A stretch of 64,000 nt of DNA from positions 1 to 64,000 of IMG/VR virus record IMGVR_UViG_3300014205_005221. One strand, 5' to 3'. The position numbers and the translations under genes were made by a program. Below the pieces are notes generated by a model. That model saw only the letters and a list, made by a program, of their open reading frames with translations. It searched no databases and was not told the origin of the DNA. Origin of the DNA: a virus. Taxonomy: Duplodnaviria > Caudoviricetes. Shown in pieces: positions 1 through 64,000 of the stretch. The stretch's first letter is position 1, and each line of letters begins with the position of its first letter.

Positions 1-261
1 CACGTCGGACGCCACGTAGCCCCACGTGCTGGAGCCGTTGAGATTGACCGACGCCGTGACCGTGCGCGGGCCCGTCGCGATCACAGAGATCGACTCCACC
101 ACAGCGGTGAACTGGCGGAACAGGTCGCCGTCGGCCCAGTCCCGGTGGTCGAGCCCATCGCGGTAGGCCACAGCCTGGCGCTGCGCCTCGACCGCGACCA
201 GTCGGGCCAGCTCCATGTCGCCATCGGAGAATCGGTCGGTGTATCCAGCGGTGTTCGTCAT
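1..261 (-). CDS. MTNT-tagged hypothetical protein, runs off the window edge
   Basis: ATGACGAACACC at 261; TTGCCT-N17-TAGTCT-N6-ATG promoter; frame open to position 1. Confidence 0.75.
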   Translation of the reverse strand, partial: MTNTAGYTDRFSDGDMELARLVAVEAQRQAVAYRDGLDHRDWADGDLFRQFTAVVESISVIATGPRTVTASVNLNGSSTWGYVASDV

Positions 262-305
262 GAGATAAGACTAGCACAGCAACACCAGCAAGGCAAGCAA
301 CCGAG

Positions 306-346
306 CAAAAGAAATCCCCGGGCAGCGGGAGGCAACCCGGGGCAGC
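306..346 (-). terminator. intrinsic terminator
   Basis: CCCCGGG...CCCGGGG hairpin followed by ATTTCTTTT on minus strand. Confidence 0.75.
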
Positions 347-359
347 GGAACCGAGCCCG

Positions 360-707
360 TCAGTCCTTGAAGCCGAGGTAGGGCCAGTACACGATGGTGT
401 CAAGCCCCATGTTGTCGACCGACATGCGGGAAGCCATGCCCTCGAAGATCGACGCCAGCTCCAGCTGGTCCTGCTCGAACTGCGCGTCTGACTCCTCGTC
501 ACCGTCCAGAGCCTCGACCTCCTCGCGGATGGTCTCGGCGTGGCCCAGCAGCGAGGTCTTGACGTCGTAGTAGGGGCCCTCGATCACGATGCCGACACAG
601 CGAGAGCCGAACATGCCTCGTCCGGAGTAGTCCTCGCGGATGTCGGTGTAGGCGACCAGCTCCAGGGCCGACTCGAAGTCGTAGCGGGAGATTTCGGTGT
701 TCGTCAT
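360..707 (-). CDS. MTNT-tagged hypothetical protein, paralog of 7556-7900
   Basis: own promoter and tag; DYSGRGMxG and DxMGLxTxxYxP motifs shared with 7556-7900. Confidence 0.85.
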   Translation of the reverse strand: MTNTEISRYDFESALELVAYTDIREDYSGRGMFGSRCVGIVIEGPYYDVKTSLLGHAETIREEVEALDGDEESDAQFEQDQLELASIFEGMASRMSVDNMGLDTIVYWPYLGFKD

Positions 708-752
708 GAGGTAAGACTAGCACAACAGGTGCAGCAAAGCAAGCAACTCAGC

Positions 753-791
753 AAAAGAAAGGGGGCCGGATCCCCGCAGGAACCCGGCCCC
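753..791 (-). terminator. intrinsic terminator
   Basis: GGGGCCGG...CCGGCCCC hairpin plus T tract. Confidence 0.7.
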
Positions 792-805
792 GTCCGACCC
801 GGAGG

Positions 806-1318
806 TCAGCCCGTCATCGTGACCATGAGCCCGATCCCGTGGTTGGCACCGCCACACGCACAGGTGCAGGTCGCGCCCACAGCAGCGAGGCAAGAGCTGT
901 TGCACTTGTGCTTCGCGGCCGTCGACATGGTGCCGACCAGCTGCGCAGCGCGGACCCGGACCGGCTTCGCACCGTGGTTGGAGCACTTGAGGACGAAGTA
1001 CGCGTCCTTGATCGCGTGCGTCTTGCAGCCCTTGCGGGGACAGGAAGCCGACCAGCGGTTGAACTTCTTCGTGACCGGAGCCTTCGGGGCCGCCTTGGGC
1101 AGGGCCGGTGCGGGCGCCGTGTTGGCCGCAGGGGCGACGAAAGCGGGCAGGGCGACCACCGGAGCGGTGGGAGCCAGGTTGCAGGTGCGCACCGCCTTGA
1201 TGTCGATGTGGCGGAGCTGGACCCGGGAGCCGTTGTCCCAGTGCGAGCACTTGGAGCAGACCGGGCCGGTCAGCGTGTGAGCCGGGATGGTGTGGGCGGG
1301 GGTTCCGGTGTTCGTCAT
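806..1318 (-). CDS. MTNT-tagged Cys-rich, putative Zn-binding protein
   Basis: CxxC pairs and CNSSC..CTCACGGANHG; TTGACT-N17-TAGTCT-N6-ATG. Confidence 0.8.
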   Translation of the reverse strand: MTNTGTPAHTIPAHTLTGPVCSKCSHWDNGSRVQLRHIDIKAVRTCNLAPTAPVVALPAFVAPAANTAPAPALPKAAPKAPVTKKFNRWSASCPRKGCKTHAIKDAYFVLKCSNHGAKPVRVRAAQLVGTMSTAAKHKCNSSCLAAVGATCTCACGGANHGIGLMVTMTG

Positions 1319-1427
1319 GTCTAAAGACTAACCCAGCAAGGCAAGCAAGTCAAGTATTTCAGCCAAGATTCTTTGGACAGAGAAAACCCCGCCACCCGGG
1401 AAGGCAGCGGGGCCGTGAGTCAGGAGG

Positions 1428-1712
1428 TCAGCAGCCGTCGTCGGTGAACGCAGAGATGAGCGCGTCGATGACCAGGATCGACAGACCGCCGGACACGTCG
1501 ACCTGACCGATCACGTCCCACCGGGCCTCGGAGGTGAACTGCTCCAGCCGGAACGAACGGGAGCCGATGTCGGTCCAGCGGAACCCGACACAGCCGCGCA
1601 CGAACATGCCGTCGGCAGCGGCAGGCTCGAAGTCCAGCTCCTCGACGAGCAGGATCTCAATGTCGGACGAGGAAGCGGGGGCGTAGCGGGGGAAGTTCGC
1701 GGTGTTCGTCAT
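1428..1712 (-). CDS. MTNT-tagged hypothetical protein
   Basis: start re-called at the tag ATG 1712; TTGACT-N17-TATCTT-N6-ATG. Confidence 0.8.
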   Translation of the reverse strand: MTNTANFPRYAPASSSDIEILLVEELDFEPAAADGMFVRGCVGFRWTDIGSRSFRLEQFTSEARWDVIGQVDVSGGLSILVIDALISAFTDDGC

Positions 1713-1824
1713 AAACCAAAGATACCAGCTAGAGGTCAGCAAGTCAAGCAATCCAGCAAAAGAAAATGGCCCCCACCCGGATGGGCAGGGGCCAGACAGC
1801 AGGAGGTTGGAACAGCAGAGCCGG

Positions 1825-2079
1825 TCAGCCAGCCCACATCGCGATGAGAGACCGCAGCGATCGCGCCGGGTCCTCGGGGTTCAGCTCCATGCTCGCCACC
1901 ATGTCCAAGTCGTCGCCGACACCACAGCTTTCGTAGAGCTGGAACATCGCCACATCCCCGTCCAGGATCAGCACCCCGGCAAGGCTGCCCTCCCAGCGGG
2001 TCAGCTCCCCGGAGAACCCGGGATCGGGACGGAAGCCGTACTCATCCGCAACCTGGGCAAGTGCTTCGGTGTTCGTCAT
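1825..2079 (-). CDS. MTNT-tagged hypothetical protein
   Basis: tag ATG 2079; TTGACT-N17-TACTGT-N6-ATG. Confidence 0.8.
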   Translation of the reverse strand: MTNTEALAQVADEYGFRPDPGFSGELTRWEGSLAGVLILDGDVAMFQLYESCGVGDDLDMVASMELNPEDPARSLRSLIAMWAG

Positions 2080-2115
2080 GTGAGTACAGTAGCACAGCAA
2101 GGCGAGCAAGTCAAC

Positions 2116-2154
2116 AAAAGAAAGTGCCCCGGGTCGCGGGAGGCAACCCGGGGC
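2116..2154 (-). terminator. intrinsic terminator, near copy of 306-346
   Basis: CCCCGGGTTGCCTCCCGCGACCCGGG hairpin plus T tract. Confidence 0.7.
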
Positions 2155-2170
2155 AGGCGGGCAGGAAGGG

Positions 2171-2440
2171 TCAGGAGCTGGGCACAGCGAGCGCGTCCCA
2201 CAGCGTGTTGGCGTCGCGACCGCACGCATCGCAGCAGCCGTCCCACACGAACGGGGGCTCGTCCTCGGTGTCACGGTTGAGCACGATCAGGAGGTAGCCC
2301 GACCAACGCGACGAGACCAGGTAGCGGAGGTCGACCTCGTCGGACACGCCCGAGTCGTCATCGTTGGCGATCAGCACCCGGCAGTCGTCGCAGACACTGA
2401 TCTCGGTCTCGGTAGGGGCGGGGGTTCCGGTGTTCGTCAT
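2171..2440 (-). CDS. MTNT-tagged small protein with two CxxC motifs
   Basis: tag ATG 2440; TTGACA-N17-TATTGT-N7-ATG; CDDC and CDAC. Confidence 0.8.
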   Translation of the reverse strand: MTNTGTPAPTETEISVCDDCRVLIANDDDSGVSDEVDLRYLVSSRWSGYLLIVLNRDTEDEPPFVWDGCCDACGRDANTLWDALAVPSS

Positions 2441-2539
2441 AAGAGAAACAATACAGCAAGGCGAGCAACATGTCAAGTAGTCCAGCAAAGAAAGATGCCC
2501 CGGGCTCCAGACAGGAACCCGGGGCACGGACAGAGGAGG

Positions 2540-2833
2540 TCAGCCCAGGAAAGGAACGTGCGACCGAGCCGGACCGAACACCCGCTCCGAGCAAGTGAAG
2601 CAACCGCCGCGATCCCGACACGACTCCACCTCACCATCCTCGTCGAGCCACACCTCGACATCCAGACCGCAACGCAAGCACGTCGTGTGCCGCACCTCCG
2701 GACCCGGAGCCTCGACACAGACCTCCAGGTACTGCGCGACGAGAATGGAAATGTTCACGTCCTCGCCCACGACCGAACGCTCGGTCCGGAGCCATGAAGC
2801 GAAGTTGATGAGCTGCTGCGAGGTGTTCGTCAT
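2540..2833 (-). CDS. MTNT-tagged Cys-containing hypothetical protein
   Basis: tag; TTGACA-N18-TAGTCT-N6-ATG. Confidence 0.75.
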   Translation of the reverse strand: MTNTSQQLINFASWLRTERSVVGEDVNISILVAQYLEVCVEAPGPEVRHTTCLRCGLDVEVWLDEDGEVESCRDRGGCFTCSERVFGPARSHVPFLG

Positions 2834-2886
2834 GAGGTAAGACTAGCGCAGACAAGGCAAGCATGTCAACTAGGGAAGCATGTCAA

Positions 2887-3150
2887 CTAGGGAAGCAACG
2901 CAGGAACCGAGCCGTGCGCATCCCAATGGTGATCCTGCAGAGCCCGGAGGTGGGCACCGGTGTCGGTGAACACGGGCGTCAAACACAGGTGACACGCCAC
3001 AACCGACGGACCTCGCACATCGAACCCCTGACCGAACTCACCGCGCAACGCCAGCGAATACCCGGCCCGCACAGCACGCGGGACCGGGTTCCCATCACAA
3101 TCCTCACCGCGCACGATCACAACAACATCAGCCTGCGTGGTGTTCGTCAT
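2887..3150 (-). CDS. MTNT-tagged hypothetical protein, possible C2H2-like motif
   Basis: tag ATG 3150; TTGCTT-N17-TACTCT-N6-ATG; CHLC...HHWDAH. Confidence 0.75.
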   Translation of the reverse strand: MTNTTQADVVVIVRGEDCDGNPVPRAVRAGYSLALRGEFGQGFDVRGPSVVACHLCLTPVFTDTGAHLRALQDHHWDAHGSVPALLP

Positions 3151-3239
3151 ACAAGTAGAGTACCACAGACATGCCAGCAAAGCAAGACGGGCTGCATCCA
3201 TCCGGGTGTGGCCCGTCTGTCAGCAGAGCAGGTGAGAGG

Positions 3240-3467
3240 TCAGACCGCCGGTTCGCGAGCCATGTCCAGGTTCTCCCGGAGACCGTCCATCGCCAGGTCC
3301 ATCACGCCCGTGCACCCGGCGTCCTCCAGCAGCCGGACGTAGCGGTCGGCCACAGCGACCAACAGTCCGAACACGTCGTCGGCCACATCCGAGCCGGACG
3401 CGAAGTACTCGCCCGCCAGCGCGTCGATGTGAAAGTCACTGAACTGGGCAGCAAGGGTGTTCGTCAT
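3240..3467 (-). CDS. MTNT-tagged hypothetical protein
   Basis: tag; TTGCTA-N17-TAGGAT-N6-ATG. Confidence 0.75.
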   Translation of the reverse strand: MTNTLAAQFSDFHIDALAGEYFASGSDVADDVFGLLVAVADRYVRLLEDAGCTGVMDLAMDGLRENLDMAREPAV

Positions 3468-3578
3468 ACCAACATCCTAACATGGTAGGTACTGTGTAGC
3501 AAGGTGATGTGTTGACCCGGAACTAGATGGCGTAGCCGTTCTACCCCCGGGATGGGCTGAAGATCGACAACACGCCGA

Positions 3579-3833
3579 TCAACGCACCTCCATCTTCCGG
3601 ACGTCCACCCCGTTGCGGCGGAGATCCGAGACCGTGTTCATCAGCGTCCGGGAGCACGACGCGGTCGAAGCGATGACACCCAGCAGCCGACCATCGGCAT
3701 TGGTGACCCGCAGGTGGCTGTTGCCGGGGGTGTTGGACACGTCCAGCTCCAGCACCCTCAACCGTTCGACCAGGTCACGGGTGGATCGGGGGAGCGAGCC
3801 CCGGAGCTTGGCGATCTTCTTGGCGTTCGTCAT
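3579..3833 (-). CDS. HicA-like mRNA interferase (dsRBD fold)
   Basis: 84 aa, basic; GNSHLRV motif and C-terminal N..SDLRR.G; tag variant MTNA. Confidence 0.6.
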   Translation of the reverse strand: MTNAKKIAKLRGSLPRSTRDLVERLRVLELDVSNTPGNSHLRVTNADGRLLGVIASTASCSRTLMNTVSDLRRNGVDVRKMEVR

Positions 3834-3873
3834 GTCATAAACCTAGCATGACAAGTCCAACAAGGCAAGCATT

Positions 3874-4056
3874 TCAGCGGCGGTCATCAATGGACGAGGT
3901 GTCCAGGTCCGCGCACACGTAGAACAGCGACCCGGACGCCGTCCAGCACGATCGGTCGTCCGCAGCCTGCACCTCGGGGGCGATGACCGACAGCACGGCC
4001 AACACAAAGATCAGCGAGCCGAGGGTGCCGACCAGGTAGCGCACGGTGTTCGTCAT
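3874..4056 (-). CDS. MTNT-tagged small secreted or membrane protein
   Basis: tag ATG 4056; hydrophobic N-terminus ending VQA-A. Confidence 0.7.
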   Translation of the reverse strand: MTNTVRYLVGTLGSLIFVLAVLSVIAPEVQAADDRSCWTASGSLFYVCADLDTSSIDDRR

Positions 4057-4099
4057 GCGCATGACATTACAGCATGTCAGCAATACAAGCAAGTCGAGA

Positions 4100-4353
4100 T
4101 TGTCGAATAGGCAGGAATGGGGCGGCGCTGCGTGGGGCTGTCGAAACGCGTAGCGGTGGCATGTAGGGGGGTTGTCGAAATGGCGCGGCACGACGTGCAC
4201 GGACAGGGGAGGGGCTGTCGAACTGGGCCGACGTGACACGGCGCGACTCGGCGTGGGTCGTCGAGATGGCCGGGGACGAATGGAAGTGCACCGGGTTGAC
4301 GTGGGTCGTCGGGAGAGATGCGGCGGACGGCGGGATCAGGGGCGGACCTGTCA
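4100..4353 (-). repeat. pentamer-periodic array C (about 6 CGAC-delimited units)
   Basis: GTC(G) delimiters on + strand at 4102, 4140, 4174, 4217, 4260, 4308, 4350; G every 5 nt between them. Confidence 0.8.
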
Positions 4354-4424
4354 AGGGTTTAGCCTGCCCGACAAGCGGGACTTAGAGCAGCCGGAACCTA
4401 TCTCGGCCACCCCAGTCCTACCCC
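4350..4424 (-). promoter_or_regulatory. GGG-TAGGAC promoter plus conserved structured leader of array C
   Basis: homologous to 30500-30580 and 32922-32997. Confidence 0.7.
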
Positions 4425-4425
4425 A

Positions 4426-5031
4426 TCACCAGGCCAACCGAGCCGTCCGCACCCAACTCTCGACCTCGTCGAGATGGTGATCCTCGATGCCGGTCGACGG
4501 GTCCACGTGCAACAACAACGTGGGCAGGTTGCGGCGAGCGCGATCCCACCCGGACAGCTCACGAGCACGGATCTTGCGCGGCGAGTTGAAGCTGTCGTCG
4601 AGCCAGCACAGCGGACGACCAGCAGCGAAGTCGATCATCGCCGGAAACTTCCACAGGTCACGACGCGGGTGCCCGTGGAAATCCACCCACCGCAGCCGAG
4701 GAAGACCCAGAGCCGGTCCGATGACCGTGTTGCAGTTGTGTTCCCACAGCGATGCCCAGACCAGCTCCACATCCGACTCCCGCGACGTCCACGCCAGCGC
4801 GTCCCCGTGCCAGCCCGCCAGATCCAGCCGGGAATACGGGTGCCACGTCGAGCCCGGACGATACGAGATCCGATCCCGAAAGCTCACCGGGCGGTAGCCG
4901 CCCTGCTCCTTGGCATCGAGCTTGAGCTGCTTGAGCGGACGGGCGTACGCGTTGAGGGGACCGTCCACGTCGAGAGCAACGATCGGGGTCGGGAGAGTGG
5001 GCTTGTGGTAGGTACGTCGGGTGTTCGTCAT
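4426..5031 (-). CDS. HAD-superfamily phosphatase (RNA-repair-associated type), MTNT-tagged
   Basis: LDVDGPL motif I, LVWASLW, WLDD; tag ATG 5031. Confidence 0.8.
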   Translation of the reverse strand: MTNTRRTYHKPTLPTPIVALDVDGPLNAYARPLKQLKLDAKEQGGYRPVSFRDRISYRPGSTWHPYSRLDLAGWHGDALAWTSRESDVELVWASLWEHNCNTVIGPALGLPRLRWVDFHGHPRRDLWKFPAMIDFAAGRPLCWLDDSFNSPRKIRARELSGWDRARRNLPTLLLHVDPSTGIEDHHLDEVESWVRTARLAW

Positions 5032-5067
5032 GCTAGCAAGTGTAGCATATGTCAACATGTCTAGCAA

Positions 5068-5180
5068 GTTGCGCACCGTCAGGGGGTCGAACCCATTACC
5101 GCAGGTGACACTGCAGCAGCCGCCAACCGGCTACGGCCCGGTGAGGTCACCTGTCAACAGTGCCTCACCACGTCTTCAAC
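5068..5180 (-). ncRNA. putative structured ncRNA with a T-loop
   Basis: own TTGCCT-N17-TAATCT promoter, no ORF; CAGGTGAC/GTCACCTG stem and GGGTTCGACCCC. Confidence 0.55.
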
Positions 5181-5207
5181 AACTACAGATTAGCACAGCA
5201 AGTGCGA

Positions 5208-6281
5208 CTAGGCAAGCGATGTCACGATGTCAGTCAGCTTCACCGCGTAGTGGTCCTCCAGCCGCTCCTCCCACGCCACCGGCCAGTACTTGTTGCCCCA
5301 CGCAGCACCGGCCAACGCACCGAGGATGGCACCGATCGAGTCGCTGTCGCCGTTGGACAGAGCCGCCCGGCGGAGCAGATCCGACCCGGAGCACAGCACG
5401 TCGGCGTCGAGGATGCCTACGGCCAGAGCCAGCGCCTCCCGCGCACGCCAACCCTCGCCCGCGACCTCGCACGGGTCGAAGCTCCACGGACCACGGATTC
5501 GCAGCTCGTCACGGAGCTGAGCCGCCGCACCGGCCACCCAGCCGACGTGACCCGCACCCTCGACCACGTAGTTGGCCTTGGAGCCGACCCAGACCTTCGA
5601 TCCCATCGGCACGTCAGTACGCTGCGTGACCCGGTACAGGTCGCTGAACGCCGTCGTGTCGTAAAGCGCACTACGCATGTCGTGAGCCATGTCCTCCAGG
5701 TACTCGGAGCACTGACCCGGGACGATCGAGCCGTTTGCCAGCGACCGCGTGAGCCGAGCCGCCGCGATCGAGGTGAACGCGTTCTCCGCCGGACCGTGCG
5801 TGATCACCGCCTGCATCGCAGCGATCGTGTCGATGTTGACCTCGGTGACCTTCGGGTGCAGTCCGATCCACGGAGCCCGCATCACCGAGCCGCACCCGGC
5901 GGAGTCGGACGACGTCGCAGCCAGCCAGCGACCCATGCCCCACCGCTCCAGCCGTCCGATCGAGGACATGCACGTGTCACCGGGGGCACGGTTGTTGCGC
6001 GGGTCGATCGCCCACGCACGGAACGCCGCGATCAGCTCCATACGCAGGTGCGCAAGCTCCACCCCGTCCCACGCGTCGAGCGCCGACCACACCGCCAGCG
6101 ACATCTGCGTGTCGTCGGTGATGCGGAGCTGCAGCGGAACCTCCGGGCCCATGTTGCCGTGCTGGCGGATCAGATGCTCGTAGCCCACGAACTCGGTCGG
6201 AGCACCGATTGCATCACCGTAGGCCATGCCGTAAAGGGCACCGACCTGGGCGTCGAGGAAGGTCTTCGTGGTGTTCGTCAT
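5208..6281 (-). CDS. ADP-ribosylglycohydrolase (DraG/ARH family), MTNT-tagged
   Basis: GDAIGAPTEF, ITDDTQM, GCGSVMRA and GDSDSIGA motifs. Confidence 0.92.
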   Translation of the reverse strand: MTNTTKTFLDAQVGALYGMAYGDAIGAPTEFVGYEHLIRQHGNMGPEVPLQLRITDDTQMSLAVWSALDAWDGVELAHLRMELIAAFRAWAIDPRNNRAPGDTCMSSIGRLERWGMGRWLAATSSDSAGCGSVMRAPWIGLHPKVTEVNIDTIAAMQAVITHGPAENAFTSIAAARLTRSLANGSIVPGQCSEYLEDMAHDMRSALYDTTAFSDLYRVTQRTDVPMGSKVWVGSKANYVVEGAGHVGWVAGAAAQLRDELRIRGPWSFDPCEVAGEGWRAREALALAVGILDADVLCSGSDLLRRAALSNGDSDSIGAILGALAGAAWGNKYWPVAWEERLEDHYAVKLTDIVTSLA

Positions 6282-6363
6282 GCTGACAACTATAGCACAG
6301 GTCAGCAAAGACAGCAACCCCGCTACCCGTTGCCGAGTAGCGGGGTTGCAAGGGTGGGAGAGA

Positions 6364-6684
6364 TCAGCCGACGACCAGCAGAGCCGCAGCTTCCCACGCC
6401 TGGTTGAGCCGGTGCATGCCCAGCTCGGTGATCTTGAGAGTGGTCAGCCCGTCCAGCTCACCGGTGTACTTGCGCTCCTCGACGAGCCCGTTGCGGACCA
6501 GGTCGGCCATGCCCTCCTGGCGCTCCACGGAGAACCCGGACAGATCCGCCGGGGTCTCGGCACCCTTGGAGACCCGCTCCAGCCAGGACAGGTAGCGGAA
6601 CGCCATCGCCGGGTGGTCCCAGTGACCGTCCTCGGTCTGCGAGGTGACAACGTAGTTGGCGGGAACGTTTTCCGTGTTCGTCAT
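6364..6684 (-). CDS. MTNT-tagged protein, possible winged-helix
   Basis: LVRNGLVE...LKITELG pattern; TTGACA-N17-TAGTCT-N6-ATG. Confidence 0.7.
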   Translation of the reverse strand: MTNTENVPANYVVTSQTEDGHWDHPAMAFRYLSWLERVSKGAETPADLSGFSVERQEGMADLVRNGLVEERKYTGELDGLTTLKITELGMHRLNQAWEAAALLVVG

Positions 6685-6728
6685 GGGAGAAGACTACACC
6701 AGCAAGGCAAGCATGTCAACAAGTTGAG

Positions 6729-6765
6729 CAAAAAAAAATCCCCCCGACCCGGAGGCCAGGGGGAT
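6729..6765 (-). terminator. intrinsic terminator
   Basis: ATCCCCC...GGGGGAT hairpin plus long T tract. Confidence 0.8.
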
Positions 6766-6781
6766 CGTCGGACAGGACCGA

Positions 6782-6976
6782 TCAGACCAGCACGCGCTCC
6801 CGGCGGTACCGGATCGTCGGGTTGGCGACCGGAACCGGCTCCGGGCGGAACCGAGGGGCCGACGCCGCCTTGACCAGCGAGACCGCCATGGTCTTGTAGG
6901 TGACGCCCTCCGGGGTGGTGACCAACAGGATCGCGGTGCCGTTGTCGTGACCGATGACCTTCGTGGTGTTCGTCAT
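6782..6976 (-). CDS. MTNT-tagged hypothetical protein
   Basis: tag; TTGACT-N17-TAATCT-N6-ATG. Confidence 0.75.
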   Translation of the reverse strand: MTNTTKVIGHDNGTAILLVTTPEGVTYKTMAVSLVKAASAPRFRPEPVPVANPTIRYRRERVLV

Positions 6977-7079
6977 AGGTAAAGATTAGCCCAGCAAGAC
7001 GAGTAAGTCAAGTATTTCAGCAAGATTCTTTAGACAGCAAAAAGCCCCTACCCGGAGGCAGGGGCCAGATGCGTGCAGG

Positions 7080-7460
7080 TCAGTCCGTGATCAGGACCAA
7101 CTCGGGGTTACGACCGGAACGTCCGTATCGGTCGTCGATGCGGAACGCGACAGTCTGAATCACGACGATGTCGCCCTCGACCAGCTCCACCGTGGCAGGG
7201 TTGTCGCCCGGAACCCGGTGAGCCGAGATCACCGACGCGTTGGGGATCAGGTGCGCAACCGGACGGTCGCTCTCCGAGTCGCCATCCGGGGTGAAGATGA
7301 CCGACCACGTGCAGGTGTGGCCCTGGTGCTTGGAGAACAGCCGGATCTTCGTGATGTCGTTGCGGCAGTCCGGGGTGTGGAACCACGTGCCACCGAGCGT
7401 GCGGTAGGGCTCGACCTCAGCGACGTGGACAGTGGGGATACGGGTTTCGGTGTTCGTCAT
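7080..7460 (-). CDS. MTNT-tagged hypothetical protein
   Basis: tag ATG 7460; TTGACA-N17-TACTGT-N6-ATG. Confidence 0.8.
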   Translation of the reverse strand: MTNTETRIPTVHVAEVEPYRTLGGTWFHTPDCRNDITKIRLFSKHQGHTCTWSVIFTPDGDSESDRPVAHLIPNASVISAHRVPGDNPATVELVEGDIVVIQTVAFRIDDRYGRSGRNPELVLITD

Positions 7461-7555
7461 GTAAGTACAGTAACACAGCAAGGCAAGCATGTCAACAACG
7501 AGAGCAAAGAAAAAAGCCCCCGCCCGGATGGGCAGGGGCTAGACAGCAGAGCCGG

Positions 7556-7900
7556 TCAGTCGTCCTCGTCGGTACCGGGGATGTCACCCTCCAGCTGATA
7601 GCCAGGGAAGTACAGGACCGTGCCCAGCCCCATCGAGTCCATGCACGCGCGCTGAGCCAGCACGACCGCGAAACCCTGCTCCAGGTCCGGCTCGTCGAAC
7701 TCCTGCTGCTCGCCGACCAGCTCACCGAGCGAGGCGAAGAACCGGAACGGGTCCGAGCGGCCGTCGAAAGTGATGCCGAAGCACTCTTCGCCGTACATGC
7801 CGCGACCCGAGTAGTCGTTGCGGACCCGGGCGTCCCAGACCTGCGCGCACTCCAGGGCTTCGGTGATGAATCGAGCGTTGATGGTCTTGGTGTTCGTCAT
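7556..7900 (-). CDS. MTNT-tagged hypothetical protein, paralog of 360-707
   Basis: tag ATG 7900; shared DYSGRGM motif. Confidence 0.85.
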   Translation of the reverse strand: MTNTKTINARFITEALECAQVWDARVRNDYSGRGMYGEECFGITFDGRSDPFRFFASLGELVGEQQEFDEPDLEQGFAVVLAQRACMDSMGLGTVLYFPGYQLEGDIPGTDEDD

Positions 7901-8012
7901 AAGAGAAACATTACAGCAAGGCCAGCAAGCTGTCAACCCCCAGAAATGACAGACGCCCTGGCCTACGCGTATCCGCAGCAGACCAGGGCGTTACACCTGT
8001 CATACCCAGCAG

Positions 8013-8579
8013 TCAGTCCTTCTGGTCTACGACCGTCGGCTTCGTCTCGTCCTTGCGGCCGAACATCAGCGACGCCCACGCAGCCGGATCCGTTGCCTCG
8101 TCGGTGAGCTTCTCCGCAGCCGGGACCTCGGTCCACCCGGACACGATCTCACACGGAGACTCGCCGATCAGCTCCAGCAGATCCTCCCACTTGTGCTTGG
8201 CCGTACCGCGCTGCGACGTCGAATACCAGTTCCCGTCGGCCGCGCGGAACGCTACGTAGACGTACTCCTTCGCAGCCGGAGACGTGAACTGCATCTTGCC
8301 CGTGCCATCCGGAGACGGGAAGAACTGCAGCTCACCGGTCAGCTCCTCGTCGAAGCTCTTGCGCCAGCGCAGCACGGTGCCCTTCGGCGGCTGCTGACCT
8401 CCGAACCGGTTCTGCTGGGCCATGACCTCGGCGAACATCGCCAGAGCCTTCTCGAAGTTCTTCTTTGCCTGCTCCACAGAGCTACCCTTCTGCCTCGACA
8501 CGAGAGCACCCGACGCGCTGACCGTTCTGGCCGAGCGCGACGTCGGGAACACCTCGTCCACAATCCCGTAGTCAGCCAT
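8013..8579 (-). CDS. hypothetical protein
   Basis: 188 aa; GGG-TAGGAC-N6-ATG. Confidence 0.75.
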   Translation of the reverse strand: MADYGIVDEVFPTSRSARTVSASGALVSRQKGSSVEQAKKNFEKALAMFAEVMAQQNRFGGQQPPKGTVLRWRKSFDEELTGELQFFPSPDGTGKMQFTSPAAKEYVYVAFRAADGNWYSTSQRGTAKHKWEDLLELIGESPCEIVSGWTEVPAAEKLTDEATDPAAWASLMFGRKDETKPTVVDQKD

Positions 8580-8813
8580 ATCCCTGTCCTACCCGGAGAT
8601 CAGAGCCTCCACCGAACCTCGACGGTCATCATTCCGGTGACCGTCATGGCAAAAGCAGCAGCGAGCCAAGTGCGCGTCATCGTCGCTAGCAGCGAGAAGC
8701 GTGACCCGCGACCAGATGTACGGCCGTCCAGCTCGGAGCATGTCATGTGAGGCGGAAGCAACGTCGAACGAGTAGGTCTGCTCCTCGGCCATCACGCTGC
8801 TCACCTCCGCATG

Positions 8814-8948
8814 TCAACGCCAATCCTTCAGGGCAGCAGCCCGGCGTCCCGCTCGGGTGGCCTGCTTGCGTACCTTCTTGGCGGGGATAGGGCGGGATGC
8901 ATTGGAGCGTCGAAGCTCCTGCACTTGAGCAACCTTGGTGTTCGTCAT
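8814..8948 (-). CDS. MTNT-tagged 44-aa basic peptide, not in the ORF track
   Basis: MTNTKVAQVQELRRSNASRPIPAKKVRKQATRAGRRAAALKDWR; TTGACT-N17-TAGGCT-N6-ATG. Confidence 0.75.
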   Translation of the reverse strand: MTNTKVAQVQELRRSNASRPIPAKKVRKQATRAGRRAAALKDWR

Positions 8949-8988
8949 GACGTAAGCCTAGCGTAGACATGTCAGCAAGTCAAGCAAG

Positions 8989-9062
8989 TGAACCTGGTGA
9001 GAGTCGAACTCACACATGACGAAGGTTTGAGCTTCGCGCCTCTGCCGTTGGGCTACAGGTCC
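8989..9062 (-). tRNA. tRNA-Leu(CAA), short variable loop
   Basis: cloverleaf; CGAAG-CTCAAAC-CTTCG; GTTCGAC T loop. Confidence 0.8.
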
Positions 9063-9066
9063 GGAG

Positions 9067-9150
9067 TGTCGAAGATGAGAGTCGAACTCATACGTCCCGA
9101 AGGGACACCAGCACCTCAAGCTGGCGCGTCTACCATTCCGCCACAACGAC
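9067..9150 (-). tRNA. tRNA-Leu(GAG), long variable arm
   Basis: CCAGC-TTGAGGT-GCTGG; acceptor stem has mismatches. Confidence 0.8.
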
Positions 9151-9151
9151 G

Positions 9152-9225
9152 TAGCTGCTGCAGGAATTGAACCTACCTGGTCCTCGTTATCAGCGAGGTG
9201 TCCACAACCAGTGGACTTAACAGCC
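9152..9225 (-). tRNA. tRNA-Ile(GAT)
   Basis: CCTCG-CTGATAA-CGAGG; GGTTCAATTCC. Confidence 0.85.
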
Positions 9226-9231
9226 ATACAG

Positions 9232-9345
9232 TGCGCTCGCTCCCCGTTAGAAGCATACCCCGGCGGTGACCCGGCGCGGAGGATTTGAACGACAGCCCCG
9301 TCACGAGAAACTGTCTACCTCTTTCTCCACAGGGGAGCGAGCGCA
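9232..9345 (-). ncRNA. structured ncRNA closed by a 14-bp terminal stem
   Basis: TGCGCTCGCTCCCC/GGGGAGCGAGCGCA; internal GTTCAAATCC; lies between tRNAs. Confidence 0.6.
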
Positions 9346-9346
9346 G

Positions 9347-9419
9347 TAGTTGCGAGTGGATTCGAACCACCACTGAACCGGGTCTGAGCCGGATCCCTCT
9401 ACCGTTGGGGTACGCAACC
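9347..9419 (-). tRNA. tRNA-Leu(CAG), short variable loop
   Basis: CCGG-CTCAGAC-CCGG; GGTTCGAATCC. Confidence 0.8.
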
Positions 9420-9431
9420 ATGTAGTTAGGA

Positions 9432-9494
9432 GGTCCAGGGGAGACGTCTTCCGTTGTTTATGACGAACACCGTCGGGCGCCTCAACCCTGGACC
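9432..9494 (-). ncRNA. hairpin sRNA with a loop complementary to the MTNT 5' tag
   Basis: GGUCCAGGG/CCCUGGACC and GAGGCG/CGUCUC stems; apical CGGUGUUCGUCAU. Confidence 0.75.
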
Positions 9495-9496
9495 AG

Positions 9497-9568
9497 TCGG
9501 AGCGACAAGAATCGAACTTGCGTGGACCTGCTCCCAAAGCAGGTGGGCGACCATTACCCCACACTCCG
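9497..9568 (-). tRNA. tRNA-Pro(TGG)
   Basis: CCTGC-TTTGGGA-GCAGG; C1-G72, A73. Confidence 0.85.
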
Positions 9569-9738
9569 AAATTCAATTATGGTGGATCGGCAGTTTCAGT
9601 GGCCTGCTTTCACCGACCCGTATGGTAACAGGTTCAGCCCAGCTGCGGGATCATGGGTCACCCGGGCGGAATTGAACCGCCAACCTATTGACTTATCTCT
9701 GTCTCACACAGCGGCTCTAGAAACCAACGTGTGCCACG

Positions 9739-9813
9739 TCTGGATGAGAGGATTTGAACCTCTGGCTTCTCCCGTCCGAGGGGAGCACTCTAACCGTGCT
9801 GAGCTACATCCAG
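9739..9813 (-). tRNA. tRNA-Pro(CGG)
   Basis: CTCCC-CTCGGAC-GGGAG; canonical D and T arms. Confidence 0.9.
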
Positions 9814-9824
9814 GTACTTGCTTC

Positions 9825-9860
9825 GCTTATGTTATACCCAACCGCGAAGCAAGTGCAACA
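9825..9860 (-). promoter_or_regulatory. promoter of tRNA/sRNA cluster 1
   Basis: TTGCAC...GGG-TATAAC just upstream of tRNA-Pro(CGG). Confidence 0.55.
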
Positions 9861-9865
9861 CCTTT

Positions 9866-10135
9866 TCAGCGGTTCGCTGAAACATGCTCACCGTTCCACA
9901 CGTGCACACAGCTCAGCGCGAAAGGCATGGCGGGGTACATATTCAGGTAATCAAGCAGCGACTGACCAAAGAACACCTTGTGCGTCACCCCGTCCAGGGT
10001 CGACGCGAGCCAGGTCTCCAGCGCCGCAGCCTGCTGCAGCAGAGCAGGCTCGCGCCGAATCACCTTCAGCGCTTCCCACACCTTCTCCAGCGCCTTGGCC
10101 TCAGATTCCTTCAACTCCCGCACCTGCATATGCAT
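9866..10135 (-). CDS. hypothetical protein
   Basis: GGAGG RBS; follows 10137-10415. Confidence 0.65.
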   Translation of the reverse strand: MHMQVRELKESEAKALEKVWEALKVIRREPALLQQAAALETWLASTLDGVTHKVFFGQSLLDYLNMYPAMPFALSCVHVWNGEHVSANR

Positions 10136-10136
10136 G

Positions 10137-10415
10137 TCAGTCCTCCCAGCCGATGAAAACGTTGATTGCCCGCTCGACTGTCATACCCGCGTCCTCGTCA
10201 GCGTGCTCCAGGATCTCGGTGACCCGGGAGGTCAGCTCGATCGCAGCTACCTCGTCCCAAGGCTCCACCTTCATGAAGACGAGCAGCTGCTCATCGAAAC
10301 GATCCGCAAGGTTACGAGCCCCCTTGTAGCAAGCGTTGAACGCAGCCTTCTGGGCGTCCCAGAGCGCCTGCAGGAGAGCGAGATCGGCCTCGGTCTGAGC
10401 TTCGGTGTTCGTCAT
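10137..10415 (-). CDS. MTNT-tagged hypothetical protein
   Basis: TTGACA-N17-TAGCTT-N6-ATG; similar to 10724-10960. Confidence 0.8.
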   Translation of the reverse strand: MTNTEAQTEADLALLQALWDAQKAAFNACYKGARNLADRFDEQLLVFMKVEPWDEVAAIELTSRVTEILEHADEDAGMTVERAINVFIGWED

Positions 10416-10446
10416 GCCTTAAAGCTACACCAGCAAGGCGAGCTTG

Positions 10447-10692
10447 TCAAGCAAAAAGCGCGATGTCCGCATCCATCACAGACCTACCCGGATGGTCCAC
10501 GAGCCAGACAGCGACCCGTTTCGCAGCCCCAAAACCTCCGTACGCGACCTGGAGCGCGGCGAAGAACACCGACTCCAGCGCAATCTCATCCGTGGCAGAG
10601 ACCAGACCCAACCGGGCCAGCTCGGCGTTGGAGTTATACATGTCATCCAACGCCGAGACCACTTCATACCTCACACGTTCGGTGTTCGTCAT
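10447..10692 (-). CDS. MTNT-tagged hypothetical protein
   Basis: TTGACT-N17-TAGTCT-N6-ATG. Confidence 0.8.
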   Translation of the reverse strand: MTNTERVRYEVVSALDDMYNSNAELARLGLVSATDEIALESVFFAALQVAYGGFGAAKRVAVWLVDHPGRSVMDADIALFA

Positions 10693-10723
10693 GAGGTAAG
10701 ACTAGCACAGCTAGGCCAGCAAG

Positions 10724-10960
10724 TCAAGCAGACTCAAATTTCCAGATGGTCAAGCGCACCGAAGTACCCGGGGACGCGATGAGCATCTTCATGATCCGCA
10801 CAGCGTTGTGATCGGAATACAACTGAGCGCCCAACAGCTCCAGGAACTTCTGGTCCAAGCCTTCCGCGATCACAGGGAAGACAGATTCCAGCTCGCGAGC
10901 GCAGTCCCATAACGACTGCAAAGCGTTGAGGACGCGAAGATCGATCTCGGTGTTCGTCAT
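10724..10960 (-). CDS. MTNT-tagged hypothetical protein
   Basis: promoter nearly identical to that of 10137-10415. Confidence 0.75.
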   Translation of the reverse strand: MTNTEIDLRVLNALQSLWDCARELESVFPVIAEGLDQKFLELLGAQLYSDHNAVRIMKMLIASPGTSVRLTIWKFESA

Positions 10961-11000
10961 GCCTTAAAGCTACACCAGCAAGGACAACTTGTCAAGCATT

Positions 11001-11210
11001 TCAGTCAGAATGTCGAGACGTTCCCCGGATGATCGAACCCAGGATGAACACCGCCACGATCCCGAGGATCACCGGCACCCACATCGAACCCGGCCAATCG
11101 ATGAACATGTAAAGGACCACGCCGAGCACAGCACCGAGCACGACCTTCAACGCGAACTCCCGGAGATCCTTCTCGAACCCGGTGCGCCGTCGCTCCATAT
11201 CCTCGGACAT
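11001..11210 (-). CDS. small two-TM membrane protein
   Basis: two hydrophobic segments; start re-called at MSEDM. Confidence 0.65.
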   Translation of the reverse strand: MSEDMERRRTGFEKDLREFALKVVLGAVLGVVLYMFIDWPGSMWVPVILGIVAVFILGSIIRGTSRHSD

Positions 11211-11810
11211 GTCACAGCATCGTACAGCCCGTCTTGACCTGTGGGAAGACGGAGGTGTCAAAAGATCGAATCCGCAGCAGCTGCGGAGAGTCATCATGCG
11301 TAGGGAGACACCATCCGCACGCGGCCACGTTTTCCCAGGACGCTCTCCGCAGGTGCGGATTCGAGACCGTGAGGTCAGCAAGGCAAACATGCTGCAAGCG
11401 AGCCGGGGGCAGCGCCAGGAGGGTCCGCGTAGGGGCCGCTCTCAACCCTCAAATCCAAAAGCCCAGGCCAGGGGCAGTGCGACAAGTCAGCAAAAGTTTG
11501 CTCGTCATGCGTGAGAAGGGCGGCTCGTCAGGCGATGGTGCGACCTAACCACAGCACACCTAACAGAAAGACTACGATGCTCGGCCACAGATACAAAGCG
11601 AACGGAGAGAAAAACAGCAGCCTACCGGCCGCGTACACCACGAAAATCACGACGAACTCCCAGGTCACAAGCGGTTTGTGAGGCGAGAACGTCAGAGTAC
11701 AGCACGTGTGACAAACAAACAAGTGCTGCAAGGCGGCTGCGGTTCCTTCTTGCCCTGCTCGTCTAGGGCCATCGAGACCCGGAGCCAGACGAGTGACAGC
11801 CGCGTGAGAG

Positions 11811-12440
11811 CTACTTGCCCACCTTGGCAGCGGGCTTGGACGCAGGAGGTGCGTACGGACGAGAGGGCGGAGGCGGCGGGATAGCGGGCTTGGACGGCGC
11901 TGTGTTGACCGTAGAAGCCTTGGGAGCAGAAGTGCGGCCCCCAGTGGCTGATGTGGAAACAGGAGGCTTAGAAACGGAATCAGAGGCCCTGGTGGAGGAC
12001 TGGGAAGAAGAGACACCAAGACCGCCACGCTGGATGGTGGACAACGGGGCAGTGCGAGCACCGGGACGGTAGAGGGACTCACCCGGCTTGAGCTGGGGAT
12101 TCTCCGCGAAACGACCGCGATCGAGATGGGTGGTGCGGATATTCGCAGGGCGAGTACGGGAGTAGGTGGAGGGCACCGGATAGCCCACGTACACCACATC
12201 CACGAACTCAACATCATAGCGATAGGGAGAGTATCCCCAGGTGAAGCGCGAATTTATAGGAGCATCACCGATGGGACAGTACTCATCAGGAACGCGAATG
12301 TTGGAAGAAGGATCTACGCAGATGGTGCTGGCGTAAAAATCATCGTCATAGGGAGAGGAAGTGCCGCAGGATGCGGTGATGAGCGCCGTAGTGGCTAAGA
12401 GAGGGGCGATATAAGGCTTGATGGAGCGCATTGGTGTCAT
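11811..12440 (-). CDS. putative lipoprotein with a Pro/Ser-rich tail
   Basis: signal peptide with a lipobox-like TASC; GAAAGG RBS. Confidence 0.7.
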   Translation of the reverse strand: MTPMRSIKPYIAPLLATTALITASCGTSSPYDDDFYASTICVDPSSNIRVPDEYCPIGDAPINSRFTWGYSPYRYDVEFVDVVYVGYPVPSTYSRTRPANIRTTHLDRGRFAENPQLKPGESLYRPGARTAPLSTIQRGGLGVSSSQSSTRASDSVSKPPVSTSATGGRTSAPKASTVNTAPSKPAIPPPPPSRPYAPPASKPAAKVGK

Positions 12441-12678
12441 CCTTTCTGTGTAGGAGAAATGAGTAGTGGAGGGTGATGAGGTTTGCGGGAGTTAAGCGTT
12501 TCCCCAGGTGGGAGATGAGAATGAGGGGGTTAGGGATGTCGTTGAGAGCTGTGGTGAGCAGCTATCTGAACCACACGGAGCCGCAGCTACACCGGATGAT
12601 CAGGCCCTGATCCGTGGAATAAAGAGGGGGAGTGGGTGGTCTGGATGTGGCGGAGGGCGAGCTTGTGGAACAGCCAGA

Positions 12679-13017
12679 TCATTCGGGGATGTCCTTCCCA
12701 GGAGGAAACAACAGATCAGACAGCACGATGTGCAGAGAAGCCCACTCCCGGGACCTCCACATCGTCTGCACTCCCTCAGCATGAGCAGTCCACCAGCTGC
12801 GAAGAGGCTCCAGATCCGGCTGATTAGTCAGCGCCTCACGACGCGAGTAGTCGAGGAGCTGGACGAGAGCGGTGACCGGCAGGGTGACATCAGGAATGTC
12901 AGGAGAGGGCGTGAGACTCACCTGCGACATCTTCAAAGCATCGAGAACCCGCTCCGCAGCCTCACCGACAAGCCGGGAACGGGAGACAGCGACCTTCAGA
13001 TCGTCAAAAGCAGTCAC
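12679..13017 (-). CDS. hypothetical protein
   Basis: overlaps upstream stop; IPDVTLPV segment similar to its neighbour. Confidence 0.65.
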   Translation of the reverse strand: MTAFDDLKVAVSRSRLVGEAAERVLDALKMSQVSLTPSPDIPDVTLPVTALVQLLDYSRREALTNQPDLEPLRSWWTAHAEGVQTMWRSREWASLHIVLSDLLFPPGKDIPE

Positions 13018-13370
13018 AGCAGATTCACCAGACTCTCGATGAGCTTGAACAGCTCCGGATGGGTGGCAGAGAGATGCTCACCGTTCGTCGAGCGACCGAT
13101 CTTCAAGCTGTCCGACTGAGCGTTGGCCCAGTCGTGGAGCGCCGTGATCCGACCGACGAACTCATTCTCGACGGCATGCTGCTGCGCATTCAGAACGAGC
13201 GCGGCCAGCTCACCGAGGGTAAGCGTGATCTCCGGGCTCGAATCCGAAAGCGTGTTCTTGCACGGACCGTCCGCCAGCTTCGCGAGCTTCTCCGAAACCG
13301 CCACGACGCTGCGAGCATCGGAAGCCAGATCAGAGAGCCGCTTCGATACCGGCTCCACGATTTCCATCAT
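13014..13370 (-). CDS. hypothetical protein
   Basis: GGG-TAGGAC-N6-ATG; SPEITLTL segment. Confidence 0.7.
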   Translation of the reverse strand: MMEIVEPVSKRLSDLASDARSVVAVSEKLAKLADGPCKNTLSDSSPEITLTLGELAALVLNAQQHAVENEFVGRITALHDWANAQSDSLKIGRSTNGEHLSATHPELFKLIESLVNLL

Positions 13371-13512
13371 GTCTGAGTCCTACCCTCAGGCTCGTCGGGA
13401 TCGGAAGGCTGATCTCCGGAATCGAGCCGCGCTCGTTGTTGATCTGAGTGACCTCCGAGAGCGCCTCGGAGTGGTACGCGATATCGGTCAGCTAGGAATC
13501 GAGGCTGGTCAT
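13330..13512 (-). pseudogene. degenerate paralog with an in-frame TAG at codon 7
   Basis: GGG-TAGGAG-N6-ATG, then MTSLDS*LTDIA...IPEISLPI. Confidence 0.45.
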
Positions 13513-13514
13513 GT

Positions 13515-13919
13515 CTAGCTCCTACCCAAGAGGTCGATAGACGCGGTGAACGCGACGTACTCGTCCGAACCCGTCTCCACCTTGGAACGAAGATCCCGGA
13601 ACAGCTCGATCGCAGCCAGCCGCTCCTGCTCAGCCGTCTTCTCCCGCTCGACACCACGACGGATGCGAGCCCGGAACACCCGGAGAAAGAGCAGCGGGCA
13701 AGCAATCAACAAGGTCACCGGCCAGACCCACGCCGCGATCAAGGCGCCGCCCACGAACAGGACCAGCTCCTCGCCGCCATCGTTCGCGCCGTAGTACCAG
13801 CGGTACTTCAAGCCCTCACGCTTGAGCGCCATGTCCCAGACCGCAGCGAGCGCGGCCAGCACCGTGAACAGCAAGGCGCCGCCGAGGTAAGTCCATCCGA
13901 AAACGTCTCCGGTACTCAC
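13515..13919 (-). CDS. membrane protein
   Basis: hydrophobic segments; GTG overlaps the upstream TGA. Confidence 0.65.
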   Translation of the reverse strand: MSTGDVFGWTYLGGALLFTVLAALAAVWDMALKREGLKYRWYYGANDGGEELVLFVGGALIAAWVWPVTLLIACPLLFLRVFRARIRRGVEREKTAEQERLAAIELFRDLRSKVETGSDEYVAFTASIDLLGRS

Positions 13920-14185
13920 GCCTCGCTCCGATTCTCGAAGGCCCGACGCAGATACACCGAGGGATCTGCGTTGGCAAACTCCACCTTCCCCATGATGCGG
14001 CCGACCGTGGTCACCTCCAGCTCCAGGTCGGCTACCAAGACCGCCAACGTACGCATGAGCGCGCCCTTGACCTCCAGCATCGCATCGAGGAACCGAGGGT
14101 CCTCCGACGCTGCCCACTGCCGAAAGATCCCGGCGAGCAGGTCCAGCGCTTCGAGGTCAGCATCAGAAGGAAAGGTGCTCGTCAT
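13916..14185 (-). CDS. hypothetical protein, tag variant MTST
   Basis: ATGACGAGCACC; CGG-TAGGAC-N6-ATG. Confidence 0.7.
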   Translation of the reverse strand: MTSTFPSDADLEALDLLAGIFRQWAASEDPRFLDAMLEVKGALMRTLAVLVADLELEVTTVGRIMGKVEFANADPSVYLRRAFENRSEA

Positions 14186-14194
14186 AAGACTGTC

Positions 14195-14986
14195 CTACCG
14201 TCGAACAGACAGTTCTTCGTAGCGAACACCGCTGCCGTCGGAAACAGCCAGATGCCCCGGCAGCACCTCAGCATACGAACCCGGGTTGATGCACATGTGC
14301 GAGCCGCTGGCACGCTTCACCCAGCCCGGCGAGAGCAGACGCACCGCGATCTTGCGCGGGTTCTTCGGAGGGCTGGAGACCAGGCGAACCCAGCACTTCC
14401 ACTGGGTGTGCCACCGGGCGCTGCCCACAGGATTCCGCTCTTCGGTAGCCGACAGCACCGAGTCAGGGTTCTCCGGAACGGCCGAGCGGCGAGACAACGA
14501 ACGCATGGTCACGCTCACCGACGTGTTGGCGCCCCACTTGTGGCGCGCACCCTTCTTGGACACAAACACCGTGTCCTCCACGAACCGGCAAAACGCCACA
14601 CCGTGAGAGACCGAGTCGACCAACAGCCAGCACTGCCACGCGGTGTGCCACCACTTCTCCCCAGGAGCAGGCTGGAAGTCCGAGGTGACGCCGTCGATCA
14701 GACGTCCTAACTCGGTGCGTGCAGCGGTGTTCCGAGGGACCTGCAGAGGGCTGAGCAGCTTATCGAAAGACACCGTCAGACGGACCTCAGAGCCCTTGGC
14801 AGGCGGCAAAGACGTCGTCGACAAAAAATCGTCCCACGGAACCGAATCATCGACAGCGACGTCACCCGCCGAAACGGTGACGTCTACAGCAGAGTTTGCC
14901 AGCATCTCATTGCCCAGCGCGACCAAGAACTGCGCGAGCCGAACCCGGTCAGCCTGCGACGGACGAGGAAACTTCTCAGTGTGCAC
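14195..14986 (-). CDS. hypothetical protein with an internal WHTxWxCW repeat
   Basis: WWHTAWQCW and RWHTQWKCW; N-terminus resembles 14976-15242. Confidence 0.7.
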   Translation of the reverse strand: MHTEKFPRPSQADRVRLAQFLVALGNEMLANSAVDVTVSAGDVAVDDSVPWDDFLSTTSLPPAKGSEVRLTVSFDKLLSPLQVPRNTAARTELGRLIDGVTSDFQPAPGEKWWHTAWQCWLLVDSVSHGVAFCRFVEDTVFVSKKGARHKWGANTSVSVTMRSLSRRSAVPENPDSVLSATEERNPVGSARWHTQWKCWVRLVSSPPKNPRKIAVRLLSPGWVKRASGSHMCINPGSYAEVLPGHLAVSDGSGVRYEELSVRR

Positions 14987-15242
14987 GAGGATCGTCCTCC
15001 TTCTTAGGTTCGGGGAACTCGGGCAGCTTCTTCATGTGGAAATGCACGCCGATCTCATAGCTCGACGCCTCAGACAGGCTCACCACATGGTGGCGCGTCT
15101 CGACGAACGCCGTCACCGTCCGGACATCGCCCGCCAGCACGGCATTTCCGAGCCCGACCAGGAACCTGGCTACCTTCTCCCGATCCTCAGGATTAGCAGC
15201 AGGAGAGAACCACATGGACTGGCCATCAGGAGGGCGGGGCAT
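14976..15242 (-). CDS. hypothetical protein
   Basis: CGG-TAGAAC-N6-ATG. Confidence 0.65.
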   Translation of the reverse strand: MPRPPDGQSMWFSPAANPEDREKVARFLVGLGNAVLAGDVRTVTAFVETRHHVVSLSEASSYEIGVHFHMKKLPEFPEPKKEDDPRAH

Positions 15243-15325
15243 GCTCGTGTTCTACCGACAGGCTCACCACATGTGCGGTCGGCAGCAGCCCAGACAAAAG
15301 CTGCCGTTAGACGACGGCGAGCCAT

Positions 15326-16234
15326 TCACCAGATCCACGGCGAGCCATTCACCAGATCCGACGCCACGGCGAACGAACGACGCTTCTTCGACTTCGCGTA
15401 GCAGTCGAAGCACTTGTGCCCCAAACCAAAACTCTGCGAAACAGAGCAGAACTCCACCTTAGCGCACTTGAGACAGAACGTCGCAACCGTGCGTGACTTT
15501 GCGGTAAGCAGACCCATGTTGCCCTGGCACGGCTTGCACACCAGGAACTGCCGACCACCGGCCACCGTGCGCGCCGCGTCCACACCGAGAACAGTGGTGT
15601 CGTTGCACCACACGCACGGCGCCGCCTGCAGCCCGGTAGAGCGAGCAGCCAGACGCGGAAGCGACTTCTGATGCACGGAGAACAACGCCAGGAAAGCCAT
15701 TGCGATGCCCGCATACGACGACCCGGCGGAGTAATTACCCATCGCGAAGAACATCAAAGCCAGCCCGACCAGCGTGCCGAAACAGATCACCAGCACGACC
15801 GAGTACACCCGGCCCAACATCCCGACCTTGGTCTTCTCCGGAACAGGGACCGCCTTGGGAAGGTCGTCCACAAGATTCCACAGGTGCGGAGACATCCCGA
15901 GCGGATCCCACGACGGAGGCTTGAGCGGCTCCGGCTCGTCCACCTTGACGTCGACCTCATCCGCGAGATCGGCATACGGAGTCGACACGCTCGACTCGAC
16001 CTGCTCCGACCACGAATCAATCGTCGCCATTAAATCCGCAAACGACGGTCCCCTGTGACGGGTCCGACCATTCACCGCGTGCGACGAGATGACATCGACG
16101 TTGCCGTCGATGGTGGTGCGGACCTCGACGTTCATCGCGTCGATGGTCGCCTTCACCTCAGCCGCCTGCGCATTCAAAGCCCGCAAAGAGGCTTCCAGCC
16201 GCTCGGTCTCATCCGACCAGGAGGTGCTCGTCAT
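15326..16234 (-). CDS. membrane protein with a C-terminal Cys-rich region, tag variant MTST
   Basis: two TM segments and four CxxC motifs; GGG-TAGGAC-N6-ATG. Confidence 0.7.
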   Translation of the reverse strand: MTSTSWSDETERLEASLRALNAQAAEVKATIDAMNVEVRTTIDGNVDVISSHAVNGRTRHRGPSFADLMATIDSWSEQVESSVSTPYADLADEVDVKVDEPEPLKPPSWDPLGMSPHLWNLVDDLPKAVPVPEKTKVGMLGRVYSVVLVICFGTLVGLALMFFAMGNYSAGSSYAGIAMAFLALFSVHQKSLPRLAARSTGLQAAPCVWCNDTTVLGVDAARTVAGGRQFLVCKPCQGNMGLLTAKSRTVATFCLKCAKVEFCSVSQSFGLGHKCFDCYAKSKKRRSFAVASDLVNGSPWIW

Positions 16235-16243
16235 AAAACTGTC

Positions 16244-16525
16244 CTACCCCACAGCACGAGGAAAAGCACGCAACACCCGCAGCTCAGCAGGAGACAGCAC
16301 CACCGCCTGCGGGCGCAGCGAATCCTCGTTCCACAGCACCTCGACACGGTCGGTGTCCACCAGCTTCACGACACGTCCAGTCAAGAGCTGGAAGTTGATC
16401 GAGCAGACCTCGGAGCCGGTGAACACCGGACGGTTGGCCGAATCCCGCACAAGCGAACCCGGCTGCTCGGTAGCCATTCCCCACTCCAGCATCTGACGAG
16501 CGCCAGGAAGGATTCGAGCAGCCAT
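16244..16525 (-). CDS. hypothetical protein
   Basis: GGAGG RBS. Confidence 0.6.
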   Translation of the reverse strand: MAARILPGARQMLEWGMATEQPGSLVRDSANRPVFTGSEVCSINFQLLTGRVVKLVDTDRVEVLWNEDSLRPQAVVLSPAELRVLRAFPRAVG

Positions 16526-16563
16526 GACGTGCCTCCAAGGGCATCGGGGGGAGGGTCAGTCTT

Positions 16564-16974
16564 CTACCGGACCAGAGCCGGGTCACTCAAGGCGCGAGCC
16601 TGATCGAGAGCCGTCTTCAGCCGGTTCTTCATCTCCGACAGAAACTCTCGACGCTCCTGGGAGTGCCCCGCCGACATGTACTCGATGGTCAGATCGTCAA
16701 TGAGCTTCTCGAACGGCTCCACGACGGAGGGCGGGGGAGCCCAGTGCATCGCACCCGCGCCACCAGACCAATACGCCTCCTCGAAGCCGTCGCGGTCGTA
16801 GTCGATCAGCCACCGCTTGAGTCGAGCCTCTGTCCATCCGAGATATTCCGACAGCGTGAGCGTCTTGGATTGAGAATTCTCCCAACGAGTGATCTGACGA
16901 CTGACCTCGTCCACGTCGTCGGGGTCGACCGGGTTGGCGCGATTCGACTCCACGACCTGAGCGTGCCGATCCAT
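16564..16974 (-). CDS. hypothetical protein
   Basis: AAGGA RBS, in operon. Confidence 0.65.
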   Translation of the reverse strand: MDRHAQVVESNRANPVDPDDVDEVSRQITRWENSQSKTLTLSEYLGWTEARLKRWLIDYDRDGFEEAYWSGGAGAMHWAPPPSVVEPFEKLIDDLTIEYMSAGHSQERREFLSEMKNRLKTALDQARALSDPALVR

Positions 16975-16978
16975 TTCC

Positions 16979-17521
16979 TTACTCCTTCTCTAAGCCCAGC
17001 AGCAGCCGCACGGCATCCAGATACACCGGGTCCTCCCGGCGGCACAGCTTCAGCAGATCCAAAACCTCGTTGGCGTCACTGTGGTAGCGATTCAAATGCA
17101 GATGCCGACCGGCCGCTTCAACGCGAAGCGTCAGCAACTCTCGCAACGCCGTAGCAGATTCAAGAGCAGCAGGCTCCGGATTCCACTCAGCCGTCCCCAA
17201 GTCCAAGTGCGACAAAATCGGATCTCCCGCACCGGCCAACTCTTCGGGAGCCGGAGCAGAAATGCGGGCCTTGATCAGGTACCAACGAAAACCCTGAGGG
17301 TAGAACGCCTGCTCGGCGTACTCCGTCGGAGTCAAGGTGTCGATGGGAGGACCGAACTGATCAGCACGCAGAATCAGAGCGCCAATCTTGTGCGCGTCCA
17401 GCAGAATGTCGAGCAGCTGAGTGTCGTGTCCATTGATGAATCGGTTACCAGGACGAACAACCCGACCACAGCCATGACGACACAGATTGTCGCCCCACAC
17501 CAACGTGTATCGATCAGTCAC
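16979..17521 (-). CDS. hypothetical protein with an N-terminal CxxGCG..F..GHD motif
   Basis: GGG-TAGGAG-N6-GTG. Confidence 0.65.
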   Translation of the reverse strand: MTDRYTLVWGDNLCRHGCGRVVRPGNRFINGHDTQLLDILLDAHKIGALILRADQFGPPIDTLTPTEYAEQAFYPQGFRWYLIKARISAPAPEELAGAGDPILSHLDLGTAEWNPEPAALESATALRELLTLRVEAAGRHLHLNRYHSDANEVLDLLKLCRREDPVYLDAVRLLLGLEKE

Positions 17522-18038
17522 ACGGCTCTCCTACCCAGAGACCAGGATCGGGGACACGCACATTCTTCACAGCACGACGGCGCAGAGAACGGCGCGCCTT
17601 GCGATCCTCGAACGCCGTCACGATCTGCAAACCGCTGTCGGTCAGCACGACAGACTGAAGCTTGCGATACCGATCGTGAGGATCATTCTCCTCAACAGCC
17701 CAACGCCTGTTGACGAACGAATGCAGCGTCTGAAAGTGCGCGCACAACTTCGGGTCGGCAGAATACCCATCCGCGTACAGCCGATGGTTAGGCGCCTCAC
17801 CAGCCCGGATCAGCGCCCTCTCCTGCAACGCGGTCATAGCAGGAATTCCGTTCAGAAGAGTCAGATCCGCCTGAATATCCTTGGGGCTGCGCATGGGACG
17901 CACCGTATTACGCGGCCCACCGCGACGGGAAAGCATGCCATACCACGCAACGGACTGGCGCAGCTCCGTCTCCAGAGACACCTCACGACGGTCCAACTCC
18001 GCAGCCAGCTCCAGCAGAAACTCTGTGTGCGTGACCAT
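17514..18038 (-). CDS. hypothetical protein
   Basis: start re-called using GGG-TATAAG-N6-ATG. Confidence 0.65.
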   Translation of the reverse strand: MVTHTEFLLELAAELDRREVSLETELRQSVAWYGMLSRRGGPRNTVRPMRSPKDIQADLTLLNGIPAMTALQERALIRAGEAPNHRLYADGYSADPKLCAHFQTLHSFVNRRWAVEENDPHDRYRKLQSVVLTDSGLQIVTAFEDRKARRSLRRRAVKNVRVPDPGLWVGEPCD

Positions 18039-18045
18039 GCTTGCC

Positions 18046-18441
18046 TTATACCCCGGGATTGGCCCGGAGCAACTCGCCCTCACGCAGCGACAACACCGCC
18101 GCCTCCCCCAGCCAATGACCAACCGGCTGCACCTCCCAGCCGAGGGTGCGCGCCACGTGGATCTCCAACTGAGCGCCCTTGGAATTGGCCCAGCCCTCCA
18201 GCGTTGCCACCGCCTCGCCGTACTGCAGCAGCGCGACCAGATCAGCGCGGAGGAACTCGTGCCACTCATGCGGTTCCGGCCCGCACTTCACCGAGCCCTG
18301 GCAACCGCACGACAGCAGAAGCTCCGCCGGATTGCACACCTCATAGCCCGCAGTACGGAGCTGGTGTGCTGCTCGGTTGAAAGCAGGAAAGTTGTATGAC
18401 GGAAAACCGGACATCGGCCCCGACAGATAAAGCCGCTTCAT
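18046..18441 (-). CDS. DUF4406 / nucleoside deoxyribosyltransferase-like protein
   Basis: LYLSGPMSG..YNFPAF and GW..SKGA.LE. Confidence 0.8.
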   Translation of the reverse strand: MKRLYLSGPMSGFPSYNFPAFNRAAHQLRTAGYEVCNPAELLLSCGCQGSVKCGPEPHEWHEFLRADLVALLQYGEAVATLEGWANSKGAQLEIHVARTLGWEVQPVGHWLGEAAVLSLREGELLRANPGV

Positions 18442-18547
18442 TGAGTCACCAAGATCTTTAAGGACACGTCAGCGCGGATCACAAAAGCCCACTTGTCAAA
18501 GCGAATGTCATAGAGAGACGTGTCAGGTTGAATCGACCAATCGAGGA

Positions 18548-18829
18548 TCAGCCCTGGCGGTAACTCGGCGAGCCACCTTGCGAATAGGGCCTGGTGCGCG
18601 TCGACGGCACGGCGCGCTTCCTCCCACGCTCGTGATTGCCTTTCCCAGGACGAGCCGCCATCCAGCGCAGAAACTGGGCGGCATCCCAAACTCGCTCCCC
18701 CGTCACAGAACGGAAATCGTCCAAGGGCGGGGGAGCTTGTCTGCGGGACACGAGCGCTCGCCATGTCGCTGGCTTGCAACGCAGCAGCGCAGCGCACTCC
18801 GACGTCGAGAGCACGGCTTCCGGATACAT
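18548..18829 (-). CDS. AlpA/excisionase-like HTH protein
   Basis: LSTSECAALL.CKPATW...PPP...RVW. Confidence 0.55.
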   Translation of the reverse strand: MYPEAVLSTSECAALLRCKPATWRALVSRRQAPPPLDDFRSVTGERVWDAAQFLRWMAARPGKGNHERGRKRAVPSTRTRPYSQGGSPSYRQG

Positions 18830-18953
18830 ATCCGGTCACTTCGTCACGCATCACGGCGCTGCCTTATCCGAGCATTCCCAGCTGATACAGCTTGAGAATG
18901 AGAGCCACGTTCATGCCCCAGTGGACGTGCATGATCTCTTCCATGCCGAACTC

Positions 18954-19727
18954 CTACCCGGCGAGAGTCAGCGATGCCACAGACTTGCGAAGCTGACGTG
19001 ACTGCACCAACGCCACAGCGACATCGTCGGCCGCGCGGTGCGGACGGAGCTGGCTCACGATCAAATTGCCCGGAGGAAGCTCGATCCCCTCGACACCGCT
19101 CTTCGTCAGCCGGTCCGTCACGCCTTCCTCGGTCGACAGGCCCAGCTCATCCGGGTCTGCGCCCACCGCAGCGATGAGCTTCTCCTGGTCGCGGATGCCC
19201 GGGATCCCCAGCAGCGTGCGCGCTACCGAGATGTCAGCACTGCGGTAGTGCAGCCGAGGGTGCGAGCCAGTCGAAGCGATCAGCCGCGAGAAGATCTGCT
19301 CCAACACCTGACGATCGAAATGCGACACACCCGCGCCCGCCAGGTACAGCGTGTCTTCAGACTTCCAGCCAGCCGACCACAGATCCTCAAAGATCAGGTG
19401 GTCGAGGTCAGCGTTGCCGCGCAGCTTCACCCACGGCGGAGCAGCCAGCCAGTCCTGCGCCAAAAGCGACTTCCGGTGCATGTCGACAACAACCTGATCA
19501 AGCTGCTGCGTCCAGCCGATACGAGAGGTGCTGCTGTTCACGTACACCGGAGTCACCGGAGTCACCGGAGTAGAGCCGTTGGTCGAGAACTCACAGAACC
19601 GGGACCGCAACGGCGAGAGCTGATGCAGCCGACTATCCGTGACGGTCCACGCGGCCTCAAGGATGGTAGTCGTCTTGACGTCTAGACCGGTGGTCTCGAA
19701 ATCGAGAAACAGAAACTTGTCGCTCAC
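18954..19727 (-). CDS. oligoribonuclease-like DEDDh exonuclease
   Basis: FLDFETTGLD, HFDR, LHYR..DIS, HRAADD. Confidence 0.85.
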   Translation of the reverse strand: MSDKFLFLDFETTGLDVKTTTILEAAWTVTDSRLHQLSPLRSRFCEFSTNGSTPVTPVTPVYVNSSTSRIGWTQQLDQVVVDMHRKSLLAQDWLAAPPWVKLRGNADLDHLIFEDLWSAGWKSEDTLYLAGAGVSHFDRQVLEQIFSRLIASTGSHPRLHYRSADISVARTLLGIPGIRDQEKLIAAVGADPDELGLSTEEGVTDRLTKSGVEGIELPPGNLIVSQLRPHRAADDVAVALVQSRQLRKSVASLTLAG

Positions 19728-19927
19728 TTACCTGCCTCCAAGGGCTTACGTGTCTTTGCGACAGATACCGCCAGGGCATAACCGATCGGAGCCCCGTCGA
19801 AGGCAGCGTCCCGAGGAACCCACTTCAGACCACCCGCCTCGATGATCTCCTTCACCGGCTTGGCCGAGAGACCGCCCGGGACATTCGCCGAATTCAGCGC
19901 GAGACTGCCGAAAGGGTTAGAAGCCAT
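19724..19927 (-). CDS. hypothetical protein
   Basis: GGG-TAGAAC-N6-ATG. Confidence 0.6.
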   Translation of the reverse strand: MASNPFGSLALNSANVPGGLSAKPVKEIIEAGGLKWVPRDAAFDGAPIGYALAVSVAKTRKPLEAGK

Positions 19928-19936
19928 GGGCAGGTT

Positions 19937-20158
19937 CTACCCGAGAAAAATCACCTCAGTTGAACCATTATGTCCGTGAATAGCGATGACAGATTCAATG
20001 TCATTCCACAACACGACAGATGAGTGCTCGCCGATCCAACGGAGTGCAACCCGGCCATCGGTGAACAGGATTCCCTCGCCCACCACTCCCGTGCCACTCA
20101 GACCAGTGTGGTCGACCGCGCGCACAAGATGGAACAGCCGGGGAAGTTTAGATGCCAT
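19937..20158 (-). CDS. small phage protein
   Basis: F.LVR..D.TG.SGTG.V.EG..F.DG....W...HGH.G.T pattern. Confidence 0.7.
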   Translation of the reverse strand: MASKLPRLFHLVRAVDHTGLSGTGVVGEGILFTDGRVALRWIGEHSSVVLWNDIESVIAIHGHNGSTEVIFLG

Positions 20159-20173
20159 GCCCAGGGATTCGGG

Positions 20174-20941
20174 CTACTCCCCCTGGAAGATGAACGGAGA
20201 CGTTGCAATCTCCGTGCCATCGTCGAGCTTCGAGATCTTGAAATCGGCAAAGACGTTCGGGGCAGCCGACTGCAGGTGGATCAGCATCTCGATCGCCAGC
20301 GCCCGAATCTCCACGTCTGCATGCTCGGAAGCACGCATGAACAGGAAATGCCGCAACGCCCGGTAGTTACCGGTGATCACGATCTTGGTCTCGGTGGCGT
20401 TGGTCAGCACCGAGCGCGACGCCTGCCGAGCAGCCTTGCGCAGCGCGGTCTTGGACCACTCCGGATAGTCGGCGGCGATCGACGCCTGCAGCGACGCGTT
20501 CAGCTCGTCGTAGGCCAGCTGTGTGGCGAACACGGCCACCCTGAACGCCTCCAGGCGCGCGGGATCGTCAGAGACGATCTCAGGCACCACCACGGCCGCC
20601 TCAGCCTCATCGACGTACCGCTGCGAGAGCTGGGAGTAGCTGAAGTGCCGATGCCGGATCAGCTCGTGAGTCAGCGAGCGCGAGACCCCGGTGATGTAGA
20701 AGCTCACCGAGCCGTGCTCCAGCACCGAGAGGTGGCCGACCTCCAGGATATGACGGATGTAGCCAGCATTGGTCGCCGTCTTGGGGTTGGGCTTAGACCA
20801 CGACTGGTAACAAGCCCGGCCCGCGAACTCGGCAAGAGCTTGTCCGCCATCCGTCTCGGTTGTCCATTCCGGAACGTCCGGCGGGAAAAACTCTGTCTTC
20901 GCGATCAATTGAACCCGGAGGTTAGCTTTCTTCACAGACAT
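20174..20941 (-). CDS. thyX: FAD-dependent thymidylate synthase
   Basis: [29 protein letters not shown]. Confidence 0.95.
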
Positions 20942-21244
20942 CCTTACGGCTCGGCCCAGCAGTAGCGGCAGCACGTCACTTCGCCGAGGTCACGCCGCCA
21001 CGCCTCTACCCAATAGTGTCTTCCGAGACGACACAGAGTTTGACGGCGCAGATCCGGGCGAGCCTTGTACTCCCACCACAAACGAATGTGGTGAACAGGG
21101 CCGCCGGGCATCGACCAGCAATACGGCGAGAACGGCACGTGCATCAGATCGTGAAACTCGCTGAAAGCTTGTAGAACTTGAACGGAGGTTCGCGCATTCG
21201 CAACGCCGTGACGTGGCGCAACCGGTGAGAACGGAGACGACAGA

Positions 21245-21487
21245 TTAGCTCTCGTCTTCGATTTTTGTAAAATAGCCCTTCACATATCCAGAGCCGCGTG
21301 ATTTGCCAGGCATGAAGTTGCGCATATCCTCTACAACAAAAAAATGGTCCCACGCGCCCAGCTTGTAAGAACCATCGTCGTAGCGACGCAGCTCCACACC
21401 ATCCGGGAACCGCATCACGATAGCGCCCTTACGGGCCTTTGTCGGTTGCGTGTACGAGATCTCCGGGGCACCCGGGACATTCGACAT
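21245..21487 (-). CDS. hypothetical protein
   Basis: GGG-TAGAAC-N6-ATG. Confidence 0.65.
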   Translation of the reverse strand: MSNVPGAPEISYTQPTKARKGAIVMRFPDGVELRRYDDGSYKLGAWDHFFVVEDMRNFMPGKSRGSGYVKGYFTKIEDES

Positions 21488-21496
21488 GCCGACGTT

Positions 21497-21718
21497 CTAC
21501 CCCCAGGCCGAGACACAACCCCAGCGGTGACAGCGGAAATCGGGGTGCACAGAACGTCGATCCAACAGCGTTGTCATGTCAATACGGTAGATAGGAGGAT
21601 TTAAAATCGACATGCAGAACGGAATACCGAAATCGTCCAGGGCGTGATAACGAGAAAGGCCACCCGCCAAAAGGCGAGCGGCCTGACCCGGCTTGGTATC
21701 GATTACTTCCACAGTCAC
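21497..21718 (-). CDS. hypothetical protein
   Basis: GGG-TATGAC-N6-GTG; GTG overlaps the upstream TGA. Confidence 0.55.
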   Translation of the reverse strand: MTVEVIDTKPGQAARLLAGGLSRYHALDDFGIPFCMSILNPPIYRIDMTTLLDRRSVHPDFRCHRWGCVSAWG

Positions 21719-22011
21719 ACGTTCGTCATACCCCGATGCTTCATGCACGGCTCGCAGTACCGGAGCGGAGTGTTGTAGTCCTTGCGAGGATAACTCGGGC
21801 AATGGCCCAGCTCATGCACGTAGAGACTACCGTTAATGCAAAGGGTGACGTCTTCCTCGGTGACCTCGAACTCGCCGACTATGAATTCCAGGTCGTCGAG
21901 TACATCCGTGCGGCCCTCATCGCGGTAGTAGGCCGAGTCGTCCCAGTTGCCACCCGACGGACGCGCATCGCGAATGAAATTCTGCAGCTTCAGCAGCTCC
22001 GAGCGCTTCAT
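21715..22011 (-). CDS. hypothetical protein
   Basis: ATGA overlap with the upstream gene. Confidence 0.6.
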   Translation of the reverse strand: MKRSELLKLQNFIRDARPSGGNWDDSAYYRDEGRTDVLDDLEFIVGEFEVTEEDVTLCINGSLYVHELGHCPSYPRKDYNTPLRYCEPCMKHRGMTNV

Positions 22012-22271
22012 TTCACCAACACCGTCCAATACCAGCTCGACACCGGAACACCGTCATCATCGGTATCCGGAGCCTCCAGCCGACGGTCATACACCGTGCG
22101 CACGCCCATGCGCAGCACCAGCACGTCACCCACCTGCGGGACGTCGATTCCCTGCTTGAGCTTGAAGTCCTCCAGCGACTCGCCCCACGCAGGCTCGACA
22201 CCGTTGAACTGCTCACGATTCTTCAGGCGGTCGAACACCATCGGGTCGTAGGCGATCCACATCATCGGCAT
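22008..22271 (-). CDS. hypothetical protein
   Basis: GGAGG RBS, in operon. Confidence 0.6.
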   Translation of the reverse strand: MPMMWIAYDPMVFDRLKNREQFNGVEPAWGESLEDFKLKQGIDVPQVGDVLVLRMGVRTVYDRRLEAPDTDDDGVPVSSWYWTVLVK

Positions 22272-22274
22272 CGC

Positions 22275-22562
22275 TCAGCCCTCCAGGTTCACAAGCACGT
22301 AGAGGTCGCGCATGGCCTCGTAGACCTGCGTCGCCGCGTGCACCGAACCCTCGAACTCGACCCGGGTGGCGAAGAAGTCATCCTCGCCGTCACCCTTGGC
22401 CTCCGCCTTGACCGTGAGAGCGCCCCGGTAGCCCAGGCTCAGCAGGTGCGTGACCGTGGTCTGCCAGTACGGAAGCTCGTCCTGGGACAGGATCAGGAAC
22501 GCGTTCACGTAACCGGGGGCGACGGTGAACGGGGGCTTGGGGAGAGTCTGCGTGTTCGTCAT
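22275..22562 (-). CDS. MTNT-tagged hypothetical protein
   Basis: TTGCTT-N17-TAGTCT-N6-ATG. Confidence 0.8.
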   Translation of the reverse strand: MTNTQTLPKPPFTVAPGYVNAFLILSQDELPYWQTTVTHLLSLGYRGALTVKAEAKGDGEDDFFATRVEFEGSVHAATQVYEAMRDLYVLVNLEG

Positions 22563-22668
22563 GTCCAAAGACTAACACATGTCGGCAAGGCAAGCAAGTC
22601 CGACATACAACAAGGGGCCCCACCCTCCCCCAGCGAGAAGGTGAGACCCCTTGTCGGATCCCCCGCGA

Positions 22669-23217
22669 TCAGGACGCGTTGTACTCCAACGCGACGTCAA
22701 GGCCGTTCGGAGAAGCGGTGGCCTGGTTCGAAGCCCGGATGGTGAACTTGACGTTGCCCGTCTGACCGAACGCGATCGAGTCGGTGGCCGAGCCACTGTC
22801 GACCGACCAGCCAGCCGGAACAGCCTTCAGGTTGAAGTGGGCTCCGGTGATCGGGCCGCCACCGTTGTTCTTCACCACGGCAACGATGTCACACGATCCG
22901 GTCAGCGTCTCCGACTGCTGACCAGCCGTGACCGTGCGGGTCTTGGCATCGACCTGGACGTTGGAGCCGGACGGAGTGCCCGCCGTGCAATTCACGCCGC
23001 CAGTCAGGTTCTCCACAGACACGGACTGGATGACCAGATCGGCCTGGACGTTGCCCAGCACGGTCGAGCCCTTGAACGATGCCGTCAAGATGATGACCGC
23101 AGCGGCCACGCCTACGGATGCGAACAGGCCGACCAGAGCGCCAATGACAAGCTTGCGGCGGTGTGCGGAAAAGAAACTCACAGGGATGTCCTCGTGTATC
23201 GGGAGAGATTGAGACAC
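22669..23217 (-). CDS. secreted or membrane-anchored beta-rich protein
   Basis: RRK plus hydrophobic signal; Thr/Val/Gly-rich body with a Cys pair. Confidence 0.7.
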   Translation of the reverse strand: MSQSLPIHEDIPVSFFSAHRRKLVIGALVGLFASVGVAAAVIILTASFKGSTVLGNVQADLVIQSVSVENLTGGVNCTAGTPSGSNVQVDAKTRTVTAGQQSETLTGSCDIVAVVKNNGGGPITGAHFNLKAVPAGWSVDSGSATDSIAFGQTGNVKFTIRASNQATASPNGLDVALEYNAS

Positions 23218-23264
23218 CCTATGACCAGGGAGTCGCTAGCCCATCGATGAGAGGACGCCTCTCG

Positions 23265-23546
23265 TTACGAAAGGTTGCTCGGGTTCGCAGAAATTTCTTC
23301 GCGCGCCCACTTCCGGCCGTGCGCCTTGGTCACCACGTAATCGAAACGCGGCAGCAGCACCTCGACAACCGGATCCGGCTGCGACTCCTGCACCTTCATG
23401 CCGTCGTACTCCACCTTGCCGACAGAGCCGTCCCGGCCCATCACCACGACCCCCTTCGGAAGGTCATCGCCAGGCCAGAACACCCGAGGTTCACGCATGC
23501 CACGGCCGCCGGGCCAGAACAGCGACAAAAACTCCGCTACATGCAT
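23265..23546 (-). CDS. hypothetical protein
   Basis: GAGGAG RBS. Confidence 0.5.
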   Translation of the reverse strand: MHVAEFLSLFWPGGRGMREPRVFWPGDDLPKGVVVMGRDGSVGKVEYDGMKVQESQPDPVVEVLLPRFDYVVTKAHGRKWAREEISANPSNLS

Positions 23547-23547
23547 G

Positions 23548-23832
23548 TCAACGCTCCTCGTCAGGAAAATCAGGGCTCACGGTTGTCTCACACAGGAACG
23601 GACTCTCCACATAGAACGACGCCACGAACCACGGCGTGTAGAGATACCCGCTCGACCAACCCCAACTGCCGCGCAACGGCCGACGCGGAGAGAACCGCTT
23701 GATGTCGAACTCCACATTGTTGATGGTCAGATTCCACGTCGGCTCACCCGGAGGACGTCCGTCCTCGGAATACCACCGACGATTGAAATCCACTTCCAGA
23801 AACTGCTGTGTCTTCGTGCCACGCGAACTCAT
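23548..23832 (-). CDS. hypothetical protein
   Basis: start re-called at MSSRG after GGAGG. Confidence 0.55.
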   Translation of the reverse strand: MSSRGTKTQQFLEVDFNRRWYSEDGRPPGEPTWNLTINNVEFDIKRFSPRRPLRGSWGWSSGYLYTPWFVASFYVESPFLCETTVSPDFPDEER

Positions 23833-23833
23833 G

Positions 23834-24280
23834 TCAGTCCGCCTCCTTCTCCAGAAGCAGAAAGACCTCGTTGAGCCACTTGTCCGTCGGATCCACGTGT
23901 TCCACAGGAACACCATGCGCGGTGGCGTAGACACGCTGCGACAACGAAGCCAGCGCGGCGATACGGAAAAACTTCTCCGCCACCGCAGGCGGCAACACAC
24001 GCGGAGGCTCCGTGTCGTAGTCCATGCCGGACTGCTCCGCCGTGTGCACCCGGTAGTCCTCCAGGTGGTTGATCGCGCGCTCCATACCACGCAGCGCAGC
24101 GTCACCGGACTCCCGATAGATGCTATCCCAGCCCTTCAACGCGTGGATGAGCTGGGTCAGCACGTCGGTCACGATCGCCGCGCCCGCCACCTCCAGCACC
24201 GCGCGCGAGACATGGTCGTCAACGCTCAGCACCTTCGCGAACCGAGCAGCGATCTCGTCGGACACCTCTACCGCAGCCAT
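23834..24280 (-). CDS. hypothetical protein
   Basis: TGATG coupling and AGGAGG RBS. Confidence 0.65.
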   Translation of the reverse strand: MAAVEVSDEIAARFAKVLSVDDHVSRAVLEVAGAAIVTDVLTQLIHALKGWDSIYRESGDAALRGMERAINHLEDYRVHTAEQSGMDYDTEPPRVLPPAVAEKFFRIAALASLSQRVYATAHGVPVEHVDPTDKWLNEVFLLLEKEAD

Positions 24281-24915
24281 CAGGACACACCCTCCTTGTC
24301 CGTCCACGCAATCAGCAGACGGATAGACAAAGCCAGCTTGTTGTTGTCACCCTCAACCACGGAACCACCCCACGCACGAGTCACCGCAGGGAGACGACGC
24401 TCCCAGCCCGGGAGACCGCCATCGATGATGGTCTGACGGATTGCCTTCACGACCTGAACCCTGTGGCTACTACCCGGCTTGCGAGCCCCCAGCCACATGC
24501 TGCGCAGCACCGAGTCGAAGAACCACACGTCGAAGTCCAGCTCGCACTGCGCGCAACCGTCGGCACGCAGCGAGCCCGCCTGGTGCGGGCCCTCCGCGCA
24601 CATATCCGGGTCGGGATCCCGCACGAACTCTCCCGCTCCAAGCAACGCGGACACGATCACCTGAACCTCAGCGTCGTTGCCCGAACCACGCAGGAAGTCC
24701 TCCAGCGTGCGAAGCGCGTTGAACGCCGCCTCACCGTTGGGCGAGCCAACACGCTCCAGGTCCACCCGAGCCGTCGCCACACGGGTACGCGCCAGCTGCG
24801 TCAGGTACCAGACCGGAACCCGGCTGGGGCTCTCGGCCACCTTGTTGCGGGTGCGGAAGTCCTGGTACAACGCCCAGAAGTCATCGCGATCCCGAAGCTC
24901 TTCGATGTTCGTCAT
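24280..24915 (-). CDS. hypothetical protein, tag variant MTNI
   Basis: TTGCTT-N17-TATTCT-N6-ATG. Confidence 0.75.
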   Translation of the reverse strand: MTNIEELRDRDDFWALYQDFRTRNKVAESPSRVPVWYLTQLARTRVATARVDLERVGSPNGEAAFNALRTLEDFLRGSGNDAEVQVIVSALLGAGEFVRDPDPDMCAEGPHQAGSLRADGCAQCELDFDVWFFDSVLRSMWLGARKPGSSHRVQVVKAIRQTIIDGGLPGWERRLPAVTRAWGGSVVEGDNNKLALSIRLLIAWTDKEGVS

Positions 24916-24977
24916 GACATAAGAATAGCACGGTCTGACAAGTCAAGCAAGTCAGACCGTGCTAGTTATTTCAGGTC

Positions 24978-25529
24978 TTAGAACCCACCACCACCGGAGT
25001 CGCCACCGCCAGACGAGCCGCCCGAATCCGAGCCACCCGAGCTGTGCGAGGAACCGTAGTCGTGGGACGCGCCGCTGTGACCATACCCGCGGCTGCCCGA
25101 TCCGGACGAGTAGTGCGGGGTCGAGCTGTGAGACGAGCTGGAGTCCGGAGCCGCCGTAGTCGAGCCGTACACGCCCGCAGCGGTCGCCAGATCGGTCAGG
25201 TCGGCGTCAGCAGCCAACTCGGAACGACGACGCTCAGCGGCAGCCTCACGCTTGCGGCGGCGCTCCGCCCCGCTGACCGGCTCACCAGAGACGCGATCGG
25301 CCATGTACTTGGCGAGAAGCGAGTCGTCGAACGTGGCGTAGGTCGACTTGCCCGAACCGTGCGATCCAGTCCGAATGCCAGGGAGCAGGCCCATGTCGTA
25401 CTGCGAGGAAGCATGAACAGCTGCGTGACGACGCTTGATGCGGTCCCGGCGAGCGAAGAACGCCATCACCGATCCAACGATGACCAGGCCCGCCACGATA
25501 ACCGTGACGACAATCCAAGTGTCAGACAT
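24978..25529 (-). CDS. single-pass membrane protein with a Gly/Ser-rich tail
   Basis: N-terminal TM segment; SGGGDSGGGGF C-terminus. Confidence 0.7.
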   Translation of the reverse strand: MSDTWIVVTVIVAGLVIVGSVMAFFARRDRIKRRHAAVHASSQYDMGLLPGIRTGSHGSGKSTYATFDDSLLAKYMADRVSGEPVSGAERRRKREAAAERRRSELAADADLTDLATAAGVYGSTTAAPDSSSSHSSTPHYSSGSGSRGYGHSGASHDYGSSHSSGGSDSGGSSGGGDSGGGGF

Positions 25530-25659
25530 TCCGATCCCTCTCTGTTGTGAACCGAAACTGTCATACCCGGTGACCGGAAAGATTGGCGACATAGCCGCAG
25601 CCGATCAGCCCGCTGCGATCTCTCCGGTTCTTACGTGGCTGCCCACACCGAAACGCAAG

Positions 25660-25732
25660 CGCCCCCGGCAGGACTCGAACCCGCACCTTACGGCCTAGAA
25701 AACCGTTGCCCTATCCATTAGACCACAGAGGC
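25660..25732 (-). tRNA. tRNA-Arg(TCT)
   Basis: ACGGT-TTTCTAG-GCCGT. Confidence 0.88.
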
Positions 25733-25741
25733 TTGTATTTA

Positions 25742-25830
25742 TGGTGCCCCCGGCAGGATTCGAACCTGCGATGGTACTTTCGTACGTCGGATTAAAAGTC
25801 CGAAGAGATCGGCCGCTAGTCGACGAGGGC
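25742..25830 (-). tRNA. tRNA with anticodon TTT (Lys), long variable arm, CCA encoded
   Basis: TCGGA-CTTTTAA-TCCGA followed by a GTAC-GAAA-GTAC arm. Confidence 0.8.
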
Positions 25831-25851
25831 ATGTCTAATTTAGTTGTTACG

Positions 25852-25923
25852 CACCCCCACCAGGAGTCGAACCTGGACAATCAGTTTAGGAAACTGAGGC
25901 TCTGTCCGTTGAGCTATGAGGGC
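25852..25923 (-). tRNA. tRNA-Arg(CCT)
   Basis: TCAGT-TTCCTAA-ACTGA. Confidence 0.88.
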
Positions 25924-26108
25924 TTGCCTGACTACTCACGTCGTTTTCTGTGGGAAGACATTACACGACTAACGCCGAAACCACAGAACAGCACGCAAGC
26001 CGCCAGGTTTTCTTCAGGGTCGACATCAAGGCGCGCACCTTGCCCGATGCCGCTTTGCCCCGGTGACGATGCGCTGGCACCGGGATTCGTCGCAGCCTGA
26101 CCTGCAGA

Positions 26109-26202
26109 GTGGGACGGAGAGGAATCGAACCTCTCGGCGAGCCGTCGCTCACAGACGCCAGTCCACGCAGGAATCGAACCTGCTTACCGCCATGTCGTCC
26201 CA
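26109..26202 (-). ncRNA. tRNA-like RNA with two T arms
   Basis: TGGGACG/CGTCCCA closing stem; two GGTTCGATTCC hairpins. Confidence 0.55.
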
Positions 26203-26215
26203 AGTATGAAGTTGA

Positions 26216-26284
26216 AGGATCGCCACCCGGGACTCGAACCCGGAAGTACTCCCGTCGGAGTGTAGGCCGTCTACGCGACGATCC
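26216..26284 (-). ncRNA. tRNA-like RNA with a collapsed anticodon loop
   Basis: acceptor, D and T arms present; ACTCC-GACG-GGAGT. Confidence 0.55.
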
Positions 26285-26286
26285 AG

Positions 26287-26357
26287 AGCCTGAGCCGGGA
26301 ATCGAACCCGAGGTTGTGTCTTACGAGGACACCGCTTTGCCATTAAGCGACACAGGC
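26287..26357 (-). tRNA. tRNA-Thr(CGT)
   Basis: GTGTC-CTCGTAA-GACAC. Confidence 0.85.
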
Positions 26358-26711
26358 AGAACGGATAGAATCACCGGCGGGCCCGCCAGAACTTCTACCC
26401 TCACCAGCGCTACCGATTACCCGGATCAAACGGCCGGGCTCTTGCGCTACCGATGTCCGGCATTCCCTCCCTGATGCTGCCGACCCCTGCAGAGGGTCTG
26501 CCAGTCGGAAAAGCCTGCGGACAGGTGCACCCATCCGTTGTGGATCCCGAGGGAGATCGAACCCTGCACCCCGCTCCATACTGGATCACGCACGGGGGCC
26601 GCCTGGAGGACCCGTCTGAAGTTTTAGCGCCGAGTGAGGCTCACCAGAGTTTGGAATCGAACCCACTCACCCGACTAAGCAATCCGACGCAGCTGACGTC
26701 TTCTCGCTTTG

Positions 26712-26783
26712 TGTTCCCTGCAGGATTTGAACCTGCGACCTTCGGTATGTCGAACCGACGTTCTACCACTGAACTAAGGAAAC
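26712..26783 (-). tRNA. tRNA-Val(GAC)
   Basis: TCGGT-TCGACAT-ACCGA (C at position 33). Confidence 0.8.
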
Positions 26784-26955
26784 AAGACGGGGAGGGAGCG
26801 ACCCTTCCCCTCATTGGCGCCAGTCAACGTTTCACCAAGGGCTACTCCGTCTTCCCTAACCAATGCTCGCTCGGTGCGCGTACCTACGCCGGGATGCCCT
26901 CGGGCACCACGACGACTCGTCACTACCAAACTTCAAACCGCTGCAGCAGTCTGCG

Positions 26956-27027
26956 TGCCCCCTAGAGGAATCGAACCTCTGTTTCCGGTTCCGTAGACCG
27001 GCGTCTTATCCCCTGGACTAAGAAGGC
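26956..27027 (-). tRNA. tRNA-Arg(ACG)
   Basis: CCGGT-CTACGGA-ACCGG. Confidence 0.88.
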
Positions 27028-27040
27028 ATGTGTGAAATTA

Positions 27041-27144
27041 TCGAAAACAGAACCTGTGCTACCGTACACCATTGACCAGGGCATCCGAAGATGTGTACAC
27101 CCCTAGCGCACCGGAAATGGATCCGGACCTGGATCTGTTTTCAA
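27041..27144 (-). ncRNA. permuted tRNA-like / YrlA-like RNA 1
   Basis: GAAAACAGA/TCTGTTTTC terminal stem; T-like arm precedes D-like arm TGGTGTACGGTAGCAC. Confidence 0.5.
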
Positions 27145-27237
27145 TTTTAGACAAGTACGGCGATCCCGCTTTCCCAAAGCATGTCGCATCAACCTTTTCA
27201 GCTCACGAGTAGGATCTCGGTATTGCTGCTTGTCTAG

Positions 27238-27310
27238 TACGCCGAGTGGGAGTCGAACCCACGCCCTACGAATTAAGAGTTCGCAGCTCTGGCCTCTGAG
27301 CTACCGGCGC
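27238..27310 (-). tRNA. tRNA-Lys(CTT)
   Basis: GCGAA-CTCTTAA-TTCGT. Confidence 0.9.
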
Positions 27311-27316
27311 TTGACA

Positions 27317-27790
27317 TTATTTAATTCTCCACCACCCGAAGGTAGCAGCCGTACGTCGTGTATGGCAATTTGCACAAACTACGTGGCACTTTGCCATTTC
27401 AGCTCGGAGACGCTTAGGAGAACCACCGCTGACAAGGTAAGAAACATTTGCAACCTTGTCGCCCTGATGATCAAACTGAAGAACAACAATGTCGTCTTCA
27501 CCACAATCAACACAGGGATGTTCAATTAAGTAAGCACGAATAATTTCTCGATTGCGATCTCGTTGAGCATTTGCAGTCGCAAGCCTTTTAGGGTTCTGAT
27601 AAGCTTTTGTCACAATATACGACGCAGCATTGTCAAGAACTCTACATGGTTTGCAATTAGCTTGCAAACCATCATTGCGAGCTGCATTCTTACCAAAATC
27701 ACTGGCCGGTACAAATTCTTTGCACCGGCCACATCGCTTCTTACCGGGCGGAACCACGTCCGGCTCTGCCCATCTCACCGCCTCGGACAT
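27317..27790 (-). CDS. HNH endonuclease
   Basis: CGRC..CKPC, CVDCG..LQFDH, CANCH; AT-richer than its surroundings; TTGCAT-N17-TACTCT-N7-ATG. Confidence 0.8.
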   Translation of the reverse strand: MSEAVRWAEPDVVPPGKKRCGRCKEFVPASDFGKNAARNDGLQANCKPCRVLDNAASYIVTKAYQNPKRLATANAQRDRNREIIRAYLIEHPCVDCGEDDIVVLQFDHQGDKVANVSYLVSGGSPKRLRAEMAKCHVVCANCHTRRTAATFGWWRIK

Positions 27791-27835
27791 GGCAGTAAGA
27801 GTAACAACATTCAGAGTCAAATGCAACTAAGAATT

Positions 27836-27966
27836 AGGGTCGGCGTGTTTGGCCGCTACACTACCTCGCCATACAGGATCAGACAGCGCGGCCACGCCGT
27901 CCAAGATCCGTCGGAAGGCGCTAGCAGCCTCCAGCGAGAACGGGATTCGAACCCGCGTCTCCGATT
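27836..27966 (-). ncRNA. permuted tRNA-like RNA 2
   Basis: TCGG-AGAC-T arm-TCTCGCT ... GGCGAGG-TA-D arm-CCGA. Confidence 0.7.
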
Positions 27967-27981
27967 ATTAAATTAAAAACA

Positions 27982-28116
27982 GGCAGGGTGTGCTTTATCC
28001 GTACACCACACCGCGAATCCAGAAACTATACAGCTGTACACACTGTACCGCTTCCTCGGGGCTGCGCAAACCCTTTTGGCGATGGCCCAGGGACTTGAAC
28101 CCGGCCCCTCCCTGCC
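27982..28116 (-). ncRNA. permuted tRNA-like RNA 3
   Basis: GGCAGGG-T arm-CATCGC ... GCGGTG-TG-D arm-CCCTGCC. Confidence 0.7.
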
Positions 28117-28139
28117 CTTAGCTATGAACTTATCAACTA

Positions 28140-28204
28140 GAGAAAATCTAGCATTTAGCTGCTTGCTTGTCAACACCTGCTTGGCGCAGACCCTGTCCTA
28201 CCCC
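28140..28204 (-). promoter_or_regulatory. tandem promoters of tRNA/ncRNA cluster 2
   Basis: TTGACA-N17-TAGATT and an upstream GGG-TAGGAC. Confidence 0.6.
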
Positions 28205-28217
28205 GCCAACGAGCGGA

Positions 28218-28523
28218 TCAGACGTACTCTGCCGGATCAATCTTCACGAACGCCGACGGGATCAGCTCGATCGAACGCACCCAGGAACGGTCCTTCGAGA
28301 TCCGCTCCGCCATCGAACGATTGAGGTTAGCCTGCGCCGATCCCATACCACGCTGCATGCGACGGCCATTACGCTGCAGCGGATTGTAGAACGCCACCCT
28401 GCCCTGCTCGTCAAGCAGCCACCAGTAATTCTTGTAGCACATCACGATGCCCGCAGGCGAATCGGTCAGCTCTGCCACAGAAATCCAGACATAGTGATCC
28501 AGAGGAATCTCGGTGTTCGTCAT
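28218..28523 (-). CDS. MTNT-tagged hypothetical protein
   Basis: TTGACA-N17-TAAGGT-N6-ATG. Confidence 0.8.
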   Translation of the reverse strand: MTNTEIPLDHYVWISVAELTDSPAGIVMCYKNYWWLLDEQGRVAFYNPLQRNGRRMQRGMGSAQANLNRSMAERISKDRSWVRSIELIPSAFVKIDPAEYV

Positions 28524-28559
28524 GTGACTACCTTACCGTTCTTGTCAGCAGTTGTCAAC

Positions 28560-29471
28560 TCACCGGCGGTCGTCATCCATGAAGTTCTTCAGAGCCGACT
28601 TCGCGATCGGGCCCAGGAACTCGAACACCGAACTCAGATCCGGCGCGTCCTTCCCGGCCTTGTCCGTAGCACCCGGGTCAGCGGCACGCTCAGCCTTCAG
28701 CGCCTCCAGCTCGGCCTCCAGGCCCGCAATACGCGTGCGCGCCTTGCCGACCTCCTCGTGCAGGTGCAGAGCGTTCTTGCCTTCAACATCGCGCTGCTGA
28801 ATCGCTGCGGAAAGCTGCTGAGCGAGAGCCATGTTCCTCTCGTCCAACTCATTGGCTTCGCGGACCGCCTCGTCACGCTCCTTGGTCAGAGCCAGGCCCT
28901 TGCGATACGCGGTCCGATACGACTCACGCACATCGTCGAGCTGCGTCTTCAGACCAGCCACCTGACCGCGCAGCTTCAGAATCTCTTCAAACCGCTGCTT
29001 CTGATCACGTCCCTGACTTCCGGTCAAAGGCGCGTACTCCGCGTCAGCCTTACGAACCCTCTCGATAAGAACCTTCTTATCACGATTCAGGTCGTGCAGA
29101 CGATCCGTAGCCGCCTCAATGACCTCCAACGGCTCCGCCTCGCCCAACCGATCCTGATCAACCGGGGCCAGACCCTCCAACAGAGCCGCAGCAGCATCCC
29201 GCAGCTTGCCCTGCTCGATCATCCGGGACGTGTTGTCGAGATCGGTGTTCGCTTCCTGCGTTTCGGCCTGGCGCTTCCACAGGTTCGCCAGCTCGCGAAG
29301 CGCGTGGTGCGGAGCAGGCTCAGCCGACTCCAGACCACGGCGCACCGCGTCCCACAGCATCTCCGACTTGGCAGACGGGACATGCGACAGCGGCTTACCG
29401 TTTTCGTCGAAGACATCCGGGTGCATCGCAGCCGCTGCCTTACGAACCTGCCATTCCTGGATGTTCGTCAT
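28560..29471 (-). CDS. coiled-coil protein, tag variant MTNI
   Basis: heptad-rich; GGG-TAGGAC-N6-ATG. Confidence 0.75.
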   Translation of the reverse strand: MTNIQEWQVRKAAAAMHPDVFDENGKPLSHVPSAKSEMLWDAVRRGLESAEPAPHHALRELANLWKRQAETQEANTDLDNTSRMIEQGKLRDAAAALLEGLAPVDQDRLGEAEPLEVIEAATDRLHDLNRDKKVLIERVRKADAEYAPLTGSQGRDQKQRFEEILKLRGQVAGLKTQLDDVRESYRTAYRKGLALTKERDEAVREANELDERNMALAQQLSAAIQQRDVEGKNALHLHEEVGKARTRIAGLEAELEALKAERAADPGATDKAGKDAPDLSSVFEFLGPIAKSALKNFMDDDRR

Positions 29472-29488
29472 GTCGCTGTCCTACCCAC

Positions 29489-30241
29489 TCAGCTAGAGAT
29501 AACGCCGTGCTTAGTGGCCGCGTCGATCCAGCTCTGCCACTCGTCGACCATCAGATCGGCGAACGCCAGCTCGGCGATGCCCTGCGGGTCCGGAATGTCC
29601 TTAGCGTCGATGTTGTCGAGCAGCCTATCCTTCTCCGTGGCGTCGTCCAGCTCCTGCAGGAAGTCGACCGGGCGCAGCGACAGGAACTTGATGAACACCG
29701 GGTACCCGGCCAGCTCGTAGGCTACCTTCTTGGTGGCGCGCTTGTCCTCGCGGTTCGGAGACCCGTCACCGATGACAACCGCGAACACCGGGTAATCCGA
29801 CTTCTCGGCAATAGCCTTGAGCGCCTCCAGCGGAGCCGACATGACCGTCGAGCCCATCTCGTGGCGGCGCCAAATCTGCGAGTCGACCACGCCCTGATAG
29901 TTGTCCACGGTCACCGTGACAGCAGGGTAGAGACGGCTGTCGAACGCGATCACCGGGATCTCGCCGTCAGCATCGACCTGCAGCGAAAACGCCAGCACAC
30001 GCTCGACCAGAGCCTGCACCGCGCCGTTGTGGTAGTCGTAGTTCATCGAACCGGAGTGATCGAGCAGCAGCACTACCTGCGCCCGCATGCCGGACAGCCC
30101 CGCCTTCGACAGCGAGATACCAACCTTGTCGGCACGCTTCTTCAGATCGATGCGGGACTCACCGAGCGAATCCAGATCGAACGCCGGAGCGCCCGCCGGA
30201 TCCTTCGTAAGCTTGACGGTCTTCTTCACCATGTCAGGCAT
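29489..30241 (-). CDS. vWA domain protein (Ter-cluster / TerF-associated type)
   Basis: MIDAS DHSGSM, GDG, FLQELDD..RLLDN. Confidence 0.8.
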   Translation of the reverse strand: MPDMVKKTVKLTKDPAGAPAFDLDSLGESRIDLKKRADKVGISLSKAGLSGMRAQVVLLLDHSGSMNYDYHNGAVQALVERVLAFSLQVDADGEIPVIAFDSRLYPAVTVTVDNYQGVVDSQIWRRHEMGSTVMSAPLEALKAIAEKSDYPVFAVVIGDGSPNREDKRATKKVAYELAGYPVFIKFLSLRPVDFLQELDDATEKDRLLDNIDAKDIPDPQGIAELAFADLMVDEWQSWIDAATKHGVISS

Positions 30242-30255
30242 TCAATGCTCCAGGT

Positions 30256-30504
30256 TAGTCGGAAAGAGCGGGGCGGGGACACGCTGTGAGGGATTGTCGA
30301 TGAGAAACGGCTAGATCGTGATAGGGCAAGTCGAAGTGATCAGAGCGGAGCTGTTCGGTGGTGAACGTGGTCTGTCGATTGGCACGGGCAGATTCCGGAG
30401 GGTCCGGGTGCCGGGCGGGGTTGTCGAGAAGCAGCGGTTCGTTCGGGCGCGTACGTGGTCAGTCAAATTGCGCAGACGCGTTCCGGGATACGAAGGGTAG
30501 TCGA
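30256..30504 (-). repeat. pentamer-periodic array B (about 6 units)
   Basis: GTC(G) at 30258, 30296, 30330, 30374, 30423, 30462, 30500. Confidence 0.8.
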
Positions 30505-30580
30505 AGGGCTTAGCCCAGCCCGAAAGCTCCGGGACTCAGGGGCGGCCGGTGCCTAACTCCAGCCGCCCCTGTCCTACCCC
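30500..30580 (-). promoter_or_regulatory. GGG-TAGGAC promoter plus structured leader of array B
   Basis: GGGGCGGCTGG-AGTTAGGCA-CCGGCCGCCCC hairpin, TGAGT, second hairpin, TAAGCCCTTCGAC. Confidence 0.7.
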
Positions 30581-30583
30581 AGA

Positions 30584-31342
30584 TCAGGCGCTAGCGGCCG
30601 TCTTACGACGAGCAGCAGGCTTCTTCGACGAACCCGTCACCTTCGCCCCCGCCTTGCCAACCTCAACACGATCCCAGTTGACAATGCGGTACTTGCCGAA
30701 CGACTGCGAACGGCTCGCACCGATACCCTGCTCCTCACCGGTCAGCCAGATCATGGCCCACTCGGTGTCGGTGAACGCCCAGTCCGAGAGCACCGTGAAG
30801 TTCAGATCGACCTCGTGACAAATCTCCTCGTACTGAATGCCGGTGCCGCGCCAGGTGTGCACGAACCGCTGCACGATCTCATCGTGCTCCAGGACAGACT
30901 CACCGTCCCGGGTCAGATAGATGCGGTCGTCGTCCACGACGATGTGCTCCGCGAGGAACCCGAGCAAACCCTTGTTGGTCACGCCCCAGCCACGCTGGTT
31001 GAGCTTGCCCGCAGCGACGGCAACGTTGGCCGCCTCCTTGAGCGCCGCCTTCAGCTGACGACCTTCGATGTAAAGACCGTGCTGGTCCCGGCGAAAACCG
31101 TTGAGGTGCTTCGCCGAACCGACCAGAGCAACAGCCTCGTCAGCCGTGACACCACGCTCGGTCATAACCTTGGCGACCTCCTCACGAATCAGATCGTCGG
31201 AGGTGCCGAGCTTCGACCGGAGATGACCCTCAATGACCTTGGGATCGGTCGGAGTGCCGCCAGCGATGGCCCGGACGTGGAGGGTGCCGTTGAACTTGTA
31301 CGGCCACGCCTGTCCACGGAACTGCTCGAAAACGCTATCCAT
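30584..31342 (-). CDS. Cas7/Csm3-like RAMP-fold RNA-binding protein (stand-alone)
   Basis: LYIEGRQLKAALKEAA resembles the RAMP Y-I-P-G-S-S-L-K-G motif; C-terminal Gly loop GIGASRSQSFGKY. Confidence 0.65.
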   Translation of the reverse strand: MDSVFEQFRGQAWPYKFNGTLHVRAIAGGTPTDPKVIEGHLRSKLGTSDDLIREEVAKVMTERGVTADEAVALVGSAKHLNGFRRDQHGLYIEGRQLKAALKEAANVAVAAGKLNQRGWGVTNKGLLGFLAEHIVVDDDRIYLTRDGESVLEHDEIVQRFVHTWRGTGIQYEEICHEVDLNFTVLSDWAFTDTEWAMIWLTGEEQGIGASRSQSFGKYRIVNWDRVEVGKAGAKVTGSSKKPAARRKTAASA

Positions 31343-31389
31343 TTTTACTGTGCCTCCTGGGCATCTTGGTAATGGATGTGTTTGCTTTC

Positions 31390-31938
31390 CTATGCCGGAA
31401 TGGTCACAGGAGCCTTAACAATCGAGCGCATCAGCCTGTCATACTCAGACTCGGTGAATACGCTCGACACCGTGCCGTCTCCTACCCGGGAAGCAACAGC
31501 CCGGTGGAACGCGGCAAGCATGCGCGAAGTGTTCGCAGAAACCTCATACCGGTCCGCGACAAAAAGACAATCCGCAGCCGTCATCTCGGCAACACGACGC
31601 TGAGTATCCATACCGTCCACCACATAACGCTGGTCGAACGGAGACATCGCTGCGACGTCACCAGTCTGCTCGAACTCCTTCGCAGCGCGAGCGAAAGCTC
31701 CCGCCACCGCATGCGCACGAGCGCGAGCCCGGCGGGAACCGATCACACGGGTGATCTGCTCACGCAGGATGGACTCCGCCCGCGCCTCCAGCCACGCGGT
31801 CAGCACCTCGGGAGACGTCTCGCGCAACGTCGCCACGATATTCGCTGCCGCTACAGCAGGAATGACGTCTTCCTCTGCTTCAAGAAAGTCTCTGATGAAC
31901 GAATTGATGTACTCATCAGGAGATGCTACTTCGATCAC
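31390..31938 (-). CDS. hypothetical helical protein, upstream partner of the RAMP-like gene
   Basis: GGG-TAGGAG-N6-GTG; lies between array A and the RAMP-like gene. Confidence 0.7.
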   Translation of the reverse strand: MIEVASPDEYINSFIRDFLEAEEDVIPAVAAANIVATLRETSPEVLTAWLEARAESILREQITRVIGSRRARARAHAVAGAFARAAKEFEQTGDVAAMSPFDQRYVVDGMDTQRRVAEMTAADCLFVADRYEVSANTSRMLAAFHRAVASRVGDGTVSSVFTESEYDRLMRSIVKAPVTIPA

Positions 31939-31972
31939 AACACTCTCCTACCCGATGACCAGCGAAAAAGGA

Positions 31973-32926
31973 ACGTCGACGTGACACGGGGTGCGCGGAG
32001 ACGCGACGGGCTGAGGCGGAAAGTCGAACCGGCGAGGCACGACAGGAGCGGATGCAGAGCTGCGCAGTCGAAGGGGTCGCGGTGCGTAGCGGCGGGAGGA
32101 TCGAGGGTTGTCGAACTGAACTGGGATGCAAGGAACCCGAGCGGAGTGGGGCTGTCGAGTGGGGGCGACCAGAGATGGGCAGGTGCCGGGAAGTCGGATG
32201 GATAAGGGCAGGCAAGGGATGTGTTGTCGGACTGACTCAGGGGCGCGTTGCGAAAGCGCGGGGAAGACTCGGGACGTCGACGGGCCAGCGGTGTCGAGAC
32301 GGGGGATGTCATGAGATAAGGGGTGGGCGGGGACAAAGATGGCATGGGCAGTCGAGAAGACGTGGGACGGCAGTGAAAAGTCGACGGGTGCTGAAGTGAA
32401 TTGTTCTGGCAAGGGTAGTCGTAACACTGGGTAGTCGAATGGAGGCGAAGCGGCCAGAAGCGCGGCGGCTTGGAGTTGTCAGAAGGATCGGGCTGCGGCG
32501 GCTTGGAGTTGTCAGAAGGATCGGGCTGCATGCGCAAGGGGCGGTGGGGGGTTGTCGTGTGAATTGACAGGAGAAGGGGCGGAGCTGGGTTGTCGGCACG
32601 GGACGCGGCTTGAGATGACCCGGATAGTCGCAGCGGGTGGGCGAGATCAAATGTGGGGAGACATGTCGATGCGCGGCGCGGTGGGCGCGAGCAGGCGTGA
32701 CGATGGATTGTCGAAACGGCTGGTCAGGGCGGGAAGACGACTTGACGATGTCGAGCGGAAGGAAGGGGCAGGGCATGCCAGGGAGTGGTACGGGATGTCG
32801 AAGCGAGCCGGACAGGCGCGAGATGACCAGAAACGACTTGTCGAAACGGCGGGGCAGGGCGCGCGGTGGCGAGCGTGGTCGAAACGGAGGGATCGCGGAC
32901 CGTGCTGACGAGACCAGACATGTCGA
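31973..32926 (-). repeat. pentamer-periodic array A (about 22-25 units)
   Basis: GTCG delimiters mostly 33, 38-39, 43-44 or 48 nt apart; G every 5 nt on + strand. Confidence 0.85.
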
Positions 32927-32997
32927 GGGCTTACCCTGCCGCGATGCGGACTTAGTGGGCCGGGCGCCTAACTCCCGGAGACACAACAATTCTACCC
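32922..32997 (-). promoter_or_regulatory. GGG-TAGAAT promoter plus structured leader of array A
   Basis: CCGGG-AGTTAGGCG-CCCGG, CTAAGT, CCGC/GCGG, TAAGCCCTCGAC. Confidence 0.7.
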
Positions 32998-33000
32998 AGA

Positions 33001-33032
33001 GAAAAGGCCCCGGATCCGAAGACCCGGGGCCG
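33001..33032 (-). terminator. intrinsic terminator after the helicase
   Basis: GGCCCCGG-GTCTTCGGAT-CCGGGGCC-TTTT. Confidence 0.75.
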
Positions 33033-33039
33033 ATTTCCG

Positions 33040-34809
33040 TCAGGAACGCTGTTCGATCCGCTCCTTGGCGTCCGGAGAAACCGTGAGACCGAACCGCTCA
33101 GCCACGTCCAACACAGCCGCACGCGCGAGCACAATCCGCACCTTCTCGAAACCCGCGTAGTCCGCGCGGTAGCGCATCTTCGGGTCACCGAACGGCAGCT
33201 CCTGCTGCGCCTTGACCAACTCCGGGTTGTACTTGGTCCCCGTCATGATCACGCGGTCCTCGTCTTCCGGGTCGCACATGACGTTGCAGATCTGCGACTC
33301 GGACACGTCCGCCAGCACCGTCACGACGTCGGTCAGGAACACCCGCTCGCCCTCAGCAGGCTTCGTGAGCGGCTCGATCCACGGCGTCAGCGCCGACGAG
33401 TCGACATACTGCTTGCCGCGCGTCACAGCCACGTAGGCCAGCCGCAGCTCCGGAGCCGAGAGACCCTCCTCCGACATCGGCATCGGAAAGTCAGACGCCA
33501 ACTTGACCGAATTCCACTCGCGACCCTTGCTCTTGTGAGCAGTGCTGATCAGCAGCTGCGCGGCACGCTCGGGAACCGCACGCTCGACAGCGGCGAGAAT
33601 GACCTGCGGAGTGTGGTCGTCAACGAGGTTGACCAGCGTCTGCAGGTCACGCGCCTCCTTGTCCTCAGTGACGTACTCACGAACCTGATTCCACGACTCG
33701 AACGCCCGAAGCTCCGGGTGATCTGTCGGACGGCCCTCCGTGAGGTCCAAAGCAGCCTGTGCCAGCCACTGCACCGCCTGGGTACCGCCGACCAGACCCG
33801 CCCGGATGCCCGACATCTGCGCCGTGAGCAGCCGCGAGACCGCCTCGGCGTTGGTGCGGCACAGGACGGTGTCCGGGTTGTCCAGGAACGCCAGCGCAGA
33901 GGACTCCGGTCCGAGACCCTGCAACTGATACGGCGTCTCCAGCAGCGACAGGATGCGATTGGCCTCATCAGCAATGGACTGGCCGAACCGGAACGACGCG
34001 GTCAGCGGAAGCCGGTACTCGGCATCGAACTGGTCGAGCGCGTCGATCGCACCACGCCACGCGTAGATCTGCTGGTTGCTGTCACCGTTCGGGATCAGCT
34101 GAACGCCGTGATCGGTCTGCATGCGCTGCACGATGCTCATGACCACCGGGTCCGCATCCTGCGCCTCATCAAAGAGAACGACCTCGCCCGGAAGTCGGAA
34201 ATTCTTGTCCATGCTGGCGAGCTTCAGGTAGTGGTCGTGCATGAAACGGAGCTGACCCCTGCCCGAGGTGATGTCAGCCCAAGCACGCTGCACGTACGGG
34301 AACACGAACTCCTGCAGCGCCTTGCGCGGCTCGGGAAGATCCATACCCGGAACGCGGGGGATGTGGTGCATGCCGGGCTCAGGAGCGTCGGAAGCGCAGA
34401 ACCGAGCCACCGACTCCATGACCAGACCAGCCAGCTGACGGTCGCGAAGCTTGAAGTCGCCGAACACGAAGTCCTCGCGGATGCGCAGGATCTGCGCCTG
34501 CTTCCAACGCGGGACACGCTCCTGGCTCTGCAGCCGGTCCAGCAGCTCCGGACGGCTCGCCTTGATGTGGTGGTAGGCGAAGCTATGCGCGGTCGCCGCC
34601 GTGACGTTGCGCGGGAACCTGCGCTTGGCCTCATCGGCAATCGACTTGTTGAACGCGATGTAGCAGAAGCTCTTCTCAGCGTTCTCCCGAGAGATCAGCT
34701 CCAGGGTCGACGTCTTGCCGGTACCGGCAAGCGCCTCTACCACCACGTCCTTGCCGGTCGCAGCCGCGTCCATGATGTCGCACTGCTCACTTGTAGGCTT
34801 GAAAGCCAT
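33040..34809 (-). CDS. UvrD/Rep-like SF1 helicase
   Basis: ALAGTGKTST, DEAQD, GDSNQQIYAWRGA, STAHKSKGRE, YVAVTR. Confidence 0.92.
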   Translation of the reverse strand: MAFKPTSEQCDIMDAAATGKDVVVEALAGTGKTSTLELISRENAEKSFCYIAFNKSIADEAKRRFPRNVTAATAHSFAYHHIKASRPELLDRLQSQERVPRWKQAQILRIREDFVFGDFKLRDRQLAGLVMESVARFCASDAPEPGMHHIPRVPGMDLPEPRKALQEFVFPYVQRAWADITSGRGQLRFMHDHYLKLASMDKNFRLPGEVVLFDEAQDADPVVMSIVQRMQTDHGVQLIPNGDSNQQIYAWRGAIDALDQFDAEYRLPLTASFRFGQSIADEANRILSLLETPYQLQGLGPESSALAFLDNPDTVLCRTNAEAVSRLLTAQMSGIRAGLVGGTQAVQWLAQAALDLTEGRPTDHPELRAFESWNQVREYVTEDKEARDLQTLVNLVDDHTPQVILAAVERAVPERAAQLLISTAHKSKGREWNSVKLASDFPMPMSEEGLSAPELRLAYVAVTRGKQYVDSSALTPWIEPLTKPAEGERVFLTDVVTVLADVSESQICNVMCDPEDEDRVIMTGTKYNPELVKAQQELPFGDPKMRYRADYAGFEKVRIVLARAAVLDVAERFGLTVSPDAKERIEQRS

Positions 34810-34899
34810 GCTAGCTCCTGAAGCTGGGGCGGATTTTTCTCCGCCGCGATGAAAAGAGCTTAGCATGCTCGCAGAGACATGCAAGCTTGACTTGCTGAC

Positions 34900-35115
34900 C
34901 TAATCCTGGCCGAGCGCAGCTTCGACGGTCCGGAACCCGGACGCCCGCAGCAGGTCGACCAGCTCCTCGGCAGCGTTGACCACACGCCACCCGTCCTGGG
35001 CACAACTCACCAGGGTGTCCACATCGAACTCGGCGCCGTGATCTTTGATCTGACGCAGCATTTCCAGCGCGTTCTGCAACGAACGAAACTTAGCGCGCAT
35101 CTCGTCAGCGCTCAT
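34900..35115 (-). CDS. hypothetical protein
   Basis: ATGA overlap. Confidence 0.55.
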   Translation of the reverse strand: MSADEMRAKFRSLQNALEMLRQIKDHGAEFDVDTLVSCAQDGWRVVNAAEELVDLLRASGFRTVEAALGQD

Positions 35116-35309
35116 CGCAGACCCTTGGGCCGGTAGCCGCCGTGGGCATACCACTCAGACAGACTCCGAGCATGCTCAGCGATCTGGTCAGCCAACTCAG
35201 CAACAGCGTCTAAATCCCGACGCGACAGGTCGATCACGTGGCTGGCTTGAATTTCTTGAATGTAGCTGATGTCCCGAGACAACAGCCGTACAACCTCTTC
35301 CGGGTCCAC
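35112..35309 (-). CDS. hypothetical protein
   Basis: GGG-TAGAAC-N6-GTG. Confidence 0.6.
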   Translation of the reverse strand: MDPEEVVRLLSRDISYIQEIQASHVIDLSRRDLDAVAELADQIAEHARSLSEWYAHGGYRPKGLR

Positions 35310-35689
35310 ACAGATGTTCTACCCGGAGATCGGAAAGCCTCGCGGATCGGTGGGATCATCGCGCAACGCATGACGGCCCGAGGAATCCACCGGAGTGTCA
35401 TCCTCGGACCAGTCACGTTCAAACACGGTAAACGGATCTCCGAGCCGATCCACCAGGTCCAGGTAGAAACGCAGCTCCTCCATACCCCGGCCTTCGTCCC
35501 AGCTAGACGAGCGTGACCACCAGAAACCACGTCAGCAAAGACATGACAATGCCGGTGACACAACACGCGATCAACAAATCCGTGGTGGTCCACAAATCTT
35601 CATGTCGAACATTACGGGTGCGTCTCACTCGCATGGACGAATACGCACGATGGGACGGAGAACTCACTTGCACACAGCTCCTGCGGGGT

Positions 35690-37051
35690 TCAGGAAATCC
35701 AGTCACTGCGGACTTGGAGCAACACAGCCCGGACGGAACCCGCCGCCTCTTCGCCTTCGGGGAGGCTGTCCTGCACCACAACAAACGCGGGGCGAGACCG
35801 TGAGCGGTCGGTTCCGAGCAGCAAGCGGACGTTGACCCCTTCATCGGAACCGTTCGACGCAGAACGTGCAAGAGCAGACGCTCGAACAGCCTCAGTTAAA
35901 CGCTTTTGGTTGAGCAGAACCGTCCTCGGTGACGGAGCGCTATCGCTGCCAAGCCGACGGAATGTCACCGTCAACTGCTCCGATGACAGATCCCCGTAGC
36001 GGTTACGCGTCGCCACCGTCAGCTCATCCGGCTCCGGATACCCCACCTTGAGCGCTACCGCCAGCGTCTCCTCATCCGAGGTCGGCTGCGCGCGATCGAG
36101 CGCCTCGACCAGAGTGTCCGCATTGACGATGACCTCATCACGGTTCTCCGCGATGGGAGTCTCAATGATGGTCCGAGCCTCCGCCGGAAAAGACTCGGTG
36201 TTATGCGCGACGATCATGCGATCCGCCGCATCCACCGGACCGATCTCCGCGACCAGATGGAAACGCGTGTCGGCGAGCCGAAACTCCTGCGCGTCGTTGC
36301 GGTCCAGCATCTTGACCAGGAGATCCACCGCCGACGTCGACAGCTCACACGTCAGATTCGCAGGAAGCATGCCTCGGACCTGCGCAAACGACGTCTTGTC
36401 TGTGGTCGTAGCGATACCATTATGAATGTCGAGCTGCATGCGGCCTGGATCATTCTCATCCGATCCTGCGGCGTAGCGGACGGCTGAGACCGCACGCGTG
36501 AAATCCGCACGCGACAGCGAGTGCCAGGTCAATTCGTCAAGCGCGGCAAGCCGAACGTATTCCTGCACGCCCGCAATACGCAGCGACCAGGAGCTACTGC
36601 CCGAGTCGATGTGCAGCAGCTGGTCCTCGGTACGAAGCTTCACCGTCGGACCCGATGCTCGCTTGATGACGTTGGCAAACTTGGCCGCTCCGATCAGCAG
36701 CCGACCCGGGTTTAAGGTTCGCACCGCCAGCGACGTCGAGACGACCGTCGACCCCGAATTCGAGCCGGTGATCACCAGACGGCCATCGGAGGCGTCCAGC
36801 ACCAGGTTCTTCAGCTCCGGAACGAAATCCCCGGACGGCACCACGAGCATGGCCTGATCGACCATACGACGCAGCACCGTCCGAGGAACCTCGAAGTGCG
36901 GTGGCGACGCGAGCACCACCGACGGCAGCTTGACCTGAGGAAGAATCTCGTCCTCTTCGTCCTCCACCGCTTCCGGTGCGGACAGATCGATTCCAAGAGA
37001 CTTCAGAATGTCTTCACCGGCGTCGGTGGTCTCTTCCGAGACGTCAGCCAT
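35690..37051 (-). CDS. DNA polymerase III beta-clamp-like protein
   Basis: DnaN-like pattern (L..LVL.A..G.L.ITGS; V.YAA..DE; TTD...AQ); AAGGAG RBS. Confidence 0.75.
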   Translation of the reverse strand: MADVSEETTDAGEDILKSLGIDLSAPEAVEDEEDEILPQVKLPSVVLASPPHFEVPRTVLRRMVDQAMLVVPSGDFVPELKNLVLDASDGRLVITGSNSGSTVVSTSLAVRTLNPGRLLIGAAKFANVIKRASGPTVKLRTEDQLLHIDSGSSSWSLRIAGVQEYVRLAALDELTWHSLSRADFTRAVSAVRYAAGSDENDPGRMQLDIHNGIATTTDKTSFAQVRGMLPANLTCELSTSAVDLLVKMLDRNDAQEFRLADTRFHLVAEIGPVDAADRMIVAHNTESFPAEARTIIETPIAENRDEVIVNADTLVEALDRAQPTSDEETLAVALKVGYPEPDELTVATRNRYGDLSSEQLTVTFRRLGSDSAPSPRTVLLNQKRLTEAVRASALARSASNGSDEGVNVRLLLGTDRSRSRPAFVVVQDSLPEGEEAAGSVRAVLLQVRSDWIS

Positions 37052-37065
37052 TGCTCTCCTTCAAC

Positions 37066-37589
37066 TCAGTCATCAGAACGGATACTCCGCAACCAACGCC
37101 CAGCCTGATCAAGATCCAAGGAAGTCAATCCGATACGAGGACTCACATAGTGCAGCCGGTAAGGCGGCTGACCCTTGCGCTGCTCGGCAAACCAATCACG
37201 CTCAGTCGGAAACCTGTCAAAGTCGTCATCCAGCCAAACGAACGGGCGATCCTTGGCGTACTCCAGAACCCCGTCAAACTTCCAGTGGAACGCCTTGAAG
37301 CCCCACTCGATGACAGGAAGTACCGGAAGACCGATTGCCGGACCAATGTAGTCGTTGGCTTCATGCTCCCACGTGGTCGCCCACGCCAGCTCCGCGTCGT
37401 GCTCAGCGGCGAACGCGAGCAGCGCGGGACCGTGCTCGGGAGCCAGCCACACTCGGAGCGGGTGCTTCTGATACTCCCAGCCCGACGGACGAAGCCGATG
37501 AGTCCCATAGCCCTCAGGACGTCTTGTCGGCTTTGCCATGTACGGATTCAAGGGCCGTCCACATCCAGCAGAACTAACGGACGATTCAC
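37066..37589 (-). pseudogene. HAD phosphatase paralog with a frameshift after DVDGP
   Basis: VNRPLVLLDVDGP then TGA; LNPY..WATTW..WLDD continues in another frame. Confidence 0.65.
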
Positions 37590-37963
37590 GACACCACCCC
37601 CTTAGGTCGGGTCGACGGAGTCACCGAAATGACCTCGCCAGGGACTACACGCGGAGCTTCGACGGCACGCGGTGGAACGCTCAACGCCTGGCGTTGGACC
37701 ACTTCAACACGAGCCGAGACGACAAAGCGGTGCACATAATGATGCACATAATGATGAACATGATGGACCACGACTCGTTCCTCGGGACACGGCGTACACC
37801 GTGCAGGATCCGGAAACTTCGTGCGCGGACGATGTCGATAGCGTCCCCGAACAAACAAGCCTCCCACAGCTAGAGCCAGCAATCCGTGCACCAACAGAGC
37901 CAGCGCAACGCTCACCGACCAGAGGCTCAACAGCCAGTCGAAAACGCTACCGATCAGACTCAC
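37586..37963 (-). CDS. membrane protein with a His/Val-rich stretch
   Basis: GGG-TAGAAG-N6-GTG; TM segment. Confidence 0.55.
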   Translation of the reverse strand: MSLIGSVFDWLLSLWSVSVALALLVHGLLALAVGGLFVRGRYRHRPRTKFPDPARCTPCPEERVVVHHVHHYVHHYVHRFVVSARVEVVQRQALSVPPRAVEAPRVVPGEVISVTPSTRPKGVVS

Positions 37964-38450
37964 GACGTGCTTCTACCCTCAGACGGTATGCCTGAAGACG
38001 GTATGCCTGAAGATCCGCCAGCACGTCATGCGCGGGATCCGACCACGGCAGGTTATGAGAGACCCGGCTCAGCGACGACAACGGCTGCGTGGCCTCCACC
38101 AGACGCACGCCCTCGACAGGCTCAAACCGCCATGCCGGGCCGGACGCCTCCACCGGAGCAGCGCACGGCCAGCCCGCAGCTCGCCCGTGACGGCCGCAGT
38201 ACACCACCCCAGGCTCAGAGCATTCGTGACGCCAGCAACGCGACCGAGAACGCCTACGGCGATGTTTCACGGACAACCCCTCACAACGTGGACGGCGCTA
38301 CCAGCACCACCAGAACAAACGCCCCGACGTAGCCGATAACGAGCAGCGCCTTCATCCAGAAACGGTCCACCGAGCCAACCGCGTATCCCGCAGCGAACAC
38401 GTAAATGACCGCGATGATCGCAAGCGCGACAACACTCTGCCACTGCACGA

Positions 38451-38705
38451 CTACTCCTCCGGACGTTCCGTCCGATCCAGAGCAGAGCGGACTTTCTCCA
38501 CCTCAGCGTCCAGCTCCGCGTCAATACGATCGAGCAAAGCCCGCGCTTCCTCTTCAGAATCCACGTTGAAGTCCGACTTCAGCTTCTCCAGCTGCCGGTC
38601 GTACTCACCCTTCGCGGCCTCAGCCTGAGCTTCGATCCGCTGCTGCTGACCGCGAAGGGTTTCCGCGCGCTGACGAAGGTCAGCTACCTCTTCATCTTTC
38701 GCCAC
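38451..38705 (-). CDS. coiled-coil protein
   Basis: GGG-TAGGAC-N6-GTG. Confidence 0.7.
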   Translation of the reverse strand: MAKDEEVADLRQRAETLRGQQQRIEAQAEAAKGEYDRQLEKLKSDFNVDSEEEARALLDRIDAELDAEVEKVRSALDRTERPEE

Positions 38706-38724
38706 AAAGCTGTCCTACCCCAGG

Positions 38725-38985
38725 TCAATCGAGACTCCTCAGATCTTCCAGCATCTGACGACGCTCAACCTCAACCTTATTCAGATCGATGTCAAAGTAA
38801 TCCGCGAACAACTGCTCAAAACTGCGGGCGTCCAGGACCATGATCTCCTGAGAGTATCCCTTGGGCTTCACGTAATGGCCGATGAAACGCCCGTTCTGAC
38901 CCAGCCAGTCCACAAAATCCGAAAGCACATCCGACTCGTTGCGGACAGCACGCATCTTCTCACACTCAGGATAGCGATCAGGCAT
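38725..38985 (-). CDS. hypothetical protein
   Basis: GGG-TAGGAG-N6-ATG. Confidence 0.7.
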   Translation of the reverse strand: MPDRYPECEKMRAVRNESDVLSDFVDWLGQNGRFIGHYVKPKGYSQEIMVLDARSFEQLFADYFDIDLNKVEVERRQMLEDLRSLD

Positions 38986-38986
38986 G

Positions 38987-39409
38987 TCAGTCTCCTACCC
39001 TCTCAGGTGCACGATAGATTCCGCCGATGCCCTCGAACGCGTGGTAGCGATCCGCCAGGTGCATGATCGCCGACTCCACGCCGAGCACAAAACCCTGATC
39101 CCGGAGACGCTCCTCCACCGGATCGCGGTACTCCGAGGGAGCGAGCGTGTCGTTGGCGAACCGGTGTGCGCGAGCACGAGCGCGATTTATCCACTCAGAA
39201 TTATCGAAGCACAGCGCGGTGGCGTCGAGGTATTCCACGTACTCCCGTCGTCTCCGAAGCAGACTGCGCAGGATGTGCAGCTCGCGGTCCTCACCAGAAG
39301 CGTCCAGGTCGGACCTAAACACGACCTCGATGAGCCAATCGCAGAGGTCGGACACCCTCTTAGGACGGAACGTTCCATCCGAGAGATGCCCGTACTGAAT
39401 GTCAGCCAC
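38987..39409 (-). CDS. hypothetical protein (sigma-A-like promoter, no tag)
   Basis: TTGCTT-N17-TAGCTT-N6-GTG. Confidence 0.7.
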   Translation of the reverse strand: MADIQYGHLSDGTFRPKRVSDLCDWLIEVVFRSDLDASGEDRELHILRSLLRRRREYVEYLDATALCFDNSEWINRARARAHRFANDTLAPSEYRDPVEERLRDQGFVLGVESAIMHLADRYHAFEGIGGIYRAPERVGD

Positions 39410-39447
39410 GACTACAAGCTAGCACAGGTCAGCAAAGTAAGCAAGTT

Positions 39448-40305
39448 CTACTTTGCAACCTTCTGCTTGGGTCGGAAGACGCCGGTGCTCGTCGGCCTGT
39501 ATTTGGCGCAAGCGTGACGCACTGGACACCAAGAGCACGCCTTGTCGTCCTTGTTCGGTTCCGTGTCGCCACGCCAGATGTCATGAGCCATCGCCACGAT
39601 GCGAGCCATCATCGAAGACAGATCCGCGTCGGTGATGTCGACGTAGGCGATGGGATTGGTCTCCACCATGGGCTGCACGAACGCGAACGTCCGCAGCGGC
39701 ACGCCCTCACGAGCGTAATGCGCCAGCGAATAGAACACGCCCTGCCCCAACGTCTTGCGCAGGTAATCCGGGTTCGCCGTGGCCTTGAGGTCATAGGCAG
39801 CCCAGACCGGCGGCAACTTCGACTCTCGCACCAGGATGTCCATGCCGCCGACCAGCATGATCTGCGCCGTCTCCCCGTTGAGATCCGGGATGCGCAACGG
39901 CACCCGGAATCGGGCCTCGGGCTCGTACTCGTAGGGAATGACTTCCTTGAGCAGGAACGGCTCCAACCGCGTCACCAGCTGACGCACCCACTCCGCCATC
40001 TCCGCGCGGTCGGTGTCACTCTTCCAATTCACGACACCGTCGCTGGTGCGCTTCGCTTCCTCGATCTCGTGATCAATCATGAAGTCGACCCAGGTCGCCA
40101 TCTCGCCCGGGACCTGCTGGTCGGCTTCGAGCCAGCGGCGCATCACACGGTCGGCCACCGTGCCGTGAAAGAACGGACGGATGTTCGTGACTGGGTTCTT
40201 TTTCTTCTCCCGAAACAGAAACGCCCGCTGCTTACATGCAGTATGCGCTTGAAGTGCTGACCAACTAATCTTAATTGGCTTTGGGCCGTCGCATTTTGTA
40301 GTCAT
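39448..40305 (-). CDS. RecB/Cas4-like PD-(D/E)XK exonuclease
   Basis: SWS.L...C, HGT..D, GGMD..YDLK, CSWCPVRHAC. Confidence 0.8.
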   Translation of the reverse strand: MTTKCDGPKPIKISWSALQAHTACKQRAFLFREKKKNPVTNIRPFFHGTVADRVMRRWLEADQQVPGEMATWVDFMIDHEIEEAKRTSDGVVNWKSDTDRAEMAEWVRQLVTRLEPFLLKEVIPYEYEPEARFRVPLRIPDLNGETAQIMLVGGMDILVRESKLPPVWAAYDLKATANPDYLRKTLGQGVFYSLAHYAREGVPLRTFAFVQPMVETNPIAYVDITDADLSSMMARIVAMAHDIWRGDTEPNKDDKACSWCPVRHACAKYRPTSTGVFRPKQKVAK

Positions 40306-40338
40306 ACCAACTCATTCGTCTGGGGATACGAATGAGTT

Positions 40339-41448
40339 CTACCCTTCAGCAGTAAAACAGCCCTGCCTGCGAAGCCTTACACGACACAACTCCACCGACT
40401 TCAAATCCCGCTCGACGCCCACCACTTCGCGGCCCTCCATCACGGCCGCCTCGATCGTCGACCCCGACCCGGCAAACGGCTCGATGATGCGATCTCCAGG
40501 CATGGTCAGCAGCCGCACGAGAAAACGCATCAGGCCAAGAGGCTTGACCGTGTTGTGCTTAATGCTGGTCGACCAGTTGTCCATTTTCGGCTCGTACGAA
40601 TCATGGCCGCACACGTCGTGAGGACGGTTGGCGTACTTCGATCCCGAGCCCATATACGAGCGCGTCACCACGCCGCACACCGTGCACTCCCACGCCCTGA
40701 CCTTGCCCAGCGTCGACAGATCCTTCACACCCTCACCCGCCTCCACCTTGATGACGGGGCGCTCAGCGTTGTTGGGCTTGGACTGAAAGCGGAACGTCGG
40801 GAAATACGAGATCGCATCTCCGAACGCCGGAACCGGGCAGCCCGGAACGCACGCACCGGGAGGCTCCTCGCACAGCGACGAATGCTGCACCAGCACGTTG
40901 GGCGGAGCCGAGCCGTTGGGCAGCGCGCAGCCATCCAGATCAAGCGTGGCGGTCTTATGCTCGGCAATGGTGGGTGTGAGCCCGCCAGGCAGCATCGGCG
41001 CGCGAGCGAGCACAGCAGGCTCATGACGAGAATGAAGGGCCGACCCCCGGCCCTTCATCTCGACCGCGAGATCCTCATGCCCAGCCTTGCGCAGGCGCTC
41101 GGGCACGTTGGTGCTACGCATGAAGCCCGACGGGTAGTGCCAGATGATCGAGTCCATGACATCCCAGCCAGCCCGGTCGATGCCGGTAGCCAGATCATGC
41201 CAAGTCTTCCCCGCGCCAAACGCGACCAGCCAGCCGCCGGGCTTCGTGATTCGCAACAGCTCGCGCGACCACGTCTCGCACCACGCCGCAAAGTTCGGGA
41301 TCGCGTCCCACTCGTCGGTGCCTCCGCCCATAGCGAGGTTGTACGGAGGATCGGTAATGACTGCAGAACACGAGTTGTCCGGGATCAGCGCGAGCGCATC
41401 CTCAACGGCACCGTGCAGCAGCGTGACCGGATGCTTCAGCTCGATCAA
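40339..41448 (-). CDS. amino (N6A/N4C) DNA methyltransferase, beta class
   Basis: TDPPY, H.TVKP, EPFAGSGST. Confidence 0.9.
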   Translation of the reverse strand: MIELKHPVTLLHGAVEDALALIPDNSCSAVITDPPYNLAMGGGTDEWDAIPNFAAWCETWSRELLRITKPGGWLVAFGAGKTWHDLATGIDRAGWDVMDSIIWHYPSGFMRSTNVPERLRKAGHEDLAVEMKGRGSALHSRHEPAVLARAPMLPGGLTPTIAEHKTATLDLDGCALPNGSAPPNVLVQHSSLCEEPPGACVPGCPVPAFGDAISYFPTFRFQSKPNNAERPVIKVEAGEGVKDLSTLGKVRAWECTVCGVVTRSYMGSGSKYANRPHDVCGHDSYEPKMDNWSTSIKHNTVKPLGLMRFLVRLLTMPGDRIIEPFAGSGSTIEAAVMEGREVVGVERDLKSVELCRVRLRRQGCFTAEG

Positions 41449-42428
41449 GACAATTCCCCATTCGCTGCAGACACCAGCAGCTCCGTCGCCAAATCCTGCT
41501 CAGCCTTCGGGAGACCCATCTCGCGCACAGCCTCGACCACCGACTCGATCGACGACGCCATCACCGTAGACGCGCCCACCGCCGCCAGGAACTGGTCCAT
41601 ACGCTGCTGGTAATCCACTATCGCAGCATGCTGTTCTACCCGGAACACCTCGGAACCCGGCTTGGCTGTCTGCAGCTCGACACGCTCGAACGCAGCAGCG
41701 CCCTCGACACCGGAATGCCAGATGGTGATCGCAGGCTTACGCGTCAGATCCGACTCATGCAGCGATCCCCGCGACAGCGCACCTTGGTTGCAGAACGTGA
41801 CTCCGTCAACCTCAAACACCCCGTGATAGTCGTGGACATGGCCGTAATACAGATGGCCTTTGTGACCTGCCCACTCAGCCACAGTACCTGCCGGAATGTT
41901 CTCATATGGAAGCTCTCGACCCACCGGATACAGCGGCGCGTGCGTCACGATCAACCCGCCTGACTCCGACCAGGGAGTCCTCGACGCGCGCCAGTCCTGG
42001 AACGCCGCAGAAGCATCCTGCCAGTCCTGCTGCCACGGGACACCGTAGAGCGGCAGATCCTCAGCCCAGCCATCGAGCAAGCGCATTCCCGCCTGCAGCA
42101 GCACACCGAAAGGCTGAGTCTCGAACACAGAGTCAATGCGGTCATGCTGAATGTCGTGATTGCCAATCACACCGTAGACCGGGCACGGGGATGCGTGAAT
42201 CACATCAATCATGCGCTGCACCGTCTTATGCGAGGTGCGGTCCGGGCGCTTAATATGAAAGATGTCACCAGACAGAACTAAAGCCTTCAGATTACGTTCT
42301 GTGGCGATCTTAATGATCTCATCCAGAAGACCGAACAGATCATCGTTATAGGTGTCATAACACTGACTTGGAGCTTTGTCAGAGAGATGCACATCGCCGA
42401 CAGTGCCAATCTCAACTTCTGAATCCAC
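41445..42428 (-). CDS. Mre11/SbcD-like metallophosphoesterase
   Basis: DVH, GDIF, GNHD, GHVH, GALSR. Confidence 0.88.
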   Translation of the reverse strand: MDSEVEIGTVGDVHLSDKAPSQCYDTYNDDLFGLLDEIIKIATERNLKALVLSGDIFHIKRPDRTSHKTVQRMIDVIHASPCPVYGVIGNHDIQHDRIDSVFETQPFGVLLQAGMRLLDGWAEDLPLYGVPWQQDWQDASAAFQDWRASRTPWSESGGLIVTHAPLYPVGRELPYENIPAGTVAEWAGHKGHLYYGHVHDYHGVFEVDGVTFCNQGALSRGSLHESDLTRKPAITIWHSGVEGAAAFERVELQTAKPGSEVFRVEQHAAIVDYQQRMDQFLAAVGASTVMASSIESVVEAVREMGLPKAEQDLATELLVSAANGELS

Positions 42429-42478
42429 AGCCCTCTCCTACCCTGAGACAGGGAGAGCTTCGAGCTTTAAGCGCTATG

Positions 42479-42961
42479 TCATGCAGACAACGCTACAGGT
42501 TTAGCAAGCATTGTATGCCGTCGCTGCTCGGGTAACGCTCTACCCGGAGGCGGTGTAAACACCATGGTGGGAGACGTTTGCTGCGGCATCCTCAACATCC
42601 AGCGAGACACGTTCGACGCCCACAACGCCGACGAATCCGACAATCGAGTCAACGCAGCAAGCTCGTCCGAACGTGCATGCATGATCGCCGCCTTATACAA
42701 CGATCGGCGAGGCACCTCACCCGAGAACAGCGGCCACTTCTCCGAGCCCGGGTGCAAGGAAAGCACCTCGTGGAACACCCGGGCAGCCACCTTGGAATCC
42801 GCATCGGACTCCGGTGCTTCTGGATTGTCGGGAGCTGCATGAATCTCCCGAAGGATACGCAGCAGCTCCCGACAGCAGTCCTCAGTCCAGGCAGAGCTGA
42901 GAACCACCCCATCCGTTGTACGGAGAACCTCTGACGCTTGAGACACAGATGATGTCGTCAT
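42479..42961 (-). CDS. hypothetical protein
   Basis: 160 aa, in operon orientation. Confidence 0.5.
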   Translation of the reverse strand: MTTSSVSQASEVLRTTDGVVLSSAWTEDCCRELLRILREIHAAPDNPEAPESDADSKVAARVFHEVLSLHPGSEKWPLFSGEVPRRSLYKAAIMHARSDELAALTRLSDSSALWASNVSRWMLRMPQQTSPTMVFTPPPGRALPEQRRHTMLAKPVALSA

Positions 42962-42975
42962 TGGAATCCTGTTCT

Positions 42976-44073
42976 CTAGACGACGTTATCGACCTGAGCG
43001 TGAGCTGCCGAGGCCCCGCACAACGGACAACTACCAGCCAGGCTCAGAGCCTGACTAAACCGATGACGTGCCTCGTCGGCAGCAGCACGGGCATCGGAAA
43101 TCAAATGAGACAAACGGACAACACTGCCGTCGGTCTCGGACAACTTCTCCAGAGCTTGACGCAAATTCGCGCGCTGTGCCAGCAATCGGCTCAAATTCTC
43201 CGTCTCAGGTACTAGACGTAACCCCACGGTCGCTGTAGAGCAACGTTCTCGGGCTGATTCCACGTCATCGAGCCGATCTGACACGCGAGCGCGCACCTCG
43301 GCCAGCTTTTCCAAACGATCCGTACTCGGGATTTCACGACGCTGAGCCAAAGATGTACGCAATCGAGCGGCGGACGACTTCAACGTCTCCAGACCGGCGT
43401 TCAACGAGAACGCTATGTCTTCAAGCTCCTCAGCGTATCCCATCGCCGTCTGCGCTTCATCCGCAGCAGCCAACCGACCCGGGAGTCTGGCAAACTTCCG
43501 GCCCGACTCGGTCACCGAATCCAGCTCAGACGCCTTCGAAGAATAAGCACGTCGCGCCTCGGAAGCCCGGCGGTTGGACTCGCGCACAGCGGCGTAAATC
43601 ATGTTGACGTTGGTGAGCTTGCCCAGCACACGAGCAACCTCAGCGCCGGTCTCATCGAGCAGATACGGGCGATCGAACTGGCCCGCGACCCACAGCTTCG
43701 TCTCGCCCAGCTGCAGGCCCTGAGAGACACCGTCCGGCACTCCAGACGCACACTTGGTGTACACCACCGGCTCGGCGTGCATACCCGGGAGCAGCAGCGT
43801 GTAGGACGAGACGCCCTTACCCCGCTCCACGGTCACGACCGTCGATGCGTCGAGCACCGGCTCCGAACCCGCAAGCTCCAAAGCAACCCGACACGACTTC
43901 GCGCCCTGACGGACATAGCTCGTGCCACGAGCGTTCTCCGCTACCAGCTTGAGCGCTCGCACTACGGCAGACTTGCCCGAGCTTGATGAGCCAACAATTA
44001 CTGTGAATGGGCCCAACGGTAAATGCGTACTCTGATGCGACTGAAAATCAGTCAGAGTCACAGAGCGAAACAT
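42976..44073 (-). CDS. Rad50/SbcC-like ATPase, N-terminal half
   Basis: L.DFQSH, GSSSSGKS Walker A, coiled coil, terminal CPLCG. Confidence 0.8.
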   Translation of the reverse strand: MFRSVTLTDFQSHQSTHLPLGPFTVIVGSSSSGKSAVVRALKLVAENARGTSYVRQGAKSCRVALELAGSEPVLDASTVVTVERGKGVSSYTLLLPGMHAEPVVYTKCASGVPDGVSQGLQLGETKLWVAGQFDRPYLLDETGAEVARVLGKLTNVNMIYAAVRESNRRASEARRAYSSKASELDSVTESGRKFARLPGRLAAADEAQTAMGYAEELEDIAFSLNAGLETLKSSAARLRTSLAQRREIPSTDRLEKLAEVRARVSDRLDDVESARERCSTATVGLRLVPETENLSRLLAQRANLRQALEKLSETDGSVVRLSHLISDARAAADEARHRFSQALSLAGSCPLCGASAAHAQVDNVV

Positions 44074-44221
44074 GCAGAGTTCCCTTTCACGTCACCGAGA
44101 CACAGTCCTACTGCTGTGCACATCGGTGGGATGCGCCGGTAACCCGGAGCACCTCCACGATGCGCTCAGCACGCGATCATGAGCAGGGCCGAACGGGGGA
44201 ACTATCGAAACGTTCCGAACC

Positions 44222-44662
44222 TCAGGAGCGATTACTTGCGGAGAGCAGCACTTTACTCAGCGCCAAAGCGCCGGTGTCAACATTACGCTCCACAGCCAAT
44301 CGCAGCACGAGATCATCTGCAACCGACAAGCGAACCAAGTCGGCCTCTGCTTCCAGGTCTTCTACCCAGTTGCTGGCCTTAACCTTGTCCTTGGCGCCGC
44401 GAGCCTTGTTCTTGGCCTTTAAGGCTTCCCACTCAGCGAGCGCCTTCGCGGCCTTCGCCTGAGTCTTCTTGGAAACCTTGTCTCCGCCAGCCGCCCAAAC
44501 TTTAATGCGTGAAATAGCGATAGCAATAGCCTGAGAAAGAGACTTGCCAGTCTTCTCTACAGAACGCGCAATCTCACGTACATAAGCTGGCAAGTCGCCA
44601 GAATTCTCTACCCAATTCTTTTTGGGTGACCTATCTAAACTAGCTGAGGACCCCACTGACAA
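44222..44662 (-). CDS. hypothetical basic protein
   Basis: 146 aa, Lys/Ala-rich. Confidence 0.55.
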   Translation of the reverse strand: MSVGSSASLDRSPKKNWVENSGDLPAYVREIARSVEKTGKSLSQAIAIAISRIKVWAAGGDKVSKKTQAKAAKALAEWEALKAKNKARGAKDKVKASNWVEDLEAEADLVRLSVADDLVLRLAVERNVDTGALALSKVLLSASNRS

Positions 44663-44852
44663 CTCCCGACGTGGCCTCTTCCGTTACCTCAGAATTCGAC
44701 CCGAGCGCGACAGATTCCGCGTACTCATAGTTAAAACCTTCACCAGAAACCGCTATCGAAAACCGATCCCACAACTGAGAAACCGTCCAGCCATCAGCAA
44801 TACGGTTCTTCATGTCCTCAGTTGCAACAGCACCACGCGGATCGAAAGCCAT
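44640..44852 (-). CDS. hypothetical protein
   Basis: GGG-TAGGAG-N6-ATG. Confidence 0.55.
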   Translation of the reverse strand: MAFDPRGAVATEDMKNRIADGWTVSQLWDRFSIAVSGEGFNYEYAESVALGSNSEVTEEATSGVVSGVLS

Positions 44853-44917
44853 ACGTGTCTCCTACCCCAGACAGCAGAAAAGCCCCCACCCGGAGGCAGG
44901 GGCTGATCTGGGATTCG

Positions 44918-46126
44918 TCAGTGCGCGTGACCGTCCACGCCCTCCGGGAGGACACGGTGACAACCGCCGCAGCGCTCGGCGTGACGAATGACATCTCCGC
45001 CACTGCGCATGAGACGCTGCTGCTCCGCCGTGCTAGCCGCGTTGTTCGCAGCCTGGGTGACAGCGTTGGTGAGCGCGTACATGGTCAGCTGGTCATTCTC
45101 GACCAGGTTGTTCATGATGCGCGTCCGAGCCGCCGTCGGAATGCGGTACTGCTCGAACAGATCCGTAGCCGTCGCGCCGACGTTGTTCGGGTCGATGCGA
45201 AGATGCACCAGCTGCTGCACACGCTCGAAAATGCCATCAAAATGACCGAGCGCGTCCTCGACAGCCTGACCAGCCCACGCGAGCAGCGGCTCCAGCTCCT
45301 GGCCGCTGGTGCGACGATTCCACACGCCGCCGTCCGGAAGGACGTCGATGTAGCCGTTGGTGCACCGCTGCCTAAACATAAACGCCGCGATCTCGGTCTG
45401 CTTCGACGCGGTGAGACTGTTGGTCAGCTGCAGACCTCCCCACCAGCGGTCATCGACCTCGTTGGTGCCCTCGATCAGGCGCGCGACGTCGGGGAGCACC
45501 AGCTGCAGATGCGTGAGCAGCAGGCTGTGGCTGATCTTGTTGCGGTCCACATACACCGAGACACCCGGGTGGACGCGCTCGATGACCTCCAGCGCACGGT
45601 CGAGCAGCGCCAGGTTGGAGAACGGCTGCACCGAGTCGCTGGTGAACGCCGAGCCGAGCTGATCCTCACCGATGACCATGAGCTGAAGGCTCTTGTCCAT
45701 GCCGGTCCGGAAGTGATAGTTCAGCATGTCCTCGGTGAGGTGACCCGGGACGCGCTCGACCAGACCCTTACCCATGCTGAACTGCTTGGCAGCACCATGC
45801 AGACCGTCGAGAGACAGCTGATACTCGGTGCCGTCGTTCATTCCGTCCATGAACGTGACAAACGCGTTCACCGGCTCGGTGCCGTGAATAGCACCAAGAT
45901 CCTGATTCCAGTCGTCCTCAACCCGGAACCTGACGTGAGGACCGGTGTCGAAATTGACATACGCCAGAGGCTCAGTCTTGCCGAGAATCTCACGGCCCTG
46001 CTCCAGAGTCACGAGCTTCTCGCGCTCGATCATCTGCTCGATGGTGATGGGCGGGTCGTTCGGACCCCAGCTCATCACATCGGTCGGTGCATGGCCGAGA
46101 TCGCCACCCACAGTGGGAGCGGTCAT
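44918..46126 (-). CDS. DUF932-like protein
   Basis: L.NS...FRQRCTNG and T.Y...NAVT motifs; GAGGAGG RBS. Confidence 0.6.
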   Translation of the reverse strand: MTAPTVGGDLGHAPTDVMSWGPNDPPITIEQMIEREKLVTLEQGREILGKTEPLAYVNFDTGPHVRFRVEDDWNQDLGAIHGTEPVNAFVTFMDGMNDGTEYQLSLDGLHGAAKQFSMGKGLVERVPGHLTEDMLNYHFRTGMDKSLQLMVIGEDQLGSAFTSDSVQPFSNLALLDRALEVIERVHPGVSVYVDRNKISHSLLLTHLQLVLPDVARLIEGTNEVDDRWWGGLQLTNSLTASKQTEIAAFMFRQRCTNGYIDVLPDGGVWNRRTSGQELEPLLAWAGQAVEDALGHFDGIFERVQQLVHLRIDPNNVGATATDLFEQYRIPTAARTRIMNNLVENDQLTMYALTNAVTQAANNAASTAEQQRLMRSGGDVIRHAERCGGCHRVLPEGVDGHAH

Positions 46127-46225
46127 GTCTTTGCCTCCTCAGGCTTTTCGATTTCCGCTTTCACGACTGTTCTACCCACGGAAATGGGAAACGAGATTCG
46201 GTGAACGCGCTATCTGACAGATTCG

Positions 46226-48697
46226 TCAGACGAGCCGCCTGGCGCCGGACAAATCCGGGCCGCCCTGTCGCTGCTTGACCGCCGACGTAGGAACCGTCGG
46301 CATAGCGACCGGCTGCGGTGCATCAGGAGGTGTCGACACCGTGGGCATCGGAACCGGAGGCGGCCCACTCAACTCGACCTGCGGCATGGGGGCAGGCTTG
46401 GGCAACGGAGCTGTCACCGGTACGTCCTCGGGATCCACAGGCTCCTCGGCAACTTCAGGAGCGTGACCGTCCCCCTCCGGATCATCAACCAACTTCGGCT
46501 GCAGGTCCGCGATGTCCATGCTCAACTCAGCACGAGCACGGGCCGAAAGCTTGGCGCCCCACTCCGGATCGAAATCCGCCAAATCCAACACGTTTCCGAG
46601 CCCCTGCAGCTGCGGCCCCTTCTCGCTCGACTTCATCTGCGGGTGATACAGATCATCGGGGAAATACCAAAACGCGCCCGACTTCCGTACGATCTTGGAC
46701 GCCTCCAGCACCCGCATTGCAGCGTGCGCATCGGAGAACCCTTGGCCCAACACAAGATACAACTGGGCCGCCTGCATCGGCTTGCCGACTTTGTTCTTGG
46801 TCACCAGCGCCTGGCTCATCACCGAGTGCGTCTCGTTGATCTTCTCGCCCGACAGCGGGTCGACGCGCTCGCCCTTGAACTGCTTCACGATCTTGAACTG
46901 CACACGCTGCGAGCTGTAGAACTTCAGACCCGAGCCTCCCGGCGTAGTCGTCCGCTTGGGCATGCCCGGACGGGTGGGGCCGGTCTCGATGACGTCGCGC
47001 TCGTGATTGATGAAAATAGCAGCGGTGCCGGTCTTCGCCAGGAACGAAATCATCTTGGACAATTCGTTCTGCAGCAACCGAGCACGCTCCATAGCGGTGG
47101 TACGGGACTCGCCGTCCTCCTCCACCAGCTTGCGCGGAGCCATCGCCGCCACCGAATCGAAGATGGCCAGGCCCAGCTGTCCGGTGCGGATCGCCTGCGA
47201 CGCCACGGACATGCCCTGCTCCAGCGATGCGGCTGGGTACGGCTTGAACAGGTCGCGGTTGTCGACGTCCACACCCAGAGCCCGGAGATAGGGCTTGTCG
47301 AGAGCCTGCTCGAAGTCGACGTAAAGAACCGGCAGACCCATCTTCATGCACTCAGCGGCGCACTGAGCGGCCGTCGTGGTGTTGTGCGTCGGAATAAAGT
47401 CATCGGTCACAAACAACTTGCTCAAAGCGGACACCGAGATGCACTGCGCTTCAGCTCGACGAGAGAACTCCACCGACACCAGCACACGCGGGCGCATACC
47501 ATCGACCCAACCTGGACGCTCTCCGGTCTGCGAGCGTCGCGCCCAACACTCGGCCTTGCGCGCAAGCCGGAACAACGGCGAGGTCCGCGACGTGATCCGC
47601 GCGGTGTAGCACGGGAAATACTCGCCTCCACTCACGCGCACGCCCTTAGGCTGGCGCTGCCCCAAAGTCACCCGGCAGCCGAGCGAACGAGCCAGCCACA
47701 CCACGTCATCGCGAAGCTGTCGTGACGCAGATCCGAAGATCGCTGCACCACCGCCAGCACATGCCTCTGCATCAGTGTCGAGCAACCCCTGCAACACAGC
47801 AAGTCTCGTCTTTGCGGAAGCAATCTTGTAAGACTCAGGAACAAACTTAGTATCCGCCTTGTGTCCCATGACGCCCAACTCGCGCAACGACGCCGTAAGG
47901 GGATTCACCGAGCCGCCACGAGAACCGCACGAGAGACGGTACGACACACCGCGACCTGCGCGGCTTGCCTCGTACAGCTCCACCCCTGCAGGAAGCGTCT
48001 GAGAAACCGCATCAATCAACTCAGAATCAGCTGAAGTGAACAACGCGACGCCGCCCATACCGCCATCGCCGAGCAACAAGCCGAGCAGGTAGGGATCCAG
48101 CGGCAACGGACCCTCAGCGAAGTCCAGGTCCGGGCGCAGCTCCGCATCCAACACGGGACGACACGTCGAGCTGTTGAGCCGTGATGGCACCATCATTTCC
48201 GAGAGCGGCACCACCTTGTGCTCGACAAAAATCTGACGCTCACGACGCACACCACGCCGCTTGGACGACCGTCCTCCCTCCTGCACCCGACGGGACACGC
48301 GATATCGAAACGGCCACAAGTGATCGGCAGTGGACTCACACGTCGAACCGTCCGAAAACGTCAGACGGTAGATATCCATCTCGCCCTGCGGGAAAACGCC
48401 AGTGACCTCTGAAGGCTGTCCCTCAGGATCGATGACAGCATCTCCGACCTGCAGATCACCCATGCGAACATAGCCGGTAGGTGTCAACACCAAGCCGTCC
48501 AACGCAAGCGCCTTGCCTGATTGGCTGAGTCCGTACAGCTCTGCGATGCGCCCGCGCGCGATGCCGCCGCCCAACACAAAATCGAGAGCCAAATTACCGG
48601 TGGGAATGAATCCCTTATCACCGATGACAGACTCGTAGTCCAACTCTTCTTCGGCGTACGCCGCCTGAAGAATGTCATCAAGAGTTTTTACAGCCAC
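46226..48697 (-). CDS. recA: RecA-family recombinase with an intein
   Basis: IPTG..LD..LGGG, ELYG.SQSGK|TT, DSVAAM, FINHER, GGSGLKFYSS.R, KNKVG.P. Confidence 0.92.
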   Translation of the reverse strand: MAVKTLDDILQAAYAEEELDYESVIGDKGFIPTGNLALDFVLGGGIARGRIAELYGLSQSGKALALDGLVLTPTGYVRMGDLQVGDAVIDPEGQPSEVTGVFPQGEMDIYRLTFSDGSTCESTADHLWPFRYRVSRRVQEGGRSSKRRGVRRERQIFVEHKVVPLSEMMVPSRLNSSTCRPVLDAELRPDLDFAEGPLPLDPYLLGLLLGDGGMGGVALFTSADSELIDAVSQTLPAGVELYEASRAGRGVSYRLSCGSRGGSVNPLTASLRELGVMGHKADTKFVPESYKIASAKTRLAVLQGLLDTDAEACAGGGAAIFGSASRQLRDDVVWLARSLGCRVTLGQRQPKGVRVSGGEYFPCYTARITSRTSPLFRLARKAECWARRSQTGERPGWVDGMRPRVLVSVEFSRRAEAQCISVSALSKLFVTDDFIPTHNTTTAAQCAAECMKMGLPVLYVDFEQALDKPYLRALGVDVDNRDLFKPYPAASLEQGMSVASQAIRTGQLGLAIFDSVAAMAPRKLVEEDGESRTTAMERARLLQNELSKMISFLAKTGTAAIFINHERDVIETGPTRPGMPKRTTTPGGSGLKFYSSQRVQFKIVKQFKGERVDPLSGEKINETHSVMSQALVTKNKVGKPMQAAQLYLVLGQGFSDAHAAMRVLEASKIVRKSGAFWYFPDDLYHPQMKSSEKGPQLQGLGNVLDLADFDPEWGAKLSARARAELSMDIADLQPKLVDDPEGDGHAPEVAEEPVDPEDVPVTAPLPKPAPMPQVELSGPPPVPMPTVSTPPDAPQPVAMPTVPTSAVKQRQGGPDLSGARRLV
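47381..48511 (-). mobile_element. intein (377 aa) with LAGLIDADG endonuclease; Ala1, class 3 signature
   Basis: ALALD start; TADHLW; LGLLLGDG and LQGLLDTD; AQCISV; THN|T. Confidence 0.88.
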
Positions 48698-48820
48698 AGA
48701 AAGCTCCTCAGAAAACAAACACGGCCCGGGAGTCGAAGCCATTCCGCCGGGATCTAGCGAGGCGACTCAACCGGGCCGTGCGATAGCGATTATACCCGGC
48801 CGAAAACAAAACAAACAACG

Positions 48821-49366
48821 TCACGCTGCGAGACGCGCCAGCAGGCGGCGAGCAGGAGGATCTTCGAGATACTCCGCACCCCTCCGGAACGCCGCAGGAT
48901 CATCTCGAAGATGTCCGACAATCTTGCGGTTGCACATCGTGCACAGAAGTCCTCGAACGCACAACGTGCACGCATTTTCTGCCGGATGGTCTGCAGTGCA
49001 CGAATGATTGTGATCCACCGCAAGGCGCTTAGACTTTCCGTAAGCACGCTCGCAGATGTAGCACATTCCCTTTTGAAACTCGTACAGCTGCCAGTAGAAC
49101 TCAGAAGAAATGCCGTACGTCTTCACCACACGACGTGCATGCGACGCGGCGCTGTCCACAGCTCTCTTAGCACGAGTATGCGTAGTGCAACGCGGACCAG
49201 GAACTAGCTTGCCGCTTTTGTCTTTCGCCAAGGGACGACGCACACGAGGGCGATACTGCTTGTCCGGAACAGGCTCCGTGCCCGGCTCCAGATACGGCAG
49301 CGCCCGGCATTCCTTGCACTCCGGGGGAGGCTTCACTGGCGCTGGTTTACGAACCCGAGGTGGCAT
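48821..49366 (-). CDS. endonuclease VII-family resolvase
   Basis: YGIS..Y..Q.G.C.IC, LAVDHNH, VRGLLC..CN. Confidence 0.88.
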   Translation of the reverse strand: MPPRVRKPAPVKPPPECKECRALPYLEPGTEPVPDKQYRPRVRRPLAKDKSGKLVPGPRCTTHTRAKRAVDSAASHARRVVKTYGISSEFYWQLYEFQKGMCYICERAYGKSKRLAVDHNHSCTADHPAENACTLCVRGLLCTMCNRKIVGHLRDDPAAFRRGAEYLEDPPARRLLARLAA

Positions 49367-49430
49367 AGCTCAACCTTCGTCTAAAGACACCACCGGCCGG
49401 GCACCCGTAGATGCCCGGCCGGTGACAGCG

Positions 49431-50441
49431 TCACTTCATGTCGAGATTGAGACCAGCCATGATGTCAGAGAACGAGTTGCTCTCCTTGGCCTTGGACTGC
49501 GGAATCGCCGACGTAGTAGCGGTCTCCGGCTCCTCGGCAGCCGCAGGAGAGCCCACCGTGTCATCCAGATCCGCAAGGGAAGCGGCGGGAGCCTCTTCCT
49601 TCTTGGAGCCGGACTGCTGGTCGATCAGCGATCCCGAGAGCGTGGACGAGAAGTCCGGCTCCGGGATCTTGTTGCCGCCCTGCGACACCGACTGCCACTT
49701 CGCGATGATTGAGTCAACGTCGGACTTGGTGTAGCGCGGGTCCGACTTGCGACCGCAGTACGCGGAGAGATCGCCAGCGTTGTTGCCCTGGAAGATCTCC
49801 TCGGCCTCCGCCAGCTTCTTGGGGTTAGCCGCGAGTACGCAGCGGGGAGCACCCTGGATCTCGTAGTTCTGGAACTTGGGGCTGTTGCACGGGCCGAGCG
49901 TCAGGTCGACGTCCAGCACGTTGCCGTTCTCAGCGAACTCCTCCAGCACCGCAACCACACGGGCGTACCGGCGCTCGGTCATTTTGAAGACCTTGACCTG
50001 AATGCTGATCGGCTCAGCAGCCTTGGAGGTGTTGCCCTGGCACGCGTACTCGAACACGTGCACCGCCCACTTGCGCTCCGGCTTCTCGAACCACTCCGAG
50101 TGGTCGAGCGCAGCCTTGCACATCACACAGTTGTCAGGGTCGATGCCGCGATCGGACAGCGCGTCATCCGCGCCGTGGCAGATCGGAGAACCGACGTACT
50201 CCAGGTCGGGGACCTCACGGGTCTCCTTGTCGTCGCCCTTACCGACCTCGATGGTCTTCATGACCAGCTGACCGGTGACATTGGACAGGCGCGGAGCCCG
50301 AAGCTGGTGAACCCACTCAAAGGTGGGCTCCGCCTCGGCCAACTTGATACGGGTGTTGTCCCCGATCTTGTCCAGCTTCAGGACGGGAAAAGACGTCCCT
50401 GACGCCCGGACGTTCGTCGACGCAAAACTCGACTTTGGCAC
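49431..50441 (-). CDS. putative ssDNA-binding protein (gp32-like)
   Basis: Cys cluster, acidic low-complexity tail, replication context. Confidence 0.55.
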   Translation of the reverse strand: MPKSSFASTNVRASGTSFPVLKLDKIGDNTRIKLAEAEPTFEWVHQLRAPRLSNVTGQLVMKTIEVGKGDDKETREVPDLEYVGSPICHGADDALSDRGIDPDNCVMCKAALDHSEWFEKPERKWAVHVFEYACQGNTSKAAEPISIQVKVFKMTERRYARVVAVLEEFAENGNVLDVDLTLGPCNSPKFQNYEIQGAPRCVLAANPKKLAEAEEIFQGNNAGDLSAYCGRKSDPRYTKSDVDSIIAKWQSVSQGGNKIPEPDFSSTLSGSLIDQQSGSKKEEAPAASLADLDDTVGSPAAAEEPETATTSAIPQSKAKESNSFSDIMAGLNLDMK

Positions 50442-50524
50442 GGCACTCTCGCTCTCTCTGATTCACAAGTGCGGCTCCGTGAGCCACGAACTACTTATAC
50501 CCGGAAGGCCCGACAGTTTCGGGA

Positions 50525-51058
50525 TCAGCAGTGATTCCACAAACCGCGATGCGCATTCCTGGCTTCTGTTTCGGCTGCTTCGATGTCAGACTGCAAAGAA
50601 ACAGGCCGCTTGTCATAAACGTAATTGCGTGACATTCCTGCACGTGCAGACTCAACACTGAAATCCAATGTCTGATTGTCTTTGACGTACTTCACGTACG
50701 CCAATCGACGACCATACCGATCCGTGTCTTCCCTACCGGCTTCCGTCTGCAAAGCCACCTGCGAACCGATCGGCAGCTGCAGCTTCGCCCACGCCGTGGA
50801 CTCCGGACCACCGCACTGCACCGGAGTGTTGGGCTTGCGCGTCTCCGGGGAATCGATCCCCAAGATGCGCACGGTCAACGTGCCTTCGCGCACCACAATG
50901 GTATCCCCGTCCACCACACGCGTGACGGTCTCCTGCTGCACGTTCGTGCCCGGAACAGGGTCCACGGCAGGCATGTAGCTCGACAGCGATCCGCACCCCG
51001 CGAGCAGACCGGCACACACCAGCAACGCAGTCAGCCCACGACTACCTCTCTTGCACAT
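50525..51058 (-). CDS. thermonuclease (SNase) lipoprotein
   Basis: LLAGC lipobox; VVDGDT, R.LGIDSPE, DRYGR.LAY, GLW. Confidence 0.9.
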   Translation of the reverse strand: MCKRGSRGLTALLVCAGLLAGCGSLSSYMPAVDPVPGTNVQQETVTRVVDGDTIVVREGTLTVRILGIDSPETRKPNTPVQCGGPESTAWAKLQLPIGSQVALQTEAGREDTDRYGRRLAYVKYVKDNQTLDFSVESARAGMSRNYVYDKRPVSLQSDIEAAETEARNAHRGLWNHC

Positions 51059-51266
51059 TCTCCCACGCCCTGATCACGGCCTCGCCCACCACAGCCAACT
51101 TGTACAGGTCACGGAGATCCCCCAACGAAATCCCCGTGACCTCTCCCTGCTCGGTGAGCGTCGCAGCGAGAACCAACGTGTCATCAGGAGCGCCAGCGTT
51201 AGCAGCCAGCGTATGTCGAAGGTCGCCCACCGGGGTGCCGTCCGGGTACGGCAACGCGTCACCCAT
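51042..51266 (-). CDS. hypothetical protein
   Basis: GGAG RBS; overlaps neighbours. Confidence 0.55.
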   Translation of the reverse strand: MGDALPYPDGTPVGDLRHTLAANAGAPDDTLVLAATLTEQGEVTGISLGDLRDLYKLAVVGEAVIRAWENVQER

Positions 51267-51831
51267 CGGTGCGCTCCAAACGATGCTCCACAGAGAACAG
51301 CCGCAGCATCGCGTGCAGATCGAAGCGCACCGATTCCAGGCCCTTATAGACCCGCTCCAGCCCGCGCACAGCATCGTCAGCAGCGTCGAGCACCCGCTCA
51401 CGCTGGCGCATCACGATCCGATCGCCCATGACCGCCACATCGGCTCGGGCGTACCGCTCGCGCGGTCCCTCCACCTCACCAGAGCCGGTGAACGTCCCCT
51501 TTCGGCGACTGGTTGCGCCGCCTCCCGCCACACGCTCCGCCCACTTGTCATCCACACGAGCAGTCGATCGCTTGAAGACAACCCGAGCGCCGGTACGGAA
51601 GCGCGAGACCTCCGAGAGCAGCACCTCAACGGCGTCCAAACGCAGCCGGACATCGGCCAGACATTCGAGCAGCGCACCCGATCCCATGGAAAGACTAGGG
51701 AGACCGTTGCGATAACGATGCTCCTCAGCCTCGTTCAGCTTCACCTCCAGCATGGCCTCCGCGTCAGAGATCCACTCGTCAACCTGCTCAGAGGTCATCT
51801 CTGTTACCGGAGTACCCGCTGGAGCTGTCAC
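51259..51831 (-). CDS. hypothetical helical protein
   Basis: GTGA overlap. Confidence 0.65.
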   Translation of the reverse strand: MTAPAGTPVTEMTSEQVDEWISDAEAMLEVKLNEAEEHRYRNGLPSLSMGSGALLECLADVRLRLDAVEVLLSEVSRFRTGARVVFKRSTARVDDKWAERVAGGGATSRRKGTFTGSGEVEGPRERYARADVAVMGDRIVMRQRERVLDAADDAVRGLERVYKGLESVRFDLHAMLRLFSVEHRLERTDG

Positions 51832-52151
51832 GAAATCGCTGCCTTCACCTTCTGAGAAACCTCGCCGTACTCATCGGCCGCTGCCTTAAGCATCGGCATG
51901 CCGACCGTCTCCAGCCAGCCCTTCTGATTCACATCGTTACGCGCAGCCGATGTCAGTCGCTTCCAGATCAAAACCCGGGCAAGCGCCGACAGCACCTCGT
52001 AACGAAGGATGAGCGGAATGGAGTCGAACAAAGACTCCGACACACCCCACTCCGCCATCAGCTTCTCGAAGTCGGACGAATCCAACTCCACTTCTGGCTT
52101 GACCCACGAACCGTCTCCCAGCTCCAGGCTGGATCCCTCAACAACGCGCAT
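51828..52151 (-). CDS. hypothetical protein
   Basis: GGG-TAGGAC-N6-ATG. Confidence 0.7.
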   Translation of the reverse strand: MRVVEGSSLELGDGSWVKPEVELDSSDFEKLMAEWGVSESLFDSIPLILRYEVLSALARVLIWKRLTSAARNDVNQKGWLETVGMPMLKAAADEYGEVSQKVKAAIS

Positions 52152-52168
52152 AAGAACGTCCTACCCGA

Positions 52169-54151
52169 TCAGGAAGCCGCTGCAGTTGGAATAATAATCT
52201 GGAACTGCTCATCCAACTTCAACGCGTGCATGTCGCCCCACTTGACTCCGACTTCCCAATCCGCGCGGAGATTCGGCCACCCCTCAATGGGAAACACGAC
52301 CTCGGGCTGCACCAGATCGATGACCGCCTGCGGAGGAACCGTATGGTGAGTCTCGAACACCAGCGCGTCGTGGATGTTCATAATCATATGAATGCGATCC
52401 GCATACTCCGACTGCTCGATCGCCCGGTCGCAGCGCACCATCGCGATGCGCATGACGTCCGCCGCGCCGCCCTGCACAGGAGCGTTGACGCACAGACGCT
52501 CGCCGTTGGCCCGGATTGCAGGCTTGTCAGACTCCAACGCCCAGATCGGATGTACACGGCCGAACTTGCTCAGCGTGCGACCGTTGGCGACACCAGAGCG
52601 CGTCTGCTTGTCCACCCAGCTCTTCACCGACGAGTAGATCGCAAAGTACTTCTGCAGGAACGCCTTGGCCTCATCAATCGAGATGCCCATGCGCTCGGCC
52701 ATTCCCTTAGGACCCTGGCCATACAGCAAAGAGAAGTTAATGGTCTTCCCGATCGAACGCTGCTCGTCGGTGACTTCATCCACCGGGATACCGAACATCA
52801 GCGCCGACGTCATCCGGTGCACGTCGATCTCTTCGTTGAACGCCTTCACCAGCGCGGGCTCACCGGAAAGCCCAGCCAGCACGCGCAGCTCCACCTGCGA
52901 ATAGTCGAACCCGATCAGATAGTGATGCGGTGCGGCCACCACGATGTTGCGGAACTTGATCGCAAACTCTTCGCCGCTCTTGAGCTTGTAAAAGTACTTC
53001 TTGGGCAGCTGCTGATAGGCAGGGTCCGACACCGCGAAACGGCCCGAGACCACCGCGCAGGACTGATGCGAAGGATGTCCTCGACCGTCCTCAGCGTAAT
53101 TGAAGTCGCGAGGATACTTGGTCAAATACGAGCCGGACAGCTTGCGCAACTCTCGCCACTCCAAGATGCGCTGCACCGCTGGATTCTTCTTCGCAAGCCC
53201 GGCAAGCGCCTTCGCGTCGGTGCTCATGCCACCAGAATCAGTGAGCTTGGTGGTACGAAGGCCCATCTTCCCGTAGAGAACCGACGACACCTGCGGCGAT
53301 GAACTCAGATTAATGTCAATCGCTTCGCCGGTGATCTCCGAAAGATCCTGCATGATCTCCGCGCGCATCGCATCCGCGAAAGCCTGAGCCCGGACATCCC
53401 ACTTGCTCATCGTCGCCCAGTCCAGCTGGATGCCCCGGTCCTCCATCTTCGCGAGGATAGGAATGATCTGCATGTCAACACGAAACATCAGCCGGTCCTT
53501 GACCAGCGGAAAGTGCTTCCGGTGCAGCCCGAGCGTCCACGCCGAGTCCTCGCACGCATACGACACCGTGCGGGAGTCCAACGGAAGCGTGTTGAACCGC
53601 TGAGCCTTGTTCTGCTTGGCTGTAGCGTCCGGGAACAGATCGGAGAACTCGGTCATCTTGTGGCCGAACACCTCCAGCACGGCCGCCTTCAGACCCACCA
53701 TGCGGAAACGGCCCAGCGCCCACAGCTCGACCATCGAGTCCGAGCGGATCGGGTAGTACCCGTTCGACTTGAGACCAAATGAGAGCAGGTCTTTCTCCGT
53801 CAAATTCTCTCGGAGAAACTTGGCAATGTGTCGAAGCTCGAACAAACCGTTGTGCGGAACACCGAACCCTGAACCGAGCAGCTTCGCAAGCAGATACGCG
53901 AAGTCCTTAACGTTCTCAGCGTTGCCGCCATCGTCGTGGCGAAGTGGGGTGTAGCGCGCCCAAGATGGGTGACCCGAGTAAGAGATCCCGGTGATGAACG
54001 CCGTCTCAGGGTGCAGCGAAAACTTCTCGCGGGGCGGGCCTGAATAGCCCGTCTCGATGTCGAACCCGAACCCATCCTCGATACCAGCCAGCTTGTCAAA
54101 AAGCTTTTCGATCTGGTCGAGATCAGTGAGCACATCAAAATCAACGGCCAC
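52169..54151 (-). CDS. polA: family A DNA polymerase with 3'-5' exonuclease
   Basis: DIET, DYSQVELR, R..GKTINF.LLYG, NAPVQG.AAD, IHD. Confidence 0.95.
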   Translation of the reverse strand: MAVDFDVLTDLDQIEKLFDKLAGIEDGFGFDIETGYSGPPREKFSLHPETAFITGISYSGHPSWARYTPLRHDDGGNAENVKDFAYLLAKLLGSGFGVPHNGLFELRHIAKFLRENLTEKDLLSFGLKSNGYYPIRSDSMVELWALGRFRMVGLKAAVLEVFGHKMTEFSDLFPDATAKQNKAQRFNTLPLDSRTVSYACEDSAWTLGLHRKHFPLVKDRLMFRVDMQIIPILAKMEDRGIQLDWATMSKWDVRAQAFADAMRAEIMQDLSEITGEAIDINLSSSPQVSSVLYGKMGLRTTKLTDSGGMSTDAKALAGLAKKNPAVQRILEWRELRKLSGSYLTKYPRDFNYAEDGRGHPSHQSCAVVSGRFAVSDPAYQQLPKKYFYKLKSGEEFAIKFRNIVVAAPHHYLIGFDYSQVELRVLAGLSGEPALVKAFNEEIDVHRMTSALMFGIPVDEVTDEQRSIGKTINFSLLYGQGPKGMAERMGISIDEAKAFLQKYFAIYSSVKSWVDKQTRSGVANGRTLSKFGRVHPIWALESDKPAIRANGERLCVNAPVQGGAADVMRIAMVRCDRAIEQSEYADRIHMIMNIHDALVFETHHTVPPQAVIDLVQPEVVFPIEGWPNLRADWEVGVKWGDMHALKLDEQFQIIIPTAAAS

Positions 54152-54271
54152 GAGGTGCCTTACTACTAAGGGAGCCGCACTGAAAACTGCTAAGTCTGAA
54201 AAAACGACTTACCTGCAGAGCCGGTCTCCACGCCGCGTGTTCACACTCGCATTCGAGCGTGGGCCATTCTT

Positions 54272-55381
54272 CTACCCAGTGGGTGACCACGACGCGATCA
54301 GCGATTCCCCAAAACCCAACGGCACTACCTGCGATGATCCCAGTCTGGAATCAAAATCAGCGATCAGATTCCGACAGCGCCTGACCCGAGTGAGGTCAAA
54401 CTTCCGTGCGATGTTGAATCGCTGATCTCCACGATGCGCATAGTGAAGAATCATGTGTCGGGGGATCTGCAGCCGCCTCATAACCTGATCCAGATGCTCA
54501 CCTGTAGCCAGCGCGCCGTGCAACGCTGAAAGCCAGTCCACCCGCTGCGCAAGCAACCCGAGAATCTTCCGCCAATCCGAATGCTCGAAAGTCTGATCTG
54601 AGATCGACGCGAAAGCCTCCAGCTTCCTGTCGAACAACAAATGCTCCACAAAATCCTCGGCACCGTACATTCCCGCAATCAGCTGCACGCGCTCCTGAAA
54701 CTCCGACGTCGCCAGCGCGGTGAGATCGGTATAGCCGAGCAGCACGAACGTGCGCACCACGTCGCGAGCGAGCAGCGTAGAACCACCCACGCGACGCCAC
54801 AGAAACTCCGCCTGACGCTGCGAGATAGGAACCTGCAACGAAAGCCAACGCTGCGCTGATGACGGCTTGGTCGGATCCTGCTGATCAGCTGAAAGCGAAG
54901 CACACGAAATGACGCCAGCGCCCGTGTAATCACGAAGCGACGACTCCCACTCCTCGTAACTGTCCTCCCACACCGGAGCACCCGGAAGGCTCTTCTCGCG
55001 GTTGCGCACGCGCTTGCCCAGCCGGTTGCGGTCGAGCACCAACACCAGCGACGTCTCGGGAAACGCCTTCGCTCCCTCGATGAACGTCTTCAGATTCGTC
55101 CACGACCGATCGCGCATCTTGTCAGCGTGATGAATGACGACCAATCGACGCGAGATCCCCGGCATAGGCTGGGTGAACACTGCGTCCCAGATCTGCGCCG
55201 CCGTAGCCGCCTCAGAATCGCCCGAGCGGCCCGCGTGCAGATACGTAGCCTCCTGCGCGCCCGCGAGCCGCACAGCGGTATCCAGAGCCTCCGCGCGCAG
55301 CACCGCGTCCTCACCGTGAATGACGGTAATCCGGTAACGCTTGGGCTTTCCCGAAGAAACCCACTGCAGAAAAGATGGCAC
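54272..55381 (-). CDS. clamp-loader delta (HolA)-like protein
   Basis: IHGED..L..EA and RRLVVIHHADK patterns; context. Confidence 0.55.
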   Translation of the reverse strand: MPSFLQWVSSGKPKRYRITVIHGEDAVLRAEALDTAVRLAGAQEATYLHAGRSGDSEAATAAQIWDAVFTQPMPGISRRLVVIHHADKMRDRSWTNLKTFIEGAKAFPETSLVLVLDRNRLGKRVRNREKSLPGAPVWEDSYEEWESSLRDYTGAGVISCASLSADQQDPTKPSSAQRWLSLQVPISQRQAEFLWRRVGGSTLLARDVVRTFVLLGYTDLTALATSEFQERVQLIAGMYGAEDFVEHLLFDRKLEAFASISDQTFEHSDWRKILGLLAQRVDWLSALHGALATGEHLDQVMRRLQIPRHMILHYAHRGDQRFNIARKFDLTRVRRCRNLIADFDSRLGSSQVVPLGFGESLIASWSPTG

Positions 55382-55462
55382 GCTTTCTCCTACCCCACAC
55401 AGCAAGAGGCCCCTTGGCGGTCACCAAGGGGCCTCAGATTCCCGGTCGGAGGAACCGGGAAG

Positions 55463-55750
55463 TCACCGAGAATGATCGTTCGCCCAGAACATGTCAAGCA
55501 AGACCTGCTCGACAATCCAGCGAAGATCGTTCTTACGTTCGATCTGACGGTTGATCCAAAGGAACCGCTTGTGCCAGTCCGCGAAATCCGGACGCGCCAA
55601 CTTCGGACCCTCCACCCGGATCCGCTCCAACAGGTGCAGCCACTCACCGGTCGAGAGCTTGCCGTCGGAGATTTCGCTGACCAGCGCGGTCAACCACTCC
55701 GCTCGCAGCAGCTTGGAACTCTTGATCTGAAGTGTGTCGGTGTTCGTCAT
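55463..55750 (-). CDS. MTNT-tagged hypothetical protein
   Basis: TTGCTG-N17-TACAGT-N7-ATG; hairpin downstream. Confidence 0.8.
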   Translation of the reverse strand: MTNTDTLQIKSSKLLRAEWLTALVSEISDGKLSTGEWLHLLERIRVEGPKLARPDFADWHKRFLWINRQIERKNDLRWIVEQVLLDMFWANDHSR

Positions 55751-55779
55751 GACAGCAACTGTAGCAGAGTCCAGCTAGG

Positions 55780-56112
55780 TCAGCAAGTCAATCGCATCTT
55801 CGTGATATAGCCCCGCCAGAACTCTGCTGGGTCGACGTTGGCGACCTCGGAGGCAACCACCACCCAGCGCGCCGTCTCCACGCCACCGGTGAGCAAAGCG
55901 ATGTCACGATCCGAATCCGCACGTAGACCCAGCCGAGCAAAAAGATCGGCATAGCGCGCCCGGAACATCGCCGCGCTCATATCGGCATCCTCAGCAGCCA
56001 CGATCGGAAGCACCGCTGTGACGACCTCCCACAGAGGCTCTCGCTCCGACAGGGCGCGGGTCGCGGTCATCATCTCGTCAACCTCTTCCTTAAAATCATC
56101 GTCGGCTGGCAT
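55780..56112 (-). CDS. hypothetical protein
   Basis: 110 aa, in operon. Confidence 0.55.
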   Translation of the reverse strand: MPADDDFKEEVDEMMTATRALSEREPLWEVVTAVLPIVAAEDADMSAAMFRARYADLFARLGLRADSDRDIALLTGGVETARWVVVASEVANVDPAEFWRGYITKMRLTC

Positions 56113-56142
56113 GTGACCGCCTTGGTACTGAAGATCCACCTC

Positions 56143-57054
56143 TCACCCACCTGCCAGAGCTGCAACAGCTCCCAGCAGGATCCGAGGGCGGGCGCCGCGA
56201 TGCCTTGCAACAGTACGAAGAACCCGCTCTGCAGCCGATACTGACACTTCCGGAGCGCCGCTGCCAGCGAAGATCACGTAATTATTCGTGATCCGTTCAT
56301 GCGCCCAGCGAATCAGCATCTCCGTATCCGCGTCACTCCAGATCCGTGACTTCTCCGTCAGAGCCACCTGATCATGCGAACGCAGCGACGTAAGAACATC
56401 CACCACAGCTTGTACCGAACCCTCAAAGCCACGCGCATCGATCGACGGCTGCACCCGGCCACCACCCAAACGACCCGCCATCCGCGACTCCACTTCAGAC
56501 AGATCCGAGACCGCAAACACGATCTCCTCGACCTGCTCCGGAGACAGCAACCCGCCCGTCAACTCGACCGCGCGCGAGCGGATCATCGGCATCGTCGGCT
56601 GCGTAGCCAGCAACACAAACCGGGTCGTAGCTGGGGGTTCTTCCAACAGCTTGAGCATCGACGCCAGCGTGCGCGCAGACGCCCGCCACTCCGAACCATC
56701 CGGTCGAACGTTGTCGAGACGCACGATCGCCACCTTGAACGGCGATGCCATCGGCGCCTTACGCGACCACGCGATCAGATCCCGGACATGGGTGATCGTC
56801 AGCTCCAGCTCGAACGTCGACGCCACCTCCGCGCGCTCGTTCGACGGATCGATGGGACGCCCATACTCGTCGCGCTGCTCCAGAGGCGGATACAGCTTCA
56901 TATCCGTCACCTCCACGCCCGCACGACGTGCCGCAGCTAACGCCACCGTGCGCTTGCCCGTCGACGACGGAGCGCGAATCAGCGTAACGGGAGAGGGCGA
57001 GACCAGCAGCTGCTCCAGCCACCGATCTCGCCCTACGATCTTTCCGACCTTCAT
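56143..57054 (-). CDS. clamp-loader delta-prime/gamma-like AAA+ protein
   Basis: PSSTGKRT, LKLLEEPP, IRSR. Confidence 0.8.
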   Translation of the reverse strand: MKVGKIVGRDRWLEQLLVSPSPVTLIRAPSSTGKRTVALAAARRAGVEVTDMKLYPPLEQRDEYGRPIDPSNERAEVASTFELELTITHVRDLIAWSRKAPMASPFKVAIVRLDNVRPDGSEWRASARTLASMLKLLEEPPATTRFVLLATQPTMPMIRSRAVELTGGLLSPEQVEEIVFAVSDLSEVESRMAGRLGGGRVQPSIDARGFEGSVQAVVDVLTSLRSHDQVALTEKSRIWSDADTEMLIRWAHERITNNYVIFAGSGAPEVSVSAAERVLRTVARHRGARPRILLGAVAALAGG

Positions 57055-57093
57055 GAATTCACTTCTACCCGGAGAAGCCCAGGCCAGAAGCAT

Positions 57094-57354
57094 TCAAGAG
57101 AGCGCCACATTCTGTGCATGCTCCGCCGCGAGCAGCGACGTGAACACCGACGGCATGATCTTGTTGATCTCCGTCTGCGGCAGCGACTCCAACTCGGGGT
57201 AGATGCGCTTCGCCGCCATCGCCGTAGCGATGCACGGAGGCTGCCCGGTGCCGAGCACCACACCCGCCACGTGGATCGACGCAGACGCCACCTCGGCGCT
57301 GATCGGCTCGCGGTCCCACATACGCAGGAACGCCGCCTCGGGAGACTCGCTCAC
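57094..57354 (-). CDS. hypothetical protein
   Basis: GTGA overlap and AAGGAG RBS. Confidence 0.55.
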   Translation of the reverse strand: MSESPEAAFLRMWDREPISAEVASASIHVAGVVLGTGQPPCIATAMAAKRIYPELESLPQTEINKIMPSVFTSLLAAEHAQNVALS

Positions 57355-57620
57355 TTGGCTCGCTCCTTCCTGGTCTTGGGTGCGTCCGGCTGATCGGAGG
57401 TGAACCACGGGTTCCGGTCTTCGCTAGGGAACTCCTTGATGCAGAAACGCTCCCAGCTGCGTCCATCCAGGATCCATCGGTCGTGGGCCGCGTCCGCCAC
57501 CTTCTCGAACGGAATGGAGACAGCGGAGGCAGCAGACGCCACTCCGCCCCACGCGCGGTAGCGCCAGTACAAAACGGCAGCCTTCGCGCAGTTGATTCGA
57601 AACTTAATGGTGTTCGTCAT
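57351..57620 (-). CDS. MTNT-tagged hypothetical protein
   Basis: TTGACA-N17-TATTTT-N7-ATG. Confidence 0.75.
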   Translation of the reverse strand: MTNTIKFRINCAKAAVLYWRYRAWGGVASAASAVSIPFEKVADAAHDRWILDGRSWERFCIKEFPSEDRNPWFTSDQPDAPKTRKERAK

Positions 57621-57680
57621 GGCTCCTAAAATAGCAGCAAGGCCAGACCGTGTCAACAGTCTGGCCTTGCTTGAATGACT

Positions 57681-59819
57681 TCAACCCTTGACGCACAACA
57701 GGGTGTCGAGCTTCGCGATCGGGCGGACCAAGTCGGTCTGATTCGCCATCACAGCAGCAAGATCCTTGTATGCCGCAGGAATCTCGTCCACGATCCCGGC
57801 GTCCTTACGGCACTCCACGCCCGCCGTCTGCTCGACCAGATCCGCCTCGGTGAACGTCCGACGCGCCTCGCCACGGCTCATCCTGCGACCAGCGCCGTGC
57901 GATGCCGAACAATAGCTGTCCTCGTTCGCCAAGCCCTGCACGATGAACGACCCCGTGCCCATCGAACCCGGGATCACGCCGAGACGGCCGTCGCGCGTCG
58001 AGATCGCACCCTTACGGGTCACGATCATGTCCTTACCGTCGTACGTCTCCTCGGAAACGTAGTTGTGGTGACAGTTGATCTCGGAACCGAACTTCGAGAT
58101 TCCGGTGATCTCGGTGAACGCCTTCTTCACCAGACCCATCATCACCGCGCGGTTGCGGAACGCGTAGTCCTGCGCCCACATCAGGTCATTACGGTACGCG
58201 TCCATCTCCGGAGTGCCGAGGAAAAACGCCGCGAGGTGCCGATCCGGGACGTCCTGGTTCTGCGGAAGTGCAGCCGCCACCTCGATGTGGCGCTCCGCCA
58301 ACTCCTTGCCCACGTTGCGCGACCCGGAGTGCAGCATCAACCAGATCTGGTCAGACTCGTCCTTGCAGACCTCGACAAAGTGATTGCCCCCTCCGAGCGT
58401 TCCGATCTGGTTCATGACGCGATCGGTGTAATCGCTCGCCGACAGACGCCGAGTCGTCATCTTGCCGACACTCAGGTTGTCGTAGCTCGCGAAGAATCCC
58501 GACCAGCCGCCAATGCGCGACGCCTGCATGCGGCCGTCGGTACCGAGGTAGGTCGTGTGCGAAGACTGACCCACCGGCACCGCAGCCTCGATCGCCGCGC
58601 GCAGCGGACCCAGGTCATCAGGAAGCTGATCGATTTCCATGGTGACCGGAACTGCGTTCATGCCACAGTTTCCAGTCATAACAATGTTGCCTCCACGCCG
58701 CATCACCCAGAACCCGGACGGAACCGTGAAACAGTAAGCGCGACCATCCGCAGACGGAACGCGAACGATCTCGCTCTTGGGCGTCCCCATCATGGTCACC
58801 CGGCGATTGGGCTGAGCGAACACCCGGAAGTCCAGCGTGTCGTCCTCGCTCTTGTCCTCGCGAAGGACAGCCCGGAACCCGACGGCCGTGAACACGTAGT
58901 GCATGAAGTCCGCCGACGCACGATCACGCGTGTAGAAACAGCGATCCTCCGCGTTACCGTCCCACAACAAACACTCTTCGGCAATCACAGCGAGCTGCTC
59001 CCAGGACGCCTCCCACCAGTCGCCCGAGAACGACTTCGTGAGGCGCGGAGGAGCAAACCGGAACGTGGTGACGCCGCCGGACTCCGAACGCGAGGCATCG
59101 ACGCCCGATGCCGCGAAAAGCTGCTCAGCCCGATCGATCTTGCGCTGCTTCTTGAGCCGCAGAACAGCCCTCCGGCCATCCAGATGCGCGTCCGCGTGCA
59201 CCATGACCTGCACACGAATCTGCTCGTCGGAAAGAGGAAGCTCCGTCTCGATCTCCGGCTCAAAACTGGTCTCGAACTCCGCCTTGATGCCGACCTTCAG
59301 CCGGGTGTGCTCAGCCTCGAACTGCTCAGCGAGTAGTACCTCCTGCACACGACGCCGGTCACGACCAACCATCCGCCACACCAGCATCCGGTGATCCGGC
59401 GACAGCATCTGGTCAATGCCGTACTTCGTGCGCAGCCACAGGAACTCCGGACAGTCCCTCACGACAAACCGGCTGGGCTCCACGAACTGCCCGCGCGAGG
59501 TCTCCGGGTCGTACTGCATGACCGGACCGCCCGTGTAGTCGGCAATACGCCGCCACCCCTGCGGAGACAAATATTCCGAATCTGCATCGACACAGCCGAT
59601 GTCAACTCCCACCGCAGCAGGACAGACAGCGTTGCGCGACGCGATGACCGTGCCGATCGTCGCACCCTTGCCTGCGTGAACGTCCGGCATCACCGCCAGG
59701 CCCTCGACCCACGGCATGTCCGCCACCGTGCGGATCTGGTTCAGCGCGGTCCACTCGACGTCGGTCGGGTCGATCCACATCCGGACCGGCGACTTGGTAC
59801 CCGCCATCTCGTGATACAT
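57681..59819 (-). CDS. rtcB: RtcB RNA ligase with an intein
   Basis: MPDVHAGKG, DIG|CGM, GTLGGGNHF.E, HSGSR, HHNY, SHGAGR, E.P.AYK. Confidence 0.93.
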   Translation of the reverse strand: MYHEMAGTKSPVRMWIDPTDVEWTALNQIRTVADMPWVEGLAVMPDVHAGKGATIGTVIASRNAVCPAAVGVDIGCVDADSEYLSPQGWRRIADYTGGPVMQYDPETSRGQFVEPSRFVVRDCPEFLWLRTKYGIDQMLSPDHRMLVWRMVGRDRRRVQEVLLAEQFEAEHTRLKVGIKAEFETSFEPEIETELPLSDEQIRVQVMVHADAHLDGRRAVLRLKKQRKIDRAEQLFAASGVDASRSESGGVTTFRFAPPRLTKSFSGDWWEASWEQLAVIAEECLLWDGNAEDRCFYTRDRASADFMHYVFTAVGFRAVLREDKSEDDTLDFRVFAQPNRRVTMMGTPKSEIVRVPSADGRAYCFTVPSGFWVMRRGGNIVMTGNCGMNAVPVTMEIDQLPDDLGPLRAAIEAAVPVGQSSHTTYLGTDGRMQASRIGGWSGFFASYDNLSVGKMTTRRLSASDYTDRVMNQIGTLGGGNHFVEVCKDESDQIWLMLHSGSRNVGKELAERHIEVAAALPQNQDVPDRHLAAFFLGTPEMDAYRNDLMWAQDYAFRNRAVMMGLVKKAFTEITGISKFGSEINCHHNYVSEETYDGKDMIVTRKGAISTRDGRLGVIPGSMGTGSFIVQGLANEDSYCSASHGAGRRMSRGEARRTFTEADLVEQTAGVECRKDAGIVDEIPAAYKDLAAVMANQTDLVRPIAKLDTLLCVKG
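58668..59594 (-). mobile_element. intein (309 aa) in RtcB
   Basis: CVDADSEYL start, SPDHRM block B, YCFTVPSG block F, TGN|C end. Confidence 0.85.
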
Positions 59820-60268
59820 CAGCTCTTCTCCCTCTTCACCCTCACGCGCAGAATGCCCCGAGTACGCGGCCTCGTGTCCAGAATGGCCCGAGCGTTCGCC
59901 ACCGCAACACTCCACGAAGTGCCCTCATCCTGCTCGTCCTGGACATTGATAACCGCGTCGAGCAAATCCCAATCAACATCGAAACGGCCCAGCTCGGCGA
60001 CATCAGAGACCACAGACAAAGCCGTCCTGCCCTCGCGCCGCTCCAGCTCAACGAGGGGAACCTGCTTCTTCTCGTGCAGCCACACACCAACGATGCACGA
60101 AGGGGCGGAGCCATCCTCGGAGACATACCAGCAGCTCAGATCAGAACCCTCACGGTCGGTCTTCCGGTACACGAAGTCGTGACCCAGCTCAGCCTTGCGC
60201 GCTTCCGCGATCTCGGCCAGCTCATCGAGCGCCTGGTAAGCCAACGCGTAGATCTCTGTGTTCGTCAT
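59819..60268 (-). CDS. MTNT-tagged hypothetical protein, coupled to rtcB
   Basis: TTGCTT-N17-TAGGTT-N6-ATG; TGATG overlap. Confidence 0.8.
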   Translation of the reverse strand: MTNTEIYALAYQALDELAEIAEARKAELGHDFVYRKTDREGSDLSCWYVSEDGSAPSCIVGVWLHEKKQVPLVELERREGRTALSVVSDVAELGRFDVDWDLLDAVINVQDEQDEGTSWSVAVANARAILDTRPRTRGILRVRVKREKS

Positions 60269-60317
60269 GTCAGCAACCTAACATAGTCTGACAAAACAAG
60301 CAAGTAGTCTAAGCAAA

Positions 60318-60356
60318 CAAAAAGCCCCGGCTCCGCCGTGAGGGAGAGCCGGGGCT
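60318..60356 (-). terminator. intrinsic terminator
   Basis: AGCCCCGGCTC...GAGCCGGGGCT-TTTT. Confidence 0.8.
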
Positions 60357-60365
60357 AAGAACAAC

Positions 60366-60455
60366 TGCAAGGAGAGCGGGTCCGCTGAACTATAGGAGTC
60401 AGCCCTTGCGGGCCGATTAGGTTAGAAGGAAGCGGTAATAACCCATTGCCTTGCA
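60366..60455 (-). ncRNA. Y-RNA-like ncRNA, copy 2
   Basis: TGCAAGG/CCTTGCA stem; CAATG..GCTTCCTTCTAA..CGCTCT core. Confidence 0.6.
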
Positions 60456-60462
60456 TGTACTA

Positions 60463-60561
60463 GGTGTAGTGCAGATGTGCGGAGAGCGTGAGCACTGTGC
60501 TTATTCACCAATTGAAAGTTTAGAAGGAAGCACCCTCATTGCCGCACATCTGCACTACACC
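60463..60561 (-). ncRNA. Y-RNA-like ncRNA, copy 1
   Basis: perfect 20-bp terminal stem; same core as copy 2; GGG-TAGAAC promoter. Confidence 0.65.
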
Positions 60562-60567
60562 ATAGTT

Positions 60568-62763
60568 CTACCCGACCAGCAACTCGATGAGCCGCTCCGG
60601 CGAAACAATCTCCGAACCCTCCGGAAGACCGTCCGGCACCTCGCGGCCCACGAACGTCACCGGGTGCTCCAACTCCAGCTTCTCGTCCCACAGCTCCGCG
60701 ACGGCAGCCTTCTCCATCAGCAGACCGGTGAGGTACCCAACCTTCAGGTACTTGCGCTCCAGGATCGCACGCACGAGCTGCGTCGTGGTCGACATGTTCG
60801 ACTCCACGCGGTTACCCCAACTGTCACCCTTCAGGAACAGGTGCAGCCACTTCGCCGACCAACCGTCCCCGCGCGAGAACACCAGCGGCAGCGCGATACG
60901 AGAATCCCCACGCAGCTCCGAACGCATGCGAACGGTACGCGGCTCGAACGGCATGCCCTTCTGCGAACGGTGCCGCATCTGGTAGCCGAACAGCGATTCC
61001 GCCACCTCATCGAAGCCCTCACCCGCAAACACGTTCACCTGCGGAATGACGTACTCGATGACCGGATCCAGACGGCTGAGAACGACGTCAATGAACTCCG
61101 CCGCGCCGTTACGCGACTCCGTGATGTCACCAGAGTGCGTCACAACTCCATCACGGAGCCGCGTGTACGAAACGTGCGTGACGTACTGGAAGTCCTTGTC
61201 CAGCATCAGAACCGACAGATCGAAGTCCGTGCGGTGCTTCTGCTCCCGCCAGTAGGTGAAGAACCGCAGCGTGTCGTGCGCGTCGGTATCCAACGGAGCG
61301 TGCGAGCCGCGCGGCTTCACCGCGAACCCGTTCTCCGTAGCCTTGCCCGACAGCGACAACGCTTCCCCGAACATCGCCGGGTCGATGACCAGACGCATGT
61401 AGCTCGGAGCCCGGCGCAGCAGCTCCTCGTCGATCAGCCGAGCCGCCCGCGCGATGACACCGCTCGGCAGCACCGGACGCATGTCGTCCACGACCTTGGC
61501 GCGCTTGCTACGACCGACGAACACCCGCTTGCGCTGCGGCTGGTTCCGGTTGATCAGGTGCTCGCGCAACGACAGCAGCACACGGGCCGAAACCTTCGGG
61601 AACACCTCGCCCAGCGTCGAGAGCAGCCCCTCGAACTGACCCGAGGATGCGTTGCGCAACAGCTGATCGGTCTGGCGCACGAGAGCACCCGGAGCCACGG
61701 ACAGAGCCCGCGCTGCCGAGACCACGTCACCGGCCACCATGAACTGCTCGAAACTCGAGTTCGGCGTCGGAATCTTCTTGTCCCGGACGACCTCCTCGAA
61801 CATGCGAACCGCGAGCGTGTACTGCGGGTAGTCATGCGGGTGCAGCGCCTTCGCAGCTCGCTTCCACACCTCGCGGCGCTTCACGACGTCACCGACCTTG
61901 GCCCAGTCGACGAGCAGAACCCGGTGCAGCTCCAAGAGCAGCGCACGACGCTCCGGGCGCGCGAAGTTGCGGAACCGCGTCAGCCGCTCCAGCGTGACAT
62001 CACCGTCGTCGGATGCCGCCGCCATGATGCGCAGCACGTCGGTCACGGTGTCCACGCCGAGCAGGTCCCGGCCCAACACCAAGCGCAGCGCGTTGATGAG
62101 CGCGCGGTTCTCCCGCACCGGGATGACCTCCGGGTGCGGTCCGGCCAGACGCTCCAGCGCCAGCTGTCCCAGGATCTTGCGGTCGCCCTCCGACAGCGGC
62201 ACCGCCGACCCGGCCAGCTGCAAGTACAGCGAGGTGATCTCCTCGTCCAGCGTTCCGCCCAGGTGCAGCACGGTCAGCCGGTCGGTCTTGGCCTCGACGA
62301 ACACCTCGTGGGCTGCGACCAGCTCCTCGAAGGTGTGCTGGTAGCGACCGTAGGTCGGGATCGACAACAGGCTGAAGCCCGGGGAGGACAGGATCTCGTC
62401 GAGCTGCTTGGTCGTCACGCGAGCACCGACCAGCGCACCGCGCAGCGAGTCCCGCCAGAACTCCACGGTCTCGGGCACGCCCGTCGGGAAGTGCTTGAAG
62501 TACGCGTTGTGGGAGACGTGATCACCGACGATCTTGCGTGCAGCCGACAGCGTCGCCACCGACAGACGCACCGCCTCGGACCGCTCCAGACCCGCAACAT
62601 GCTCCAGCAGCGCGCGGGATCCGAGGAACCCGACACGCGCGAGCACGGCCGACAACTGCTGCGCCACGATCCGGCCATCACCAGACGGACCCTCGGACGC
62701 CGGTACGCGAAGGGTCTTCTCCACCAGTACGTCAAACATGGTTTCTCCCATGGTGCTCGTCAT
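60568..62763 (-). CDS. Ro/TROVE-like helical protein fused to a TerD-like domain, tag variant MTST
   Basis: HN..F..FP..VP, TVTDVLR, PG.L.R..D.LLR; C-terminal DFDLS, HSGDI, AEFID. Confidence 0.7.
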   Translation of the reverse strand: MTSTMGETMFDVLVEKTLRVPASEGPSGDGRIVAQQLSAVLARVGFLGSRALLEHVAGLERSEAVRLSVATLSAARKIVGDHVSHNAYFKHFPTGVPETVEFWRDSLRGALVGARVTTKQLDEILSSPGFSLLSIPTYGRYQHTFEELVAAHEVFVEAKTDRLTVLHLGGTLDEEITSLYLQLAGSAVPLSEGDRKILGQLALERLAGPHPEVIPVRENRALINALRLVLGRDLLGVDTVTDVLRIMAAASDDGDVTLERLTRFRNFARPERRALLLELHRVLLVDWAKVGDVVKRREVWKRAAKALHPHDYPQYTLAVRMFEEVVRDKKIPTPNSSFEQFMVAGDVVSAARALSVAPGALVRQTDQLLRNASSGQFEGLLSTLGEVFPKVSARVLLSLREHLINRNQPQRKRVFVGRSKRAKVVDDMRPVLPSGVIARAARLIDEELLRRAPSYMRLVIDPAMFGEALSLSGKATENGFAVKPRGSHAPLDTDAHDTLRFFTYWREQKHRTDFDLSVLMLDKDFQYVTHVSYTRLRDGVVTHSGDITESRNGAAEFIDVVLSRLDPVIEYVIPQVNVFAGEGFDEVAESLFGYQMRHRSQKGMPFEPRTVRMRSELRGDSRIALPLVFSRGDGWSAKWLHLFLKGDSWGNRVESNMSTTTQLVRAILERKYLKVGYLTGLLMEKAAVAELWDEKLELEHPVTFVGREVPDGLPEGSEIVSPERLIELLVG

Positions 62764-62887
62764 GTGTTACAAGCTAGCACAGCCAGTACAACTAGGCAAG
62801 CGATTTAACCTTGATTCTGATATGCCAATAACGAACGCCTCCGACCCAGCCGGTGAGCGGGTCGGAGGCGTTCGTTCTGCTGCAGGC

Positions 62888-63676
62888 TTACGCCCGCTTG
62901 CGACCCCGCACCGCGTCCTCGCCGACCAGATCGCGAAGGGCAGACCGAACGGCGTTGAGAGCCGACCGGGCGGCACCGGGCTCGGTCTCCAGGTGCGCCG
63001 CGAGCTTGCCCTGCGTCACCCGGCCCGTGTCCTCGACCAGGAACAGCATGGCGTCCACAACCTCAGGGTCCGGAACCCGGGTCCGCAGCGCAGCCACGAT
63101 CTCGGCGAACTCCATGTCAGCCTCGACGGTGTCAGTGTGGTGCGGCGCCTTGAGGTCAGCCCAGGTGGTGCCGTCCTCACCGACAGGCGCGTCCAGGATC
63201 GCCAGGTTCCGCTTCACGTAACGAACGTGATTGCGGTGCTTGCCCGATGCATATCCGACGACGAACTTCGAGTAGTAGGACTGGAAACGCGACTTCTTGG
63301 TGATCGAACGCGTCTTCCACTCCCGACGGAACACGCCCAGCGAGTCACGCTCGATGAAACGAGTCATGATCTCGTTGACGGTGTCCTCGACCTGGCGCGA
63401 GTCGATACCGGTCTTGCGGACCCAGAAAAAGGTCTCGTCGCGGTACTGCTCCCACCAGGTGGCGTAGTCAGGCGGGCAGTTCACCTGGTCGTCCATGCCA
63501 GTCCAGAGACCGTGGGTTTCCGGCCGAATCGGCTGGCGGTCCTCCGGAGCGACGACATGTCCGGTCTTGCGTCCCAAAACATCTTTACCAGCGGAACGCG
63601 CGCCCTCCAGAATCTCTCCATCGGAGTCCGAAACGGCGGCATCCAGAAGCTCCACATCGTTGGTGGAGTCGTCCAT
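62888..63676 (-). CDS. phage sigma70/ECF-like sigma factor
   Basis: region-2-like VEDTVNEI..F...F.SY; C-terminal HTH TQGKLAAHL; GAGGAG RBS. Confidence 0.65.
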   Translation of the reverse strand: MDDSTNDVELLDAAVSDSDGEILEGARSAGKDVLGRKTGHVVAPEDRQPIRPETHGLWTGMDDQVNCPPDYATWWEQYRDETFFWVRKTGIDSRQVEDTVNEIMTRFIERDSLGVFRREWKTRSITKKSRFQSYYSKFVVGYASGKHRNHVRYVKRNLAILDAPVGEDGTTWADLKAPHHTDTVEADMEFAEIVAALRTRVPDPEVVDAMLFLVEDTGRVTQGKLAAHLETEPGAARSALNAVRSALRDLVGEDAVRGRKRA

Positions 63677-64000
63677 GTCATGCTCCTCTTGCGATTCCAG
63701 TACCGGCCGGAGATCCCTCCCGGCCAGCTGCGGGGTGATCCCTCCCCCGCTTGCCTTGCCAGCCTAACATCAACTTGCTGGCTTTGACAAGTTACTGCCG
63801 CACTTAGTTCACAGAGACTGCGGAATGTCCCAAAACTCAACATTCACCGGACCCGGCTCGCGCACCGGCACCTCCACCGGGGCTGCCCGGCGTGGGGTCC
63901 TCTTCGGCTTCTCCGCAACGGCAACCGTAGCGGCAGGCACCGACACTTCCGGAGCGACCTTGGAGACAGGGCGGGGAGCAGCAGAAACAACGCGCTCAGC

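What the first reader, a model, noticed from the sequence alone, without database searches (positions are those of the whole stretch)
30256..32997. Stand-alone Cas7/RAMP-like gene flanked by pentamer-periodic RNA arrays: candidate non-CRISPR RNA-guided system
Seen: 30584-31342 has RAMP-like motifs (LYIEGRQLKAALKEAA; Gly loop GIGASRSQSFGKY) with no cas operon nearby. Together with one unknown partner (31390-31938) it lies between two non-coding arrays. Units are delimited by CGAC on the predicted transcript and mostly measure 5n+3/4 nt (33-34, 38-39, 43-44, 48-49). Inside, one base recurs every 5 nt, e.g. + strand 32840 gtcgaa acGGC ggGGC agGGC gcGCG gtGGC gaGCG tgGTC and 32797 gtcgaa gcGAG ccGGA caGGC gcGAG atGAC caGAA acGAC ttGTC. 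Known: Cas7-type RAMPs polymerise on guide RNA with a fixed nucleotide step. Inference: each unit is a guide coated by one subunit per pentamer, and the variable positions specify a gapped target. From memory this resembles recently reported viral RAMP plus periodic-repeat (VIPR-type) systems, which should be compared; here the promoter predicts a C-periodic transcript.
Basis: partly seen in the sequence, partly recalled or inferred. Interest (0 to 1): 0.92.

Follow-up and report, generated by a model that had tools for sequence, protein, structure and literature searches.

The report
Phage VIPR guide-RNA system, C-rich arrays
A large phage carries a VIPR system, a CRISPR-related RNA-guided DNA silencer first described in 2026. 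It has one Cas7-like protein, one partner gene and three arrays of about 35 short five-base-step guides, and in this branch the guide RNA appears to be built on C rather than G.

Summary
Gene 30584-31342(-) folds as a Cas7-type RAMP: pLDDT 88.7, with Csm3 and type VII Cas7 as best matches at Z about 11. Its family profile aligns with proven Vipr proteins (SUSP1, PDB 36pp): HHalign probability 94%, E 1e-7.

The flanking non-coding arrays have a real 5-nt rhythm (lag-5 z = 5.0 in the right array, no lag-3 signal). Units are set off by GTCGA on the + strand, and unit lengths are mostly 5n+3 or 5n+4. A third array with the same structured leader lies at 4095-4430.

The same protein, partner and array layout recurs in 65 related phage and actinobacterial loci. 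From 624 units, the gene-sense consensus is CGAC followed by (N-N-S-Y-C)n.

So this is a VIPR system, a kind published in 2026 preprints, and not a new class. The unusual part is polarity. In SUSP1 and in actinophage type II systems, the GGY/NN repeat is on the gene strand. Here the gene strand is C-periodic. Phage promoter motifs, G·U pairs in the leader, and arrays that abut the vipr ribosome-binding site all point to a C-rich transcript. No RNA data could be obtained and no natural target rose above chance.

Earlier follow-ups in this scan reached the same reading on other genomes.

The parts
30584..31342 (-). vipr: 252-aa stand-alone Cas7-like RAMP. Helix 1 is about residues 94-110, the thumb hairpin about 155-186, and the glycine loop 206-216. 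It has a basic disordered C-terminal tail.
   Evidence: AF2 with an 83-sequence alignment gives pLDDT 88.7. Foldseek PDB top hits are type VII Cas7, Csm3 and Cmr4 at E about 5e-7. VIA-align gives Z 10.9-9 to Cas7-family chains. HHalign against a Vipr alignment gives probability 94.2% and E 1.1e-7.
31390..31938 (-). vap-like partner gene (182 aa, helical, with an Arg-rich stretch). It starts at a leaderless GTG at 31938.
   Evidence: A homologue lies upstream of vipr on the same strand in 41 of 65 related loci (alignment A5). It has no Pfam, PDB or Atlas family. It shows no similarity to SUSP1 vap1.
31946..31953 (-). GGGTAGGA promoter-like motif, 7 nt before the vap GTG
   Evidence: Motif list. 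22 of the 40 minus-strand copies have a start codon 6-8 nt downstream.
31975..32926 (-). Right array: about 24 units. In gene sense each unit is CGAC followed by NNSYC pentamers.
32922..32997 (-). Leader of the right array: GGGTAGAA promoter-like motif at 32997-32990, a hairpin with an AGTTAGG loop, and a second hairpin that runs into the first CGAC.
   Evidence: It is preceded by a minus-strand terminator at 33031-33006.
30245..30504 (-). Left array: 5-6 units. It runs into the ribosome-binding site of the vWA/TerF-like gene 29489-30241(-).
   Evidence: Its periodicity is weak.
30500..30586 (-). Leader of the left array, with the GGGTAGGA motif at 30579-30572, just after the vipr stop codon.
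4095..4350 (-). Third array: 5 full units plus 2 short ones.
   Evidence: Lag-5 scan of the window, sequence, unit parse.
4350..4430 (-). Leader of the third array, with the GGGTAGGA motif at 4423-4416.

Best explanation
This is a VIPR (Viral Interference Programmable Repeat) system in the replication region of a roughly 186-kb phage contig.

Shown here:
- a Cas7-like RAMP homologous to Vipr;
- a partner gene that is conserved beside it;
- three non-coding arrays with a 5-nt rhythm.

Inferred:
- Each array is transcribed from the minus (gene) strand, starting at a phage GGGTAGRA promoter and passing through a roughly 70-nt structured leader.
- The precursor is cut at or near each CGAC into about 35 short RNAs of the form 5'-(C)GAC-(N-N-S-Y-C)5-9.
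- Vipr protomers bind one per pentamer. They hold the fixed S-Y-C bases and present the two variable bases.
- The presented bases read double-stranded DNA of rival mobile elements in a gapped way (NNx in the published type II system) and silence it.

In this branch the fixed bases on the gene strand are C-rich rather than GGY, and five of the six aligned positions that contact the GGY bases in SUSP1 Vipr are replaced.
For: Fold and homology:
- RAMP fold with high confidence.
- Profile-profile match to SUSP1, LittleE, MakoManhole, Trine and phiHSIC Vipr: probability 94%, E 1e-7, 134 columns, with the glycine loop and helix 1 in register.
- SUSP1 Vipr is a solved structure, PDB 36pp.

Conserved architecture:
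- Most of the 65 related loci have a 5-nt-periodic stretch beside the gene.
- 624 unique units from 39 loci give CGAC + (NNSYC)n in gene sense. C is 80-90% at position 5. Unit lengths are 5n+3 (254 units) or 5n+4 (162 units).
- The partner gene is present in 41 of 65 loci, usually in the order vap, array, vipr on one strand.

Phage context: DNA polymerase, clamp, exonuclease, RtcB and 13 tRNAs.

Strand:
- GGGTANRA occurs 40 times on the minus strand and once on the plus strand. Copies sit at the gene-sense upstream end of all three arrays, 7 nt before leaderless start codons, and before tRNA clusters.
- The consensus fold of the three leaders is -22.2 kcal/mol on the minus strand, with several G·U pairs. 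It is -8.8 kcal/mol on the plus strand, where those pairs become A·C mismatches.
- In 20 of 51 loci the last CGAC handle lies within 45 nt of the vipr start, directly followed by the ribosome-binding site. That leaves no room for a separate or divergent promoter.
- The gene strand is C-rich (GC skew about -0.5) in every locus except L060. There the array is inverted and a 95-nt spacer appears.

Reference systems: the GGY/NN repeat is on the gene strand in SUSP1, LittleE and MakoManhole.

Base-reading residues of SUSP1 Vipr (named in bioRxiv 10.64898/2026.04.26.720927) align here as D177 to A209, W178 to S210, R138 to E172, E71 to R95 and M72 to Q96. R179 is kept as R211.
Against: - There are no transcript data.
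- The VIPR preprint's text reports only G-containing repeat variants (NNNGG, YNNNG, NNNNG). On the plus strand these units read G-R-S-N-N, which could be one of those variants transcribed antisense to vipr.
- The promoter motif is a sequence pattern, not a mapped start site. If transcription starts 7 nt after it, part of the first leader stem in the left array would not be in the RNA.
- The residue mapping rests on a roughly 22%-identity profile alignment.
- An HMM of this family does not reach the 36pp sequence at E <= 1.
- No guide has a target above chance.
Confidence: 0.66

Rival explanations
1. It is the same VIPR system, but the guide RNAs come from the plus strand, antisense to vipr. 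They are G-periodic, (G-R-S-N-N)n-GUC, which makes them a loose version of the published GGY/NN or NNNGG repeat. Each unit is released after the GUC.
For: - All experimentally shown vrRNAs are G-based (bioRxiv 10.64898/2026.04.26.720920, read).
- On the plus strand the pentamer frame starts right after GTC.
- In L060 the G-rich strand runs the same way as vipr.
Against: - In about 60 loci this reading needs promoters inside the conserved 5' coding region of vipr, and transcription head-on into vap.
- The window has 1 plus-strand copy of the phage promoter motif against 40 on the minus strand, and no sigma-70-like site or plus-strand terminator at the arrays.
- The leader folds far worse on the plus strand.
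- The third repeat position is a pyrimidine in only about 36% of units, so GGY is not met on this strand either.
Confidence: 0.22
2. The arrays are not trans-acting guides. They are cis elements, either long C-rich 5' leaders or DNA iterons, that the RAMP protein binds to control its own and neighbouring operons.
For: - The arrays lie in 5' untranslated positions ahead of vap-vipr, the vWA gene and a small membrane-protein gene.
- No trans target was found.
Against: - The two variable positions carry almost no information while the fixed ones are kept across 624 units. That is the signature of a programmable guide.
- Homologous Vipr proteins are shown to use such RNAs in trans.
- No self-match to the phage genome rises above shuffled controls.
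Confidence: 0.07
3. The periodicity is a by-product of coding sequence or of chance composition.
For: Long ORFs can be drawn across the arrays, for example 32309-32989(-) at 226 aa.
Against: - There is a lag-5 signal but no lag-3 signal.
- Unit lengths are not multiples of 3.
- The same architecture recurs next to the same gene in 65 loci.
Confidence: 0.01

Closest known systems
VIPR type II of Escherichia phage SUSP1 (Vipr, vap1, four vrRNAs; PDB 36pp; bioRxiv 10.64898/2026.04.26.720920 and 10.64898/2026.04.26.720927)
   Same: - A lone small RAMP with helix 1, thumb and glycine loop, and detectable homology.
- A two-gene locus in a phage.
- Flanking non-coding RNA genes with a 5-nt repeat of fixed plus variable bases.
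   Different: - SUSP1 has GGY/NN on the gene strand. Each roughly 100-nt vrRNA has 9-16 repeats and its own structured 3' tail.
- Here the gene strand reads NN-S-Y-C. Units have 5-9 pentamers and abut at a CGAC delimiter, and there is one leader per array.
- The partner gene is unrelated.
- This protein is 252 aa against 195 aa, with a helical insertion at about residues 34-77.
- Five of the six aligned GGY-contact positions differ.
VIPR types with alternative repeats (NNNGG, YNNNG, NNNNG) and 'staggered' vrRNA arrays (same preprint, methods and legends of figs S17, S18)
   Same: - Repeats are degenerate, with fewer fixed bases.
- Units follow each other without spacers, so the end of one marks the start of the next. 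The first C of CGAC closes the last pentamer of the preceding unit.
   Different: The figures and tables are not held. I could not check whether this actinobacterial branch is one of the seven types, or which strand the authors assigned. The text names only G-containing consensus repeats.
Non-canonical VIPR-like 5-mer clusters (GAC/NN, CAC/NN, WGT/NN, TGH/NN) in bioRxiv 10.64898/2026.10.21.760802
   Same: They show that Vipr-like folds go with fixed trinucleotides other than GGY.
   Different: An S-Y-C (CCC-like) core is not among the motifs named in the text. Those arrays are reported with 10 repeats, not as short CGAC-delimited units.
Cas7 backbone subunits of type III and type VII CRISPR effectors (Csm3, Cmr4, Cas7)
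   Same: They give the best structural matches: Z 9-11, Foldseek E about 1e-6. They polymerise on a guide RNA with a fixed step.
   Different: - There is no cas operon, no CRISPR repeat-spacer array and no second RAMP here.
- The step is 5 nt, not 6.
- Sequence identity is about 10-14%.

Membership tests
VIPR system | Vipr protein: a single-RRM RAMP with helix 1, thumb and glycine-rich loop | tested here: met
   Model pLDDT is 88.7. All top PDB matches are Cas7-family RAMPs.
VIPR system | Sequence homology to an experimentally shown Vipr | tested here: met
   HHalign of A1 against A6 (SUSP1 and four relatives) gives probability 94.2% and E 1.1e-7. Against SUSP1 alone it gives only 22.6%. An HMM search against the PDB did not reach 36pp.
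VIPR system | Minimal locus outside any CRISPR-Cas context, with an accessory (vap) gene | tested here: met
   There is no CRISPR repeat family in the window, and Cas1 occurs only on contig C166. The partner gene is conserved in 41 of 65 loci.
VIPR system | Flanking non-coding arrays with a 5-nt repeat of fixed and hypervariable positions | tested here: met
   Information content is about 1.3 bits at position 5 and about 0.02-0.15 bits at positions 1-2.
VIPR system | Repeat consensus GGY/NN on the strand of the vipr gene | tested here: not met
   The gene strand reads N-N-S-Y-C and the opposite strand G-R-S-N-N. SUSP1, LittleE and MakoManhole have GGY/NN on the gene strand. This sets the branch apart as a variant. 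The preprint itself admits other consensus repeats.
VIPR system | Each vrRNA ends in a conserved structured 3' tail | tested here: not met
   Units abut at a CGAC delimiter. There is one structured leader per array instead. The preprint describes tail-less 'staggered' arrays in some types.
VIPR system | vrRNAs are expressed and co-purify with Vipr | not testable with these tools
VIPR system | Guides match rival mobile elements under the 1-nt skip rule | tested here: inconclusive
   The best matches equal those of shuffled guides in the phage, its bin and 65 loci. Exact gapped scans of IMG/VR gave 2, 0, 59 and 11 hits, against 17 for a reversed control. The host's prophages are not known.
VIPR system | Encoded by a virus or provirus | tested here: met
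   The window holds a phage replication module and 13 tRNAs. 55 relatives are in IMG/VR contigs.
CRISPR-Cas type III/VII effector | Cas7 together with other cas genes and a repeat-spacer CRISPR array | tested here: not met
   Only the fold is shared.

The most novel reading that the evidence does not exclude
This large, mostly actinobacterial and actinophage Vipr branch does not read guanines at all. Its guides are sense-strand, C-rich RNAs of the form (C)GAC-(NN-S-Y-C)5-9, cut from leader-driven precursors. The base-holding pocket has been rebuilt (D177A, W178S, R138E, E71R, M72Q in SUSP1 numbering). If so, the VIPR gapped code is independent of the GGY motif, and a second, orthogonal repeat chemistry exists.
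Probability: 0.6. Interest if true: 0.65.

Novelty: new variant of a known kind. Interest (0 to 1): 0.5.

Why it matters
VIPR is a months-old class of RNA-guided DNA recognition. Its published rule is tied to a GGY repeat read by specific Vipr residues.

A widespread branch has at least 1165 proteins at E <= 0.001 and 513 clusters at 50% identity. If that branch uses C-rich repeats, short abutting guides and leader-driven multi-array expression, three things would follow:
- the known repeat code would widen;
- there would be a Vipr orthogonal to the SUSP1 type for tool building;
- it would show how guide arrays are organised and processed without per-guide tails.

As a sighting of a VIPR system it is a further example of a published kind, and this scan has already met the same branch on other genomes.

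Tried and rejected
- **Single-sequence fold.** It was useless, with pLDDT 34. I repeated it with an alignment.
- **Direct sequence searches.** phmmer of the protein against the PDB, and megablast of the locus against phage records, found nothing. tblastn against phage records found only Microcystis phage Mae-JY09 at 35% identity.
- **Leader in other loci.** Simple motifs of the window's leader are not conserved in the other loci, so the leader is specific to this phage.
- **Generic promoter and terminator scans.** They gave nothing beyond chance in the window apart from the helicase terminator. They gave little in L064, L059 and L050.
- **Local target search.** I used 23 in-phase guides with 2 or 3 variable bases and 0-3 skipped bases. 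Searched against the phage contig, the other 397 contigs and the 65 loci, they gave the same best-match fractions as shuffled guides.
- **Exact 18-base gapped patterns.** They gave 2 homologous hits in 45%-GC contigs, and 0 hits. They also gave 0 hits in 390 genomes of the bin's order.
- **Two 16-base patterns.** They gave 59 and 11 hits against 17 for a reversed control.
  - About 30 of the 59 are a single enterobacterial prophage gene.
  - Five to eight hits fall on an LPVTASVS peptide in ORFs that I judged, from memory only, to look like tail-sheath genes.
  - I treat this as chance amplified by homology, not as a target.
- **Partner protein.** No family or fold was found. It is not related to SUSP1 vap1.
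- **Gene beside the inverted L060 array.** It is not a vap homologue. By eye, the vap-like ORF in L060 lies after vipr.
- **Neighbouring genes as accessories.** The UvrD-like helicase is not a conserved partner: it appears in 1 locus of 65. The vWA/TerF-like gene had no homologue in any of the 65 loci.
Full report
**What is there.** All genes around the finding lie on the minus strand. In minus-strand order they are:
- a UvrD-like helicase, 33040-34884, followed by a minus-strand terminator at 33031-33006;
- a non-coding stretch, 32997-31940;
- a 182-aa ORF, 31938-31390;
- a 252-aa ORF, 31342-30584;
- a second non-coding stretch, 30586-30245;
- a vWA/TerF-like gene, 30241-29489.

The window belongs to a 186-kb contig. 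It carries a phage replication module (DNA polymerase, clamp, exonuclease, methyltransferase, RtcB) and 13 tRNAs.

**The observation.** On the plus strand the non-coding stretches break at GTCG into units of mostly 33-50 nt. Of the 22 units of 30-60 nt, 17 have length 5n+3 or 5n+4. A G recurs every fifth base, counted from either end of a unit.

Against dinucleotide shuffles, the right array has lag-5 z = 5.0 and lag-10 z = 3.7, with no lag-3 signal. The left array is weak. The window-wide scan also picked out 4000-4450. This is a third array with the same units and the same roughly 80-nt ending element. The assembly holds one vipr gene and these three arrays only.

**The protein.** It has no Pfam, PHROG or direct PDB sequence match. 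It does have a large family: 1165 proteins at E <= 0.001 in one search and 513 clusters at 50% identity in another. Members named by their sources are Streptomyces, Nocardiopsis, Pseudonocardia and related actinomycetes.

With an 83-sequence alignment the model reaches pLDDT 88.7. Foldseek and an exhaustive structural search both put Cas7-family RAMPs first: type VII Cas7, Csm3, Cmr4, gRAMP and Csf2, at E about 5e-7 and Z 10.9-9.

**Comparison with the literature.** The library holds several 2026 preprints on VIPR systems. They describe a lone ancestral RAMP (Vipr), an accessory gene (vap) and vrRNAs made of GGY/NN pentamers. One protomer binds per repeat, and the NN bases read double-stranded DNA while skipping every third base. 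The preprints name seven types, alternative repeats (NNNGG, YNNNG, NNNNG), 'staggered' arrays and ribozyme-separated arrays. A later preprint reports further non-GGY cores.

I fetched the SUSP1 genome. Its vipr is at 28474-29061(-) and vap1 at 28031-28471(-), and the GGY/NN repeats lie on the gene strand. SUSP1 Vipr is PDB 36pp.

The profile of the window's family against SUSP1 Vipr alone gives a weak but sensible alignment. Against an alignment of SUSP1, MakoManhole, LittleE, Trine and phiHSIC Vipr it gives probability 94.2% and E 1.1e-7 over 134 columns. The protein is therefore a distant member of the Vipr family.

**Conservation of the system.** Sixty-five related loci were fetched, 10 from genomes and 55 from IMG/VR. 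Most have a 5-nt-periodic stretch beside the gene. Pooling 624 unique units from 39 loci gives, on the gene strand, CGAC followed by pentamers N-N-S-Y-C:
- position 5 is C in 80-90% of units;
- position 4 is C or T;
- position 3 is weakly C or G;
- positions 1-2 carry no information.

Unit lengths peak at 28, 33, 38, 43 and 48 nt. In units of length 5n+3, the first C of the next CGAC closes the last pentamer, so neighbouring units overlap in frame. This fits the preprint's description of staggered arrays, but I could not see that figure.

The 182-aa ORF has homologues upstream of vipr on the same strand in 41 of 65 loci, usually with the array in between. It has no recognisable family or fold and is unrelated to SUSP1 vap1.

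**Which strand is the RNA?** This is the one point where the locus departs from the published picture. In SUSP1, and in the high-GC actinophages LittleE and MakoManhole, the G-based repeat is on the gene strand. Here the gene strand is C-rich (GC skew about -0.5) in every locus but one. Four lines of evidence favour transcription of the gene strand.

GGGTANRA occurs 40 times on the minus strand and once on the plus strand. Of the 40 copies, 22 have a start codon 6-8 nt downstream, others precede tRNA clusters, and three sit at the gene-sense upstream end of the three arrays. The one at 32997 comes right after the helicase terminator. From memory, the motif resembles the -10 element (GGGTAT) of sigma-B/F-type promoters.
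2. *Leader structure.* The three leaders share a hairpin with an AG(T/A)TAGG loop and a second hairpin. The consensus fold is -22.2 kcal/mol on the minus strand, with several G·U pairs. It is -8.8 kcal/mol on the plus strand, where these pairs become A·C.
3. *Arrays abutting the ribosome-binding site.* In the related loci the last CGAC-WNCCC handle is followed directly by the ribosome-binding site and start codon of vipr. It lies within 45 nt of the start in 20 of 51 loci and within 100 nt in 36. The array also often lies between co-oriented vap and vipr. The vipr mRNA must therefore start in or before the array, and an antisense promoter would have to lie inside conserved coding sequence.
4. 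*The exception.* In L060 the array is inverted, and a 95-nt spacer separates it from vipr.

None of this is a transcript. I put the C-rich sense reading at about three to one over the G-rich antisense reading.

**Base-reading residues.** The structural preprint names the SUSP1 residues that hold G1, G2 and Y3. In the profile alignment they map as follows:

| SUSP1 residue | This family |
|---|---|
| D177 | A209 (nearly invariant) |
| W178 | S210 |
| R138 | E172 (nearly invariant) |
| E71 | R95 (invariant among close relatives) |
| M72 | Q96 |
| R179 | R211 (kept) |

This fits a changed fixed-base specificity on either strand, because even the plus strand reads G-R-S rather than GGY. It is an inference from a low-identity alignment.

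**Targets.** The double-stranded site implied by a guide is the same whichever strand is the RNA, so I searched with 23 in-phase guides. Every rule tried (2 or 3 variable bases, 0-3 skipped) gave best-match fractions equal to those of shuffled guides. This held in the phage contig, the rest of the bin and the 65 loci.

Exact gapped scans of IMG/VR gave counts in the range of a reversed control once redundant copies are set aside. A scan of 390 genomes of the bin's order gave nothing. No natural target is proposed.

**Verdict.** It is a VIPR system, a kind already in print, belonging to a large branch with three distinctive features: short CGAC-delimited units, a family-specific partner gene and, most likely, C-rich sense-strand guides. 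The window adds three separately promoted arrays that share a structured leader.

Earlier follow-ups in this scan reached the same 'C-rich VIPR' reading on other genomes. I re-derived it here from this window and its relatives.

Noticed in passing
window 4095-4430: A third guide array with the same promoter motif and structured leader lies 26 kb from the vipr gene, ahead of a small membrane-protein ORF (4056-3886, minus strand).
   Followed up: yes
window, whole (for example 13385, 16249, 29486, 31953, 9839, 26400): GGGTANRA occurs 40 times on the minus strand and once on the plus strand. In 22 copies a start codon follows 6-8 nt downstream, so these look like leaderless genes. Other copies precede tRNA clusters. 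From memory the motif resembles the -10 element of sigma-B/F-type promoters.
   Followed up: partly
window 32462-32527: A perfect 33-nt tandem duplication lies inside the right array, where the delimiter reads TGAC instead of CGAC. This suggests that arrays grow by duplication of units.
   Followed up: partly
L069:2603-2955 (Gordonia phage MakoManhole) and L070:2648-3013 (Mycobacterium phage LittleE): These actinophages carry SUSP1-like (type II) Vipr genes. Their GGY/NN vrRNAs are on the gene strand. The vrRNA tails contain a tRNA T-arm-like GGTTCGA(C/T)TCC hairpin, which hints at processing by tRNA-maturation enzymes.
   Followed up: no
window 46226-48742 (-): An 838-aa ORF matches both UvsX/RecA-like recombinase PHROGs (residues 455-617) and terminase, primase or helicase-loader P-loop PHROGs (residues 71-460). 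It may be a fusion or an intein-bearing gene.
   Followed up: no
G000 contig C166:4145-4774: The only Cas1 of the assembly lies on a different, short contig of the bin. It is unrelated to the phage contig.
   Followed up: no
L073, L090, L091, L113, L116 (IMG/VR contigs): The guide at window 4263 decodes on one strand to the peptide LPVTASVS. That peptide is found in ORFs of about 430-525 aa in several high-GC viral contigs. I judged those ORFs to be tail-sheath-like from memory only. The hit counts are in the range of a reversed control, so I treat this as chance.
   Followed up: partly
PP395641.1 37794-38456 (Microcystis phage Mae-JY09): This is the only isolated-phage record with a relative of this Vipr branch (35% identity over 80% of the query). 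The branch therefore reaches cyanophages.
   Followed up: no
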